A stretch of 63,531 nucleotides of DNA, counting the filler, from Globobulimina sp. (taxonomy: Eukaryota): assembly GCA_003354225.1 (NCBI GenBank). It is 24 parts of 24 records of this genome, joined end to end, with 100 filler letters (N's around TTAATTAATTAA, not from the genome) between each part and the next. Parts side by side here need not be neighbours in the genome. Positions count along the whole stretch, not along the records: positions 10,611 to 13,162 come from PIVH01006022.1; positions 13,263 to 15,814 come from PIVH01006023.1; 22 more parts are not named here. One strand, written 5' to 3'. The notes beneath the pieces were generated by a model. It had not been told where the DNA came from and did not search any database. It saw only the letters and a program-made list of their open reading frames with translations. Within the stretch, counting starts at the first letter, position 1. Every line of letters starts with the position of its first letter. A program made the position numbers and the translations under genes. Positions 1 to 63,531 of the stretch are shown piece by piece.

Positions 1-2553
1 TGTCCATCAATATTAAATGTTGCTTCTACACATTCAAATGTTACTGCTTTTGTGGAAAATATTCGTTTCCAATTAGCCTTTAACATTTGCGGTATATATT
101 GATTTAAATTTGATTCTGTGTTTAGTGGTATTTCTGAAGGCCACTCCAATCGAATGACAACAGGAATATCCATCTTTGATATTGAACTTAAATCGTTAAT
201 AATTGACTCACATTCCATATTGCTCAAACTGTAACCGCTTGGCATTAAAAATCTGATCAAATCTGACTGACAAAATAAGACACAGATATTTGGAATGTTT
301 ACACAGCCATTCTCTTTCACAAATATCTGCCTCATCCATTCATAGTGTTTAATTAATTCGACATAATTCAATTGCACCATCGGATGACATGTCTGATAAC
401 TCAATAAATCATAAATATATGGTGGTATGTCTGGGACAGTCGCGTTTTGCAAATCTGTCACAAGCATATTATTGATAAGTATTCTCATTACTTTCTGCTG
501 TTTGCCACGTAACACGATACTTTGTCCAATAATGGTTAAACCATTCATCATTCTCGAAATAATATTTAATGGCTCCATGTATTTCCTGAAGCTTTTCCAT
601 TTCCCATCCACAATCTGTCGAATTGACGCAATTCTTAACACAGTCTCACCGCCAAAAAACAAACATTCTTTTTCCTCTGCAAACACTGACAAAGCAGCGC
701 AGTCAAACTTAAATACATCAAATGTATCTTTATATAGCTCCAATTCTAATATCATACCACCGCCTTGTCCTGAAAACTTATCTATTGCTACAAATAACTA
801 TAACAAAAATTCATTAAAATTCATGCAAACTCAACTAAAGCAATACAAACATACATTGGTGGTCGTACTTGTTGGCAAATTAAATCTGGTGACTAACATT
901 TCAAAATAAAACACAACACTCACTCCGCGATAGAATCTGGTGCTTCGGCTTCCTTTTAAAGAGGAACCATAACATTGTACGCATCCCGTCAACAATTTGC
1001 TCCAATTTGCAACCTCCGCAATTTTCATATCATTTTCAGATCGAAGGATGGCACAAAACTTGCCACATAATGCCGTATAATCGGTATATAATTTTAATGC
1101 TAAAAAATGCGGCAATGAGAATGGTGCATATTGTTGAATGTGATACATATTTTGATGATAACCGCGACATAATAACCGTTTGACATATTGCGTTGTTGAC
1201 ATATTTTTGCATTCTACCTCTAATTCATTCCATTGCTTCACACCGAATGATACCTGTTTGTTATTCAACATTTCTTCTTTCAAATTGTTATGATTTGCTT
1301 CAACATAATTTTTATGATATCGATGAGATTCCCAATAAAAAAATTGAACGCCTAAATCATAAATAAGTTGTTGTTTGCTGCTATCTTTTGATTCTGGCTG
1401 TTTTTCTTCGTTATTATCCGACAAATCAAGCTCTTTATTCTCATCTACGTCTATTTCGTCTGTTTTTTGTTCAGGCTCAGCATCGATAATTAATATTGGT
1501 TTCCATTTTTTTATTTTAACATAAACCTCAGCAAATTGTTTTTTTTTATATCCAGTCAATGTCTCAAATATTTTCGCAAATTTCGTACTTTTAATAAATT
1601 TATCATTTAACTTATTTTTGTTGAATATATTTGCGTCAATCAATGGCTTTCTGTTGGTTATAATTTCTAGAAATTCTTCAATTTTAATGTTGGGAAATAA
1701 TGCATTGATCATTAAATGTGCATATTTGACAAAACAATGATGATTCAATTCTTCAACTTTGATATATTCAAATAAAATATATTCGTATATTTTGCGCCTT
1801 ATCTGACCACTCTTACTCAGACTGACAGTGATAATCTTATTCGTAAGCTCCAGATTTTCATCATTTGCTTCAAAATAAGCTTCAATTATATCTGCTATGA
1901 ATACGTGTCTGTCCTTATAATCGTCGAATGCCTCTCGCAAATGTTTCAGGTCAATAATAATATCATGGCTCTTCAATATTTGTTGAATTAATTTGAAATC
2001 TAAAATATTTTTATTAATATTACTGTGCGTAGACGTTGCCGCAAAATCGCTAATATATTTATTATTATTTTGAGAAACGTTTAATTTTTTCCTCTTTTTA
2101 TTGAGAATAAATGTGATAATTTCCAGCTTTTTGTCATCTAAAAACGCATCCTCTGCAAGCTTCTCATCACAAACTTCATTTAAGATTTGTAATTGTTCAC
2201 TAATTTGATTGCGTTCCTTTGCGGTAAAACGATTTATATCATATCCGTGAAGAAAATAAACATGAATTCTCGATATTAAATCCATTGTATACTGCATATT
2301 GCTGTCAATCGCATTCTTTTTATTTTCTAATTCATTCCTTTTTGATCTGTCTCTCCAATGCATTTTGAGATGATTACAGTTTTGAACGCTACAAACTTTA
2401 TGTAGATAATTATATAGTTTGTCAAATTCGTCATGTTCGTCATCAACACGATGGTAATATTTGATATGATGATAATCATCCAATAATCGAGTATTGTTAT
2501 ATTTATTTTTTAGCAATATCTCTGAACTACATTTTTTTAGGATGATTTGTATT
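1..2553 (-). CDS. Large protein with an R-S-E class mono-ADP-ribosyltransferase domain (partial at both ends, one intron)
   Basis: ORF 831..2516 splices through a 57-nt GT..AG intron (854..798) into a frame open to position 1. This gives LKLYTDY...RFYRG...LPTSTTTN|LFVAIDKF...LSVFAEEKECLF, the YT, R, STT and ExE motifs of ARTC/toxin ARTs. Confidence 0.75.
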
Positions 2554-2653
2554 NNNNNNNNNNNNNNNNNNNNNNNNNNNNNNNNNNNNNNNNNNNNTTA
2601 ATTAATTAANNNNNNNNNNNNNNNNNNNNNNNNNNNNNNNNNNNNNNNNNNNN
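2554..2653. other. Artificial contig-joining spacer (first of 23 identical ones)
   Basis: 44 N + TTAATTAATTAA (stops in all six frames) + 44 N. It recurs about every 2.65 kb between contigs whose length falls from 2553 to 2550 bp. Confidence 0.99.
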
Positions 2654-2859
2654 TATAAATACTGCTTCTTTATATCAATAATAAAGTCATCATCGAGGAC
2701 GACACAATGATGCCAGCTCCAAATAGCATAAACAGGTACAAAGTACCAATAAGATACCCAAATAACGCAATAACTCAGCAATACTATCAAGCGTCAAACA
2801 GTCAAATAATATATGCTGTCTATATGTGTGTTGTGTTTTGTTTTCTTCCCATAATAATA

Positions 2860-5090
2860 TTATTTCCTATTTCCAACTGTGGGAACATTATCTGTGACAG
2901 TGACAGGAACTAACTCCGTTGTCTTTGCATGTGGAGCATCCTTTGGGATTGGATTAAATTGCTTGATATGTGGTGTTGCCTGCGGCCTTAATTTTGCATG
3001 TCTCGATTTGCCCGAAGCCAAATGTACAACGCCAGTCGCTGCTTTTCTATTTTTCATTGGTTTGAGTGCCGCGTCTTCGCCATCCATGCCATCGTCATCA
3101 GACTGGTCAACAGTGCTCGATGACAATCCCGATCCGCCTCTACCAAACACGGTCATGGCATGTCTCGTTTTTTTATCCTTTATCGCATATCCTTGCTTAT
3201 AATCGATAGCCACGCCGCCATGATCATGTTCATCCAATCCAGACCGCTCAATGTCTGCCGAGACCCGCAAAATGCCACAGAACTTCAACCACAAAAATAA
3301 GGCACCGATCCATAACACCACCCATAAAATGATGATAAACACTGCAAATATTTGCAAGCTTTAATACAAAAACAAAAATGCGCATTTTGACAAGTTGGAT
3401 TTATGCATATCACACTCACGAACTCCGTATCACAAATCCATGCAATATTTGCCGAAATCCAGCAGGTCAAACTGCTCTTTTTTGCTGTCACAATTCCGGC
3501 AATGAACTCCTTGCAACATCAACTACCTTAAGCGATATCCTTTGGTGGCATTGATCAACACAGCATTGTCCGGATACGTTACAGCAATATTCTCAGAACT
3601 CGCAAACAGGCCAACCGCCACAATCCCCCACATTCCACCACATCCATGAACTGCCCAAGCATCTGATCACAACACAGAAACACACAAACACTGCCTAACA
3701 AAGCACACAAACTGATACTGTACCTAAAGGATCGTCGACTTGAACCCGTTCCAAAAAGCGAGACGCAGTGTAATACACAATGGCGCCAAGCACACCAATC
3801 GCCAATGCGTCGCCAGTGTCCACCACAGCACACGGCGCAGTGATCGAGACCAAACCCGCTAAGATACCGTTACACACTCTCGGTAAACTGAAGTATCCCT
3901 CCAGTACACGGCCAGTGGTCGCAGCGGTAATACCGCCTCCAGCCGCGGCTAAGGTGGACGTCACAGCCACTTTGGAAGCAATGGCCATCACTCCATTGGC
4001 CGCCAAGGTACTGCCTGCGTTGAAGCCGTACCATCCAAACCATAGAATAAAAGTGCCCAACACCTGGAAAGGCACATTGTTGCCCAACGTGTGTTGCGAT
4101 TTGAGTGCTTCCCAATGTTTCAGCTCTTGTCGACTCAGACTATTCTTTGCTGTTTCTGCTGCAGCCCCAGCAGTGGCAGTGGCAGCGTCTGCTTGTGGCC
4201 CTGTTGCGGTTTGTGCCGCAGTGACCTGCTCATATTTGAATCTGTTGATCCGTGGACCCAACATGACTGCGCCCAGTAAGCCGCTCCAACCGCCCACCAT
4301 ATGCACCACACCGCTGCCGGCAAAGTCGATGACGCCGCCTGCGAAGTGAGCGTCGGGGTTGAAAGGCGAGAGCCAGCCATGAGAGGACCAAAACCAATGT
4401 ACCACGACAGGGTAAACCCACACTGTCAGCACGATTGTGTACGTAAAATAGCCAGACAACGAACAGCGTTCAGCTACGGAGCCAGACACAATTGTTGCTG
4501 CAGTCTGAAGATGGAAACAAAGTGCATTAATGCATGCGGATATATATAATGAATGGAAATGTTAGTTTTTTAACTGCAGCAAAAGCCCATTGGAAAAAGA
4601 ATGAGTTCCATTGGATGGGCGTGGCGGATAAGGCGACATTGTGGCAGCCAATGAATCCATTTATGGAACAGGCACCGTCGCCGTATGCCACTGCGTAGCC
4701 AAATAAATAGAATCCAATGGCCCCAACACAGGCATCCATCATGTTTTTGAATAAGATATTCTGAACGTTGCCGATTTTGACAGATCCAGCTTCCAACATT
4801 GTGAATCCAGTCTGCATGAAAAATACCATGGCTCCGGTGATGAGCACCCATAAATAATCTAAATCGAGCGCGTTTGCGATGGAACCATAGAATGGATTGT
4901 CGCACGAGTCGCAGGTTTGGGGCACTTCCTCGACGTCGAATTTGGAGGTATCGACACATAATGTTGCTAGCTGCGATGTGTTGGAATATGCATCGATTAC
5001 TTGGAAGCAAGACTCAGTCGGTGGTTGAGCTTTTATTGTGTTTGATATTGAGAGTGACAAAGTGCAGAGAATGAGGAATAACCAAGACAT
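2860..5090 (-). CDS. amt: Ammonium transporter (Amt family), 4 exons
   Basis: Motifs FFMQTGFTMLEAG, FFQWAFAA|TAATIVSG, DFAGSGVVH, LWFGWYGFN, NGILAGLV, DDPL|DAWAVHG and LRVS..E..GLD..DHG. Introns at 4574..4505, 3723..3663 and 3526..3359 keep the frame. Confidence 0.95.
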
Positions 5091-5657
5091 TCTTTTTGAG
5101 TGACACTGAGCTTACAAGATTTTGTATTTAATTTAGACAATGGCAAACATCTTTTAATTCGCTTGTGGATCTTTTACGCCATTGATTAATGAACCCAACA
5201 ACGAGANNNNNNNNNNNNNNNNNNNNNNNNNNNNNNNNNNNNNNNNNNNNTTAATTAATTAANNNNNNNNNNNNNNNNNNNNNNNNNNNNNNNNNNNNNN
5301 NNNNNNTCATTGTACTTTGTTGGAAAATATATTGTAGTTTTACTGTACTGATTGTACTTACTGATTGTTGAAAAATATATTTATTCCAATTTAATTGTGA
5401 TGCAATGCTAAATATTATGATTAAAAGTAGCATAATTTCAAAACTAATTCTTGTCCATTTTAAGCAACAGCAGTCAATCTTTGTCCGCATGACTTGTTGA
5501 CTATGTTTTGGATGTGTTTTTGTGTTGGTTCGACTGCGACATGATTGGATGTCGGACATTGTTGGTCGGCATTATTGGAAAATCCTTGCATTGATTTTAG
5601 GGAAAAAAATAATAATTTATCATAATAAAATTATAATATATAAATAGTACTTTTGTT

Positions 5658-7076
5658 TCAAAACGATTCACTTTCAGTTTGATTGAATCTTTTTGGACAA
5701 ATAACCGGCGCTAAAACCGTCCACCAAAATAATACTACGGTAACGCATTGTGTAGTAATATTAACAATCATTGATTGCTTTCCATCCGCAGCGCTTCTCA
5801 ATGTCCCAGCGCCCCAATCAGTTAATAACATTGCAAAATAACATGCCGCCAAAGTCAATATCAAATGAAAATAGGTATTACTTATTCGCTGTGTTCTTTC
5901 TGATGCCTCATTTCCATCATTTGCAATTATGTTTGATTCATCCTCACAAAGTACACTTTCTTCATTTTCAGGTTTTTTATCCTTTCCACTTTTTCTACTT
6001 TGTTTATCAAATTGATCCGATATCGACAATTCAATATTATTCACACTGCCATCCACAAATATATATTCATTATCATTTTTCTCCCATAAAACACCAATTC
6101 GATCCGCAATCAATGCAAAATAAAATATAGCAATAAATAAAAATACAAATCCAATCCATAACGAAGCAGAATTGCGATTATTTGCAAATGTATTACACCT
6201 CTCATCCGATGAGCTTTGTAACGCAGAAAAACATAAAAACGTAATATAAAATGAAACAATGGCCGACACAAATAATGATCCATCACCGCGAACTGCTGAA
6301 ATTATAAAGTTTAGTGTCAGCATAACGATTGTTAATGAAACTAATATTTTTTCAAAACTGCAACTTTTATCTAAAGCATACCATTTAAAAAATAAACAGC
6401 AAAACGTCAACGATATTGCATATAAACCAAATATGGTTACAGCTAAAATCACAAAATACCTATTACAGGAATTATTTTTTGTTTCTGTGTCCATTGAGCT
6501 CAGTGATGCACTTGATTGAGCGTTACCTTTTTCTTGCAGATAATCATTAATTTTATAACCATATAGTATAAAAATTAAAATTTGTAGCAATAAATAAATG
6601 CCAGAAACAAAACGTGCAAAGTAATCCGCATAGCCTTGAAAGAATTGATTTGAATGAGTTGAGTCGCCGACAACAAATGTTAATGTCAAACAGATGGTAA
6701 ATATAATAAATTTTAAGAAGAAGCAGAGCCAATGAAAGGAGATTGCACCGCAACCAATGACAACAACATGAATCAATTCAAAAATAAATAAAATACATGA
6801 CACTCTATATACTGATCCATTGCCTGAACAGGTTGAACTAGTGCATATTGATGAGGTATAAAATTCTAAATTTAATGCGGTTGTACCGTATAAACTCATT
6901 ACAATCGAAAAAATGCCAGCTATAAAAAATAAAAATATGTATGGAATGCGCGAAATCAAACCAAACCTTTGCCCTTATATAATTATATATTTTGTCATGT
7001 GCAGATATCGATTGTAAATACACAACAAATAAATGGTACCTTCGCATTCGCCACAACAGCTACAACATATTCCCAT
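5658..7076 (-). CDS. Serine incorporator (Serinc/TMS1 family) membrane protein
   Basis: Cys-rich start MGICCSCCGEC, intron 7039..6974, many TM helices, and motifs VYRVS, YFHLILTLAACYFAMLLTDW and WTVLAPVICP.R. Confidence 0.88.
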
Positions 7077-7167
7077 TGTACAACAGGTGTTTTTAAGCTT
7101 TAGTTACCTCGGGGTTTTCGCTCATGCAAGTTTCGAAAATTATAAAAAATTAAAACAATTAATCATT

Positions 7168-7858
7168 CTAATATTTTTTGGATATCCAAACACAAATTAA
7201 ATTACAACACTCGTCGCATATCCAACAACAGGACACAAACCATGCTTGATTTTGATTTAAATTTAAGCAGATACATAAGGAATTTATCAAACAATTGGTT
7301 GATAATAATACCGCGTAAATGAAATAACTAGTTTCGTAGTATACATTCCCAGCTCTAAACGATAACGATTTGTTTGCTGCAGATACTAAAAATATTTGAG
7401 TTGATATAATAGCAATACTCGATAATATGGCATATTTGGAGGCAGCGTTCAATATTGACATTTGCTTTGTATTTACATTCAGTTCCGAATTCTCAGTTAT
7501 TTGCACCGAATTGGATGTACTGAAACTCCTGTTGGTACTATTAATATTTACACCGTTAACGTTTATACTCTTTGTTATTGTTAATGATGGAGCTAATAAG
7601 GATTTTGTTTTACTTTGGTCGTTTTTATAATGATGCGCAGTTTCAGTTTTATGATATATGCTAAATAATTTGAACAATTTATTAATGAAAATATAGAGTA
7701 AAAAGATGGATAAAATTACATCTATAAATTCTGTGAACGACACCATTATCATTCCTGGCAAAGAGAATTGCTGCGCAGTGGCAATAGCGGACCAATATAA
7801 AATATACCAACCAATATATATCAGTCTGGACAAAAAAAATACAATGACCAAAAAGTAT
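7168..7858 (-). CDS. Multi-pass membrane protein, C-terminal part (GPCR-like topology)
   Basis: Four hydrophobic helices with a long polar loop and a Cys-rich tail. Runs off the contig end. Confidence 0.5.
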
Positions 7859-8011
7859 NNNNNNNNNNNNNNNNNNNNNNNNNNNNNNNNNNNNNNNNNN
7901 NNTTAATTAATTAANNNNNNNNNNNNNNNNNNNNNNNNNNNNNNNNNNNNNNNNNNNNTTTTAAACAAAATATGATATTATATAATGTTTATAGTATGAT
8001 TGGTTATTAAC

Positions 8012-8193
8012 TGCGAATGTCAATTTTCTTGGATTTTGTTTGTTTCTTTCAATTTCCCGTCGTTCTATGAATGTATTCTTTTATTAATCTCCAATTCTAT
8101 TATTTATAAAACTAAACCTGCACAGAAATAAAGATAGGAACTCGATTCTTTTTTTGGTTTTCCTCGTTGTGGTGGTGACGGTTTTCCTGCCAT
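8012..8193 (-). CDS. HMG-box protein, 5' exons (not in the ORF track)
   Basis: ATG at 8193. Exon 8193..8118, a 53-nt intron and exon 8064..8012 give MAGKPSPPQRGKPKKESSSYLYFCAERREIERNKQNPRKLTFA, matching the HMG-box start PKK..S.Y..F..E.R. Confidence 0.7.
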
Positions 8194-8826
8194 TTTATTC
8201 AGAACACAATAGTTATAAAGAAAGGATTGAAGAATGATGTTTTATTTGTTGATGATGAAAAACTACCTAAAAAACATCAACTTCAACTTACTGAATCTTC
8301 AGATTGTGCTATAAAATCAACAGAAATCAATTTGGAAATCAACAGAACAATCCAAATCGTATAAGTTTTGCAAAGTTATTTAAATACTCTGCAATAAGTA
8401 TGTTTCCGTTTTTGTTGGACATTAAAATTGGAAAAACATTACAATATCATAATACAAAACACTCTAAAATGCAAAAAAAATAACACACGAACTTGAAGGA
8501 AAAACAAAATGCGTTTATACAATGAATACGCGATATAAAGGAGACTAATTAAATGAAATACAAATTAATAATTGCACACAAAGCCATAAAATGAAAATAT
8601 TACAAAAAAAACAAAAAATACTTGCATTTATAACTTTTATCGTAGACAACAAAAAAGAATCAACAAAAACGTTATTAATCAAAAGAGAAATAAAAACATG
8701 GCGGTCCGGATTAATTTTTTTGTTTTTATAATAATATAATTAAAAAATACATGTTTTTATTGCCATAAATCATTGTCGAAAACTTCGAAATCCAAAAACA
8801 AAAATCAACTGTTTTTCATTTATAAA

Positions 8827-9746
8827 TCAATCCCAATTTGTTCCTTTAAAGACAGATTTCCTTTTTTCAAATGAATCCCGTTTGCAAAATGGATTATATT
8901 TATTATATATTTGGTTGATGGGCGGTGGTTTTCTTTCAAATCCCATGGTTTGCGGGAAGGAGGTAATTGAACTTAGCATAGTTTCCGGAGTGCCACAGAT
9001 ATCGATGGGAGTCATGGGAGTTATTGGTTGCTGATTGTTGTTATTTATGTTATTTATGTCCTCATTCTCGTGATCGATATCATTAATTATTGACAAATAT
9101 TCAGTTTTGGGGAATTTGTTTGTGAATAATGTGACAGTTTGAACATTGTCATATGAGCCCGATGGTGAACCTTCCAACTGTTGGATGGGAGTACCACTCG
9201 TTTTGGTATAATGTACACCTTTTTGTATGGTTCTTTGGTGTTTTTATATGGCATTACACATCAAATCAAATCAAAATGGAATATATTCAAGTAATTATAA
9301 ATTAACTCGCTTTCGTGAGGATATAACGTCATACACATAGAGGATGGCGAGAAGATATCCTGTTGAGATTGGGAACTTTCATCGTCATATTCGCCATCGT
9401 CATCAGTGAACAATGTGTTTTTATTTTGTTTATTGTTATTTGTAGAAATGTATTTGCTGTCCGGAGTCTGTGGAATGTATAATGATATTTTGGGTGGTTT
9501 CATTGGCGCTGACGTTTTAATTTCAGGGAATGCAGTCTCATGCAGTTGTGCACTGTGTACGTGTTCATTACGTAATATATCTAATGCTGTTGTATTTTTT
9601 ATGTTGCATGATGCTGATGATTTAATTCGATGAAAATGCCTTTTGTCTGTCATTATTTTTTCAGTTGGTGTTGGCGGTGGTGTTGGTGCATAAAAATAGC
9701 ACATGTTAGTATCTTGACATGAAGCCATTCTGAATTGATTTTTCAT
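8827..9746 (-). CDS. Hypothetical low-complexity Pro/Ser/Thr-rich protein, 2 exons
   Basis: ORFs 9261..9746 and 8827..9177 join in frame through a 74-nt GT..AG intron at 9306..9233. Confidence 0.55.
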
Positions 9747-10207
9747 TTTTGTGACGAGACAAGACTACTACTGTACTTTTGTAAAAAGTCAGTGGAATAG
9801 AAACGATTAAGCGTCAGATAAAAGTTGTAAAAACAATAAAGAACAAAGATAATATGACGAACCAATTCATTATTTAGATATAATTATACACATTGAGCTA
9901 TGTCATGTATAAACAATTGAGTTATGTTAGAACAATCTCCATCTTTCTCAATCAGATGTCATTAATGTGATTGATTTTGTCAAATCCGCTTATTGTTTAT
10001 TTTGTGAATCAGTGTGGTAATGATGATGATGATGATGGTAACCAAAAAAAAGAGAATTAATCATGATCACACAATTGCGATTTAAATTATATCAATATAA
10101 TATGAAATAAATGATTTAAATTATGATACTAAACAAAACAAAACAAAAAAACTTTACGCTCAAAATACTTTAGCTATCTTACAAGTATTAGTATTAGTAT
10201 CTGTCAA

Positions 10208-10510
10208 ATGAAATTACAAAAGAATTTTGTCAACAAAAATCCAATTTTTTGCATTCCCACAGTGGTGGATAAACAACACAAATCGTATAACATTACCGCT
10301 GTGTTTGAGAATAAAGGTTATCTGTCTGACATCAATGCATTTGATATATGCCAAAAATGGTACCAACAACAAAGGTCGTTGAAAAGAGGAATAACTGTAA
10401 CTATTTTGCAATATCAACACATTAAACCACAGGAATTGAATGACGTCTCTTTTATTTATAATATTAATAAAAGGATATTAGAATATGTATACAACTCGAA
10501 TTTCGATGAC
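10208..10510 (+). CDS. Hypothetical protein, truncated by contig end
   Basis: ATG-initiated frame open to the contig end. No recognisable motif. Confidence 0.35.
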
Positions 10511-10669
10511 NNNNNNNNNNNNNNNNNNNNNNNNNNNNNNNNNNNNNNNNNNNNTTAATTAATTAANNNNNNNNNNNNNNNNNNNNNNNNNNNNNNNNNN
10601 NNNNNNNNNNTTTTTGTTATAGGATGTATGTGTTTAGGTTTTGTTTTATCTGAAGTATAATAGGGAGAA

Positions 10670-10996
10670 ATGAAAATGAAAGAAGAAGGTAGAATAGAAA
10701 TATGTTTAACACCATCAACTTATACACCATCACGTAATGTAAGAAAAGCAATGAATTTTGATGCTTATTGGTTTAAAGAAGCTATGTGTCCAATTGATAT
10801 TCCCACTAATGCCGATTCTGCCATGATTGGAAGAATGAATATGTCTATGAAACGTCAAGATGAAATATTAGAAAGAAGAAGAGATATAGCAAAAATGTTA
10901 TCAAAATCAATTTCAGATACCATATTAGATTATTTTGAACAACAAGATACAATAGATGGATATTCAAAAAAGGAATTTCGCAATGAAAACTATTAA
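10670..10996 (+). CDS. Phage hypothetical protein
   Basis: Shine-Dalgarno-like GGGAG before the ATG. First of five tightly packed, co-oriented, intronless ORFs. Confidence 0.8.
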   Translation: MKMKEEGRIEICLTPSTYTPSRNVRKAMNFDAYWFKEAMCPIDIPTNADSAMIGRMNMSMKRQDEILERRRDIAKMLSKSISDTILDYFEQQDTIDGYSKKEFRNENY

Positions 10997-11201
10997 TTTG
11001 GTAGATGGAACATCAAACACAGAAGTAGATGAAGTAATATTTTCAAAAGAAAGTAGATTAACAAGATTTGATCCTGATGATTTAGATCGTGTTGATAATT
11101 ATTTTTTTATTGCGACATCACAAAATGAATATATTAGATTACAAGATTGTGAAATTGATAATTTAATTGAAGCATTAAAACTTTTCACAGTAAAATCATA
11201 A
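10983..11201 (+). CDS. Phage hypothetical protein
   Basis: AAGGA precedes the ATG at 10983 (MKTINLVDG...). Overlaps the upstream stop. Confidence 0.7.
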   Translation: MKTINLVDGTSNTEVDEVIFSKESRLTRFDPDDLDRVDNYFFIATSQNEYIRLQDCEIDNLIEALKLFTVKS

Positions 11202-11257
11202 TATAGTCTTTAAAATTTACCTTCATAAAATCCATAAATAAAAACAAAAAGGATTTT

Positions 11258-11797
11258 ATGAAGGTTAGAATAGGAATTGATCTTTCTTTAAGATCAGCAG
11301 GAATAACAGTTGTTGATTTGAAAAACAAATTATTAAAAATTTATGTTCATCAACCAAAGAAATTAAAAGATGAAACATATGAAGAATTATTGATTAATAA
11401 TTTATCAAGATTCAAAGAAATAATAAATGAAATTATTATTAATTATGATGTTGTTCAAATAAATTTAGAAGGACTATCTTTTAATTCGTTATCATCAACA
11501 GCAGATGTTATTGATGCTCAATTTTGGTTTTTAAGATGTTTTATATTTGAATTAGGAATATCGTTAAAAATATTTGCTCCTGCTAATTGGAGAAAGATTA
11601 AAGAAATTAAAGATCCTGATATTAAATTGAAAACATATAAAGCCGAATTAGGAAAAGATTATTGGAAACTTTTAGCTTTAGGTAAATTGAATAAAGAAAC
11701 ACATGATATGATAATTTATCATTGTGAAGATAATAATTTGAAAACTAAAAGTGAATTTGATATTTGTGATAGTTATTGGATTGGATGCTGTGAATAA
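11258..11797 (+). CDS. Phage RuvC-like (RNase H fold) Holliday junction resolvase/nuclease
   Basis: N-terminal IGIDLSLRSAGITV, central INLEGLSF, C-terminal DICDSYWI give the D-E-D-D RuvC pattern. AAGGA RBS. Confidence 0.8.
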   Translation: MKVRIGIDLSLRSAGITVVDLKNKLLKIYVHQPKKLKDETYEELLINNLSRFKEIINEIIINYDVVQINLEGLSFNSLSSTADVIDAQFWFLRCFIFELGISLKIFAPANWRKIKEIKDPDIKLKTYKAELGKDYWKLLALGKLNKETHDMIIYHCEDNNLKTKSEFDICDSYWIGCCE

Positions 11798-11972
11798 AAA
11801 AGAAAATATAATTTTATGTTTAAAAAAGCAATCACAACTTAATATTGCTAAAATTGAATATGAAATGATGATATACGGTAATTATGGATTATCAAGATAT
11901 GAAGATTTTGATAACAAATCAATTAAAATAAAATCATTAGAACAAGAATTAAATGAATTAATATATGAATAA
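11790..11972 (+). CDS. Small phage hypothetical protein
   Basis: Fills the gap between the RuvC-like and DUF4326 genes with short overlaps. Start uncertain (GTG 11790 or 11751). Confidence 0.55.
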   Translation: MNKKENIILCLKKQSQLNIAKIEYEMMIYGNYGLSRYEDFDNKSIKIKSLEQELNELIYE

Positions 11973-12240
11973 ATTTGTTGTTCATTGTAAAAAAGATAAA
12001 TATGACGTTTATATAGGTAGAGGATCTGTTTTTGAAAATCCTTTTATAATAGGTATTGATGGAAACAGATCAGAGGTTATTGAAAAATATAGAAAATGGA
12101 TTTTAACACAACCAGAACTATTAAATAAAGTTAAATTATTAAAAGGAAAAATTCTTGGATGTTGGTGTGCTCCTAAGAGATGTCATGGTGATGTATTAGT
12201 TGAATTTGGTAATAAAAGTGATATTAACAAATTATTTTAA
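11965..12240 (+). CDS. DUF4326 family protein
   Basis: VVHCKK..YDVYIGRGS.F.NPF.IG.DG.R.EVIEKYR.W...LKGK.LGCWCAPKRCHGDVL is the characteristic DUF4326 signature. Confidence 0.9.
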   Translation: MNKFVVHCKKDKYDVYIGRGSVFENPFIIGIDGNRSEVIEKYRKWILTQPELLNKVKLLKGKILGCWCAPKRCHGDVLVEFGNKSDINKLF

Positions 12241-12248
12241 AATAACTA

Positions 12249-12277
12249 TTGACAACAAAATAATATTAATGTATAAT
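12249..12277 (+). promoter_or_regulatory. Consensus sigma70 promoter driving the RNA cluster
   Basis: TTGACA (12249-12254), 17-nt spacer, TATAAT (12272-12277). Confidence 0.9.
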
Positions 12278-12290
12278 GTATGTATAAAAA

Positions 12291-12426
12291 TTAAATAGTA
12301 CATTGTTCGGAGGGAGTTGTCTTGAAATAGACAAATGACTGTATTAATCACACGGTTAAAAGGGGTTGATTACCTTACAAGACAGACATGTGAGATCTTG
12401 TTCCTTCAGAAGAGTGTACTACTTAA
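12291..12426 (+). ncRNA. Putative structured ncRNA A (long closing stem plus 4 internal hairpins)
   Basis: TAGTACAT..GGAGGGA pairs with TTCCTTC..GTGTACTA. Internal stems TTGTCT/AGACAA, GACTGT/ACGGTT, AAGG/CCTT and ACAAGA/TCTTGT. Confidence 0.65.
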
Positions 12427-12432
12427 TATAAA

Positions 12433-12497
12433 AATTGATTATTGATATAAAGGATTGAAAGTGATAAATGCTGTACTCTTTATATCAATAATCAATT
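12433..12497. repeat. Perfect 20-bp inverted repeat with 25-nt loop
   Basis: AATTGATTATTGATATAAAG (12433-12452) and CTTTATATCAATAATCAATT (12478-12497). Confidence 0.95.
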
Positions 12498-12523
12498 ATG
12501 TAAATAAAAATAAAATTAAACAT

Positions 12524-12609
12524 GCCATCATTGAGTAGTGTGGTGAACTCATCAGACTGTAAATCTGTAGCCTAACGGCTTCTTGGTTCGATTCCAAGTG
12601 GTGGCACCA
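12524..12609 (+). tRNA. tRNA-Tyr(GTA), CCA encoded
   Basis: Acceptor GCCATCA/TGGTGGC, D stem GAGT/ACTC, anticodon loop CTGTAAA, long variable arm AGCC/GGCT, T arm CTTGG-TTCGATT-CCAAG, ACCA end. Confidence 0.95.
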
Positions 12610-12788
12610 AATAAAGCATTGATTATGGGGATAGCTTGTAAGGTCTAAAAAAGTTTTGGCCATTCTATAATAATTACCTAAAAGCCCCTGTATTAAATGC
12701 CAGGGAGATGCAGCAACTACGGAAGTATTAGATACAAATTATATCTAAGAAAGTAGACATCGCTGCTCCTCATAGTGAATGCTTTATT
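12610..12788 (+). ncRNA. Putative structured ncRNA B (179 nt)
   Basis: About 25-bp closing stem AATAAAGCATT-G-ATTATGGGGA-TAGC / GCTG-C-TCCTCATAGT-G-AATGCTTTATT. Three internal arms, one with an AGTA/GAA internal loop. Confidence 0.7.
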
Positions 12789-12800
12789 GAATAATTAAAT

Positions 12801-12873
12801 CGAGTAGGCTATAAGGTATGGGCGTAGTCTTGGACTCTTCGCTTAGTTGGTTCGATTCCAACCTACCCGACCA
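12801..12873 (+). tRNA. Atypical tRNA, probably Pro(TGG), CCA encoded
   Basis: Acceptor CGAGTAG/CTACCCG + ACCA (C1-G72, A73 as in Pro) and a perfect T arm GTTGG-TTCGATT-CCAAC. D and anticodon arms are non-canonical (loop CTTGGAC). Confidence 0.7.
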
Positions 12874-12882
12874 TTAAATTAT

Positions 12883-12959
12883 GGTGACGTTCATCCAGTT
12901 GGTTAGGAATACAGACCGTGACTCTGTAGACATGAGTTCAAATCTCATACGTCACACCA
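12883..12959 (+). tRNA. tRNA-His(GTG), CCA encoded
   Basis: G-1 + GTGACGT/ACGTCAC acceptor, anticodon stem ACAGA/TCTGT with loop CCGTGAC, T arm ATGAG-TTCAAAT-CTCAT, ACCA end. Confidence 0.9.
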
Positions 12960-12965
12960 TTTTTA

Positions 12966-13108
12966 ATTATGTATATATGCCCTCGCACCATAAGTTAAAA
13001 GCAAATGATTTTAACTGCAACTGAACAGAAGAGGGTTAACACTTTTCTTATTAAAGAATGTGAGAATATTACTCACTATGGACTGGTGAGGGGACATATA
13101 TACATAAT
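12966..13108 (+). ncRNA. Putative structured ncRNA C (143 nt)
   Basis: Perfect 14-bp ATTATGTATATATG/CATATATACATAAT, continued by CCCTCGC/GTGAGGG and CCATA/TATGG. Internal hairpins AGTTAAAA/TTTTAACT, AGAAGAG/CTTTTCT and GTGAG/CTCAC. Confidence 0.7.
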
Positions 13109-13371
13109 AATTTAATTGTATTGTAAAAAATTGGCCATCTTAGTATACAAAGAAACCACATCNNNNNNNNNNNNNNNNNNNNNNNNNNNNNNNNNNNNNN
13201 NNNNNNTTAATTAATTAANNNNNNNNNNNNNNNNNNNNNNNNNNNNNNNNNNNNNNNNNNNNAATAACACACAAAACGTATGGCGATATTGGATGGGGTC
13301 GAAAGTAATAATCTTAATGAAAATATTGATCGCAAGATAAGCAATGCCACACTTCCATCATTAAACATGTC

Positions 13372-13899
13372 GATGATGTTGCTGTTCATTGTGAGAGAAA
13401 TGGCAAAATACGGTTTTGCATTGACCAAAATAATCCCATTCAGATTAAACTTTGTGATTTTGGATTGGCAGAATTATTTGAAAAAAGTGCAAATTTAACA
13501 TTTGAGTCCAGTAAATATTGTGGAAAAACAAGATATAAATCACCTGAAATAACAAGTAGAAAGAAAGCATTTTGTGCCAAAAGTAATGATATGTGGTGTT
13601 TAGGTATGTTGTTTACAGCAAATCTGTTTTTATTCTGATTTCTGAGCCACATATATTATAAAAAAGGCACCTGTTTATTTATGATAATTATTGGGTCGTC
13701 GGCTTGGACAAAAGCACGTATTGCCGATGCCGGATTTAATTCGATCATTAATGGACAGCTCGTGTCTTTATTAAAGGCGTGGAATAGAATCGAATATGTG
13801 AATGATGACTTAATCCAATTATTTCATTGTTTCTTTAAATATGAAGAGAAGCGAATCGATATTGATTCCTTAAAGAAATGTGCATGGTTAAATTGTTAA
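13372..13899 (+). CDS. Ser/Thr protein kinase, C-terminal fragment (subdomains VII-XI)
   Basis: IKLCDFGLAE...KYCGKTRYKSPE...NDMWCL|GTCLFMIIIG through intron 13604..13666. The catalytic loop is missing upstream. Confidence 0.85.
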
Positions 13900-14489
13900 A
13901 AAATATAAATATTATTATACTATGCTTTTTATTTATTATTATTCCTTCTTTCCCGCTTTTAATTCTATTCTTTATTTATACCCCTTATTAATCTTATCAT
14001 ATGCATCATATTCTTCTTTTCTCTTTTTTGTATATATATTTTTGTGTAAATTATATTTTTTACTTAATAATTCATAAAATTGGAGTGCCGACGTATAATA
14101 TATCTGTTTTTTAATGTGCGTGTCGTAATCGTCCATAGATCTGGATCCAGTTTTTCAATTTGGTTCATAGAACTGGCTAATATCAAAACTAGGATTCGAA
14201 TGTGTTTCAAACAGGTCATATTCAATCAATGGTAATCCCACAAATTAATCCATAAGCACTACTTATATGTTTTTAATTGTATAATATCATAATAATAGTA
14301 ATCCATATTTTGCATGATATCTCTGTAGGTTATTTGAAATTATTTATGGGATCGAAACGTACATATATCGGTAAATGGGTTGTCGAGTAAAGAGAAGAAA
14401 ATGAGAAATATATATTTATAAAAATAATATCATATTGTATTACACAATAAACACGTACTAGAAATATGTCTGTCTGTTTTAAGAACTAA

Positions 14490-15365
14490 CTAATCCAAGA
14501 AACTGCTAATAAATTTGAGCGATGCAAAACCGCCCATCTTATCAATCCGCGGCAACAAAAACAAAAATCTACACAATTCCTCAAACTTATTTTCTTGTTT
14601 GCATTTTTCCACTGCAAATGCCATAAATCTATCCAATAAATCAAACCGTTGGTTATTCACTCCAATCCCGCTGGTTTTGGGTGGAAACTCAATAGATTCT
14701 TCGTCCATAATCTCTGCGCGAATCAACTTATGCCACAATGCCCGAAATTGCGAATATCTCCGAAAGATTCGCTTACTGCCACTCACTCCGTTACATATAC
14801 GAAACTCCAATGCGTATTTTGTAACACTCTCTAGATCTAAAAATCCATTGCAATATTCCGTATACCTCAGCTTAATCGTCGCTGTTTTCAGATTTATAGC
14901 CATGGACTTCTTATCCCGCACAAAAGAGATATTATTCACATATTTCGTCGAAACCATCGCATATTCGTCCTGCACATACTTGGTCGCAATCACATTCTCA
15001 TTCAACTCCGCATCGAACACAAGTGCATACTTCCCTTTTTTATTAAACTTATCCGGGTCGAAACTGACTATATCCGCATAAACATAGGAATGATACACAA
15101 AAATATTGCTCACATTGGCAAATATCCCAGCAATCATATTCATATTCAACGTGCCGTCGGCATCACAGTTAAAAAACTTGTGTGGATAAAACTGTTTAAT
15201 CGCTAAATTAATATGTAACACACCGATGGAATCAAGGATTTTCTTAAAGAAATAAACGGAATGAAAGCTTTCTTGCGACACTAAAATGTTGATATAATTG
15301 TTGATGGCGCGCCGATATTCTTTGATTTCGTCCTCGGTCAAACACTCAAACAACGTCGCCACCAT
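14490..15365 (-). CDS. PX-domain protein (probably 5'-truncated)
   Basis: C-terminal TKYALEF...IFRRYSQFRALWHKL...EFPPKT...RFDLLDRFM...LCRFL is a PX signature. Confidence 0.75.
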   Translation of the reverse strand: MVATLFECLTEDEIKEYRRAINNYINILVSQESFHSVYFFKKILDSIGVLHINLAIKQFYPHKFFNCDADGTLNMNMIAGIFANVSNIFVYHSYVYADIVSFDPDKFNKKGKYALVFDAELNENVIATKYVQDEYAMVSTKYVNNISFVRDKKSMAINLKTATIKLRYTEYCNGFLDLESVTKYALEFRICNGVSGSKRIFRRYSQFRALWHKLIRAEIMDEESIEFPPKTSGIGVNNQRFDLLDRFMAFAVEKCKQENKFEELCRFLFLLPRIDKMGGFASLKFISSFLD

Positions 15366-15495
15366 TTGATTGCCACCATAATATTCATTATACCATCATC
15401 TGTTGTGTTTGAGTGGTGGATTGCCACTCAATTCCTTTCTCAATCCTTTTCTCAATTCATTTTTTCAATCAACTCATTTATTTGAATATATTTGT

Positions 15496-15568
15496 TGGGG
15501 CTGCCTCAGGCTTTGAACCTGAATCTTCTGGATATATCTATCCAGTGCTCTACTTGAGCTAGGTAGGA
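15496..15568 (-). pseudogene. tRNA-like sequence (pseudogene or SINE head)
   Basis: TAGCTCAAGTAGAGC D arm, CTGGA/TCCAG stem with an 8-nt loop, TCAGG-TTCAAAG-CCTGA T arm. Acceptor stem is mismatched. Confidence 0.7.
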
Positions 15569-16117
15569 GTTTGAGGACTGTGCGTTGGATTCGATTGCAT
15601 TTGCAATCAATCGTCCAATGACTGACTTTGCTGTTCGCCTTCACTTTCAGACGAACGAGAAGATGACTGCATGCTTGACATTACAGAGGTAAAGTTTTCC
15701 ATGTCGAGCATTTAATGTTAAACATGAAAAAGCTTGGAGGCGCAGTTCGAAAACCTCCACAAAGCTGTTCCACATCACCAAAAGCTCCACATTGCAGATC
15801 CGCAATAAATGAGCNNNNNNNNNNNNNNNNNNNNNNNNNNNNNNNNNNNNNNNNNNNNTTAATTAATTAANNNNNNNNNNNNNNNNNNNNNNNNNNNNNN
15901 NNNNNNNNNNNNNNTGTTCACGAAGACAATCATGGTTCAATAAAAGTAGTAACGAAACTTGGATTAAGCTTTGTGAGACAGATTGAAATTCAGGAGCGTG
16001 GTAAAAGGGATATTTACTTAATTGAAAAATGAACATAACTGGTACCTCAAGCAGAAAATCCTATAAACTTTGTGAAATCTAAAATTTATTATAGTGGTAA
16101 TCATTTGGAAATAATCA

Positions 16118-18394
16118 ATGACATCGACTAACAGATGGCCCTCCCATGGATGGATTGGCATCGGTCTTGTAGTTTTGTTCTGGATTCTGAACTGGACATT
16201 ACCAGGCCTTCGGACCCAATGGGCATTTTTCCCACTTTGGTTAGGATACAGTCTCACCGTGGATGCGCTCGTATTTTATCGCAAGGGTGAATCCATGTTG
16301 ACACGTAATATCCGGGCATATGTCAGATTATTCATCATTTCTACATTGGGTTGGTGGCTTTTTGAAATTTTTAATCTGCGTCTTCAGAATTGGTTTTATG
16401 ATGGTCGGGAGTTTTTCACCGATTTGCAATATGAGTTCAGCAAAACATACCGGACCAATTACGGTAAAAAACATAATAATTTTTATTGGCTCGGAAAAAA
16501 TCTGAAAATCTCAGTCCGTGCGTTTGGAACTGTCATGAAACATGGACAAATTAGCAAGTTTTATCATGGAATTGGTGAACAATTATTGTTTCCCGCATAT
16601 ATTAACAACAGCGACTCCTACGCTGCAATGTATTGCCCGCTGTCAACATCGTCCTCGTTTGAAGTGGCCACTAATTTTACCAATCAGAATAAAGGGCTAA
16701 TTATACATTTTGGTGATACGCAGGGGAGTTCAAAATATTTCTCATGCGAATGGCTGTCAGATTTTGCAAATGAAAAAGAATTTTTATTTATTCAAAACTC
16801 AAATTGGTCATTTCAAATATTTAATATTTTTGATGCTAACTCAGGCTACGAATATGGAAAAATATTAGTGGCGCTGGAAAATATTGATTTAATTCTCACC
16901 AACAACACTGACAAAGATGTCAGTTGCGACACAGCATTGATTTTATTGATACGCGCTATTATTCACAATCAATTATCCCGTAAACTAGCAAAATACAAAG
17001 CATTTAAATCACTGAGCCGGTATGGTCATAAAATATGTAATCAGTATTTTAACAATTTTAAAGGAACATTGCGAGTCAATTCATATTCAAAATGGAGAGC
17101 CAAATATGCATCGATGTTAGAAATACTTGCATTGGAAGCAAATCAAGAATGGGTTGATGTTTGTTTGCTTGTGGCGTTGTTCCCGCACATTACACAAATT
17201 AAAATTAGAAATATTGCTTTGTGTTCAGACATGTTTGATAATATATTTTTGTTTTTTGCAAACAGAAATTCTGAATCCAAGCTTGAGGAATTTTGTTTTA
17301 TACTTTTTAACAAAATGCATTGTGTAGGAATAGAAGATATTATCCAAAGATATTCTGTAATCGCTAGAAAACATAACATTTTTATATGGAAAAAAATGAA
17401 TGGTTCTTTAACAAAAATAAGCATTAAAGTTGTGAGTCAATTGAATTTTGCAATATATGTATTTTTTAATTATGGATCCATTTATTTTAAAGATCAGCAA
17501 AATGAAATTGAAAATTTGTTGAATAAATTGATTCGAACAGAAATGTCAATTGCAGACATTGATAAATCTGCAGATGACAATCAACAGAAAATATTCCATA
17601 AGCGATGTATTGGCAAAACATTCATGGTCGTGGACTGGTGTGCGGTGCTTAAAAAACAACATTTATTTAATTTATTTTATCATTCAAAGTTTGAATGGAT
17701 TAAACTTGAATTTATTACTGAAATATTTACAAATCTTAAGACATTATGTTTGAAAAATATTAATTTGTCTCAGTTAGTTATGAATAATATTTTGGAGTAT
17801 TTTGCAAAAAGAAAAAAGAAAGCGACATTAAATAAAATAGAGATTCAAATAACAAATAAAAATGGTTTGTTATCAATAAAAGAAGCAATAGATGGGAATT
17901 CCAACGCATTTGCAAATATAAACATATATTTATATCAATCAATGATGCATAGAAATCACGAAAGCTTATACATTGATGCATGTCTGTCAACAGTTGAATT
18001 TGCTGTGCTTTTGATTACAGAAATGGATAGCATTTATTTTCAAGATATACACGATAAAATGGTTAATTTGACGGAGTTATTTATAAAAACAGAAATTGCA
18101 AACTCTACTTCATCAAAAAGTAATGTTATTTGTAAAGAGCAGGAAGCGTTTCATAAAAGGTGCAGTCAAATAACAACAATATATGTTGCATACAATGAAA
18201 ATTCATATTTATTTAATTTATTTTGTCATTCCGAACATGAATGGATGAAAATCAGAATGTTTAATCAATTATTTACAAATTTAAAATGGTTGACTCTGAA
18301 GGATATAAATTTATGTTTCTTCGTAATGGATGATTTATGTTTCTTCGTACCATTTATATGCTTCTGCTCCTTTTTGTTGATATTTGTTCATTGA
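16118..18394 (+). CDS. Composite ORF: bacterial-type membrane protein N-terminus, then ART-like domain and three repeated modules
   Basis: Residues 1-~105 are Trp-rich TM helices in less AT-rich DNA. Then DLQYEFSKTYR...KFYHG...CPLSTSSSFEVA...LSDFANEKEFLF, and three LF..S..EW....LF.NL..L.LK.INL-like modules. Confidence 0.7.
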   Translation: MTSTNRWPSHGWIGIGLVVLFWILNWTLPGLRTQWAFFPLWLGYSLTVDALVFYRKGESMLTRNIRAYVRLFIISTLGWWLFEIFNLRLQNWFYDGREFFTDLQYEFSKTYRTNYGKKHNNFYWLGKNLKISVRAFGTVMKHGQISKFYHGIGEQLLFPAYINNSDSYAAMYCPLSTSSSFEVATNFTNQNKGLIIHFGDTQGSSKYFSCEWLSDFANEKEFLFIQNSNWSFQIFNIFDANSGYEYGKILVALENIDLILTNNTDKDVSCDTALILLIRAIIHNQLSRKLAKYKAFKSLSRYGHKICNQYFNNFKGTLRVNSYSKWRAKYASMLEILALEANQEWVDVCLLVALFPHITQIKIRNIALCSDMFDNIFLFFANRNSESKLEEFCFILFNKMHCVGIEDIIQRYSVIARKHNIFIWKKMNGSLTKISIKVVSQLNFAIYVFFNYGSIYFKDQQNEIENLLNKLIRTEMSIADIDKSADDNQQKIFHKRCIGKTFMVVDWCAVLKKQHLFNLFYHSKFEWIKLEFITEIFTNLKTLCLKNINLSQLVMNNILEYFAKRKKKATLNKIEIQITNKNGLLSIKEAIDGNSNAFANINIYLYQSMMHRNHESLYIDACLSTVEFAVLLITEMDSIYFQDIHDKMVNLTELFIKTEIANSTSSKSNVICKEQEAFHKRCSQITTIYVAYNENSYLFNLFCHSEHEWMKIRMFNQLFTNLKWLTLKDINLCFFVMDDLCFFVPFICFCSFLLIFVH

Positions 18395-18931
18395 TACTCC
18401 TTCTAAATGTGCGTCGTGTATCCAATTGGCACACGAACCACTCTCTAAATCATTTGCGGCGCATTCNNNNNNNNNNNNNNNNNNNNNNNNNNNNNNNNNN
18501 NNNNNNNNNNTTAATTAATTAANNNNNNNNNNNNNNNNNNNNNNNNNNNNNNNNNNNNNNNNNNNNAAAATACAAGCAACCACAGAAAATAGACTGCCAT
18601 CCAAATGACTAAAATGAAAACTTTGCTGAAGAATGCACCAAAAAAAAATTGAATTCGCATCCAAAAATATAAACAAACAGCTGTATAAAAAAAACAGAAA
18701 AAAAAAACCGAAAGTTTAATATATAAACGAAGTAAAACGAACACAAAAATAAATAAGGTCTATAAAATTTTTTCGAAACTAAAGAATCAATACAACAGAT
18801 ATCACGCGAACAGCAGCAACCGTCAAATGCCAACAGCACTCATAAAAAAAACATATTATATTGAATTGAATTCATTAATAATAATAATAAAAAAAAAACA
18901 CAACGTGGATCGAACAATGTAATAAGCAATT

Positions 18932-20776
18932 TTACAAATTCTCAAATATTTTTTTGCCATCAAAGGTAAAATCCTCAAACGGCGCATATTTCCTCTTTGA
19001 GCCTTCCGGCGATTCAATAGCCATTCCAGTAAACTCCGGATCAAAATTAGCACCGCCAATCACACCATGCTTATCCTTGGACAACCTCGGCCTGAAAGGA
19101 GGTTCAATCTCTTTCCTGTACAATTGTTCCCAATGGATAGTCTGAAAGAATATGTGTGCCTGGACCTCTTTGGCGCCATTCCGCGCTCCCAATCTATACT
19201 TCGGATTGCGTTGCATTAATTGTTTCACAATGTCGATGGATTGGCGACTAAAATAATTTGGAAACCTTATCTTTTGTCGCAATATCTTATCAAACAAAGC
19301 ATCCCTCGATCGACTATAGAACGGCGGCACTCCGCATAGCATTTCATAGATTAACGCGCCTAATGTCCACCAATCCGCCGCCTTTCCATGGCCTACTTTG
19401 CGTAATATCTCTGGTGCCAAATATTCCGGCGTGCCGCAGAAAGAATGCGCCGACACATTATCGGGCACATTTTCCTTACAAAGGCCAAAATCAGTAATTT
19501 TAACATGTCCCGTACTGTCTAATAAGATATTCTCGGGCTTTATTCATTCAGTATAACATAAAAAGAGCGTAATATATATAATATAGCCACAAACCTTTAA
19601 ATCTCTATAAATGATATCCTTACAATGCAAATAGTCGACAGCTAAGACAATTTCTGCAATATAAAAACGTGTGCGATCTTCGGTGAAGCGGCCAGCTTTG
19701 GATAAATGGAAAAATAGCTCGCCGCCGGCGCAGTAATCCAACACTAAAAATAACTTAAAGTCAGTTTGAAATGCATAATGCAATGAGACTAAAAAGGGAT
19801 GATCCAAATAGCCCAACACGCGGCGCTCAGTCTTAGTATGTTCCACTTGATGCCGTTGGAACACCCGCTGCTTTTTAAGGCATTTCATAGCGAAGATCTT
19901 CTTATCATTCTTCTTGCGGACAAGCAAGACCTTACCAAAGGAGCCTTTGCCGAGAACTTTTAATAAGATAAAATCCTCCACAACGCACGACAAGCCACGG
20001 CCGCCATGGTTGCCATCCCCTGCGTCTTGCTGGCTGTCATCGATATTGTCCCCCAATAATTTATGCTTTTGCCAGTCCAAATATTCTGATAAATCTATGT
20101 ATATCGATATCAATTTTTATATATCTTATCCTCGCACATGGTGCTTATACATACATTTTGTTTGTTGTACATCAGGATTTGTGATGATGCCATCCAACCA
20201 TCGATCCAATGCCAATCGCATTTCGCGCAAAAAAGGTGCCTCGGCATTGGCCATATTGGAGGAATTGTTTGTAATTGCACTCGAATTGGATAATCCGCCC
20301 GATTTGATGCCAGAACTAAAGGCAAATTTGCTTCGTTTTGAGGTGGATGTATCTGAGGAAAGGGATGAATTTGGGACAGAAGTTTCAGAGGCTACGCCAT
20401 AGGGAAATAATGCAAAAGGTCGTAGTTGAGAGTTGGTGGCCTTTTGTAGGTTTTTGCGTAAATCTATAAATTCGGTCAAGGCTCTATCGACTGCCCAACT
20501 GTGGTTGTTATATTCCACAGAGATTCGAAATTTTATCTCAGGATATTCTATCTTTGCGGCTGCTTTGTTTTTGTGTCTATTTTTATTTACATTTTTCTCT
20601 TTTTTGGCGGGTAATTTTGGTTTTTTTTTAGATTGCTGTTTGGCTTCATCCTGTTTATCCATTTCTTGTTTTAATTCATCCAAATTTATTTGCAGTATGC
20701 GCGTCGATACGTTTCTTGTTTGCGATTTGGAGGATTGCGTATCATTCTTATGTTTCCGTCGAAACAGAAATGCCAT
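18932..20776 (-). CDS. AGC-family protein kinase with PX-like N-terminus (SGK3/Akt-like), 3 exons
   Basis: LGKGSFGKV, AMKCL, YRDLK|PENILL, DFG, GTPEYLAPE and hydrophobic motif FEDFTF. Introns 20154..20095 and 19594..19538. Confidence 0.95.
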
Positions 20777-21218
20777 TGTAATATGTATAATTAATTAGTT
20801 ATGCGATTTAATTAATATGCTCCATGCTGAGAAAAGATGAAAAACTGTCCCGGAAAACTGTGTTTACTTTGCATGCGTTTTTGACGGATTTAAACGATTG
20901 CAACGCTATCTATCCTCGCACCCAGACCTCGTCGAAACTCGAAATAGAACGGTCATAAATGACCAGTACAGACTGTACAGTTTTACTTTATAAATGTTTC
21001 TAACGATGACAGTTAAAAAATATAAAATCATAGGATTTATAAGTCTTTTTTGGCCCCAAATTTCTGTTTTAAATTTTTGAAGTTTAGATTATCTTTCATT
21101 TGCTGCTTCAATTTTTGANNNNNNNNNNNNNNNNNNNNNNNNNNNNNNNNNNNNNNNNNNNNTTAATTAATTAANNNNNNNNNNNNNNNNNNNNNNNNNN
21201 NNNNNNNNNNNNNNNNNN

Positions 21219-21587
21219 GAAGTGAGTAGTGTGAATACCGATGATTTGGATAAAATTGTTGAAAAAAATGCAGTAAATGCGGAAATTGTAGAGTTAAGTG
21301 ATAAAATATTAGATACAGATTATACAAAATGGGATGGGAATGATATTTTATTATGGATTATTCGATTAAAACCGAATGATTTCATGCAATATGAAGGTGT
21401 ATTGCAGGCTAAATTGAGTGAAAAAAATATTATCGGCGGGCAATTTGGAATGTTGACAAAGAATGATTTACAATCATTTGGTATAAAGGAGAAGGACAGT
21501 ATTTATATTTCAAAACAAATTGAACAATTAGTTAGTTGCTATAATGAGGATTTATTGGATGAAATGTATGATGATGAGGAATTATAA
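21219..21587 (+). CDS. SAM-domain protein, C-terminal fragment
   Basis: W...DIL.WI......Y...L....I.G.....L...DL.SFGI pattern. Open from the contig start. Confidence 0.7.
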   Translation, partial: EVSSVNTDDLDKIVEKNAVNAEIVELSDKILDTDYTKWDGNDILLWIIRLKPNDFMQYEGVLQAKLSEKNIIGGQFGMLTKNDLQSFGIKEKDSIYISKQIEQLVSCYNEDLLDEMYDDEEL

Positions 21588-21674
21588 CATCTCTTTTTGT
21601 CTGGAAATAGTACGTCACGTGTTTTATTTTACATTTCGATCAGAATATAACTCCGATTCCAATATTTTACATCA

Positions 21675-23290
21675 ATGTTTTTTTGCATTTTTGCTGAAAA
21701 ACTAGCAACTGCAGTTCAGACAGAAATGAATAAATCAACTAATAGTGGTGCAACCTCTGCCGAGGATATTAATTATATATTAGTGCTTGATCCGATAGCG
21801 ACGCATCATGGCGAATCACACAACAAACATCCAGGTGAATCTCCAATAAAAAAAGTGGTTTTTAATATGCTAAATGCCATCCTAGGTTTGCCAATATAAT
21901 GTTTATAAATATTTTATACATGGATGATAAATCATATATTCTTCTATTTATTTAATAGGAGCCGGCGTTATTGGCTTGCCGTATGTTTTTAGCACTGCCG
22001 GGCTATTTGGCGGTTTATCATTAATGTTTTTCTTCGCATTTATTAGTGCTTATTCACTAAAATTATTAATAATTTCTGCAAAATTAACTAAACAAAATAA
22101 TTATGAAAGTTTATGCGAGCATCTATTTGGTTTAAAGGGCTATATTTTTGTAAGTATCATATTATTTGTATTTGATTTTGGAGCATCACTCTCTTATTTG
22201 ATAATCCTCGGCGATGCAGCATCAAATATCACAGCGATTTGGGGCTACGATTCCTTATTTGATAGGCAAATGGTGATATTATTGTCTTCGGTCGTCATTA
22301 TTCTGCCTACTGTGTTACCCAGAGATATTTCAAAGATTGAGAAAGTTTCCGCAGTTTCCGTATTAACAGTGGTCTTAATAATGATTATTGTTATTTATGA
22401 GTGGATGTTCGAATATAGTTTTGTTATAACGTGAGATCCAAACAACAAATATCTTGTACATATTTCAGAAGAGCACTGCTATTCGATGCACAATTCAGTT
22501 TCGGTAAACAATAAAAAAAAACGTTTTGGCATCGAATACGACTCTCAAAATATGTACAAAATATTTTAGAAACGACATAAATTGGACAATAAATGTAAAC
22601 GGACTGCCAATGGCTATCGGAATCATTGCGTTTTCGTTCGTATGCCATGATACTTCATTTTTGCTTTACAATACGTTAAAAAATCCGACGATATCAAGAT
22701 GGTCAATATTGGCATATTGCGGCAGTTTGACGGCAGTGGTTATTTGTTCATGCTTTGCAATTCCTGGATATTTGACGTTTGGTGGTTCAGTGGAAGATAA
22801 TATTTTGAATAATTATGATAAAAAAAATATAGTCATAGTATGTGCGCGATTTGTATATTGTATGACTATGGCATTAACATATCCATGCTCGTTTTTTGTT
22901 GTCCGACATGTTTGTTATGCAATATTTTATCATCATACTGGCAACAGGCAATCGATTAAAACTGTATCTCTAAGCAAGCATTTATTATTTACTTTACCTA
23001 TATTTATGTTAAACGTGTTAATGGCGATATATATACAAAATCTAGGACTGGTTATGTCGATTTCAGGATCATTGAGTGCTGTGATGTTAGCCTTTGTATT
23101 ACCATCAATATGTTATATAAAAACATCTCAATATAATATTCTATTTTGGAAAGAAAAGGGGAATAAAACAAAATGGTTAGCATTTAAAACAATATTTCCT
23201 CCGTTTTTATTATGCATATTTGGTATATGCACTGCTGTTGGAAGCACGGCATTTACATTGGCGCAACATTTTGGATTAAAATTCATATGA
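21675..23290 (+). CDS. Amino acid transporter (AAAP/SLC38 family), multi-exon
   Basis: FNMLNAIL|GAGVIGLPY (intron 21886..21958), AFSFVCH, GYLTFG..V..NILNNY, LTYP, FVLP. Splicing in 22420-22570 is ambiguous. Confidence 0.92.
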
Positions 23291-23471
23291 AATTAAGATC
23301 TAATTATATAATAAACTAATAACTTTTATAGGTTGTTTCATTTTATTATTTTTTTTGATTTGATTGATTGATTGTCTGCACATAGAAGAATCAGTAAAGA
23401 AACTGTGAAATTCAAAACCGTAAAGAAACTTTTCTAGCCACTTTTAAATAGGAAAACTCTCTTTTTTAAGT

Positions 23472-23770
23472 ATGGCGGCTTATGTAGCAAGCACCGAAGC
23501 AAATATTGGTGAGGAAGGATTCAAAGCTGTATCAACATTAAAAGAATACTTATCGGATTTGCCAAGTGTTTATGCGAAATTGGAGAGGCAGGGAATGACA
23601 GAATTAGATATTTTTGTATTTATAAATGAGAAAGATTTAGAAAGATTATGCGGAAAAAGTGGAATTGATTTGGAATTTATGGAAGCAGTTAAATTTAAAT
23701 CAGCTGTTCGAAAGCTTCAATCTCGAAATGCACAAAAACAAAAAAGTCATATTGTGTTATTGTCAATGGC
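23472..23770 (+). CDS. Protein with SAM-like N-terminus, truncated
   Basis: L.EYL..L.S.Y.KL...G....D.....EKDL..LC...GI.......KF..AV.KL pattern. Confidence 0.5.
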
Positions 23771-23870
23771 NNNNNNNNNNNNNNNNNNNNNNNNNNNNNN
23801 NNNNNNNNNNNNNNTTAATTAATTAANNNNNNNNNNNNNNNNNNNNNNNNNNNNNNNNNNNNNNNNNNNN

Positions 23871-25590
23871 TGAGGAGAATAATGATAAATTATTAAATAA
23901 TAAATATTATGGATCGCAATTAATTAATAAATCAGCGACTTCTTCATTAAATATTACAATTAATTTAAATAAATATTCATTTTCGACAATCCCAATGATG
24001 TTAACATCGATCCGCAAGTTATCGTGCAATGACACCATATCACAATATGTAACAACCATTGTTTCCATGTCATTGAATGAAATAATAATAGAAATCTCAC
24101 GAATCGATAGCAATGTTGAATGGTTGAATGATGTTTATCTGGATTGGGTTTTATGGGAATCGAATATAAATATTAATAGTAATGATTTGCTGTCAACGCA
24201 AGGCATCATTGATCTAAATATACCATCGGATGATACACAAAACAATCAATATTCATTTGTTGTTAATTTTAATAACAAACAGTTTATTGTGAATGGACCA
24301 ATTATTTTATTACAAACCATGCAAACAAAAGCAACCGTTTCTGGAACAATATATAAATTTGCGACCACTGCAATTAATAATAATTATAATAATTTTACAG
24401 TAACGTTACAATTATTAAATCCATCGAATAATGATGCAAATATCGAAAATATTGCTTTACAAATTATGTATTGGTCATTTGAAAGAATAACATTAAAAGA
24501 AAATATCTCATCAATTGCAACAAATTCGATAATTACCGGTCCGATTCTGGATGAAATACAACAAACATTTCGCACAAATTATAGTCAAACATACCGTGTT
24601 ATAAATTCAATGCAATATGGAAATGATTTGCGTTTTATTGAAAATAATGTCATTTTAGATTGGATTGATAATCATACAAATTTTGTGTCGTCGTATCATG
24701 CAAATAATATTAATAATAATGGTGAATTATATACATGTCAAAATTCATTGGAATATGTCAAACGTGAATATGATCCATATTGTGATGAACGAGTTGCATG
24801 CAATTTTTATCCAACTTCATCGCAGTCATACATTAAAAATGAGAATGATACGCTACGATTTTCGAGCATTATTGACCAAGCACATGGCACTGGAATGGAT
24901 ATTGATAATGGAAGTTATTTATTATTATTACAAAGAAGATGTGCTGGACGCGATGATAGCACATGGAATGGCGATTTATTTCAACACGGATGTTTATCAC
25001 CATCCAATCACTCGGAATCAAATATTTTTTTATTATATGATGCATCAGAAATGGTCAGTTATTTAAGTCGAAGATTATATGTATTACAACAATACAAACC
25101 ATTGCAATTTAGCAGCATATTCAATGGAGATATAAATAAATATAAAGCAACATACAAAACAGAATGGAATCCAATGAATAAGTCATCCCTTTATTATCCC
25201 AATGGTTTACCTCCAAATATACATTTATTTGATTTAAGATATGCTTATTTGAATAACACAGCTTTAATTTTTCAATTATGGAATATGTTCGAAGTGAATG
25301 AAAATAAACAACTTTCAATCGATGAAACAATATCAATCAATGCTATATTTGATAATAATATGTTAAATATTGAGAATATTACAGAAATGACATTAAATGC
25401 TATTGTTCCTTTACAAAATCTAAATCGATTAAAATGGAATGTGATAACAAACAAAGATAATAATGTTGTTATTGTGGATAAAGATAATATTACAAAAAAA
25501 CGGAAACTTAAAAAAGAAGAAGCGTCATTACAAATTAATATGACACCAAGAGATATTCGGACATTCATTGCAAATCAAAATGTTAACTGA
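23871..25590 (+). CDS. GH38 alpha-mannosidase-like protein, C-terminal part
   Basis: LYTCQNSLEYVKR, ACNFYPTSSQSYI, IIDQAHG and NGSYLLLLQRR parallel the lysosomal alpha-mannosidase C-domain motifs (FYTDSNG, GNYYP, DRSQG, ELMVHRR). Ends MTPRDIRTF. Confidence 0.75.
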
Positions 25591-25875
25591 TATTTTTGTT
25601 TGTATTTTGTGATCCCATGACTGTACGTGTTTGTTTGTTTGTGTATTAAAGTTTTGAGTCGGAGCTTTTACTGCAAGTCAAGGGAAAAAAAAATCATTTA
25701 AGCTGGTTTTAATCTTGGTCTGTTGTTCGTGATGACTGTTTAGTCTGTTTGCTAATTTTGAGCAAATTCGACGAGAATAATGCCTATATTAAAACAAAAG
25801 TCTGTTCACAGTCCCCAGTAAAAATACCATAGGATTTTTGGAGATTTGGAATTGGATTTTTGAAGGAAAGATCAG

Positions 25876-26232
25876 ATGGATCATAGGCAGCATCTTAGAA
25901 TTGTATGGGCTGCTTCATTTTTTATATTAATGTTTGTATTTGGAATGCTTTTATTAATATATCGGTGGGGCTGTCATTGCCGCGATAGACATAAAAATAA
26001 AACAGCAAATAATAATAATGATAATGTTGATGAGACGCAACCTTTCCTTGATATTCGATCAGAATATACAATAAAAAAACAACAACGACAACAACATGAT
26101 GCCATTGCATTTTTGATTGCGACAAGTATTGGGAATAAATATGGCGATGACTATGAGTTAATTGCACATTACGGCTCGACTGCAATTACAAATGAAATGT
26201 CCAAAGTAAACAGTAATATTTTTAAACTTTAA
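25876..26232 (+). CDS. Small single-pass membrane protein
   Basis: 118-aa ATG ORF with one N-terminal TM helix. Confidence 0.5.
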   Translation: MDHRQHLRIVWAASFFILMFVFGMLLLIYRWGCHCRDRHKNKTANNNNDNVDETQPFLDIRSEYTIKKQQRQQHDAIAFLIATSIGNKYGDDYELIAHYGSTAITNEMSKVNSNIFKL

Positions 26233-26756
26233 AGTGATCATGATTTAATACGTCGATTATTTGTTGTACAGTTGTACTTTTGTAATTTTGTGTAATTTTG
26301 TGAATCGTATCAAAACATAAGCAGGGACACCATGTTTTGCAAAGACTCTCACCCTATACTTTTGTTTTAAAAAGACTGTTTTTGTCAAAATCATGTCGTC
26401 GATCCCCTTCGTTTCAGAACCTNNNNNNNNNNNNNNNNNNNNNNNNNNNNNNNNNNNNNNNNNNNNTTAATTAATTAANNNNNNNNNNNNNNNNNNNNNN
26501 NNNNNNNNNNNNNNNNNNNNNNTAATGACAAATAACATAGAATTATCACCATGTTCAGGTTTGAGTTAAGCTAGAAAAAAACTTCTAAAGTACTCAATAT
26601 TTGACAAGAGACTCATTTGAAGGCAAACTTTACAAACGCGGAAAGTTCAATAAAGGATGGAAATAACGGTTCTTTGTATGTTAAAAGTTTTTCTCATTGG
26701 CTTCCATTTGAATTAATTACCAGCAAAAAACATATGTTACATAGATCATGATCAAA

Positions 26757-27758
26757 TTATAGATTTTGTTGAAGAATCTGGTTTCTGACTTTTGTGATTG
26801 CCTTTCCTAACAAATTTAATCCTTTCCAATTCCGTTTGTGTTTTGCCGCCGGATCAGTGACAGCCAAACCAATTCCCCATATTCTATCTGCAGCCGAGGC
26901 TTCGACAAAATATACACTTTTATCATAACTCAAGAGTTTATTTTTCAGACTCTCGTTTTGTGTAAATTTTGCCAAATTCCCTTTGTAAACAATTTCTTGA
27001 CGATGAGCAATCCATATTTTTTCTTTAAAGCCAGAAACCCTCCGACCGAGTTTCATAATTTTGCTCGGATCCTTTTGCAATAAAATCAATTCCAAAGACT
27101 CCCCATCTTTGAATAATTTCGCTTTTTCAGCCATCATAAATTGCTCACAATTCTCATATTTAATATTATCAATCACAAATTTTGAAGGGAACCATTGACT
27201 GAAGACATCTTTGTAAAATAATACATATTTATCGGTCACCACTGCATCTTTTACATAATGTTTGTAATTATATGCAACAAAATAATCATATCCATCTTCA
27301 TCCGTCTTATTTTCATTATTTTTAACCATTTCATTCCGCCTTTTCTTTTTTTTCTTATTTTCATTTTTTTCCTCTTCCACACAATTTTGTTTTTGATTTT
27401 GATTTTTTAAGTCATTTAGGTATGAAATACATTCATATATCGGCATTGAACCTGATTCTTTTAGATATTTCTTGTAAATATTATTTAATTTTGATGCAAG
27501 TTTTTGTAAAAACGTTTTGGAATATTTTTCAATGCTTTTTGCATTGTTTGCTACTGTGATATTTACCGTGTTATCATTTGATTTGGCAAATCTTGTTTCA
27601 ATGGTCTTTGTTTTCGTGATGCATATGACACAAATGATTATCAATTGATTGGTAGTTATTGTCACTTGTGCTTGATCTGGATACACTGCCTTAATGGTTT
27701 CCATTTCTTGTTCAAATTCTTCATCAGTATAAATATACATATGGCTTGAATATGACAT
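26757..27758 (-). CDS. NADAR (YbiA/DUF1768) protein with RWD-like N-terminus
   Basis: FSQWF, CEQFMMAEKA.LF.D, KLGR, KFTQN, VEAS..DRIWGIGL and GLNLLG are NADAR motifs. EEFEQEMETIKAVYPD...IYECISYL resembles RWD. Confidence 0.9.
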   Translation of the reverse strand: MSYSSHMYIYTDEEFEQEMETIKAVYPDQAQVTITTNQLIIICVICITKTKTIETRFAKSNDNTVNITVANNAKSIEKYSKTFLQKLASKLNNIYKKYLKESGSMPIYECISYLNDLKNQNQKQNCVEEEKNENKKKKKRRNEMVKNNENKTDEDGYDYFVAYNYKHYVKDAVVTDKYVLFYKDVFSQWFPSKFVIDNIKYENCEQFMMAEKAKLFKDGESLELILLQKDPSKIMKLGRRVSGFKEKIWIAHRQEIVYKGNLAKFTQNESLKNKLLSYDKSVYFVEASAADRIWGIGLAVTDPAAKHKRNWKGLNLLGKAITKVRNQILQQNL

Positions 27759-27817
27759 GACGTTTCGAGATACAAAGGTACAATAAATTTACATTTTAAG
27801 TGAAAAACAATTTTGTA

Positions 27818-29074
27818 ATGGCGGAAGGTTCAGATTCGAAATCCTCCCACAATGCACCAGATTTGCTTCAAACATCCGGACTCGGTCAATTAATGTCTAT
27901 TTTAAAAGGCCATCTTGACTTAATGCAGGAGAAAGAGGCTCATGTTGATAGTGTAATTAAATCCTCTCAAAGCAACGAATTATTGCATCAGGCAAAAAAT
28001 AAAGCGTTACAAAACGAAAAAGAATTATTATTAGGCATTATGAATGATATTGGTGAAATGAGCAATTTCTTAAATGATATAATATTAATTGAAAACTTAT
28101 TCAATAACAAATTTTCGGATTTAAAACAAGAGCAAGAAACCGCCAGAAACACATTTGCTAAAAATATATTCAAATATGAAAATAAAGCCAAACCCAGAAA
28201 CAATGTAAAATCATTTGTAGAGTTAGTATTTGGCGGCCAAACTCATATTAGTTCCTTGCAAACCTGGCTGGACAAATTAGTGCGGCAATGCAACAAAGAA
28301 AACATTGAAATAATATCTCAAACGGGTGCCTGTTGCAAGAAAATCGAGCGAGCCTTTTATAAATCATTTTATGTCTATTTAAAGGATGATGGCTATAATG
28401 ATATGACGGATGTAATGCGATGTTCGTTGGTATTTGACAATTTTGCCGCTATTTACAAAACGTTTTCCATTATGGAGCTGATGGCGGATGAAACTGTTGG
28501 CGGTTTGTTGAGAGTGAAGGACAGATTCCATCCGGAAACAATGCCATTCGGTTATAGAGATTTAATGATTAATGTATACTGTCCCGGCGCCAAAATTATT
28601 TGTGAAATTCAGCTACATCATAAATTATTTTATGATTTGAAGAAAATCTCACATAAAATGTATAAACGAGCGAGGCTGTTCGAAAGGAAAGAGACGAATT
28701 TAGCTTATCAGTATGCGACAAAGTATATGCGTCCAAAAATTGGAAAATTAAAAGTATACCAAACTGTAGACAGTGATTATGATAACGACGAGGATCAAAA
28801 AGAACAAGTTGTAAAATTTGGGGCGTTGTTGAAAATGTGGGGGCTGCAAAAATATACTCAAACATTCGAGGATGAGGGTTGGGATGATGTTGGTATGTAA
28901 TGTATCATATAAAATATATAATTAATTAACTCACAAATAATATCACTGTATATACAGCTGATTGGCATGAATTGGTTGATGACGATTTAAAGGCAATGAA
29001 AGTATGTTAAATGATATCCGATTGAAAATATTACAGATTGTTTTTGTTTTTTTTGATCCATTCAGTTGGCGACA
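27818..29074 (+). CDS. RelA/SpoT-type nucleotide synthetase domain plus C-terminal SAM domain (introns; 3'-truncated)
   Basis: KKIERAFYK, TDVMRCSLV, RVKDRF...GYRDLMINV and CEIQLHH correspond to Syn1-4. SAM LLKMWGLQKYTQTFEDEGWDDV|ADWHELVDDDLKAMK|LAT is spliced over introns 28893..28957 and 29002..29065. Confidence 0.8.
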
Positions 29075-29174
29075 NNNNNNNNNNNNNNNNNNNNNNNNNN
29101 NNNNNNNNNNNNNNNNNNTTAATTAATTAANNNNNNNNNNNNNNNNNNNNNNNNNNNNNNNNNNNNNNNNNNNN

Positions 29175-31356
29175 TTGGCGGTGTATTTGTAGGTGATAAT
29201 GATGGTATCTTTGTAGGCGATGATGATGGCTTATTTGTCTGTGTTAATGATGGTATCTTTGTTGGTGTTAATGAGGGAGTATTTGTCGGTGTTAATGATG
29301 GCTTATTTGTAGGTGACATTGAAGGAATCTCTGTAGGTGATAATGACGGTATCTCTGTAGGCGATAATGATGGCTTATTTGTCGGTACATTTGTGGGTGT
29401 TAATGACGGAATATTTGTTGGATTGGATGTTGGTTTATTGGATGGTGAATAAGTTGGATATTTTGTGGTAGACACGTTCGGATTGTTTGTTGGAAACGAG
29501 GTTGGATTCGGAGTAGTGGTTGGTATTGACGCTGGATTTGTTGTTCTGGTTGGTATTACTGTTGGTATTACTGTTGGTATTACTGTTGGTATTACTGTTG
29601 GTATTACTGTTGGGCTGGTTGTTGTTCTGGTTGGTGATTTGGATAGGAATGGTGTCGGACTTTGTGTTGGCAGCGTAGGCGATTCTGTTGGCGCCGGAGT
29701 CGGATCATAAGTGTTTCCGCCAGTTAATGGGTTGCGAGTAGGTGAGGGTGTACACCATTGATTGCCTAAATCTTGTCCGATAACATTATCACAATCACAA
29801 TTATTTAGCTCATTTGCATAAATACAATTGGATAAACAATCTAATTTGGCAATCTTACTGCAACCAATGCATTGACTGTAATTTGTATCTTTATAATACC
29901 AAATGTCACATCGTTCTAATTCTGGGCCACCATTAACAAGCCATTGGTTACCATCATAATAATAATGATTTTCTTTGCATTTTAAGTTATAATCGCCTTC
30001 GTAATCTGACCACCACCAATCAATCCATTCCGTACCAAAATAATAACTGCCTTCTTCGGGAAGACGGAAGAATTTGTCTCGGGTTGTCTTACAAATAAAA
30101 GAGTACGGCTCACACGTTTGTTGAGGCGGGAAATGATTGGAAACAAACATGACTGACCACGAATTAATACTAAATCCATTCACAATATCACCATTATTAG
30201 AAACTGCTACTTCCATTTCATTGGCAGCGCCATCATATAAACTATAACAAGCCACTGGTTTTTCAGTGCGATTCACAGAATAAAATTCCAACATTAATGT
30301 AAAATATTTGCCATCCGGATGATAATCATCCACAACAATTTTCGTTCTTTCATCAAAATGAGCGCCAGAAGCTAATGGATAAGAGATTTCTTTTGTAAAT
30401 CGAGAATATACCGTATCAACGCCATTCATTCCCGCCACAAAACCAGCTCCCTGATAATCATATTTCTTTGCAAATATTGTTTCGCAATGACCATCAGTAT
30501 AACACGTATTAGCACCGCAAATGCCTTCCGATTCAAACCAACAACGATCTTCTACGCAAAAAGCACTCGCTCTGTGACTAAAAGAACAGCTCGCAAAAAA
30601 ATCACAATGTGACCCACCACCATATTCTGGTAACACCCAATCACTAAATGAAGCATATATAATTATATATTATTTATAATTGTGTATGAATTTCAAACAT
30701 ACCATGTAAAATGTGCAGTTATGCCAGGTTCCTCATACCACGATTGATTGCATGAATTTTCATCGTATTGTTTGAATCTGGCTGCTTGGTTTGCGTCAGA
30801 ATACCAATATAATGGGGATTTACCGGCCCTAGCATTGCCACAATATTCACAGTTGGGACACCAATATGTTCTGCCCGCCCTCTCATTTGCTCCAAATACC
30901 CATTTCCCCCATTTAAGTTCCAATGTATGGTTGGCAAACATTCGAAATAACTGCATATCATATTCGATATTCGTATTAATTTATATTGGTTTGCAAACAT
31001 GTCCGCAGATATATTTATATTGTTTATCGACACATACGTTATGGAATGTTTGTTGAACTTTTTCTTCACTATTTGGAAATGCAGATAATTCTCCTCCTGG
31101 CGGAAACATTGGGCATATTCCGCGAAAATAGCACTATTATATTATTTTCAAATGTTATTATATTATATCATGCATATTATTGGTAAATTAAATATTGATA
31201 TTTCTTAACTGATGGATTGACATCAATCATATTATATGGTAGATTTTTCCCGCCAGTAAATTTGTTCAATGTGCCTGGATATGATATGGGTAATCCACCA
31301 TAAACAATATTCAATACTAACTGGGAAATATAAATCATCAGCAAGTGAGGAACCAT
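29175..31356 (-). CDS. Secreted Cys-rich protein with CAP/SCP-like domain and mucin-like TxxP stalk, multi-exon, 3'-truncated
   Basis: Signal-like MVPHLLMIYISQLVLNIVYG. Spliced PLYWYSDANQAARF...SFSHRA...ESEGI...GHCETIF..KYDYQGAGF. Long (P-T/S-x-x)n tail. Confidence 0.6.
29550..29612. repeat. 12-bp coding tandem repeat (PTVI)n
   Basis: TGGTATTACTGT repeated about 5 times, within broader 24-bp-period PS.SPT repeats. Confidence 0.9.
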
Positions 31357-31493
31357 TATCACACTCATGTTCGTCGACGAGAAAACTTTTACTAAAAACT
31401 CTAAAGTCAACAGCATACAGTCGCACTCAATCTGTTTGCGTTTTATGGTGTTGAGTGTAAAGCTTATACTTACACTCATTTAAGTCATCCACT

Positions 31494-31725
31494 ATGTTAG
31501 TAACAAAATACTCATATTTGTCATGCCACGGCTTAAAATCATGTCATTCCTCATTTATCGGTATTAATCTAAATATATCACGTTCCTACTCCATTGATAC
31601 GCCACCAGAAGAATTACAAAAGAATGTATCTGCATTAGTTGAAAATATTGATATGAAAAATTTAGCGTTACAATCTGCGGGTGGCAGAGCATCTGTATCC
31701 GGTGTAAGAGCCACTGTATTTGGTG
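31494..31725 (+). CDS. NDUFA9: Complex I 39-kDa subunit (NDUFA9), N-terminal fragment
   Basis: GGRASVSGVRATVFG matches the conserved GGRSSVSG..ATVFG, after a presequence-like leader. Confidence 0.85.
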
Positions 31726-32337
31726 NNNNNNNNNNNNNNNNNNNNNNNNNNNNNNNNNNNNNNNNNNNNTTAATTAATTAANNNNNNNNNNNNNNNNNNN
31801 NNNNNNNNNNNNNNNNNNNNNNNNNACGTATCTCTTTGGAGTTGTGATTTTAATAAGATTAAATCAGCATTGATATTCTTCGCTTTATGGATTGGTTGTG
31901 GTTGGTTTTGTTTATTTTTAGTAATATGATCAATTTTTTTTTCTCTAGTGGCAACTACGAAGTTTGCAAGGAATAAATTGAAAATCTTACACAAGTGATA
32001 AAATACACACCACACCAAAAACGGCTTCAAAAGTTAAACTCACAAAAGCCGGTCGGAAGATAACAAACTTATAAATCCTCATAAGTTTGGGATCAATCAC
32101 AAACGCATGGATAATGAAAATATCCCTATACAAACTTTACAAGCAAACAAAATAAAACAGAAACATCAAATATAAAATAAAATAAACATTGAACAAAAGC
32201 AAAAAGGTTTTTTGATAAATAAACAAAAACAAAGAGAGTCACTTACTTCAAAAGTATACTCAAAAGGGCACTGCAGTTTGAAAAGCAGTAAAGGGCAGAT
32301 TGTAAATATTTAGATAGACAAATTACAAATTTTAGAA

Positions 32338-33246
32338 TCAGATAAAATGCAACCTTCCAGTCTCAGTCACATATGCAGCCACAGCTTGTAGCACCAATTT
32401 ACGATGTTGCCATCTAATGTCTGTCTGCGGAAACAGTAATGACTTTAATGTAATGAGCCAATCACATTGTAAATAAAATGCAGAAACACGATGGAATAAA
32501 CGTATACGTTGTATAGAATATCGAGGGCAGCTAAGCATAAAATGGCTGACATCCTCAATCGCGCCACAAATACTTCGACCACTGTTATTTGGTGAACAAC
32601 AGTCAAGAACACAGGAAAGATACTGTATGTGCCCTTTATTCGTACGATGGTGGCGATTATAATACTGTCGATGTTGGCGTATATGTTGATACATATTCAA
32701 TCGAATATGTCCAGATCTTAATTGTAATAATATCATGGCTATGTACTGTGGCAATTGCAATTCTTTATATGGCTCAAAATGTGCATTGATATGGAAACGC
32801 CAATGATAAATATCGCATGAACTCAAATGATTAACGCGTAAATCATCAATATTCTCACGTCTACGTATATTAATTACGGAACGATGCGCCAATTTCTTCG
32901 CAATTTTCTCTGATATTGGCAATCTATTTACATATTTACTTCGGCCATCATGGAATAATTCATTCGCCGCCTTCTTCGCCAATGCATCCGCAACACGTAT
33001 ACCGTGATTTGTATCCCGTTTACATTTTTGAAAATGGATTTGTATATGATATCGATCATAAATATCATTGATATAATGATATATCTGTTGGATGTGGCGA
33101 ATAAGAACATAATCTGTGATACGCTGCAATTTACAGATCCATAACAATGCATTAATATTATCAGAGACAATATGTATACAAACAAAGTTTGACAAAAAGG
33201 ACGGGGGCAACTTCAAAATTTGTTGCAACAGAATATCAATTCCCAT
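32338..33246 (-). mobile_element. Non-LTR retrotransposon ORF2 3' part (RNase H plus C-terminal zinc knuckle), degenerate
   Basis: ELMGI...IVSDN..AL...ADALAKKAA (RNase H), then LLQLRSGH..LN...CGA.EDVSHFMLSCPRY...YVTETGRL. No RT or endonuclease upstream. Confidence 0.85.
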
Positions 33247-33319
33247 TAATTCCCATTAATTCCCATAGCCAACAGCAAGCCAGTCTTGTTGTATTGAGAC
33301 AATATCATATTGCAAAGAT

Positions 33320-34018
33320 TTACCCAGAAGTAACGAATTCATATATTTCTTCATTTTTAATCTCATATTTAACGCACGCTCCCGTTCTCTTAATATTTCT
33401 TATTTGAACGGCCACAATTTCGGACTTATTAATTGGTTGCTTATTCTCTGGAACTTTCTTCTTTTTTCGTCTCAATCTTTTATATGTTTGGCGGCGAGGG
33501 ACTGGATATTGTTGCATCCGTAACGAGTCTGGATGCTCTCTAATAATCGCAGGGAAACAGGTATCGCCTCTCGTGAATGAATTGGACGGTGATATGGGAG
33601 TTGCGGGGGTATATGAATCATCATCATTGTCGTTCTCCTTTTTATCAACAAAATCCTCCCAATCTGGTCTATAATACGTGATGCCATTCTTATTAATGAC
33701 AGTTACTTTATGTGCAGGCTCTGGATTGTCCCAATTTGGAGGCACATTTGGTGCAGTTACTACGTCTTGGAATATTGCGATCATTTCATCATTATTACTT
33801 AATATTAATTTATCTTTGATATGGTACACTTTTTGTTTATGCAGCGGCAACGTATCTCTTTGGAGTTGTGATTGTAATAAAATTAAATCAACATTGATAT
33901 TCTTCTCTTTATGGATTGGTTGTGGTTGGTTTTGTTTATTTTTATTAATATGATCAATTTTTTTTTCTCTAGTGGCAACTACGAAGTTTGCAAGGAATAA
34001 ATTGAAAATCGTACACAA
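33320..34018 (-). CDS. Element-associated ORF (possible ORF1 N-terminus)
   Basis: 232-aa ORF directly upstream of the RNase H fragment. Its 5' part is duplicated at 31826-32010. Confidence 0.5.
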   Translation of the reverse strand: MCTIFNLFLANFVVATREKKIDHINKNKQNQPQPIHKEKNINVDLILLQSQLQRDTLPLHKQKVYHIKDKLILSNNDEMIAIFQDVVTAPNVPPNWDNPEPAHKVTVINKNGITYYRPDWEDFVDKKENDNDDDSYTPATPISPSNSFTRGDTCFPAIIREHPDSLRMQQYPVPRRQTYKRLRRKKKKVPENKQPINKSEIVAVQIRNIKRTGACVKYEIKNEEIYEFVTSG

Positions 34019-34036
34019 GTGATAAAATACACACCG

Positions 34037-34376
34037 TATGGTTTTGGAATTTATGGAAATGGGTTTAAAGGATCAATTAATAATTCATTGTGTTTACAAA
34101 ATGCAACGCTTCAAAATATTGGTATTATTGACACAAAATATGTCCATATTGATATCCCAAAATGTTTATCATCATTTCATGAATTACAAGTTATTCAACT
34201 TACAAACAATGACAAATTATACAAATTACCAAAAACATCATTTGATTCCAAACATTTATCATTTGTTCGAATACAAAATAATCATAATTTGAATGGGGAA
34301 ATTAATAATTTGTTTACAGATAATTCATTCACTGAAAATTTACAAATTTTTGCTTTGGATAATAACAATTTCAAAG
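34037..34376 (+). CDS. Leucine-rich repeat protein fragment
   Basis: NGFKGSI, IPKCLSSFHELQVIQLTNN, NLNGEI and LQIFALDNNNF resemble plant-type extracellular LRRs. Confidence 0.7.
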
Positions 34377-34504
34377 NNNNNNNNNNNNNNNNNNNNNNNN
34401 NNNNNNNNNNNNNNNNNNNNTTAATTAATTAANNNNNNNNNNNNNNNNNNNNNNNNNNNNNNNNNNNNNNNNNNNNCTCCGAATGTAGGGGTCACAAAAA
34501 TCAC

Positions 34505-34927
34505 TTGTTTTTATCATTTAGTATTATTTTAGTTCCTATATGGGGTCACGGATGGATTCATCACTCGGTTCCGAAAGAAAACTATCCGCAAACAACAACT
34601 CCGAAACCTTTAGGACCACAGTTGTACAATGGATGGTTCTTGTATCCTAACCCAGATTTGTTCAAAAATTTTGTGGAAGGACGTCAAGAGAAGTTTGGCG
34701 AATACCGTAGCGTCATGGATGGTCGGGTAGAACTAGTCAAAAATGTTCTCACAACTGAAGAAAAGTGGTTGATAGAAGAGGAGCCAGATAATGAGCATAT
34801 TCGTGACTGGGAACCTAAATTAGATTCTCCACAGTGGTCAGACGACTCGTCCCTCGACTCATCGTCACCAAAATATAAAGGGGCTACACACAAAGAAAAG
34901 TATCTGGACGATTATAATCTAAGATGA
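34505..34927 (+). CDS. Hypothetical protein, possibly secreted
   Basis: 140-aa ORF with a hydrophobic start. No known motif. Confidence 0.35.
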   Translation: MFLSFSIILVPIWGHGWIHHSVPKENYPQTTTPKPLGPQLYNGWFLYPNPDLFKNFVEGRQEKFGEYRSVMDGRVELVKNVLTTEEKWLIEEEPDNEHIRDWEPKLDSPQWSDDSSLDSSSPKYKGATHKEKYLDDYNLR

Positions 34928-35332
34928 TTAAGTAATATTTATTAAAAGTATGTTTAATGTACAAGTATATTAATGGGTTACGCCACACTCGTTCTTTGAC
35001 AAGTTTTTTGTATTACTTACCATACAGTACTTACAACGAGCAATTAAACGTAACAATTTTAGGACCACCATTTGGAATGTACAAGTGTAATATACTGTAG
35101 TTCTTTATTGTTCACTACAAATGTGTATATATTTTGTGTTTTTGTATTGTTATGTATGTTTTGTGTACGGTTCAACACCTCTACCTGCTCTGAGCAGTAG
35201 TTGGACCAGTTGTGCTTTTGCATAATAAAATTTAATTGATTTAATGTGAATGAAATAAACGGAACTTTTTCAACTTTTAACAAATGACGCATATACAATG
35301 ATAAATGTTCGATAATACTGTCAAAACAAAAA

Positions 35333-36944
35333 TCAATCAAGAGTAATCGACACGACACTGTTTGCGATGTTTATTCTATTACAACCAAACTTCACTGATA
35401 CATATTGTTTCCATGAAAAGCTGGCAATAGCCTTTCTGAATTCACCGTCAAACTGGCTGATATGGGTCGATGAGAGCAAGTAACAGCACAACTCTTTACT
35501 TGGCTTGACGTCCAACAACTGGAAACAGAACTTGACAGCCTGAAAAGTGAAAATCATGAGTGCGTTTATGGGCGGCATTCGCTTTCAGGGGGATTTTCGA
35601 AGTTTAGGGCGTTTAAAACACGTGTTGGTTGTACATGTATGGGCACTATATCGTAAAACAAGGGCCTCAAGAACGTTTCATGGTACTGATCGATTCGACG
35701 CTCCTACTATAGCATTACAAGGTACTGATCCTTGCACTATTGTAATACAGGGTACTCATCGTAATATTGTATTAAAAGGTACTTATTGCGCACTATTGTA
35801 TTGTATTTGAAGAATCTACGGGTAGGAAAATCTCAGGATTGGACAGTGACAGGCGCTGAATGTACCTTTGTCGCGTGTTTTGTATGTACCGTACCTCTAA
35901 TATGGCTTGTTTCGACCAGACAATATGAGAAAATGTAAGCACTTTCAGGTGGTGAAATGGAATCAAATGTGCGATCCATGTATGTAGAGGCCCACTACGA
36001 ACACTTAGGGATAAATATTCCAGTGTTTCTAATGAAGGACTGGGGAAATTTAAAAGAATTTCGCCTGCATCCACATGTCTTCTTCCCAAATATTTAAAGG
36101 ACAATGATGAAAGATGACCAGAGGTTGCAGTAGTCTTACATAAATCGATGACATGTGAAGTTAGGTCGTCACTTCCAGATGCTCCGAATTGTATAGCAAC
36201 CTTATGTGGGGTTCTATTTTCCAAAACGACCAATAGCTGTCGAAATACATGCCGAGGGACTTCCAGTGAAACTGATACGATCTTGCTACAATCCTGTATA
36301 GCAAGCAGTAAGCTACCCCATAATTTGAATGAAGGTTCTTTGTGGAATTGGAATGATGGCTTCAAGTCGATTTCCTTTATTGTGGACGATGACAATCGGA
36401 GAACGAAACAAATTGCACGTTTTGTGCACAGTGCCAACAGTCCTGTAACTGACGTTAAGTGACTAAAACGATCGGAATAATCCGACAACATTTTCAAACC
36501 ATAAGATTTGAAGCCACTATCGATATCGTCTATCCACCCAATTTCAAATTTCAACGACTCAATTCTTAGACAACGATCGAGATATGCCAAAATGCGATCT
36601 AAAATGATATAAACCAGTGTTTTACTTATTTTTTCTCTCGAAAATATCGATTTTTGGTCATTATTGGAATTTCATGGCGTGACTAAAATTTTAGTACTAC
36701 TGTATATATATTTACCGTATTCTAGAAGCCAATCTGTCTTTATCATCTGGTCAGTCAAAAAAGCGCCACTGATCGTTATCCCGTTAATGTCGCACCAACT
36801 TTGTCGAGACAGGCTGAGAAACATTTTGCTAACTGCTTCGATTTTGACTTTCGAATTGGGGTCCAGCCATCCAAAAATCTTCAACAAAATCTCTGGTGGC
36901 ACTGACGTGAAATAGCACTGTTTCTTGTCTAAAAAGTATTGCAT
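35333..36944 (-). CDS. F-box / LRR-like protein, multi-exon (boundaries uncertain)
   Basis: FTSVPPEILLKIFGWLD......EAVSKMF is an F-box. Downstream same-strand ORFs show LxxLxL periodicity. Confidence 0.7.
35682..35805. repeat. Degenerate ~30-bp tandem repeat, 4 copies, probably intronic
   Basis: GGTACT(G/C/T)AT...(AC)TATTGTA(T/A)TA recurs at about 35682, 35721, 35751 and 35778. Confidence 0.75.
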
Positions 36945-37295
36945 ACATACATACAGGGTGTATACAACATTTGTACATACTGTACATTGTGTAACTATGC
37001 AATCGCGTTTTCCCTGTACTGTTACGCNNNNNNNNNNNNNNNNNNNNNNNNNNNNNNNNNNNNNNNNNNNNTTAATTAATTAANNNNNNNNNNNNNNNNN
37101 NNNNNNNNNNNNNNNNNNNNNNNNNNNGACCTAGGTCATCGAATACTAGGTCAACTTCGAATACTAGGTTGAAAACCACTCTAGCTAACCCAAAAACTTT
37201 GCTAATCGTTGAAATGAAACGAAACGAAACTAAGCCAAAAAAGTTAATTGTAGCAACATGCTTCTACCATTCCTTGTCATAAGCGAACCAATCTA

Positions 37296-37991
37296 TTATT
37301 CTAACCAAACAGTCTGATTAATACATAGATATATTACAATAAGTATAATTATAACAACACAAACGCCAATACCTAAACAAGCTAAAAACCGACACACCCA
37401 CTTTACAATCCATATGCTCCATTTTTTGCAGATACTTAATTTTTTGCCGCTCTCTTTTGTAGATGCTCCACATTTTACTGTTGAAACAAACTGTTTTGGG
37501 GATTCCAATTCCAAATAAATATCAGTTTTTTTCTCCAAATGACTGTCAGTTCTCGTCATTTCATAGTGTATATTATATAAAATATTATGTATATTGTTAA
37601 GATATTCATCTTTTGATAATATATGTTCATAATTACTATTTTTTGGTAATTTAATAGATAATTGCACAGCCAATGATTTTATTGCATGTTGTGGTGGTTT
37701 ATCCAAATTATTTTTTGCTTTTAATGTTAATGCAATCAAAGCAATTGTGACGGTATATATTTCTATAAAACTTGTCAATTCTGTTTTAGTTTTACCCCCT
37801 TCCACAAGTTTTGACCATATATTTTCCTTTTCATCGTATGATTGTTGCTCCACTGTATTGGCTATTTCAAACACCGTACATCCCACATCATCGCTAAATG
37901 ATGCTAATTGTTTATTCGTTTGTATTTCCACCTTATGCTCATTATTATAAATCACTTCCCCTTCTCCTGAAACAATGTTTTGTTGATGCAT
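37296..37991 (-). CDS. Hypothetical tail-anchored membrane protein
   Basis: 231-aa ATG ORF with a C-terminal hydrophobic helix. Confidence 0.6.
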   Translation of the reverse strand: MHQQNIVSGEGEVIYNNEHKVEIQTNKQLASFSDDVGCTVFEIANTVEQQSYDEKENIWSKLVEGGKTKTELTSFIEIYTVTIALIALTLKAKNNLDKPPQHAIKSLAVQLSIKLPKNSNYEHILSKDEYLNNIHNILYNIHYEMTRTDSHLEKKTDIYLELESPKQFVSTVKCGASTKESGKKLSICKKWSIWIVKWVCRFLACLGIGVCVVIIILIVIYLCINQTVWLE

Positions 37992-38066
37992 TTAGTTAGA
38001 AGTGACCTGTGGAGTTATTTACTAAAAATAAATAAAAAAAACAAGAAAGAAACTTAAAGACGTACC

Positions 38067-39489
38067 ATGCAGATCAACCACATTGGAGTAGCACCAGACA
38101 AATCAAAACCTATTGAAAAATGCGTTATTTGTCAATCTCCATTGGATCGCGATGTATCGAATATCTCAGGCTGCTCTCATCAATTTCATAAAGATTGTAT
38201 TGATAATTGGAAAAATGTTAAGCAATACATTCCATATTCAAACTATTTAAATCTAAATCAATTAACATTTCAAAGATAACCAATAAATGTCCAGTATGTA
38301 GAAAAAGATTTACTTTTATTCAACAAGGCCTCCACAAATATAAAGTGGCTGAAAAAGACCAAAAACATGATGATGGACTAACTGATGAATACTTAAACAC
38401 TTTGGACGAGGAACCCTGTCAAATCTGTCAATGTCTGTTTAGTTTGAATATATTTTCATATTTTTTTGTTGCAAATTCAATTGTTTTTAATGTTTAGCAA
38501 CGGATTACGCAGAATATGGTTTATTGTGTGATGGCTGTGACAAATGTTATCATACTCATTGTTTAGGTTTAGATGCTATTCCAGACGGTAATTGGTACTG
38601 TGATACGTGTAAATGCTTACAATCCAATAAGCGATCGACGAGGAATAATGATTACAATTTAAATCATCATACGATATCACGCAATGAAAATAACAGAGAA
38701 TGGCTAGCCTCACAAGACGAGGATTGGACACCTCCGGCAGAGGCAGAGGATATTGATGAATCAAGTGATAATAATGAAGAATTTGAGGACTTGAAACAAG
38801 ATGAATTACATAATAACAACAACAACAACAAAAATAGGAATAGGAAAAGAAAAAGAAATGAATCTGAGAGTGATTTTTCTCCTGAAATACGGAATAATAA
38901 ACGGAGGAAAATCAGTAATAATCGACGAGAATCACCGATGGACAATTTATTAAAACGAAGATCAAGAACCAATAATAATAATAATAATAATAAGTTGACA
39001 GCAGAGACGTCGACATGGGACTGTGATGAATGTACATTTACGAATGAATGGGATAATGAGATATGTTTTATGTGTGAGGCAAAGAAGCCGCGAAGCAATG
39101 TGCATGGAAATAAGTTATCGATGGATGATTATTTTAGTAGTTCGAACAATAAAAATAGGAATAAGAAGAAGGATGATATAAAAAAAGAGAAATTTTCGCG
39201 GTCAAATCCATATAGAAAAAAGCAAACATTTGCACCGTTTGTTGGTCAGAATACAAACAGTATAAATAGCATTATTGGCGATGATATTTTAGCAAACTTT
39301 GATTTGGATGAAGATGATGATTTGTTGTCTGTGACACATCTATCAAATGATAATAATATAAATGATAAACATGAGGCGATTGAGGATTATGAGGATGACG
39401 ACATTGACATTGACATTGAATTCAAACCTAAACCAAAAGTAAAATACAAAGACAAACTCAAAAAATTGACTGAATTTCGGTTCATATGA
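38067..39489 (+). CDS. RING + PHD + RanBP2-type zinc finger protein (PHRF1-like)
   Basis: CVIC...C.H.FH..CI..W..|ITNKCPVCR, then CQIC|...LLCDGCDKCYH..CL....P.G.WYC..C, then WDCDECTFTN......CFMC. Introns 38217..38275 and 38433..38497. Confidence 0.9.
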
Positions 39490-39778
39490 TTGATTCGAAT
39501 TCATTTGTTCCTTCGGTTTAATGCGTTTATCTCTATCATTCACACATTAGCCTATTTTTCCGTTTTGTCACAGCATTTTCCGAACAAACACAGAGTATAA
39601 ATTCCGATCGAACAATGCAGGCAAATCCGTTCACAAAAAGATCAAAATTCAAAACAAAGCAATTTTTCCAAGCCAAAANNNNNNNNNNNNNNNNNNNNNN
39701 NNNNNNNNNNNNNNNNNNNNNNTTAATTAATTAANNNNNNNNNNNNNNNNNNNNNNNNNNNNNNNNNNNNNNNNNNNN

Positions 39779-42089
39779 CTCCATATCCAATTTATACTGA
39801 TTATCCCTCTCAATCTGGCATTCATTCAACCGGTCAATCTCTTCATTTTTCGCATTAATCATCGCCTCAATCTCTACATTCCTCTCTAAATTATACAGAT
39901 TAATCTCATTTTCCCGCTGTATCTTACATCCATTCAACTTGACAATCTCTTCATTTTTATCCTCAATCTCTTTAATTAACTGTTTAAACGCATTATCTTT
40001 ATCAAAATAGTCCCCTTTATACCTATTCAAGGCCTCAATCTCATCCATCTTCGCATTCAGCTCGTTGGCCACCTCCATATTGCACCGATTCAGCCCATCA
40101 ATGTGCGAATCTTTGGTCTTAATCTCATCCACCAACTGCTTATATTTTACATCTCGATCCAACCGACATTTATTCGCTGCCAATAGCTCCCGCTCCAAAT
40201 CCTTATTTATCTTCTCATAGACTCCGATATTACGGTTAAACTCATCACATTTATCCTTATACTCCACCTTCAATTTATCCATAATATCCATCAACTTCCG
40301 CGTCCGTTCCTTGCTCTCTGTAATCTCAATATGAAAACCTTGCAATTTGGCCTTCAAATCGCGATTGGAATGGGTTAATTTCTCCATTTTGTGCTCGGAG
40401 CCGTTCATGCTTGATTTGTAACTATTTATTTTATCCAATAATACGCGTTCATTCTCTTTGAAATCATGGTTTGTATGGCTTAATTGCCCCATTTTCTGTT
40501 CCGAACGCTTGTAACTATTCATTTTATCTAATAATACACGTTCATTCTCTTTGAAATTCTCGATTTGAACATCTCTGCGCTTAATCTCAGAGTACAAATG
40601 ATTTATTTCTGCGATTTTTTCCTCAAATTCCATCTCTTTTTGCGCCATTTGCTGCGATAATATCTTATATTTCTGTTCAGCTTTGTCGTCGATATCAATA
40701 TCTTCCTCTTCTTGAATGGATTGGATTTTATTACCATCTTGTTTTAATTTGAAAAACATGTCAATTTTCTTGAGTTTCTTGTTTTTTAGGCACATGACGG
40801 TCTGCCGCGTTTTCAATGCAGTTTTATACGCTTCGACGGCGATTTTACGCAACATTTCAATGTTACTCAATGAGTTGATGTAATGTATGTGCTCGTTGTC
40901 GTTGTTGCGGGCAAATATGCGTTTTTTATGTCGGGAGGAGGCGCGCGTCGAGTTCACCACTGGATTCATGGTGATTTTCTGCGAATTGCTCGCAAACTCC
41001 ATGGCCCGCATGGTTTCATTGTAGTCGTCATTGGTGATATGCGCATTGACAATCATGCTCACATAGCCATGGCCAGTCAAATACTGATACAATATCTTAG
41101 TTAACACCACCTCTCGCCAGGGGATGGCAGAGCGGCCACTTTGGATGGACTCGATGCAGCGACCCAAGGCACTCAAACTCGTATTGATTTCGCACGACTC
41201 ATTGAAGCGAACATCGCCGGGATCGAAGCCGGTTCTCTTTACGCTCTCAGAACCGGCTAGATCTACGATGCACATTTGCGATTTTAAAGTGCCGTCAGCA
41301 CCAAACAGATCCAACATAAACAGGGCGTGGCTGCGCGACGAATTTGTGTTCAATTTTGTGTGCGCTTTGCTGCGTTTTAAGTTACCAAATTCAATCAGTT
41401 GTAAGGCCTGCGTCGAGTCTGTGATTTGGATGGTGGTCAAATCCGGGATGTCTGCGCCGGAGGGCAGTGCCCGAATGGTTAGGCCTTTGGAGTTGTGTGG
41501 ATTGTCTTGTGAGAGTAGTAAGTCGTAGATGTCTTTGGTGTAATTTTCGAGATAAGAGGCGAATATATTGTACTGGCTGTGGTTGTTTTTGATGAGGCTG
41601 TGGTTGAATAGACCGGATAGTATGGACGGGATCAAGCCGTCGGACGGGATGGATGAACCCATGATGGTGTGGGTTTTACCAGAGCCGGTGATGCCGTATG
41701 AAAATATTAGATTGCTGTAACCAGAGAGAAATCGGGTGATTGCCACTTGGCCAAGTTTGTCGAAAACCTTTTTGGTTTCGGATAATGTGATTTTTTTTTA
41801 TTTATTTATTTTTTTGGTAGATTTAAACCTGAGAATTGATGGTTTGTTCGTCGAATATGTGGTTGAATGAGTAATTGCGAATGTCGGATTGGTTGGGAGA
41901 GGTCAAGGAGATGGATTGCTGTTCATTGCTGATTTGATAGGTTGCGGTGGAGACCGTGGCTTTGTTTCTTGGCCGAAGACGAAGAAATACTTCGAGATTG
42001 TTGGAACTTGCTTGTGGTGATTTGCGCTTCTTTGTGGGCGTGTTGTATCCGTCGAAATTTAATTTCTGTGTTGGATTATCGACCTCCAT
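39779..42089 (-). CDS. Kinesin (kinesin-6/MKLP-like) with coiled-coil tail, 3'-truncated
   Basis: VFLRLRP, YGITGSGKT, NSSRSH, VDLAGSE, INTSL..LGRCI, VSMIVN. Intron 41828..41768. Confidence 0.93.
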
Positions 42090-42657
42090 GCTTTTGAGTG
42101 TGAGAAAAACTATTTTTGAAGTATCAGTAGGTGCAAATTTATATTGCGCAATATAAGAACAACCCCTTGGTGTTTGTAAAGGTCATTGTTCAGACCGAAA
42201 CGTCACAACGATTCAAATATTCCCGGCCTCATTGGTCTGAATCTCTATATCAGTCGCAAAATCCTATCATTTGTACGTCGGTATATTGATAGTGTTTTAA
42301 AAAACATATAATTAAATAATTATTTTTATNNNNNNNNNNNNNNNNNNNNNNNNNNNNNNNNNNNNNNNNNNNNTTAATTAATTAANNNNNNNNNNNNNNN
42401 NNNNNNNNNNNNNNNNNNNNNNNNNNNNNGACTTTTTTTAAAGTAATTAATTTTAAAGGTACTACAATTCGATGAATAATTATAATTCACCGTTGCCGAA
42501 TTGCGCTGTCTATTTTGATGGTCAAGCTGCAGCGCATAATTATATTTTAGAAATATAAAATTATATTTAAACATAACAAAAAAAACAAAGTACAACAAAA
42601 AAATAAAAATATATTTTTAAAATTAGGGAAACAAAATCAAATTAATTATATATATTC

Positions 42658-43842
42658 CTATCGCGTGAATTGTGGGGTCTCAGATTTCATTTTCTGTTTA
42701 GCTTCTTGATAATTTTTAACATTATGCCGTGGCACCTCACAAGATTCAGCCATCCAACAATCCACCAATTTATATGTCTCATCAAACGATTCAATATGAG
42801 ATAAATGCGATGCGCCATGAATGACATATAACGTCGTTTGATGATTATTTTTAGAAAATAAAAGAGCATCCGACTCGCCAATAATATCAAATTCAGAAAT
42901 AAAATATAATATTGGCACATTAATGGACGAGATCTCATTTGTTATATCCAAATTACCTACGCCTCCCCTCGCAGACCAATAACACCAATCGCAATCCGCC
43001 TGCATTTGTGTGAAGACATACTCATTAAATCCGGCAAAAGCCTCAGAAATACAATCCGGCATTTCACCGCTTCGCAAAAATATCACAGTCTCATAAAAAC
43101 TATACGCTTCGTCATATATAGCACTGTTTACGTCATTTGCTTGTAATACATCGCGGTACTTTAAAGGCAAAGAGCCCAACACATTGTCATGCAATCCTTT
43201 TGAGAATATTTTAAAATTTGGTGTTGCCGGATTTGCTAATATTAAACTTAAAACCTGCCCACTATTCACAAAGGAATTGAATGTTACACCAAACTGTGAG
43301 ACGAGGGCACCGCCACCGCTTTGACCTAATAAATGAAACTCTGCGTCGTCAATCACCACATCGATCACCGATTTCATCTCATTCATATATCTCGCCATAT
43401 CACTCAATTCTGCAAAATTTGGTGCAGTGGCAGGATTACACTCATTCGATGAGGTTCCAACGCAAAATTGATCATAAAAAATAACTCGATACCCATTATT
43501 GTTGCCGTTTTGGTCACAAACCAAATATTTATAGGTATCTAAATATATATATGGCAAACCAGGACCGCCGTGAACAATTAATATTGGTGTTAATGAATCA
43601 TACGACGCATCTTCGTGATAATATTCTTTATACGATATTGTCACAACATTATTATTGTTATTTGATGCCAATGTGCCGTCTCGATTTATTCGTATTTCGC
43701 CTGCATTGGTTACCAATTTTTCTTTGCATGTTGTTGATATTAAAGATGCCCACTCATCACAACTCATCGAACTACACAATTCTAACAATATTAATATTGA
43801 CATCACTAATAATAATGTCAGTTTTTTGCTAATTTGAACCAT
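42658..43842 (-). CDS. Secreted proline iminopeptidase-like alpha/beta hydrolase (S33)
   Basis: Signal peptide, VHGGPG, IFYDQ..VG.S, nucleophile GQSGGG, acid EFD and His in ASHLSHIE. Confidence 0.88.
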   Translation of the reverse strand: MVQISKKLTLLLVMSILILLELCSSMSCDEWASLISTTCKEKLVTNAGEIRINRDGTLASNNNNNVVTISYKEYYHEDASYDSLTPILIVHGGPGLPYIYLDTYKYLVCDQNGNNNGYRVIFYDQFCVGTSSNECNPATAPNFAELSDMARYMNEMKSVIDVVIDDAEFHLLGQSGGGALVSQFGVTFNSFVNSGQVLSLILANPATPNFKIFSKGLHDNVLGSLPLKYRDVLQANDVNSAIYDEAYSFYETVIFLRSGEMPDCISEAFAGFNEYVFTQMQADCDWCYWSARGGVGNLDITNEISSINVPILYFISEFDIIGESDALLFSKNNHQTTLYVIHGASHLSHIESFDETYKLVDCWMAESCEVPRHNVKNYQEAKQKMKSETPQFTR

Positions 43843-44011
43843 TATTCTGTAATCTGTGCGCTGTACGGTAACGATGGATCGAAGGTTGCAGTTGTGCGAG
43901 GAGTTAAAGTAAGTGGATTAGTTAAAGTTTTTAAAATAAGTAAAAAATATAAAGATTAGCGTAGAAATATTTGTTTAAAAAGTAACAATTAATTGGTACC
44001 AATCACTGAAA

Positions 44012-44980
44012 TCAGTTGCCGAATATTGGTATCTTGTAAATGCATCCAAAACAACACGTAGCCACTATAACTATAAAATATTCGCAACCAACAAAGACAA
44101 AGAAAACGAATGTGGCTGTTTTCATTGTTTCATATTCGCCACAATCAATATTTGCATCTGACCAAACTGCGCAAGAATGTCCGACAAGACAGCCTGTGAT
44201 GAATAATATTCCTAAGCACAGTGAAAATAAGATGCTATCTCTTGTGGCCACCATTATGGCTCCAAATACGCCTCCAACCAAAGTAAAAATTGGCAATGAG
44301 ATTGTTTCCAACATTGATATTAAACCACCACCAGCTGCATACGTACAGTTTGCCATTTTAATCAATATTATTTGCAAAATGGATGGAATTAATACAATTC
44401 CAAATTGACAAAAAAAAGCACAAATGACAACAAATGCTTCTCCACCACATTCGGATGCAAATGGTGCTGAATTTATTTTGCATGAAATTACAATCGCAAT
44501 GCTAATATTGATGGCGCTGTACATCATTATCCATGTTAATAGCAAATAATATGAGACATTGGTGATCCATAAGTCTGCGGAACAGGAAAGCAGATAACTT
44601 TTAAAAGTATAAATAATAACAACATATTGCAAAATGTACAAAATTGAAAGACAAAATAAAATTATTGTCCATGTTATTGATTTCTTTGTTTTATAAATTG
44701 AAAATAATGACAAAACAAATAATAAGACAGTTATTGTTGACAATGCAATTGTATCCATTGTGTTGTTGGTGCAGATTGCTTGTAAGACTAAGACAGTTTG
44801 CAACGTCGATGATATGATGGGAATGATACTAATCAATAAGAGCAATGCTGTAATTATATGCTTTGCTTCTTTAAACATAAATTTTATACTGTCTTCTGCA
44901 GTCACTGTGACTGTCTCTAATTCTGTATCGTAATTGTCACATATTGGCTCATTACAGTACATCAATTTTGTGGTTTAAAA
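44012..44980 (-). CDS. Multi-pass membrane protein, 5'-truncated
   Basis: About eight hydrophobic segments in a 317-aa ORF. Confidence 0.6.
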
Positions 44981-45826
44981 NNNNNNNNNNNNNNNNNNNN
45001 NNNNNNNNNNNNNNNNNNNNNNNNTTAATTAATTAANNNNNNNNNNNNNNNNNNNNNNNNNNNNNNNNNNNNNNNNNNNNGAGGGTTATTAAAGTGAAAA
45101 ACAGTTTTTATTCAGTCTTTTGGCAAGCGGAGCGAGTCCATTTATATCAATATTAATTCATAGAAGACATATCGTAGGAGGAGGTGGTTTTCGTGATGGA
45201 GCTGGAGGCGGATGTGTAGGTGGAGGCGGTGGAGAATGTTATAAATGAGGAGGAAGAGGCTATGGCGACATAGATTTATGACGCAAAATTTATTGTGATG
45301 ATAGCTCAACGAGAGCATCTTAGAAGATTTGGGTTTAAATCCCCTCATCACATTTTTATATTTTATTTTTTGTAATTTATTATTTGCTTTTTGAGTCTCA
45401 AATTCTGTTTTTTGTTTCTTCGTGAAAATCACTGTTATCAGAAATATTTTTCTCACAAACGACAAATGTTCAGAAATATTTTTCTAGATCACATAATATC
45501 AAAACGGTGAGGAAACGGCAAGAAAACTAAAAATTTGTCGTTTGTGAGGTGATGTAGTGGAGGAACATTCAGCCAGGATCTAAGTCTGGCTCCATGCTCA
45601 CAGATTGCTTGAACATCCCGGAGAGGGGGGTGATATTAAACAATGATTTTAAGATTTTAAGATTTCCTCACTAAACGCAGTATATTGCTCACCAGGTTAT
45701 ATGTTAAATAATTCAACTACGGACGGTACCTGCATATGAATGATTGATGCAAAGGCGGAAAACTTCAAAACTTATTTTCGTCAGACATTATACGCAAATT
45801 CGCGTTAACAATAACAAGACAATAAG

Positions 45827-46293
45827 TTAACAAGAATACATTGATGCAATATCCATTTGATATTGACATGTACCAATAGGTCCAGTTTGTGCTTGAGGCC
45901 ATGAATCATCGCTACAAGCGAATAAAACATTAAATTGATAGTGCATTGATGAATCCTCTTCACACGTTTCTCCATTGTTATATTGAAATAACCAGCTATT
46001 ATTAGCCTCAAAGTATACTGGCTCCACTGCTTTATCGTACATTGCTAACTCATGCGCACATCTACCATTTGATACATTAGTTCTGTATCGCATAGCACAC
46101 CATTCCTGCAGGCTGAGTATTGATAGCCACATCCACTGCAACCTTGCATTGAACATTGTACACCATCCGTGTTATTTAATGCCAATATATAGTCGGTTAA
46201 ATTAAGTATTTTATTTGCATTCTGTGCCGTAAATAAACATTGTTGAGCATTGATATTGCGTAGTAAGAGGACAAATAATATAGCTAGCAACAT
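45827..46293 (-). pseudogene. Secreted MRH (mannose-6-phosphate receptor homology)-like protein with a frameshift
   Basis: Signal + C.F.......LNLT...YQYSACRNG in one frame. F.Y.NG..C......F...F.C.......TCQYQMDI.S.YSC in another. Frames switch near 46090-46110 without a plausible intron. Confidence 0.55.
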
Positions 46294-46342
46294 AGTTTTC
46301 AGTGCTTAGTCAGTTATCCTTGCGCAACTACTGAGGCTATCA

Positions 46343-47157
46343 ATGTCACTTTTGTTAGCTGTTTTTTTTGGAATTTCCGCTGTTTATGGACAATGTGATG
46401 CTGTGTATAATTGCTCTCTTCCAATAGCAATAAGGTGTGCTAATCAAACTGCACAGGACCATACTTGCAGTGTAACAACAGGATGTGAGAACTTTCCAGA
46501 TGAATGCAGTGCATGTTGCAGATGTCACGATCTCTCGCAGACAACAGGTAAATATATATTAATATATATAATATATATAATATAACTAACTCACATTATA
46601 CAGCTGATGCTTATTGGACAACATTTTCATGCGAAATAGGATTATGCCCAACATCAGCACCATCACACGAGCCAACATTTGAACCAACAACAGAACCAAC
46701 GATAGATCCAACATTAATTGAACCAACAACGGAACCTACGCTACTCCCAACATCAACAACATCAACATTAAAATCAGGCAATGGTGATTTTAATATTGGT
46801 GATATATTTGGCGGCGATTTTAATTCTTGGACATTGTATGAATGGATCGCCGTTGTCGCTGTAATTGCACTTATTTTGTTGATATTATTGTTTTTATGTG
46901 TATGGCGCTATAAAAAGGCACATAGTAAAGTCATGGGTCGTAGTACGAGCGTCAATGTGCATGAGGATTTTGGAGTTGTAAGGGCCAGATCAAATTCTGA
47001 TTCGCCACAACAACTCAATTTTGGTGTAGGGATTTCAAGGGTTGATAGTCAAGCATTTGATAGTGCATTGAATAAGGTTAAACAACATGGAAGTACGCAA
47101 ACTTCGGCGTTAGAAATGCAAGATGTAAATCAACAAAAAAGCTTGAGTGGAAGTTGA
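46343..47157 (+). CDS. Single-pass cell-surface protein (signal, Cys-rich head, T/P/E stalk, TM), 2 exons
   Basis: Intron 46548..46603, with a CTAAC branch point, joins ORFs 46343 and 46834 in frame. Confidence 0.8.
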
Positions 47158-47159
47158 AT

Positions 47160-47560
47160 TTAAAAATGTTTAATTTTATGAAACATATCGTCAATTTTTT
47201 TATTCCTATCAGCAAGGCAAAATTTCAATGTTTCTTCAACGTGAGACGCAATCGACTCAGAGTCGTTCAAATCAAATCGTAATACTTCCCTAAAAAAGGA
47301 GACATCCGATTCAGTGATCAATTCTGGCATTTGACTCGGTACCATTAACAATAACAAATTCAATAAAAACTTGTATCGAATGCGGATTTCTAAATAGGCC
47401 GCAAAAAGCCACCTGACAAACTGTGCATAATTTATTTGTTTCTGATTGGAACTCGCTTTGGAAGCGGAAGCGCCGCCATTTTCTATACAATATTTCATTG
47501 CTTTTGTAAACACAAAGGGTGTTTTTTCGCGTTTCCATTTGACCAAACCATGCGCAATCG
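47160..47560 (-). CDS. PI3-kinase catalytic domain, C-terminal fragment
   Basis: KREKTPFVFT..M, AYLEIR, LNLLLLM....MPEL....DV.F....L and terminal DMFH.IKH. Confidence 0.8.
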
Positions 47561-47883
47561 TCAAAATCACATGGCTCGTCACATCCCAGATATTGGCACA
47601 TGCACTGAATGCCGAAGATGAAATGGGGACTNNNNNNNNNNNNNNNNNNNNNNNNNNNNNNNNNNNNNNNNNNNNTTAATTAATTAANNNNNNNNNNNNN
47701 NNNNNNNNNNNNNNNNNNNNNNNNNNNNNNNTCTTTTTTCCCTCCCACCCTACCCAGAGATTGGTATAGGTTTAATGTTATTGGTTATTGTCAATATGTA
47801 TTATAAAGTATAATTAATTAAAGTTAAATTAATATTATTTATCCACATCGATAATTGATTATAAAACGTTTTGATTTCGGGTT

Positions 47884-48981
47884 TTAAACGAAATCGATGC
47901 AATGAGTCTTATTATCTTCTGCTTTATACTCGTTGTTATAATGCAGATTGTGAATAATATTTATTTTCGAGATATTATTTTTGTATTTATTAATTTCATT
48001 GTATTTATTGATGGTATTTGGCGCTTGGAATAATATCATTTTATTGCGAATGTCGTAACAATCGATGGCAATATCAATGGGCACATAATTATTCTTCTTG
48101 GTATAGTCTCGGAATATGATCCCAATGTAATTCGTAACATTGTCGCCTATGTTGACCAATAATATCATATCGATATAATATATGCTCTTATCCTCCGAAA
48201 ACGAGATAATTGGTCGCAAAATATTTGCGTTTCTTATTGCTGCATACAACTTTTGTGCAGATATCGAATATCCGCAGGATCCATAGCGTGGAGGAATTGA
48301 TTTTGTTTTAATACATTTCAATTCTGCATATTGTTGCGATGAGATATTATTTTTTATAAAGAGTAATTTCTCCATATTGACACTAAATATTTCCTGTTTT
48401 AATTTTGTATATGATCCAGTTGGTAAATCGCACAATTTTATGGCATATTTTTCTTTTATTTGGTCACAATTCAGAAAATATTCATTCATTTTCCATTTCT
48501 CGATTATTTTTTTATTATTATTTGACGGCGTTTTGTCATTTAAGATACCTATGATATATAATACATTTTTTTTATTATTATTATACTTTTTATAATGTAA
48601 ATCTGTACAAAATATTAAAATTTCATCAAAGTGTTTGTTATTTTTGAATTTAAATATTCGTAAATTACAATGGATTGCGCCCATATTTGATCTACGGCGC
48701 AAATAATAAAATAATTGTTTATTGGATTCGAATTTTTGCAATAAATAATTTTCATAAATAGCTCTCTCTGTGTATTGTTTGGGAATAAAGATAATTTTAT
48801 CTGAGATAGTTTCTTCATTATAATATTCATAATCAACAACAAGATCTTGTTTATTGTTATTATTTATAGCGTTGTTAGCATTATTGTTTATAGTATATGC
48901 CGTTTTGCCCAGTCTATAAACACCATATACAGTCACTGCGCTGCTCACTAAGCCTGGGAATAGGTACCGGTTTGACGACAT
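47884..48981 (-). CDS. Hypothetical protein with N-terminal hydrophobic anchor, DUF3825-like
   Basis: 365-aa intronless ORF. ILIFCTDL...LYII and LRPIISF....IDMILLV......IGIIF......Y.PI.IAID..DI.NK..L resemble the DUF3825 pattern (weak). Confidence 0.6.
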   Translation of the reverse strand: MSSNRYLFPGLVSSAVTVYGVYRLGKTAYTINNNANNAINNNNKQDLVVDYEYYNEETISDKIIFIPKQYTERAIYENYLLQKFESNKQLFYYLRRRSNMGAIHCNLRIFKFKNNKHFDEILIFCTDLHYKKYNNNKKNVLYIIGILNDKTPSNNNKKIIEKWKMNEYFLNCDQIKEKYAIKLCDLPTGSYTKLKQEIFSVNMEKLLFIKNNISSQQYAELKCIKTKSIPPRYGSCGYSISAQKLYAAIRNANILRPIISFSEDKSIYYIDMILLVNIGDNVTNYIGIIFRDYTKKNNYVPIDIAIDCYDIRNKMILFQAPNTINKYNEINKYKNNISKINIIHNLHYNNEYKAEDNKTHCIDFV

Positions 48982-49184
48982 GCTTCGTTACAAAGTAGAG
49001 ACAACTCAAGTTGGTTTAGGTGGTGACTGTGACAGCGGGGGGAGGGATAAAAACATTATGCTTTTATTTGGTGGGATTGACGGTGTTTAAAATCTTAAAT
49101 GACTTTATATTTAAAGTTTCAAGCGGAATTAATGAATGCAATGAAGCGAACAAGAAATGTAATTGAAATAAATTAGGGTTTCAA

Positions 49185-49634
49185 TCAGTTTTTTAATGTT
49201 TTTAGAAATCTTTGAGTATTGATATGACCATAAACACGTACGGCGCAAATACAGATATAAATAAAAGCAGTCACAGCCAAACGACGCGTTTCTGTTGAAA
49301 TGGCCAGCAGTATAAAAGCACATGCAATATGTGGTAAACTTGTGATAATGCTCGCGATGTGAAATATTTTGTAAAATAAATTATTTCTTGAAAATACAGC
49401 AATTACACCACAAACTACTGATATTCCACCAAAGATTGAAGTTGGCGCCAATAAAATGCGCCAGACTTTCTCTTGAAACTCATCTTTGGGTTCACTCAAC
49501 GGCCCAATAAATATGAACCATGTTGCAAGTGCAAACATTAATATTTCACAAATCACAGTTAATTTTACACCATTTGCAATTGAAAAACATCCACAGCATT
49601 TTCCATTAGTATCATTTTTGTTTGTTTTTAACAT
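49185..49634 (-). CDS. Small 4-TM membrane protein
   Basis: 149 aa. KCCGCFSI..GV leader followed by four hydrophobic helices. Confidence 0.7.
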   Translation of the reverse strand: MLKTNKNDTNGKCCGCFSIANGVKLTVICEILMFALATWFIFIGPLSEPKDEFQEKVWRILLAPTSIFGGISVVCGVIAVFSRNNLFYKIFHIASIITSLPHIACAFILLAISTETRRLAVTAFIYICICAVRVYGHINTQRFLKTLKN

Positions 49635-50774
49635 TTGTGGCTGTGCTGGCTTAGTTGTCTTGTTTCTTACTATTAGTTTGGTTAAATGTTACTGTATAGA
49701 ATGGAATCTCCGATGTGCGTAATTTTATTATTGTACAAAATTGATTCTCCGAACTGCGAAATTCCGAGAAATACAAATAATATCTTCCAACCGCACAGCT
49801 GCAGAAACCATCTCCTTCGTAGTCTAAGTCTATTTGCTTTGCACGAATTGTATCCTTCCATTTTATTAAGGCAAAGTTAACGAAACAAAAAAATGACTGA
49901 TATGAGACCAATAACGATTGGCAATCTTTTACCATCATTATCCATTGCAGCGAGTAAGAGGGCACAGGATTTGTACATAATGATATTTATACTGTACACA
50001 AATTAAAACAACACAAAATAATAATAAATAAAACTGTTAAAACAAATCAATACTAATTATATAACTGAACGTTGTGTAAGCGACGAAGGTTTCATTCAAT
50101 TTGAGAAGGACTCAAGTATCAGACTAAGAAGTTTTTATTGTTTGTTTGTGTTTTTGTTTCTTTCTTTTTTCCCTCCCACCCTACCCAGAGATTGGTATAG
50201 GTTTAATGTTATTGGTTATTGTCAATATGTATTATAAAGTATAATTAATTAAAGTTAAATTAATATTATTTATCCACATCGNNNNNNNNNNNNNNNNNNN
50301 NNNNNNNNNNNNNNNNNNNNNNNNNTTAATTAATTAANNNNNNNNNNNNNNNNNNNNNNNNNNNNNNNNNNNNNNNNNNNNTTTTTTTACGAATTAAAAC
50401 ATTGAATTTTCAGTTTAAAGCTGAAACTAAAAAATCAGTTTAATTTTTTTAGTTTCAACATTTTAATTTGAAATCTCAAACTGGAATATGCAATATTTCG
50501 AAAACAAATGATTCTACTTATGATTAGGCGATATTTCGGAAAGAATATTATAGAAATAAACTAAAAACAGCAATGTCATTATAAATTAAGATTACATACC
50601 AAAAAAACACAATAAATAAGCTTATTTTATGAATGCTTGATAGAACATCCAAAAAACAGAAAATATTAAAGAAATTATTATTATTACTATATTCATGCTT
50701 GCTTTGCTGTTCAGGCAAAAGAAATAAAAAATAAAAGAAAAAAAATGTTTGTAAAAAAGGAATATAAAAAATAA

Positions 50775-52574
50775 TTATTTTAATTTTAATAAAATTTTTG
50801 ATGTTGATACTAATTCACTTAATATTACCGGATCAGACAAACCTAAACCTTGCAATGCTGAGAATTTGCGACCTAAGTTCATACATTTTTTTTCATCAAA
50901 TAATACCTCCTCACAAAGCCTTACATCGTCTTTTTTCTGTCCATTATCTTCATCGAATGGAGAATAATTCATACGAGTTATAAATGTTAAACATTTGTCA
51001 ATATTTTGTTCGTTTTGTTCACTCACAGAATGCGAATGATTTAAATTATATTTTTCGTTATTTCCATGTATGAATGACTGTGCTTTGTGTAATAATGCTG
51101 TATCAAGATACGGATTATTTGCATAATTTGTATTTACTGATGTTTCTTCTGTTGATTCGTCACATATCGATGGTGAATTTAATTCGTTATTTAACTCATT
51201 ATTTAATTCATTTTTATTATCATCATTTTCATTTTTCTCAGTTTTATTTATCTCATTTTTTCGTATATCCTTTATTAATCCATGAACGTCTTGAACTGCG
51301 ACAGTTATTTGCTCTGTCAATTTATTTTTATTTGTTAATTTCTTAATTTGTTTCTCTGCATTTTCCAGTTTTTGTTTTACATATTCTGAGCCGAATTCTT
51401 TTAATGATTGATTTGCTAAAATTGTAAACAAAAAAAGTATAATTATATAATTGTAAAAAAAAAAAAAATGTAAACCTGTCGATGTTCCTTTTTTTGCTAA
51501 TTTTTTAATTTTATTTTTCGCCGCGATATATTTGCTAATATAACTCTTGTCCGTTGATTCTTTATTTGTTGTGTCTTCCCACGATGTAAATTTTGATTTA
51601 ATTGACGCAATATTTCGATATGGTATATCACGGTATTTATTTGGATATTCTTTTCTTAATTTATACAAAAAACCGGCAGAAATACGGGCAACATCGGTGG
51701 CACTCCAACCGTACGCTTGATTATATGTATATTGCTCAGGAGCTGTTGCTAAATCATTAAGGACACCAATAAGTGCTTCCTTTTCAAATGATCTCCAAAG
51801 TGTATTGGATTTATTTACAGGTTCATATTCGACACCTTTTTGTACGGCTTTTTTCGACCGTAAATTTTCAAGTTGTTTATCACTGTTTGGCATTTTATCT
51901 GGATAATAATTTGCTGCATCAAATTCAAAATCCGTTCCTGAATCACTTACTTTTAACATTTTTTCAGAATATTTAAAGTCAAATTTTGCATTGATATTTT
52001 TTAATCGATTCTCAATTGATTGCTTTTTTTGTATTAATTTTCTGATTTTTTTTTTCTTTTTCTTGTCTTTTTTAATTTGCTGTTCATTCGGTGCATCAGA
52101 CTCAGAATTTGAGGATGAACAGTAATAATGTTGTTTTTTATTTGTTTGTTTTGATGACTGTTTTTTTTTGTTTTTTTTTCCGTTATTTATATTTTCATTT
52201 GGCTCATAATTATCATCATCATAATCAGTAGACTCAATATCTTCATTTGCCTCAAAATCATAATAATGTTCATTTAATCGTGTCCGTTTAGGTGTTTTTC
52301 TTTGCGTTCCAGACACTGTATAACATCGTGGACATTGCCAATTGCTTCCGCGATATGCGTTACATACTTCTTCTAATGTACAGCCATATTCTGTAAATAA
52401 ACATAAATCATGCCATGATTTGCTACACATTGTACATTCTAATCGTAATAATCGCCGACCGCTACTATTGTCAATTAATGTTCTATTCGCACAACACTCA
52501 AATATTAATGAATTGAAAACATATTTAGATCGGGTACCGTATCTGTGACCGGTGTGAGGATGAATATTATGCAT
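50775..52574 (-). CDS. PHD-like zinc finger + Myb/SANT-like nuclear protein
   Basis: CC...LECTMCSKSWHDLC...WQCPRC, then WRSFEKEALI...RNIASIKSKF. A probable in-frame 60-nt intron at 51475..51416 explains the odd LHFFFFYNYIIILFLFTIL stretch. Confidence 0.7.
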   Translation of the reverse strand: MHNIHPHTGHRYGTRSKYVFNSLIFECCANRTLIDNSSGRRLLRLECTMCSKSWHDLCLFTEYGCTLEEVCNAYRGSNWQCPRCYTVSGTQRKTPKRTRLNEHYYDFEANEDIESTDYDDDNYEPNENINNGKKNKKKQSSKQTNKKQHYYCSSSNSESDAPNEQQIKKDKKKKKKIRKLIQKKQSIENRLKNINAKFDFKYSEKMLKVSDSGTDFEFDAANYYPDKMPNSDKQLENLRSKKAVQKGVEYEPVNKSNTLWRSFEKEALIGVLNDLATAPEQYTYNQAYGWSATDVARISAGFLYKLRKEYPNKYRDIPYRNIASIKSKFTSWEDTTNKESTDKSYISKYIAAKNKIKKLAKKGTSTGLHFFFFYNYIIILFLFTILANQSLKEFGSEYVKQKLENAEKQIKKLTNKNKLTEQITVAVQDVHGLIKDIRKNEINKTEKNENDDNKNELNNELNNELNSPSICDESTEETSVNTNYANNPYLDTALLHKAQSFIHGNNEKYNLNHSHSVSEQNEQNIDKCLTFITRMNYSPFDEDNGQKKDDVRLCEEVLFDEKKCMNLGRKFSALQGLGLSDPVILSELVSTSKILLKLK

Positions 52575-52650
52575 TAATAATCACACAATTAATTGACTGG
52601 CTCGATGTGGACTCTGTTTAGCTCGATGTAGGAAATGTGTTTGAACAAAA

Positions 52651-52800
52651 AAACCCCTTTAGAGTCAATGACACTCGATCACCATGGCTCGAAGCAGTCG
52701 AACTCAAGGCGGATTCGACCGGATAAACCCCTTTAGAGATACTATACGCTCGACCATAGGCTCCAAGCACCCGAACTCAAGGCGAATTCGACCGGATAAA
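52651..52800. repeat. Two imperfect ~74-bp tandem copies
   Basis: AAACCCCTTTAGAG...CGAACTCAAGGCG(G/A)ATTCGACCGGATAAA occurs twice. Confidence 0.9.
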
Positions 52801-53031
52801 TTCCAAAGGTCTATTACCCGTTGGATATCAGAGCAGATGCTACAATCAATGATATCATAAGATCACCTGTCATTAATCAATTCGATGCATCATCAATTGA
52901 ATTGTTGTTTGATGGTCAGAACCTATTACGTNNNNNNNNNNNNNNNNNNNNNNNNNNNNNNNNNNNNNNNNNNNNTTAATTAATTAANNNNNNNNNNNNN
53001 NNNNNNNNNNNNNNNNNNNNNNNNNNNNNNN

Positions 53032-55581
53032 CAATAAGAGAACATGGAAAAAAATAAATAAAAAAAGATCAACAATTGAACGTTATAAAAGAAATGAAAT
53101 ACGAGAAATTGAAGCATTGATTGATAAATATTGCAAAAAGTTAATATTATATTTTATATATTAACATAAAATATATACTATATGTTAAAAAAGTGAACCA
53201 CAACGAAAGAAAGAAATATATTTGAAACTTTCTAAAAGAAATATTAATGATTTCGCTCCAAAATTCAATGTTTCAGAGACATTACAATTAATGGCTGATG
53301 TTGGGCTACAACCAAAGATTGTGGATAAATGTATGTCTCTTTATGTTTGTTTAGTGGCGTTTTCTAATCCAATTGGTTTACTAACGCAGTGCAACCGATA
53401 ATAAAAGAGAAATTAACCTGGTCTCTTTTTGCAAGTCATGGCAAAATTAATCAATTATATCAATCATTTATTTTATCATCATCAAAAATAACGCCAATGG
53501 TATTGTATCGAAATAAAACAAGCAAAGAATGGAAAATGGGAAATAAAACTGTTGTAACCAATGTATATATAGTTGAGGAATGGCAAGAAGCATTGGCATT
53601 GAATATAAAAAAAAATATTGACAATGAAGCATATAAAATACCAGATGGTGTTGATTCTGATTCAATTGTATATCACATTGGCGGTGATGCCGGGCAAAAA
53701 ATATTTCAAATGTCAATATCATCACTAACATGTTCTCATCCGAATAGTCCGAAAAATTCCGTTGTTTTAACAGCGTATGAAAATCCAGCAACAGACTCAT
53801 ACTATAATTTATCCAAAATTATTAATTATAATAAAATGGAAGCAGCTATGGGTCGTCCAATGATTGATATTATTACCTTAACGAAAGGAACGCAAATTAA
53901 ATCATATATTTCTGTATTAGCATTGGATCAATGGGGACAAACTACATTAAATTATTTAAAAGAAGCTCAGCATGAAACTTCTAAACCACAAAATCGTCCG
54001 AATCCCCAAACAGACCCAATCGGCGCATTGAAATATGATTTTGATTGTGAGTACGTTCAAGCTCATTATCCAGCAAAACATTTGCAAATAATATCAGCTC
54101 AACACTTATCTGGGTTTGTTGCAAATCATGATTGGGTTAAATATTGTAAATGGAGAGATATTGATGATACCACTGATAGAAAAATGTACGTTCAGCATGG
54201 ATTGTTGGATAGCAAATTCAGTGGAATAATATGTATTGAAGATAAAGGTAATGTTGTTTGTAATTTGAGGATACGAATTGTTGAAAAATCACCATTAAAT
54301 GATAAAGTTGAAATATATGGTCGGGGCCTTTATTATCCATCAATTCCATTAGATAACGTAACAAATATTGTGTCGAAAAATAATAAAAAATTTATTGTAT
54401 GCGATATTAATAATCCATTGACATCAAATGATAATTCTGATTCTGCAATTAAAATATGTTGGATACCACGAAAAGGTAAACCAAAAATCGGTGGTGACTT
54501 AGATTTTATTTGCAAAGTAGCTGGACACCGTGGATCACGGTGTAAATATCCCTCATATTTATGTGATATAATATGTGATAAAATTCGTTCAACGGATAAT
54601 ATTAATGGTTCAATTCAAACAAATTGCAAATATAGAACAAATGAATCTGTTTGGAATAATTTTACTAAATATTTAAAATGTGATGATTTAATTGAATGTA
54701 AAGGCATAGGAAATAAACCATTAATACCAATATATCCATGGTGTTGGACATTGCCTACTTTCCATATTCCCGAAGGTATTATGTTTAAACAACAACAAGC
54801 ATTGCTATATAGAATGCAACAACAAACAAATATGAATGAAGCACAAAACAATGATGACTTACAAAAATTAATTCAATTATATGATAAAAAAAGAAAAATA
54901 GATACTGAAATAATAGAATATGAACAGACAGATAAAATACTGGATTTTGGTTATGGTCTCGGAGATATTGATATGACTGTTTCTATGCTCACATATAAAC
55001 TACAAGATGAAATTGCAAACATTGATCAAAAAATTGCCCAACAAATGGAATTATTATCAGCGGAAAATGGGTATAAAAAAGTGTTTGAATACATGGATAG
55101 TAAAGGAATGATACAAAAGCATTATTGTCCAGGATCATTGCAAGGCTCTGTGGTTAAAAAAAATGTAGAACATTATGTGGAGTTATCTGAGAAGGTTGAA
55201 AACGAAATTGAGGTAAAATTAGGACAACAATATAAAATTTTGATGGATAAGTTTTCAATAATTTATTATGGGATCGCTAAGCATGGCAATAAAGAGTTAA
55301 ATGATCATCGGAAACAGCAAAAAATGATTAAAATATATGGATCAAAATATTCTGAAGCAGAAATAGCAAAAATTGAAACAGCTGTTTCAGAATTTATACC
55401 TTTATATTATGAGTTTCTAGACTCATTTGGGCCTCCTGCAGCAAAAAAAAATGAGGGACAATGTAACTCTGGAATTAAGGTTCATTATTTGGAGCATTTG
55501 ATTGATGTGATAATGTTTGTAAAAGGGTTGAGATTATCATATCTTAATGAGGAGCGCATAGAACATATGGTTAAGTATGTT
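53032..55581 (+). mobile_element. DDE transposase of Transib/Chapaev/RAG1-like type, intron-containing, partial
   Basis: IGGDAG...PNS..N...TDSY.NL, IGGDLDF...AGH.G..C.YP..LC, PTFHI.EG and KVH.LEH......LSYLNEE.IEH. Introns 53140..53193 and 53331..53389. Confidence 0.75.
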
Positions 55582-55693
55582 NNNNNNNNNNNNNNNNNNN
55601 NNNNNNNNNNNNNNNNNNNNNNNNNTTAATTAATTAANNNNNNNNNNNNNNNNNNNNNNNNNNNNNNNNNNNNNNNNNNNNGCAATTTCCGCC

Positions 55694-56478
55694 ATGGTTT
55701 ATCAACTAGCGAAAATCTTCACAATTGTTTTTGCAAAATCATCAATAATCATGAGCATCAAACGCAAATCTACGCCTTTTTTAATCAGTGCACTTTTATT
55801 TTGTATCAGCTTATCAATATTGATGTGCCCATATTTCTACATGAATCACACACCATCCTCACGGACCTCACTGTATCAAAAACTACCGAATCTACAACAG
55901 AAAGCGAGGCATTCTTATTCAGTGCCAGCGATTCCTTCCCTTAACATTTTAGGTCCCCCCAAATGTGGCACCAGAACCTTTGTGAATAGGTTATCAAAAT
56001 ATGATAATGTAGTGCAGTTTGGATGGGAGAGAGGTTTCTTTAATGGGCCAAATGTCTGGAGATGCTATCCAAGATTGAACACAACGCAATGGACTGAATA
56101 TATCAATGATTATGATGCAGACATTCAGACATTATCAAGCATCGTAGAAATAATTCAATCCCATCGAAAGAATACAATATGCACAGTCCGGCAGTACATC
56201 TCGCATTGGAATGATGAGAGCAAATTTAATCTGACAAAAAGATATGCAGACAATTATACTGAATTCATCCAAAAAGGTTATCAAAACATCAATTGTATGC
56301 ATCCAAAGTATGCATCAAAAGAATACAGTCCGTCACTTGTGGATAATATCGGATTGACATCAAATCTGAGTAAATATTGCTATTTGATTGAAAAAGGACC
56401 ATCGCAATCACGTGTGCCTTGGGTCCCTATTGTTTACGCAAACTTGCTGCCGAAAACAAAGCTGATCACAATATTGAG
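55694..56478 (+). CDS. Golgi-type sulfotransferase, 5' part
   Basis: Type II TM anchor, 5'-PSB loop ILGPPKCGTRT and EKGP......P..KLITILR, ending at a GT donor (56479). Confidence 0.85.
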
Positions 56479-56801
56479 GTATAACCACATACAAAATATG
56501 CAAAAGCAATCTGTTAATTACTTTTTACTCTGTTAGTTAACTCAACTATACCACTTGACATTTCTACCTCCACTATACCTCCAGTTTTTTTCGAAAATTT
56601 AAATGCATGCATATATAGTTAAATGCTCCATAAAAAAATATTGTATGTTTACTATGTTGTGTCTAAAGATGTATATTGTTGTTTTCTGTATTCAAAATGA
56701 AAACTTGTGATGTTTATCACCTTGTTCACAGCTATAAAACGTACACAACCGAAACACAAACAAAAAATTATAGTTTTTTTAAATTGTGATTAAAAATAAA
56801 A

Positions 56802-56864
56802 TGTGATGATGGGATTTGAACCCAAACTTCTTTAATTAGATGCTCTCATTGAGCTGTCATCACA
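56802..56864 (-). ncRNA. tRNA-like module with shortened anticodon arm
   Basis: TGTGATG/CATCACA acceptor-like stem, GCTC-AATGA-GAGC D arm, TGGG-TTCAAAT-CCCA T arm. Only a 3-bp TCT/AGA middle arm. Confidence 0.65.
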
Positions 56865-56890
56865 ATACATTACACGCGTGGGAATGTCCA

Positions 56891-57043
56891 GGTTGCTTTG
56901 TCCACCGTGGTTATGTACACAGACCACAGTGGTTATGTCCACAGTGGTTGCTTTGTCCACAGACTACGTTGGTTATGTCAACGGTTGCTTTGTCCACGGT
57001 TATTGTGTCCACGGTGGTTATGTCCACGGTGGGTCAGTCCACG
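56891..57043. repeat. Minisatellite of ~15-bp units (GTCCACRGTGGTTAT-like)
   Basis: About 10 degenerate copies. GC-rich relative to the flanks. Confidence 0.9.
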
Positions 57044-57500
57044 TTGCATATGATAGTGCAAACAGTGCGTGTTTTGGTGTTTGGGATTATATAGATATCC
57101 TTGTCCAATCTCAATAATAGCAATGTAAATAAATAAAATAATAGCAATCTAGATTATAAATGTAAATATCGATATAATGTAAATAATAGCAATGTAGCCT
57201 TGTCCAATCTCATCTATACTCCTGAATAATGATACAAAGAGCTGTATATGCTCAGTTTTCCATTAATAACTGGTACCAATTGGTACAAATCCACCATAAT
57301 ACTCATAAGGAGCTGTGTATACTCCGTTACCGTCTAAGCTGTGCCATGGTGGTAAAAAAGAAAAACTGGAGGTAACTGGAGGTAGACAATTTTATCATGG
57401 GTATCGTATATCAGCTTCCAGACTGTTCTAGAACCTCGTAGCAGTACACAGGTCGGGCAAATATACCCATTATCATTTTTTGAACGTTACAAATATATAG

Positions 57501-57888
57501 GACCAAGAACGAAGAAGATAGAAAAATGCTCATATTAGTCATCTATACTGACAAATATCAAAACAAGTTCCATGTGGACAAAGCTGCCACACCGTTAACA
57601 CAAATGGGTTAATTTTTAAAAGGGACACAATTAGAAATTTGGACCAAACAATTCGATGATCACTCTGTAACATTGGAAAAGGTCATTGGGATTTACAAAA
57701 CAAACGAACTCTTTGTTCGCTTTAAAGATTTTGGCTTAGGATTACAAACTACAAAATTATTGAATGGGATGATTAAAAGGGAAATAAATAAAGCAAATAA
57801 AAACTATAAAGAAGATAAAAAAGATAAAAACTATAAAGAAGAGAGTATAGGTTGCATCAAAAACATATGGTGTTCCTTTTTTGTCTGA
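57501..57888 (+). pseudogene. Possible SAM-like exon with an in-frame TAA
   Basis: After an AG at 57500 the frame reads ...TPLTQMG*FLKGTQLEIWTKQFDDHSVTLE...FKDFGL. Confidence 0.35.
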
Positions 57889-58331
57889 GTGACATGTGTA
57901 GATTTATCAAAATTTGTAATAGGAAGCAAATTGTGCAGTAAATAAGTGTATAATATTAGAACATGACAAAGAATAAATATAATGTTTTTTTATTGTTGTA
58001 TACTTGTATTAATAAATGTAAATTAATATAAAAAATTATAGAAACGAAACTGTAACGTCATAATTACGATAATTCGCATGCATTTATTTTGTATATTCGT
58101 TTGTTGCATTCGTACTTTCCTTCGTATCTATTCTTGACATATTAAGTGTGTGTGTTTTGATTAACACATTCTCGATGCACCAATATAACTGTCAGAGCAT
58201 GATTTTGACATACAATTGATATTTATTGCATNNNNNNNNNNNNNNNNNNNNNNNNNNNNNNNNNNNNNNNNNNNNTTAATTAATTAANNNNNNNNNNNNN
58301 NNNNNNNNNNNNNNNNNNNNNNNNNNNNNNN

Positions 58332-59820
58332 CATCCACACAATCCAATAAATAGCTGTTTAATGCCGCGATAATAACATCACACTGTACATCGTCCACAT
58401 AATTAATGGTAATAATTTTACATAATATCACTAACTTAATTTGTTTCACATAATTTCTATCATTAAATATTAAGCCAAACGAACTTATTATTTGTTGAGC
58501 TGTCCATTGTTTTGCAATGGCCGCATATTTACATAAAATAATATTGATATCATGCAATATGCTCCACAATAACTCGCATCTTTTATTTATTTGACAATGT
58601 AAAACGATATATGTCAATCCAGAACTTATACATTCAATATATTCGCAGTCGACGTCAGATTCAGATTCCATATTACTTTTATTTTTTATATTTCGTTTCT
58701 CTTTTTCTTCGATGATACGTAAACATTTAATTAAAGCTTTAATGCCGCTCAGCTTATTTATAATGGCTCCATTGACATTGATGTTTGTTTTGTATCTTAT
58801 AAATAATTGTAATTGCTGCGCCACACTGAATACGTATGCTAGAGACAAATGATTGTTTAATAGTTCGCTGCTTAAACTCTCCAAAATAATATCAATACCA
58901 AATGTATTTATTTCTGTCCCGTTTGAAACATCGGAATGTAGCATATTTAGCAATTTATCAATGATAATCATCTGTATTTTAGTTGGAATGTTACAATATT
59001 TTAGAATGGATTTGGATTTATTATGCTCGGACATCTCTGTTAATGCAATTAATGTATTTGCCATTGTATTAATGTCCATATTTTTATCATTGTCTCTGTC
59101 TTTCAATATATCATATAAATTATGCTTAAATTTCCATTCTTTGTTAATTTTAGCCCGATTCTCATCATTCATTGCATATAATTTCGCAATTTGTAGAATG
59201 GAGCCACTGCGCAAATGTCCGCTTACTGTTTTATTTATATTTAGTTTTATGCCATGGAAATGTTGATTTAATGGTTTGTATATTAAGGATAATAATTGTG
59301 AGCCATACACATTTACCATTTTTGTTAATAAACGTAATGATTTCTTATTGATTGAATAATGGATATTTGAATTTGATTGCTGTTCGTTATCGTTTTCATA
59401 GGACAGTGATAGATTTGTCAGCCGATTGAAACATAATAAGCCAATTTCAGATTTATTTGTAATTAATAAATCAATGCAGAAATAAAGTAATGACAATAAA
59501 TGGATGTTATTAGTTGATGTTATATGTGTTTTTAATAAATCACTAATTAAGTTATTATGTGATTTTATATGATCAACAAATGATTTATTAAAACTTGGAA
59601 TGGATAAAATTGTTTCTAATATGTCATGGATACACTCTGTTTGTTCCAATACTGGATCCTGATTCTTATTAATTTTAACCACAGAAAAACCATCATCACT
59701 GTCACTGTCATAATCAACTGCTATTTCTTCTTCATTCAGCTCAATTTTAATGGATCGCGATTCTGAGTCATTATTATTGTTATCGGCTTGTTGCAACACA
59801 AAGGTGTCTTGTTCTGCCAT
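58332..59820 (-). CDS. Divergent beta-adaptin-like HEAT/ARM protein, 3'-truncated
   Basis: MANTLIALTEM, ELLWSILHDINIIL, FNDRNYVKQIKLVIL and LNSYLLDCVD parallel AP-beta motifs (VANAVAAL.EI, E.QYVAL.NI..I, ND..YVK.EKL.I, L.EY..EVD). Confidence 0.65.
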
Positions 59821-59936
59821 CCTTTGGTATGCTAAGGAAGTAAAGGAACCTTGCACTTAAACGATATATTCCAAAAGTTAACTCATTTTTATGCAATATG
59901 CCAACAACAAAAAAAGCATTATGTTAATTTAATTTC

Positions 59937-60881
59937 TCATGTTTTATAATAATTGTATATAAAAATCGTAACCAACAACGACCCGACAATAACAGCCAAC
60001 ACAATAACAACAACAAACGATGCTGTTTTATCCCGTGATGTCCGTTTACTGTATTTATCAGCTCCATAATATGACAAGGTTTGATTTATATCATTTGTTT
60101 CAACATTGGTAACCTCTGACCCATCACCAAACCATTCCGGTGTTGTTGTCCATTCTTCATATTTTATATCCCTTTGTGTTGCACTAAAATAAACAACAAA
60201 AACATCCAATGCTCTCCCATTTAATGCGGGATCATCATCGCGCTCAGAAAATGTCACATATATTTTAGCAGATTCTTCATTAATTATATCCTCAATATGC
60301 TGAATCACACTTGTATTCATATCATGATACGGCACAAACACTTGACATTCGATTGTATACAAAACCTGTATTATATTTAATAATCCACCAACCAAAACAT
60401 TGTCATTTCTATGGTTTGGTATGCATTCAATGTCCGAAGCACATCCATATTTTGTTAGTTCCTCAAATGGTGAATTCAATTCATTATCGTTCCATTCCCT
60501 GATAAGTTTACTACATTTCTCATTTGCTAAGTGATATCCCATGAGATATGAGGATTTGCACTGACATCCATATATCGAATATGTTTTAGAAATTAAAAAA
60601 TCACAAACATCCTTATACATATTTGCATTAAACGAATCATTGCATTTTGTGACATTCTCGTATTTATTAAACACTGCGTTTGGAGAATAAAAACAGTGAT
60701 ATAAATCATTGGAATAGGTTTGATAGATCTCACTGTGTGAACTAAATATTTAATACTAATTTAAGTTAAGTCAATTTAAAAGAGATATTGTATGTTATTT
60801 ATTGACTTAACCATATTTGATCTGTATCCATAGAGCAGTCTGTTAACTCTGTGTTATTGCAACAAAATTGCTGTATTTTGA
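59937..60881 (-). CDS. Cys-containing protein with C-terminal TM anchor, 5'-truncated
   Basis: 245-aa ORF ending in a TM helix, with a probable upstream intron and exon near 60730-60881. Confidence 0.55.
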
Positions 60882-61080
60882 NNNNNNNNNNNNNNNNNNN
60901 NNNNNNNNNNNNNNNNNNNNNNNNNTTAATTAATTAANNNNNNNNNNNNNNNNNNNNNNNNNNNNNNNNNNNNNNNNNNNNCAAAACATCACCAGCCACT
61001 GTTGCAGTTTTATGCGAATTGTCTGACATCTTTCCCATGATTGAGACAGTGGTTTTCGTGTAGTTGGTAGAAGACAGAAA

Positions 61081-62142
61081 ATGTTCACCCCGATAGGCTA
61101 TATTTGTAAAATATGCAACATTCCTGGCCATTGGATACAGCAATGTCCATCAAAAAAATCACCGACTGGACCACCACCACCATACTACATTTGTAAAATA
61201 TGCCGCATTCCTGGCCATTGGATACAACAATGTCCAAACAAGTACAATTCGCAAACTCCGCCTTCCAACTATGTTTGCAATATTTGCAAAATTCCCGGTC
61301 ATTGGATTCAGCAATGCCCAAAAAAATCAACAATGCTTTCTGACTCATACATTTGTCATAAATGCAATCAAAAAGGACATTGGATCAGAGACTGTCCATC
61401 GTCAAAACAAACAATTACAAGACTTAAAAACCAAACATATCACATTAATTTAGATAAATATTGTGATGATGATTGCAAATATTGCGCAAATCCAAATGTT
61501 TACAATCTCTATTTTGTAGCAGGATACATTAAAAAGTTGCAAATAATTATCCCGCAGTCGATTGTTGAATTAATATTACTTTTTTTTGATATTACAACAC
61601 GAAAATTTGAAATAATGAACAACAGAAACGATTATTTATTTTTCTATTCTCGGAAACATCAAATAAGGGATGGAGGGGTTTCAAGTGATGCTGGTTCGGA
61701 TGGTATTGTTATTTACGAAGATGGGAGAATTTATTACGGATATTGTGGTTCATCCATGTGGTCGTTACTTATTTCAGTTGATGATATTGAAAAAAATATA
61801 AAAACAGAGAAAGTGTTGGATCAAACTATAATAAAACAACTAAAAATGTTGCTAAACCAATACTGTATGCCTATTGCCGATGGACCGCAAACATATCATT
61901 GCAATGAGCATTATAAAATTGTACAATCATTACGTTGCAAATGTGATGGAAAAATCGGAATATATGAAGCTTTTTGCAAAGAGAAGCAAGACTCAAAAAA
62001 GGAACTCTGGACATTTATTAATTGTAAGATTTGTGACATTGCAAATAATGTTTGTGATGGTGTTCATCCATATTATGACCATTCCCACGAATATTCTTTT
62101 TATAGTTGTGATCCGTACCAAGATATGATGGATCGATGGTGA
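61081..62142 (+). CDS. Protein with four tandem CCHC zinc knuckles (YxCxxCxxPGHWIxxCP)
   Basis: Four C-x2-C-x4-H-x4-C repeats, visible also at DNA level (61098-61398). Confidence 0.9.
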   Translation: MFTPIGYICKICNIPGHWIQQCPSKKSPTGPPPPYYICKICRIPGHWIQQCPNKYNSQTPPSNYVCNICKIPGHWIQQCPKKSTMLSDSYICHKCNQKGHWIRDCPSSKQTITRLKNQTYHINLDKYCDDDCKYCANPNVYNLYFVAGYIKKLQIIIPQSIVELILLFFDITTRKFEIMNNRNDYLFFYSRKHQIRDGGVSSDAGSDGIVIYEDGRIYYGYCGSSMWSLLISVDDIEKNIKTEKVLDQTIIKQLKMLLNQYCMPIADGPQTYHCNEHYKIVQSLRCKCDGKIGIYEAFCKEKQDSKKELWTFINCKICDIANNVCDGVHPYYDHSHEYSFYSCDPYQDMMDRW

Positions 62143-62458
62143 TGATGAAAATATTAAATTGACTAAAAGGTTCACACTTCTTTTTACGTTCACCTTAGAT
62201 GTAGGTGCAAAAAACTTTAAAAAACTTAGTCAAACACAAAAGTCAAATTGTTTTGAAGCTGAAATAAAACTTTTTGTCCAATGAATAAATCCTACAATTT
62301 AAACGATGTTGGATATCAAAATTATAATCTCAAACATATCCATGCAAGATCATGTGGATCATATTAATAAATATTCATGCATTGATAAAATTATTTAAAT
62401 AAGTTAGCAAATCCGAAATTATCATTTTTTTAATTACATTGACTTTTTGATATGGTAA

Positions 62459-63063
62459 TCATTCGGATTGTTTCTCTTCATTTTCTAAATCGTCTGCAGT
62501 ATCATTTTGTTCTTGACTTTGTTTAGTTTGCGATTCAAGCAATCTGGCTTCAAAGGCCTGTATATCAGTAATTATTGCGGCACAGTATCGTTCGGACTGT
62601 AATTGGTGTGGAGATTTAATGATTTTCGGGGGTTTCGGTGTTGAATACACATCATTATTATCACCATAATATTGCATCAATGCTATTACCCATGAAAATA
62701 ACCCAACTGCTGCAGAACAGCTTGATCTTATTTTTTCAATATTGAGCATTGGTTCATGTGACCTTAAAACTTGAGCAATTTTGTAAGACATTTCTAGTGT
62801 CATTTTGCCTTTGTTATAGGTCCGTATTTGTTCTATTAATGCGGAGTCAGATAATATATGTCTCATTGTATTCCAATCTGTATTTAAATGCATATGTGGA
62901 TCGTTTGTTGGGTTTAAATGTATAATACAAAGGACTACATCTTGCACAGATTTAGGTGGTTTGTATAACGCTTTGAGTGTTGTTATATCTCTGGTATTCA
63001 CACATTTTGATGCTCTTTTAATTTCATCCGACATTGTTCGCAAATCTGAATCAACACATTTAA
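62459..63063 (-). CDS. Protein with a dynein stalk microtubule-binding-like domain
   Basis: DITTLKAL.KPP..V..V...I, DW...R..L.D..LI..I..Y and I.....AA.GL.SWV.A...Y. Stop follows about 70 aa later. Confidence 0.75.
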
Positions 63064-63366
63064 CTATAAATTATGAGATACTTATGAATCACTTATAAAT
63101 TAACTGTTTACATAATAATATCCTCTGATTTGTATGGTATGATAACAGCCAATCAGATTAATGTAAAATAACATAAAATAAAATATACATTTCATTTGTA
63201 TCCACAAGTTGCATGGCGCCCTGGCGGGCGCCTTAGATTTATTGTTCGTTTTTGCATATACACACTAATATCAAAATATATTTTTGTTTCTGTTGATTTA
63301 TTCTAATACAATGTTTCCCATAGAAGAAGAACTCCATTTTCTCATTTTTTGATGTGTTCTGTATGT

Positions 63367-63531
63367 TTACAATCCTGATTTTTTTATTGTAAACATAGTG
63401 TATTGGGTTTATATATTTATTTGATTTGATTTGTTATGTTTGTATATAATAATATTTGATTTGTGTTGATTTACAGTCCTGGGTTTTTATTGTGTGCTGA
63501 GTGTGTTGGGTTTATATATTTATTTGATTTG
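63367..63531. repeat. About 103-bp-period imperfect repeat
   Basis: TTACA(A/G)TCCTG...GTGT(A/G)TTGGGTTTATATATTTATTTGATTTG occurs twice. Confidence 0.8.

Follow-up and report, generated by a model that had tools for sequence, protein, structure and literature searches.

Candidate structured RNAs interleaved with tRNA genes at the end of a phage-like contig: a putative tRNA/stable-RNA operon of the T4/T5 type

What is encoded between the tRNA genes at the end of a short phage-like contig, where about 0.9 kb of DNA is devoid of long open reading frames? The window, i.e., the whole 63.5-kb stretch of DNA that was analyzed, consists of 24 unrelated contigs of ~2.55 kb each joined by N linkers. A preliminary description had read the end of one of these pieces (positions 10611 to 13162, 2.55 kb) as a phage RNA operon in which tRNAs alternate with unnamed, highly structured RNAs, here designated A, B, and C (136 to 180 nt). 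In our reading, to which we assign a probability of roughly one in two, the 3′ end of this phage-derived contig would be the start of a polycistronic tRNA/stable-RNA operon of the kind found in phages T4 and T5. A, B, and C are judged to be real and probably transcribed structured RNAs. The features are listed in Table 1. The RNA cluster is confined to this one phage-like piece and is truncated at 13162 because the contig ends there; the linker (N44-TTAATTAATTAA-N44) follows from 13163.

Table 1. Features of the RNA cluster and of the protein gene upstream of it (positions along the window; RNAs A to C and the hairpin are predictions)
Feature	Position	Strand	Evidence
91-aa DUF4326 gene, final protein gene 5′ of the RNA cluster	11965..12240	+	Pfam PF14216 1e-26; phrog_464 6.3e-32
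Consensus sigma-70 promoter, TTGACA-17-TATAAT	12249..12277	+	Score 12/12
RNA A: ~18-23 pairs in the closing stem, interrupted by small internal loops; four hairpins inside (five-way junction)	12290..12428	+	z -4.50; RNALfold rank 7/398, z -5.37
Hairpin, AT-rich: 21 pairs, ~23-nt top	12433..12497	+	z -5.90
tRNA-Tyr (GTA) with encoded CCA; long variable arm (bacterial type, class II)	12524..12609	+	ARAGORN; Rfam tRNA (RF00005) 52.0 bits
RNA B: 21-pair closing stem, three arms inside	12610..12789	+	z -4.73; RNALfold rank 5, z -5.68
tRNA look-alike	12800..12873	+	Canonical T arm GUUGG-UUCGAUU-CCAAC; encoded CCA
tRNA-His (GTG), encoded extra G before position 1 (12883), CCA encoded	12883..12959	+	ARAGORN 12884-12959; Rfam RF00005 52.5 bits
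RNA C: 21-pair closing stem (14 + 7) plus 5 more pairs, three hairpins inside	12966..13109	+	z -7.01; RNALfold rank 2/398, z -7.06
AT-rich linker and start of a further element, truncated where the contig ends	13110..13162	+	Sequence

The phage attribution made in the preliminary description was borne out mainly by the DUF4326 gene, which has tblastn matches in 1,356 phage records (best, 55 to 61% identity). The genes of the contig are short, overlapping, and tightly packed, all of them on the + strand, and its G+C content (0.276) is the lowest among the 24 pieces. Of 135 fetched loci with a DUF4326 relative, 13 carry a tRNA gene no more than 500 nt from it and 21 carry one within 2 kb, compared with 0 of 25 loci retrieved by means of a different gene of the contig. 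The DUF4326-relative loci (55 viral and 80 metagenomic; at most 68% identity) have no other gene in common with the contig. A neighboring 179-aa protein has relatives known as proteins at 73 to 82% identity (P0001 to P0004), which were absent from IMG/VR, genome_contigs, and INPHARED; relatives in 25 IMG/VR viral contigs reached only 24 to 42% identity. Of the contigs that code for P0001 to P0004, the longest measure 27,010 nt (P0004) and 3,731 nt (P0003). The fragment can be called phage-like, an assignment that draws on one domain family and on weak matches in a 2.55-kb contig. A separate hairpin lies upstream, outside the RNA cluster, at 11207 to 11276 (+), and ranked third of the 398 local structures of the RNALfold scan described below. 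A T4-type late promoter considered for the loop of a hairpin at 11219 to 11265 was rejected, as the piece contains no exact TATAAATA.

A bacterial chromosome, a plasmid, or a symbiont tRNA operon contaminating the eukaryotic assembly, its RNAs being bacterial small RNAs, would fit the bacterial-type promoter, the class II tRNA-Tyr with encoded CCA, the shortness of the contig, and the makeup of the rest of the window, where the remaining pieces, of those examined, look mostly eukaryote-like. We consider such an origin unlikely given the spread of DUF4326 among phage records, the gene arrangement and low G+C content just described, and the distribution of the 179-aa protein, whose relatives occur in the IMG/VR contigs and are absent from the genome_contigs species genomes.

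The perfect sigma-70 promoter reported in the preliminary description is present and begins 9 nt past the stop codon of the upstream gene. This exact sequence arrangement occurs once in the window, both strands considered, and by the usual spacing transcription would start near 12283 to 12286. As also described, the region downstream (12278 to 13162) contains no ORF of at least 60 aa, the longest being 55, 47, 36, 36, and 30 aa. The promoter is followed, in order, by RNA A, the 21-bp hairpin, tRNA-Tyr, RNA B, the tRNA look-alike, tRNA-His, and RNA C. The spacers between the RNAs and the adjoining tRNAs measure 0 to 11 nt, and tRNA processing would therefore set the RNA ends; the first base of RNA B lies directly 3′ of the tRNA-Tyr CCA. 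No terminator-like site was detected on the + strand of the cluster, and the hairpin, which lacks a following U tract on that strand, was not called as one. With one consensus promoter and no + strand terminator, the layout would be compatible with a single transcript. The proposed cotranscription fits the dense packing on one strand behind one promoter, but what it applies to is the last 0.9 kb, itself truncated, of a contig of 2.55 kb.

Both tRNA genes named in the preliminary description, tRNA-Tyr and tRNA-His, were recovered by ARAGORN and by Rfam, well above the RF00005 gathering cutoff of 29 bits. The third, described as tRNA-Pro-like, proved to be so only in part. Its T arm is perfect and its acceptor stem (8 to 9 pairs, one A.C mismatch) and CCA are canonical, but the D and anticodon arms are not: in a cloverleaf drawn by eye from the sequence, the D loop is short and the loop CUUGGAC, which would read UGG (Pro), requires a stem that includes two U.U mismatches. 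It scored 15 bits with the Rfam tRNA model, failing the cutoff, and 20.6 bits with that for tRNA-Sec (cutoff, 47), was missed by ARAGORN even at 80% thresholds, and folded no better than shuffled sequences (z = −0.44). It appears to be a defective or degenerate tRNA.

That such a degenerate gene lies in the cluster, and that A, B, and C occupy tRNA positions, might suggest that these three are themselves tRNA relics or tRNAs with large insertions. This is very improbable: the T-loop motif is confined to the three tRNA or tRNA-like genes, A to C have no match to the tRNA clan at E ≤ 10, and their size and 21-pair closing stems are at odds with such an ancestry.

The structures were assessed against 200 dinucleotide shuffles per element, none of which was as stable as A, B, C, or the hairpin, in agreement with the folding claimed in the preliminary description. 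The predicted folding energies of A, B, and C are −41.5, −52.6, and −45.6 kcal/mol, respectively. An unbiased RNALfold z-score scan of all 24 pieces, both strands, yielded 398 local structures with z ≤ −3, and five of the seven best scores fell in the 10611 to 13162 piece. A, B, C, and the hairpin accounted for four of these seven (ranks 1, 2, 5, and 7), the first rank being that of the hairpin (12432 to 12497, z = −7.35, with the top score on the − strand). The scan recovered the boundaries that had been proposed for the four elements, which are free of cherry-picking. It was used in place of a blunt, regression-based scan on a fixed grid, in which RNA C was the lowest of 1,176 windows and the only element to stand out; A and B were inconspicuous there because the grid windows split their closing stems. 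When the whole 879-nt transcript was folded, the mean pair probability was 0.85 to 0.94 and that of the outer stems 0.94 to 0.98, and pairs with p > 0.5 made up 44 of 47 in RNA A and 57 of 59 in RNA B. The structural support for all four elements derives from a single sequence modeled in this way.

To place these values, local structure with z ≤ −4.5 was found in only 4 of 27 inter-tRNA gaps of other phage tRNA arrays, two of which hold ORFs (149 and 176 aa). Strong structure is not the rule in phage inter-tRNA spacers, an observation that is silent on function. Loop-loop pseudoknots were considered and rejected, the longest complement between unpaired segments being reached by 103, 177, and 827 of 1,000 shuffles.

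Folding of this strength could in principle be a by-product of elements acting at the DNA level, i.e., small MITE-like insertions (mobile or selfish, with palindromic ends) or protein-bound inverted repeats that came to lie between the tRNA genes. A, B, and C each have near-perfect terminal inverted repeats of 20 to 24 bp, both of their strands fold far better than shuffles, and phage tRNA clusters attract homing-endonuclease genes (segB in T4, heg genes in T5). Palindromic hexamers (AUUAAU, GUUAAC, and AAUAUU) are also present in 3 of the 10 hairpin loops of A to C, a count reached in 58 of 20,000 within-loop shuffles; the test was post hoc, such hexamers occur in 52 of the 607 loops predicted in the rest of the window, and the palindromic loops are at most a weak lead. 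Nevertheless, a DNA-level origin seems quite improbable. The three elements are mutually unrelated, with no extra copies in the window or in any collection searched, and no flanking target duplications were seen by eye. Moreover, the + strand is favored in all four elements by 2.8 to 9.8 kcal/mol (A, −41.5 versus −31.7; B, −52.6 versus −47.2; C, −45.6 versus −41.9; hairpin, −22.7 versus −19.9). This modeled strand asymmetry has energy as its sole basis, the − strand folds containing 13 G.U pairs and the + strand folds 14.

Whether A, B, and C belong to a catalogued family was examined with Rfam 15 (4,227 models), as the preliminary description, which recognized none of them, had proposed. The three RNAs and the hairpin were without a family even at E ≤ 10, all matches other than the two tRNAs scoring 11 to 22 bits against cutoffs of 29 to 167. 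A caveat is that none of the 10 stable RNAs annotated in T4 and T5 is matched by this release either.

The homologs that had been expected from BLASTN and nhmmer searches of phage collections did not emerge for A, B, or C. In INPHARED, blastn with the whole cluster matched four records, through tRNA-Tyr only. Queried singly at E ≤ 5, RNA A gave no match, RNA B five records (E, 0.2 to 2), and RNA C 30 records (E of at least 0.05 among the matches listed); the listed matches to B and C fell in unrelated genes or unannotated records. No match was found in plasmids. Neither blastn nor nhmmer detected A, B, or C below E ~0.01 in up to 162 fetched loci (1.04 Mb), and 25 further loci gave nothing. 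Single-sequence covariance models of A, B, and C (R1 to R3) returned self matches only over 100 of the 162 loci plus the window (806 kb) and no match in four whole IMG/VR records (0 of 4). Searches of IMG/VR with exact patterns gave no match to a 21-mer of tRNA-Tyr, to a loop/junction of RNA C, or to a hairpin of RNA B, while the 3′ half of tRNA-Tyr identified 25 loci, none with A, B, or C beside it. A 17-mer of RNA A had 11 chance matches there (best model score, 14.9 bits). Exact 22- and 24-mers of C and B were each absent from genome_contigs (0 and 0), and the three RNAs were not found in the 55 viral and 80 metagenomic DUF4326-relative loci.

A, B, and C were also considered as paralogs of one another. 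MAFFT suggested motifs common to A and C, but these were rejected by shuffles; the local alignment scores between the three RNAs lie within those of dinucleotide-shuffled sequences (z = 0.95, −1.42, and 0.41), the models R1 to R3 gave no cross-matches, and the window holds no second copy of any of them. A, B, and C are not detectably related to one another, nor, as described below, to the T4 and T5 RNAs.

If the operon reading is correct, host RNA polymerase would start at the consensus sigma-70 promoter and produce a transcript carrying RNA A, the hairpin, tRNA-Tyr, RNA B, the defective look-alike, tRNA-His, RNA C, and more past the contig end. The tRNA-processing enzymes would then cut this precursor, RNase P at the tRNA 5′ ends and an endonuclease, with trimming, at the encoded CCA ends, releasing A, B, and C as separate RNAs. 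With their ends locked in helices of ~21 pairs, these would be shielded from exonucleases and accumulate. Transcription, processing, and stability are all inferred here. The predicted closing helices of A, B, and C comprise 21 to 23 pairs with small internal loops, or about two turns of double-stranded RNA. Helices of ~21 pairs are long enough for RNase III, and A to C might be cut instead of stabilized.

This leads to a possible, if less favored, alternative, namely, that the ~21-pair helices, i.e., those of the lone hairpin and of A, B, and C, serve as RNase III-type signals for cleavage and as folding insulators that keep the tRNAs of the precursor apart, like the flanking stems in rRNA operons, and that the excised pieces would be functionless. 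There are four such elements in 0.9 kb, their closing helices are about twice as long as the 5 to 12 pairs of the T4/T5 stable RNAs, RNA B abuts the tRNA-Tyr CCA, and no conservation of A to C was found in the collections searched. However, a simple hairpin such as that at 12433 to 12497 would suffice for this purpose, whereas A, B, and C add three to four hairpins in multiway junctions that hold in the ensemble, and the comparable T4 and T5 RNAs accumulate as stable species according to their record annotation.

Our best guess is instead that A, B, and C would go beyond mere spacers and act in trans during infection as protein-binding RNAs, perhaps sequestering a host nuclease or RNA-binding factor in the manner of a sponge or decoy. 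The suggestion in the preliminary description, decoys against host anticodon nucleases or other defenses, found no support in the sequence: no hairpin of A to C has the tRNA T-loop motif and, as read by eye, none of their loops has the canonical anticodon-type form of 7 nt with a U in second place. A speculative proposal, which we regard as improbable, is that A, B, and C each found a new family of phage effector RNA, that they are released from an early transcript punctuated by tRNAs, and that they act against the host. They might do so by using their unusually long helices of ~21 pairs to bind and titrate an RNA-directed defense or a nuclease that binds double-stranded RNA, or by pairing with one another via the palindromic hexamers of their loops into RNA-only assemblies, such as those that the far larger ROOL and GOLLD RNAs build.

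The precedent invoked in the preliminary description, that of stable non-tRNA RNAs in phage tRNA clusters, is well documented in the sequence records. The T4 record annotates rnaC and rnaD in its tRNA region, and that of T5 (NC_005859) lists eight entries as “stable RNA with unknown functions” (RNAIII, RNAI, RNA1, RNA2H, RNAIV, RNA2, RNA3, and RNAX). Like A to C, the T5 RNAs are interspersed with tRNA genes of the same strand, separated from them by spacers of a few bases, and three of them directly follow tRNA-His, an arrangement shared by RNA C. Seven of the eight measure 73 to 172 nt, and each of these seven forms a single domain whose 5′ and 3′ ends pair around one to four hairpins; taking T4 and T5 together, eight of nine RNAs fold in this manner. 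T4 rnaC (species 1, 139 nt) and rnaD (species 2, 119 nt) lie at the end of the tRNA cluster. The former is a single domain with paired ends and three hairpins (z = −4.57, like A and B), while the latter folds no better than shuffles (z = −0.83). There are also differences. The closing stems have 6 to 12 pairs in T5 (5 to 12 overall in T4/T5) versus 21 to 23 in A to C; three T5 RNAs are annotated as tRNA-like and T4 rnaC has a canonical T arm (CCGGGUUCGAAUCCCGG), whereas A to C are without one; and the T5 record lists its RNAs as stable species, whereas A to C are predictions. Run on the T5 and T4 regions with filters off, models R1 to R3 reached at best 15 bits (E ≥ 0.038), and blastn and nhmmer comparisons of A, B, and C with loci including the T4 region left rnaC and rnaD unmatched.

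Further comparisons concern GOLLD, ROOL, and the Y RNAs. GOLLD and ROOL are phage or prophage RNAs of unknown function that are described as often located near tRNA islands, many GOLLD RNAs exceeding 800 nt (PMC12286853), compared with 136 to 180 nt for A to C. Both are Rfam families, and neither matches A to C even at E ≤ 10. Bacterial and phage Y RNAs (YrlA) have a long stem in which their 5′ and 3′ ends pair, and some are phage encoded, according to PMC4201824; A to C differ from them in having no GNCGAA(N)G motif, no tRNA-like T arm, and no Rfam match.

As a kind, A to C conform to the T4/T5 pattern, i.e., a non-tRNA RNA gene in a phage tRNA cluster, on the same strand, with short spacers and a paired-end domain. 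The kind is already known from T4 and T5, though uncatalogued, and A, B, and C are new within it. The tRNA-cluster RNAs of T4 and T5 lack an assigned function, and A to C, while by themselves not informative about that function, add clearly bounded, small, and testable examples. Each such example shows the same design recurring in unrelated phages, with paired ends, several inner hairpins, and tRNA-defined termini, to which A to C add unusually long closing helices.

The window contains 46 runs of exactly 44 N, i.e., 23 linkers between 24 pieces, each 2550-2553 nt long. Hence it consists of short contigs placed one after another in order of size, and reading across any linker is an artefact. 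The RNA cluster is confined to one piece (10611-13162), whose G+C content (0.276) is the lowest among the 24; it is cut off at 13162 by the contig end. In the other pieces, many of the larger ORFs have eukaryote-type domains, several of them fragmentary and consistent with short introns. They include a kinesin motor, Serinc, an amino-acid transporter fragment, DUF1280, a zinc-knuckle protein, an ammonium transporter divided over two ORFs, and a protein kinase in two ORFs with an adjoining PX domain. The phage-like contig was probably carried into a eukaryotic assembly as a passenger.

Features of the window and of the contig carrying the RNA cluster (anatomy from minimum free energy folds; L-numbers are fetched comparison loci)
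Feature	Position	Strand	Remarks
Linkers	2554-2653, 5207-5306, ... 60882-60981		N44-TTAATTAATTAA-N44
Eukaryote-type genes, examples	3695-5090, 5658-6959, 18932-20776, 39779-41746, 53389-55629		
Contig ORFs	10670-10996, 10956-11201, 11258-11797, 11751-11972, 11965-12240	+	
Start-site hairpin	11219-11265	+	15 pairs, perfect; RNALfold rank 3 (11207-11276, +), z -6.94
Promoter	12249-12277		TTGACA-17-TATAAT
RNA A	12290-12428	+	RNALfold rank 7; closing helix ~18-23 pairs with single-base internal loops; five-way junction, four hairpins
Lone hairpin	12433-12497	+	RNALfold rank 1 (12432-12497, scored on -); 21 closed pairs
tRNA-Tyr(GTA)	12524-12609	+	
RNA B	12610-12789	+	RNALfold rank 5; first base directly after tRNA-Tyr CCA; closing helix 11 + 10 pairs; three arms
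tRNA look-alike	12800-12873		
tRNA-His(GTG)	12884-12959	+	
RNA C	12966-13109	+	RNALfold rank 2; closing helix 14 + 7 (+5) pairs; three hairpins
Truncated element	13134-13162		starts GGCCATC
Palindromic hexamers in loops	12343-12351, 13034-13041, 13065-13071		ATTAAT, GTTAAC, AATATT
tRNA-model match, unrelated piece	56802-56863	-	33.9 bits
DUF4326 in or beside phage tRNA arrays	L006-L011, L013, L060-L062, L072, L075, L104, L111, L112, L122, L123, L126, L135		

The contig ORFs of note all lie on the + strand and are packed tightly or overlap. The last of them (11965-12240) encodes a DUF4326 protein (Pfam, 1e-26; phrog_464, 6.3e-32) with tblastn matches in 1356 phage records; large phages figure often among these, for example XacN1, KVP40-like vibriophages and a 735-kb uncultured phage. 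A 179-aa protein weakly matches a phage RuvC-like resolvase family (phrog_159, 1.9e-6); its relatives at 73-82% identity were found only in ENA/Logan assemblies (P0001-P0004), relatives at 24-42% identity occur in 25 IMG/VR viral contigs, and none was found in the species-genome collection or in INPHARED. We consider the contig likely to be phage-derived.

The 179-aa gene is immediately preceded by a perfect hairpin (z of -3.52 in a 96-nt context), in the same piece as the cluster; read by eye, its 3' arm takes in both the ribosome-binding site (AAGGA) and the start codon (ATG at 11258). The arrangement resembles the translational start-site occlusion known for some T4 genes. The hairpin loop holds CATAAATA, one base from what we take to be the T4 late-promoter octamer; the exact TATAAATA is absent from the piece. 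Among 135 fetched DUF4326 loci (128 distinct sequences), a tRNA lay within 500 nt of the gene in 13 and within 2 kb in 21, as against 0 of 25 when loci were fetched through the RuvC-like gene. The recurrence of DUF4326 in or beside phage tRNA arrays hints at a functional tie to tRNA or RNA biology.

Nine nucleotides past the DUF4326 stop codon begins a consensus sigma-70 promoter (12/12 match), for which the window holds no second exact match. As the preliminary description had proposed, it stands ahead of an ORF-less stretch: downstream there is no ORF of at least 60 aa and, on the + strand, no terminator-like site. The tRNA-Tyr and tRNA-His genes, each called by both ARAGORN and Rfam, also stand; both encode CCA, and tRNA-Tyr has a long variable arm. 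The element previously called tRNA-Pro-like does have a perfect T arm, an encoded CCA and an acceptor stem of 8-9 pairs containing a single A.C mismatch, but on the tRNA model it reaches only 15 bits against a cut-off of 29, draws no ARAGORN call down to 80% thresholds and folds no more stably than its shuffles. Its loop CUUGGAC (anticodon UGG), drawn by hand from the sequence, needs a stem with two U.U mismatches. Past RNA C and an AT-rich linker, the contig end cuts a further element whose first bases resemble the 5' acceptor strand of tRNA-Tyr (GCCATCA). A third match to the tRNA model, just above the cut-off of 29 bits and without an ARAGORN call, lies in an unrelated piece.

The observation of highly structured elements in the tRNA cluster was confirmed by folding. 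RNAs A, B and C and the lone hairpin gave z values of -4.50, -4.73, -7.01 and -5.90, respectively, against 200 dinucleotide shuffles, none of which was as stable as the native sequence in any of the four cases. Because the boundaries of A-C had been picked in the preliminary description, an unbiased RNALfold z-score scan was run over all 24 pieces and both strands; it yielded 398 local structures with z <= -3, and its ends for A, B and C agree with those boundaries to within 1-2 nt. In a cruder fixed-grid scan C alone stood out (lowest of 1176 windows), since the grid windows divided A and B within their closing stems. The modules survive folding of the entire 879-nt putative transcript, with a mean pair probability of 0.85-0.94 overall, rising to 0.94-0.98 over the outermost 12 pairs, and the gaps to the adjoining tRNA genes are 0, 11, 9 and 6 nt.

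The closing helices admit a rival reading, in which these ~21-pair stems serve as signals for RNase III-type processing or for insulation, and the pieces cut out are without activity. Junctions as complex as those inside A-C speak against it, and we regard this main rival as rather unlikely. All four elements are more stable on the + than on the - strand, by 2.8-9.8 kcal/mol, with about equal numbers of G.U pairs in the two strands' folds (14 versus 13), and the lone hairpin has no U tract 3' of it on the + strand. The predicted folds of A-C have 10 hairpin loops, of which 3 contain a palindromic hexamer, a count reached in 58 of 20000 within-loop shuffles; the rest of the window has such a hexamer in 52 of its 607 predicted loops. 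Because the test was post hoc, the signal is weak. Loop-loop complementarity in A-C is at chance level. DNA-level palindromic or mobile elements fit A-C poorly and are an improbable account of them. The tRNA T-loop motif is confined to the three tRNA or tRNA-like genes and is not found in A-C, and descent of A-C as tRNA relics, another poor fit, is the most improbable of these readings.

The earlier statement that A-C belong to no named family holds: neither they nor the hairpin matched any Rfam family even at E <= 10. Y RNA was rejected (motif GNCGAA(N)G absent), as was paralogy among A, B and C, whose alignment scores lie within the shuffle range and whose three covariance models do not cross-match. 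No homologs of A-C were found by BLAST in INPHARED or PLSDB; by BLAST, nhmmer or covariance models in four whole viral records and ~1 Mb of loci retrieved from phages and metagenomes; by exact-pattern scans of IMG/VR and species genomes; or by synteny through both neighbouring genes. The contig's true relatives were recognised solely as proteins P0001-P0004.

We infer transcription, processing, stability and any function of A-C as follows. An early transcript made by host polymerase would traverse the cluster; RNase P and 3' tRNA-processing enzymes would cleave at the tRNAs, thereby freeing A, B and C; and the long terminal helices would shield both ends, so that the RNAs could build up as stable species of the T4/T5 type and function in trans. 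We give this reading a probability of about 0.5. Of the earlier operon interpretation, the T4/T5-like architecture is retained; that A-C are decoys against host defences is possible and found no specific support, none of their hairpins resembling an anticodon stem-loop when the loops were inspected by eye. Three papers (PMC10264068, PMC11464382, PMC11555353) deal with phage tRNAs evading tRNA-targeting defences, which bears on the tRNAs and not on A-C. Only two tRNAs are present on this truncated contig, and it may be coincidence that tRNA-Tyr (GUA) and tRNA-His (GUG) both fall among what we take to be the four G/Q-U-N anticodon tRNAs cut by colicin E5-type anticodon nucleases.

The sequence and its predicted folds show the elements, their order, folding and modularity, and the architecture they have in common with known stable RNAs. 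The precedent of T4 and T5 invoked in the preliminary description is correct and closer than was thought, with ten stable RNAs annotated in tRNA regions: rnaC (139 nt) and rnaD (119 nt), which close the T4 tRNA cluster (L137, 2909-3172), and eight "stable RNA with unknown functions" among the T5 tRNA genes (NC_005859; L199, 2285-5084), three of them directly 3' of tRNA-His. None of the ten matches Rfam 15, all 29 matches in both regions being tRNAs; the lack of an Rfam match therefore does not set A-C outside this kind. Strong local structure (z <= -4.5) occurs in only 4 of 27 inter-tRNA gaps (90-700 nt) of eight other phage tRNA arrays from the fetched loci plus the T4 region, two of the four containing long ORFs, and its density in this cluster is high relative to such arrays. 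A-C have no sequence or model similarity to the T4/T5 RNAs (with filters off, the best match reached 15 bits, E >= 0.038). Their closing stems are longer (21-23 versus 5-12 pairs), and they lack a T arm, whereas rnaC, with a canonical T arm, and three T5 RNAs are tRNA-like. Though represented by a single truncated sequence, A-C fit, in layout and predicted fold, a kind that is known but uncatalogued and functionally unexplained: among the nine T4/T5 RNAs folded (T5 RNAX, 719 nt, was omitted), all except rnaD form a single domain with the 5' and 3' ends paired around 1-4 hairpins, the design common to A-C.

What the first reader, a model, noticed from the sequence alone, without database searches (positions are those of the whole stretch)
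26757..29074. Head-to-head eukaryotic pair: RWD-NADAR and RelA/SpoT-synthetase-SAM
Seen: on one contig the ATGs (27758 minus, 27818 plus) are separated by only 59 bp, and the synthetase gene has spliceosomal introns. Known: NADARs hydrolyse N-glycosidic adducts and act as antitoxins that reverse DarT1 guanine ADP-ribosylation. Small alarmone synthetases act as toxins in bacterial TA and anti-phage modules, and SAM domains oligomerise. Inference: a co-regulated nucleotide-signalling or toxin/antidote module in a protist, assembled from bacterial conflict-system domains and eukaryotic adaptors. I know of no description of this pairing.
Basis: partly seen in the sequence, partly recalled or inferred. 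Interest (0 to 1): 0.8.

Follow-up and report, generated by a model that had tools for sequence, protein, structure and literature searches.

The report
Foraminiferal RWD-NADAR and RelA/SpoT-SAM neighbours
Two real, back-to-back genes of a foraminifer encode an RWD-NADAR hydrolase and a very divergent RelA/SpoT-type enzyme with a SAM tail, but nothing found so far shows that the two work together as a toxin and its antidote.

Summary
On one 2,552-base contig (26523-29074), the two start codons at 27758 (-) and 27818 (+) lie 59 bp apart. The plus gene has two GT..AG introns, and both are seen spliced out in contigs of other sequencing runs.

The domain calls hold too.
- The minus gene is RWD + NADAR. 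Pfam scores NADAR at 1.5e-43. It is YbiA-type, not DarT1-type.
- The plus gene gets no Pfam RelA_SpoT hit. Its predicted fold, however, matches solved Rel, RelP, RelQ and CapRel synthetases (Z up to 14.1). Sequence relatives reach PF04607, the catalytic motifs align with E. coli RelA, and a SAM domain follows.

The plus gene belongs to a large family seen mainly in foraminifera, with many fusions: ubiquitin, WW, kinesin, lectins and others.

The toxin/antidote reading is not supported.
- 0 of 91 family members examined carry NADAR or RWD.
- 0 of 153 genes flanking the closest bacterial NADARs are RelA/SpoT. Instead, 18 of the 153 are NAD/ADP-ribose genes.
- Known NADAR partners are ADP-ribosyltransferases, and known toxSAS antitoxins are not NADARs.
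- No conserved linkage was found, though synteny could barely be tested.

Most likely these are two independent genes sharing a short divergent promoter region.

The parts
26757..27758 (-). RWD-NADAR gene: a single exon of 333 codons plus the stop codon (26757-26759)
   Evidence: Full-length orthologues are P0046 (57% identity) and P0047 (Nonionella stella, 51%). Run X5 has a transcript-like contig covering 26702-27751.
27411..27722 (-). RWD domain (residues about 13-116)
   Evidence: Pfam PF05773 scores 19.5 bits for this protein, below the cut-off of 22.8. The two orthologues pass, at 25.1 and 30.4 bits.
26775..27209 (-). NADAR domain, YbiA type (residues 184-328)
   Evidence: Pfam PF08719 scores 149.3 bits against a cut-off of 35.1. 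TIGR02464 scores 135 bits against 73.7, whereas the anti-phage NADAR model NF053876 scores only 26.7 bits against 240. The Glu in 'VEAS' is invariant in all 14 aligned NADARs.
27759..27817 (.). 59-bp spacer between the two start codons, presumably a shared divergent promoter and 5' UTR region
   Evidence: Read directly from the sequence. An identical 1,352-base contig of X1 bridges it. No X5 transcript-like contig crosses it.
27818..28892 (+). Exon 1 of the RelA/SpoT-like-SAM gene (358 codons plus one base)
   Evidence: Taken. 43 relatives were found, with E-values down to 3.6e-134.
27857..28207 (+). N-terminal helical domain (residues about 14-130), function unknown, with a conserved FLxDIIxIENxF motif
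   Evidence: The AlphaFold2 model is all-helical here, with pLDDT of 86-97 from residue 21 onwards. The only Pfam match is a weak one to L544_helical, E 0.0065.
28208..28765 (+). RelA/SpoT-homologue (RSH) synthetase-fold domain (residues about 131-316)
   Evidence: - Foldseek gives 46 PDB matches at E<=1e-3, led by Rel, CapRel, RelP and RelQ.
- VIA-align gives Z 14.1 over model residues 131-315 against B. subtilis SAS2.
- Relative P0254 passes PF04607 at 33.6 bits.
- The motifs align with E. coli RelA.
28808..29074 (+). SAM domain, split by two introns and cut off by the contig end
   Evidence: The family profile matches solved SAM domains, with Caskin-1 at 1.1e-7. Homologues pass PF00536. X5 continues with letters that translate to ...GHMKKFW.
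28893..28957 (+). Intron 1, 65 nt, GT..AG
   Evidence: The spliced joint is present in contigs of X5 and X8. An unspliced X1 contig covers 28672-29029.
28958..29001 (+). Exon 2 (44 nt)
29002..29065 (+). Intron 2, 64 nt, GT..AG
   Evidence: The X5 loose end behind 29001 continues with the bases found at 29066-29074.
29066..29074 (+). Start of exon 3; the gene runs off the contig

Best explanation
This is a genuine divergent gene pair in the nuclear genome of a foraminifer.

The minus gene encodes an RWD adaptor domain fused to a YbiA-type NADAR hydrolase. NADARs cleave ribosyl-amine N-glycosidic bonds, for example in ADP-ribosyl-guanine and in riboflavin intermediates.

The plus gene encodes one member of a large, highly divergent RelA/SpoT-homologue (RSH) synthetase family whose close members are foraminiferal. 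It has an N-terminal helical domain, an RSH nucleotidyltransferase core with the catalytic motifs kept, and a C-terminal SAM domain. It most likely transfers pyrophosphate from ATP to the 3'-OH of a purine nucleotide or an RNA end. SAM-mediated self-association probably controls its activity or location.

Shown: the gene structures, the domain and fold identities, splicing, and the family's expansion and fusions. Inferred: enzymatic activity, the acceptor substrate, and the role of SAM.

The two genes most likely share only a short bidirectional promoter region. Co-regulation is possible, but no biochemical coupling or toxin-antidote relation is indicated.
For: Gene pair and introns.

NADAR and RWD:
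- NADAR scores 149.3 bits and TIGR02464 scores 135 bits.
- RWD passes in both orthologues.

RSH fold:
- The model has pLDDT 85 and pTM 0.81.
- All 24 displayed Foldseek PDB rows are RSH-type synthetases or their unnamed homologue smu.1046c.
- The top 29 of 50 VIA rows are the same group, Z 14.1-8.5. Unrelated nucleotidyltransferases follow at Z 8.2 or less.
- Phage RelA/SpoT and Tas1 models are the top viral matches.

Sequence link:
- The family profile finds P0254 at 1.5e-27.
- P0254 passes PF04607 in the same region at 33.6 bits. Six more of the 37 proteins scanned hit below the cut-off.

Motifs against E. coli RelA:
- D198 aligns with D275.
- R232-V-K-D aligns with E306-F-D-D.
- G245-Y aligns with G318-Y.
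- E263-I-Q aligns with E335-I-Q.
- H279xxYK aligns with HWKYK.

Family size and hosts:
- 97 representatives score at E<=1e-30.
- Named members come from Bolivina, Elphidium and Nonionella.

Against coupling:
- 0 of 91 family members carry NADAR or RWD.
- 0 of 11 metagenome loci with relatives hold a NADAR.
- 0 of 153 ORFs flanking 80 bacterial NADARs are RelA_SpoT, while 18 of 153 are PARG, NrtR-Nudix, Macro, ARH, TNT or Tpt1.
- The passages read name ADP-ribosyltransferases (DarT1, YarT) as NADAR partners.
- The passages read name SAH, GepA and unknown proteins as toxSAS antitoxins.
Against: - A 59-bp ATG-to-ATG spacer is very tight. It is the tightest of the few candidate divergent pairs in this window, so shared regulation is likely and a functional link cannot be excluded.
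- Synteny was essentially untestable. Foraminiferal relatives come from transcriptomes or short contigs, the window's genome is not held, and the contig of the one genomic orthologue, P0046, could not be fetched.
- Both proteins act on nucleotides, and both families are used in conflict systems elsewhere. The NADAR also matches PADLOC candidate PDC-M42C at 155 bits.
- P0002 itself gets no PF04607 hit.
- hhalign against RelA alone gave only 1.95% probability.
- Enzyme activity is untested.
Confidence: 0.6

Rival explanations
1. First reader's model. The pair is a co-regulated nucleotide-signalling or toxin/antidote module. The SAM-oligomerised RSH enzyme makes a toxic or signalling pyrophosphorylated nucleotide, or modifies RNA. 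The RWD-tethered NADAR reverses or buffers this.
For: - The start codons are 59 bp apart and head-to-head on one contig.
- Transcript-like spliced contigs of both genes are present in the same run, X5.
- Bacterial RSH enzymes can be toxins with enzymatic antitoxins.
- NADARs can be antitoxins.
- The physiological roles of eukaryotic NADARs are unknown.
Against: - NADAR chemistry is hydrolysis of ribosyl-amine bonds, and its known partners are ADP-ribosyltransferases. That does not reverse a 3'-pyrophosphate.
- This NADAR is the YbiA type, not the DarT1-linked type.
- 0 of 153 bacterial NADAR neighbours are RSH.
- tblastn with 9 RSH queries found none within 6 kb on either side in 80 loci.
- 0 of 91 RSH family members are fused to NADAR or RWD.
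- The RSH family is large and has dozens of architectures, so any single neighbour may be there by chance.
- No second linked instance was found.
Confidence: 0.1
2. The genes are co-regulated but biochemically independent. Both belong to a stress or nucleotide-damage response and are driven together by one bidirectional promoter, without acting on each other's substrates.
For: - The spacer is too short for two separate promoters.
- Both genes are represented by transcript-like contigs in X5.
- The passages read describe YbiA-type NADARs as damage-control or DNA-damage-linked enzymes.
- RSH enzymes are stress-signal makers in bacteria and plastids.
Against: There are no expression data across conditions, and contig depth cannot rank genes. 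The typical intergenic distance in this genome is unknown.
Confidence: 0.25
3. The junction is an assembly chimera, or one of the genes comes from a contaminant.
For: The assembly is highly fragmented, with 2.55-kb contigs. The only contig that bridges the junction comes from run X1, which may be the source data.
Against: - An independent assembler's 1,352-base contig is identical across 26804-28155.
- Base composition is uniform and no repeat lies at the junction.
- The nearest relatives of both genes are foraminiferal.
- Both genes occur at 99% or higher identity in X5, a run from another study.
Confidence: 0.03

Closest known systems
Small alarmone synthetases RelP/RelQ (SAS1/SAS2) and the synthetase domain of Rel/RelA/SpoT
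   Same: They share the fold: Z 14.1, rmsd 3.5 A over 157 residues against B. subtilis SAS2, and Z 10-13.5 against Rel, RelA and SpoT. The catalytic Asp, the Gly-Tyr loop, the E-x-Q strand and the H-x-x-Y-K motif are aligned, and the site of the long-RSH RXKD motif reads RVKD.
   Different: - Identity is only 12-23%, and the Pfam RelA_SpoT model does not hit this protein.
- It carries an extra conserved N-terminal helical domain and a C-terminal SAM.
- It is eukaryotic, intron-bearing and part of a large paralogous expansion.
- The residues after E-x-Q are His-His instead of Arg-Thr.
- Product and acceptor are unknown.
Divergent eukaryotic SAS ('divRel') of Dictyostelium, Aspergillus, Gibberella and diatoms (Atkinson et al. 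2011, PMC3153485; passages read)
   Same: These are also synthetase-only RSH proteins in eukaryotes outside plastid RSH and Mesh1. More distant relatives of the present family include a Guillardia theta protein. The Atlas search also points, as a lead only, to diatom clusters.
   Different: Foraminifera, SAM fusion and the many other fusions are not mentioned in the passages read. Whether the present family is related to those divRel sequences was not tested.
toxSAS toxin-antitoxin systems (FaRel, FaRel2, PhRel, CapRel; Jimmy et al. preprint 10.1101/575399; passages read)
   Same: The catalytic fold is the same. CapRel scores Z 11.1-11.3 and FaRel2 scores Foldseek E 1.5e-3. A neighbouring gene is proposed as the neutraliser.
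   Different: - Those are conserved bicistronic bacterial or phage operons.
- Their antitoxins are SAH hydrolases, GepA/DUF4065 proteins or proteins of unknown family, not NADAR.
- Here the pair is divergent and eukaryotic, and its conservation is not shown.
- PADLOC has no match for P0002.
YbiA-family NADARs (E. coli YbiA; Phytophthora nicotianae NADAR; Schuller 2023 PMC11543638 and Cihlova 2024 PMC11125620; passages read)
   Same: Pfam and TIGR02464 both match strongly. The YbiA-type Glu is present. Identity to free-standing bacterial NADARs is 45-53%.
   Different: This protein carries an N-terminal RWD domain and a Lys/Asn-rich linker. That architecture appears in only 2 of the 120 listed relatives, P0046 and P0047. 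RWD does not occur in the text of Cihlova 2024.
DarT1-NADAR and YarT-YbiA toxin-antitoxin pairs
   Same: A NADAR hydrolase sits next to a nucleotide-modifying enzyme.
   Different: In those pairs the partner is an ADP-ribosyltransferase, and the NADAR removes its ADP-ribose mark. Here the partner is a pyrophosphokinase-fold enzyme, and no ADP-ribosyltransferase lies on the contig.

Membership tests
RelA/SpoT homologue (RSH) synthetase superfamily | Synthetase (nucleotidyltransferase) fold shared with solved Rel, RelA, SpoT and SAS structures | tested here: met
   The model has pLDDT 85. Foldseek gives 46 matches at E<=1e-3, and all 24 displayed rows belong to this group. In VIA-align the top 29 rows belong to it, Z 14.1-8.5, covering model residues 131-316. 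The next fold scores Z 8.2.
RelA/SpoT homologue (RSH) synthetase superfamily | Match to Pfam PF04607 (RelA_SpoT) at the gathering score | tested here: not met
   P0002 has no PF04607 hit at E<=1. The link is transitive only. P0254 matches the family profile at 1.5e-27 and matches PF04607 at 33.6 bits, above the cut-off of 27. Six further relatives of the 37 scanned score 17.8-26.0 bits.
RelA/SpoT homologue (RSH) synthetase superfamily | Conserved catalytic and substrate motifs: Asp strand, K-D / RXKD site, Gly-Tyr loop, E-x-Q strand, H-x-x-Y-K | tested here: met
   A MAFFT alignment through 19 intermediate relatives, and hhalign, both place D198, R232-V-K-D235, G245-Y246, E263-x-Q265 and H279-x-x-Y-K opposite RelA D275, E306-F-D-D309, G318-Y319, E335-x-Q337 and HWKYK. 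D198, K234, D235, G245 and Y246 are at least 90% conserved in the family. Which RelA residues are catalytic is recalled, apart from the EXDD/RXKD and 'DY' statements read. hhalign probability was only 1.95%.
RelA/SpoT homologue (RSH) synthetase superfamily | ATP-dependent pyrophosphate transfer to a 3'-OH | not testable with these tools
   This needs an enzyme assay.
toxSAS toxin-antitoxin module | Conserved adjacency of the synthetase gene with its neutralising gene | tested here: inconclusive
   No second linked instance was found. 0 of 11 metagenome loci hold a NADAR. No RSH relative found sits on a contig as long as that of P0046 (4,988 bp). However, the foraminiferal data are transcriptomes or short contigs, and the window's own genome is not held.
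toxSAS toxin-antitoxin module | Toxicity of the synthetase that depends on its active site, and rescue by the neighbour | not testable with these tools
   This needs expression tests.
NADAR (PF08719), YbiA family | NADAR domain match, and the YbiA-type glutamate in the last strand | tested here: met
   PF08719 scores 149.3 bits against 35.1. TIGR02464 scores 135 bits against 73.7. E286 in 'VEAS' is invariant in all 14 sequences. The Glu criterion comes from Cihlova 2024. Its mapping to E286 is my inference.
DarT1-associated NADAR (BC4488 family) antitoxin | BC4488-type catalytic Asp, match to the anti-phage NADAR model, and an adjacent DarT1 | tested here: not met
   NF053876 scores 26.7 bits against a cut-off of 240. 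No ADP-ribosyltransferase lies on the contig, which holds only two genes. Association with DarT is reported as exclusive to BC4488.
RWD domain (PF05773) | Match to the Pfam model at the gathering score | tested here: inconclusive
   P0001 scores 19.5 bits, below 22.8. Its two full-length orthologues score 25.1 and 30.4 bits over the aligned region.
SAM domain (PF00536) | Match to SAM models or solved SAM domains | tested here: met
   The family profile matches Caskin-1 SAM at 1.1e-7, and 8 distinct SAM-domain sequences score at E<=1e-3. Homologues P0004, P0011, P0013, P0043, P0166 and the L001 protein pass PF00536. In the window the domain is split by introns and cut by the contig end, so P0002 alone gives no hit.

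The most novel reading that the evidence does not exclude
The divergent pair is a eukaryotic nucleotide-conflict or signalling module of a new kind. A SAM-oligomerised RelA/SpoT-type pyrophosphokinase marks a nucleotide, NAD/ADP-ribose derivative or RNA end. The RWD-tethered NADAR, expressed from the same 59-bp bidirectional promoter, resets or detoxifies that mark. This would join two enzyme families that are not linked in any system described so far.
Probability: 0.07. Interest if true: 0.8.

Novelty: new variant of a known kind. Interest (0 to 1): 0.4.

Why it matters
Outside plastids, RelA/SpoT-type synthetases are rare and poorly understood in eukaryotes. This locus shows that foraminifera hold a large family of very divergent RSH-fold enzymes that standard Pfam annotation misses. 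The catalytic motifs are kept, and the domain is fused to SAM, ubiquitin, WW, UBA, 14-3-3, kinesin/EF-hand, lectin and transporter modules.

If these enzymes are active, foraminifera may run an alarmone-like or RNA-modifying pyrophosphorylation system wired into typical eukaryotic adaptors. That can be tested directly with recombinant protein.

RWD-NADAR is also an undescribed architecture for a family whose eukaryotic role is still open.

The specific claim that made the finding striking, a toxin/antidote pair, is not supported by anything found here.

Tried and rejected
- Complex prediction of the two proteins was not folded by the tool.
- The window's own genome is not held. Paralogue pairing and genome-wide intergenic distances could therefore not be examined.
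- A viral-contig scan with the family alignment found no relative among 97 pattern matches.
- No RNA holder was listed for the stretch. X5 and X8 are of unknown or guessed kind, and their spliced contigs are what suggests RNA.
- phmmer of P0002 against PDB sequences gave only chance-level hits.
- The family profile against PDB sequences found only SAM domains and no RSH.
- hhalign of the family against E. coli RelA alone gave 1.95% probability. It was used only for where the motifs fall.
- A home-made HMM of the catalytic core found nothing in the 80 bacterial NADAR loci. It also missed the E. coli RelA control, so that negative result is worthless.
- tblastn with RelA and 8 RSH-family proteins (P0002 among them) found nothing in those 80 loci. 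It would miss divergent SAS.
- The ESM Atlas scores were all below 0.9, so they are leads only.
- Matching contig lengths between RSH hits and NADAR hits gave no coincidence. This is a crude check. 'Longer' RSH forms were not checked this way.
- The search of earlier findings returned nothing.
- I considered that the N-terminal helical domain might be a degenerate HD hydrolase domain of long RSHs. VIA rows against Rel mostly align only model residues 131 onward, and no conserved His-Asp motif appears among the conserved columns. The domain was not folded and searched on its own, so this stays open.
- My recollection that 'fpRel' meant fungi/protists was wrong. It stands for Firmicutes/Proteobacteria.
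Full report
**What the window is.** The 63,531-base window is not one molecule. It consists of 24 contigs of 2,550-2,553 bases joined by runs of N around TTAATTAATTAA. The finding lies entirely on one contig, 26523-29074, with GC 0.32. No whole genome is held for the window.

**The observation.**
- The minus strand carries an open frame from ATG 27758 to the stop at 26757-26759 (333 aa, P0001).
- The plus strand carries a frame that opens at ATG 27818 and stays open to 28897.
- The two ATGs are separated by the 59 bases 27759-27817.
- In-frame stops at 27789-27791 and 27797-27799 bound both frames.
- The N-termini agree with those of foraminiferal relatives, so these start codons are the likely ones. 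A second Met at codon 7 of P0001 would widen the spacer only to 77 bp.

**Reads and introns.** Contigs of four public runs were laid on the contig.
- Run X1 has a 1,352-base contig with no differences that spans 26804-28155 and so bridges the spacer. X1 may be the source sample, so this is a second assembler's agreement, not independent DNA.
- X1 also has an unspliced contig over 28672-29029.
- Runs X5 and X8, from two other studies, carry a joint that skips 65 bases with GT..AG ends (intron 1, 28893-28957).
- X5 continues after 29001 with letters that begin with the bases at 29066-29074. This defines intron 2 (29002-29065) and adds ...LATGHMKKFW to the protein.
- The X5 contigs stop at 27751 and 27835 and none crosses the spacer, as expected for two separate mRNAs.

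**The minus gene.**
- Pfam gives NADAR at 1.5e-43 (149.3 bits, residues 184-328). RWD scores only 19.5 bits, below its cut-off of 22.8.
- NCBIfam gives TIGR02464 (riboflavin-intermediate N-glycosidase domain) at 135 bits against 73.7. The anti-phage NADAR model scores 26.7 bits against 240.
- Of the 120 relatives listed (408 at E<=0.001 among 2,194 candidates), only two cover the whole protein. These are P0046 (57% identity, from a 4,988-base ENA contig) and P0047 (Nonionella stella). The rest are NADAR-only proteins, most about 185 aa long and many bacterial.
- Both full-length orthologues pass the RWD model, at 25.1 and 30.4 bits. The RWD-NADAR architecture is therefore real and conserved in at least one other foraminifer.
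- P0001 keeps every column that is invariant among the 14 aligned NADARs, including the Glu of 'VEAS'.
- According to the passages I read in Cihlova et al. 2024 (PMC11125620), a Glu in the last strand marks the YbiA family, an Asp marks the BC4488 family, and only BC4488 is linked to DarT1. Mapping that Glu to E286 is my inference.
- Passages of Schuller et al. 2023 (PMC11543638) state that eukaryotic and other non-DarT NADARs also hydrolyse guanine-ADP-ribose. They also state that YbiA cleaves riboflavin intermediates and that the physiological targets of free-standing NADARs are unknown.

**The plus gene: fold evidence.** P0002 (exon 1, 359 aa) has no Pfam RelA_SpoT hit and no significant sequence match to PDB chains. 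It has 43 relatives at E<=0.01, with E-values down to 3.6e-134.
- An AlphaFold2 model built on 23 aligned sequences is confident, with pLDDT 85 and pTM 0.81.
- Foldseek against the PDB gives 46 matches at E<=1e-3. All 24 displayed rows are Rel, RelA, SpoT, SAS1, SAS2/RelP, CapRel, FaRel2, a 'GTP pyrophosphokinase family protein', or smu.1046c, whose title gives no name.
- VIA-align puts 29 such entries on top. They run from Z 14.1 (B. subtilis SAS2, rmsd 3.5 A, 157 residues, model 131-315) down to 8.5. RsfS (8.2) and TdT/pol mu (about 7) follow.
- The viral library gives phage RelA/SpoT proteins, Tas1 and a Fadolivirus 'relA/spot' nucleotidyltransferase.

**The plus gene: sequence evidence.**
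- A profile of the family finds 1,928 representatives at E<=1e-3, some through SAM alone. Of these, 296 score at 1e-10 or better and 97 at 1e-30 or better.
- Of 37 representatives scanned, 7 hit PF04607 at E<=0.01, and P0254 passes the gathering score (33.6 bits against 27) in the same region that matches the family profile.

**The plus gene: motifs.** Two alignments agree on where the motifs fall against E. coli RelA. One is a MAFFT alignment through 19 intermediate relatives. The other is a statistically weak hhalign (1.95% probability).

| P0002 | E. coli RelA |
|---|---|
| D198 | D275 |
| R232-V-K-D235 | E306-F-D-D309 |
| G245-Y246 | G318-Y319 |
| E263-I-Q265 | E335-I-Q337 |
| H279-K-M-Y-K | H-W-K-Y-K |

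- The site of R232-V-K-D235 corresponds to the EXDD/RXKD site. Here it has the RXKD form that Atkinson et al. describe for Rel/SpoT (passages read).
- D198, K234, D235, G245, Y246, R247 and D248 are at least 90% conserved in the family.
- That the Asp and Glu are the catalytic metal ligands and that the Tyr stacks on the acceptor base is recalled, not read here.

**The plus gene: SAM tail.** The C-terminal stretch is a SAM domain. The family profile matches Caskin-1 SAM at 1.1e-7 and many others, and several homologues pass PF00536.

**The family.** Named members come from Bolivina argentea, Elphidium margaritaceum and Nonionella stella. A distant relative is a Guillardia theta protein. The closest relative is an 80%-identical fragment, P0200. 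Members carry a wide range of extra domains:
- ZZ/C1, WW, UBA and SPRY;
- kelch and 14-3-3;
- ubiquitin, once together with a Hint domain;
- TLDc;
- galectin, ricin, C-type lectin, AbfB and FGF-like domains;
- choline-transporter-like domains;
- kinesin motor plus EF-hands.

None of the 91 family members scanned (37, 54) has a NADAR or RWD domain.

Atkinson et al. 2011 (PMC3153485, passages read) report divergent synthetase-only RSHs in Dictyostelium, some fungi and diatoms. They do not mention foraminifera or SAM in the passages returned. My literature searches gave the following:
- 'foraminifera' + 'ppGpp': 0 papers.
- 'NADAR' + 'RelA SpoT' + 'eukaryotes': 0 papers.
- A four-term search on RelA SpoT, SAM domain, eukaryotic and alarmone: nothing relevant among the 10 papers listed, of 28 holding at least three terms.

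**Is the pair a module?** I looked for independent signs of coupling and found none.
1. Fusions: 0 of 91, as above.
2. Other loci: 11 metagenome loci encode relatives of P0002, four of them close, and none holds a NADAR by tblastn. The close ones are 1-3 kb contigs, so this is weak.
3. The one genomic contig known for the NADAR orthologue P0046 is 4,988 bases. None of the RSH relatives found in the 'near' and 'shorter' searches lies on a contig of that length. This too is weak.
4. Prokaryotic precedent:
   - Of 580 confirmed bacterial relatives of the NADAR domain, the best 80 loci were kept.
   - The nearest ORF on each side (153 ORFs) includes 0 RelA_SpoT domains. It does include 18 NAD/ADP-ribose genes: 8 PARG, 6 Nudix-NrtR, 2 ADP-ribosylglycohydrolases, and one each of Macro, TNT and Tpt1.
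   - tblastn with RelA and 8 RSH-family proteins (P0002 among them) found nothing within 6 kb.
   - The NADAR clade closest to P0001 therefore sits in ADP-ribose/NAD contexts, not alarmone contexts.
5. Chemistry: the NADAR partners named in the passages read are ADP-ribosyltransferases (DarT1, YarT). The toxSAS antitoxins named are an SAH hydrolase, a GepA/DUF4065 protein and proteins of unknown family. 'NADAR' occurs 0 times in that preprint. Hydrolysis of a ribosyl-amine bond does not undo a 3'-pyrophosphate.

On the other side, the spacer is very short. It is the shortest among the roughly three other candidate divergent ORF pairs in the window, which are about 400 bp or more apart and unverified. 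Both genes also appear as transcript-like contigs in X5. Shared regulation is therefore plausible.

**Verdict.** The observation and the domain assignments are right. The functional inference is not supported, and also not excluded, because synteny and expression could hardly be tested.
- Most likely (about 0.6): two independent genes share a bidirectional promoter region.
- About 0.25: they are co-regulated without a biochemical link.
- About 0.1: a true functional module.
- About 0.03: an assembly artefact.

The more solid and more interesting result is the gene family. It is a large, mainly foraminiferal expansion of Pfam-invisible RSH-fold enzymes with intact motifs and eukaryotic adaptor fusions. 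Supplementary tables of the papers cited were not consulted and might list eukaryotic sequences relevant to this claim.

Noticed in passing
window 1-63531: The window is a concatenation of 24 contigs of 2,550-2,553 bases, sorted by length. They are joined by N runs around TTAATTAATTAA, so no feature can be read across these joints.
   Followed up: yes
window 2654-5206: This contig has GC 0.458, against about 0.28-0.41 for the others. It holds overlapping ORFs on both strands. It may come from another organism or genome compartment.
   Followed up: no
window 29175-30669 (-): The neighbouring contig encodes a protein with a long Pro/Thr/Ser-rich repeat region (units like PT.IPS.SPT). A Cys-rich domain precedes the repeats in the protein. 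It looks like a secreted or surface mucin-like protein.
   Followed up: no
relatives P0202, P0182 (Nonionella stella): Some RSH-family members are the C-terminal part of kinesin-motor + EF-hand proteins of 1,016-1,991 aa (P0182 also has SAM). Other members have N-terminal ubiquitin: P0176, P0177 (which also has a Hint/intein-like domain), P0178, P0179 and P0225. Still others have choline-transporter-like domains (P0037, P0187, P0189, P0190, P0192).
   Followed up: partly
L005:5836-7269 and L006:74-1507: A distant (about 30% identity) RSH-like 477-aa protein lies on AT-rich (GC 0.28-0.31), tightly packed metagenome contigs. Its neighbours include isocitrate lyase, a C5 DNA methylase, UDG, a SprT-like protein and an acyl-CoA dehydrogenase. 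The host could be a giant virus or an AT-rich bacterium and was not determined.
   Followed up: partly
window 28404-28445 and 27104-27150: Short conserved stretches of both genes also match other contigs in runs X1, X5 and X8, and those contigs then continue differently. This indicates further paralogues of the RSH family and of NADAR in these organisms.
   Followed up: no
L056, L062, L064, L067, L071, L086 (Paenibacillus): In Paenibacillus the closest bacterial NADARs sit between a Nudix-NrtR regulator and a microbial PARG. Elsewhere the neighbours are Macro + ADP-ribosylglycohydrolase (L061), a TNT-domain protein (L087) and Tpt1 (L091). This is a recurrent ADP-ribose/NAD neighbourhood for this NADAR clade.
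   Followed up: partly
P0001 residues 185-328: The NADAR domain matches PADLOC candidate defence component PDC-M42C at 155 bits. This probably only reflects that the model is a NADAR.
   Followed up: no
window 27297-27382: The Lys/Asn/Glu-rich linker between RWD and NADAR is low-complexity. It attracts many unrelated short contigs in the laid runs (a depth spike), and X5 shows in-frame indels here: 21 bases left out and 24 put in.
   Followed up: no
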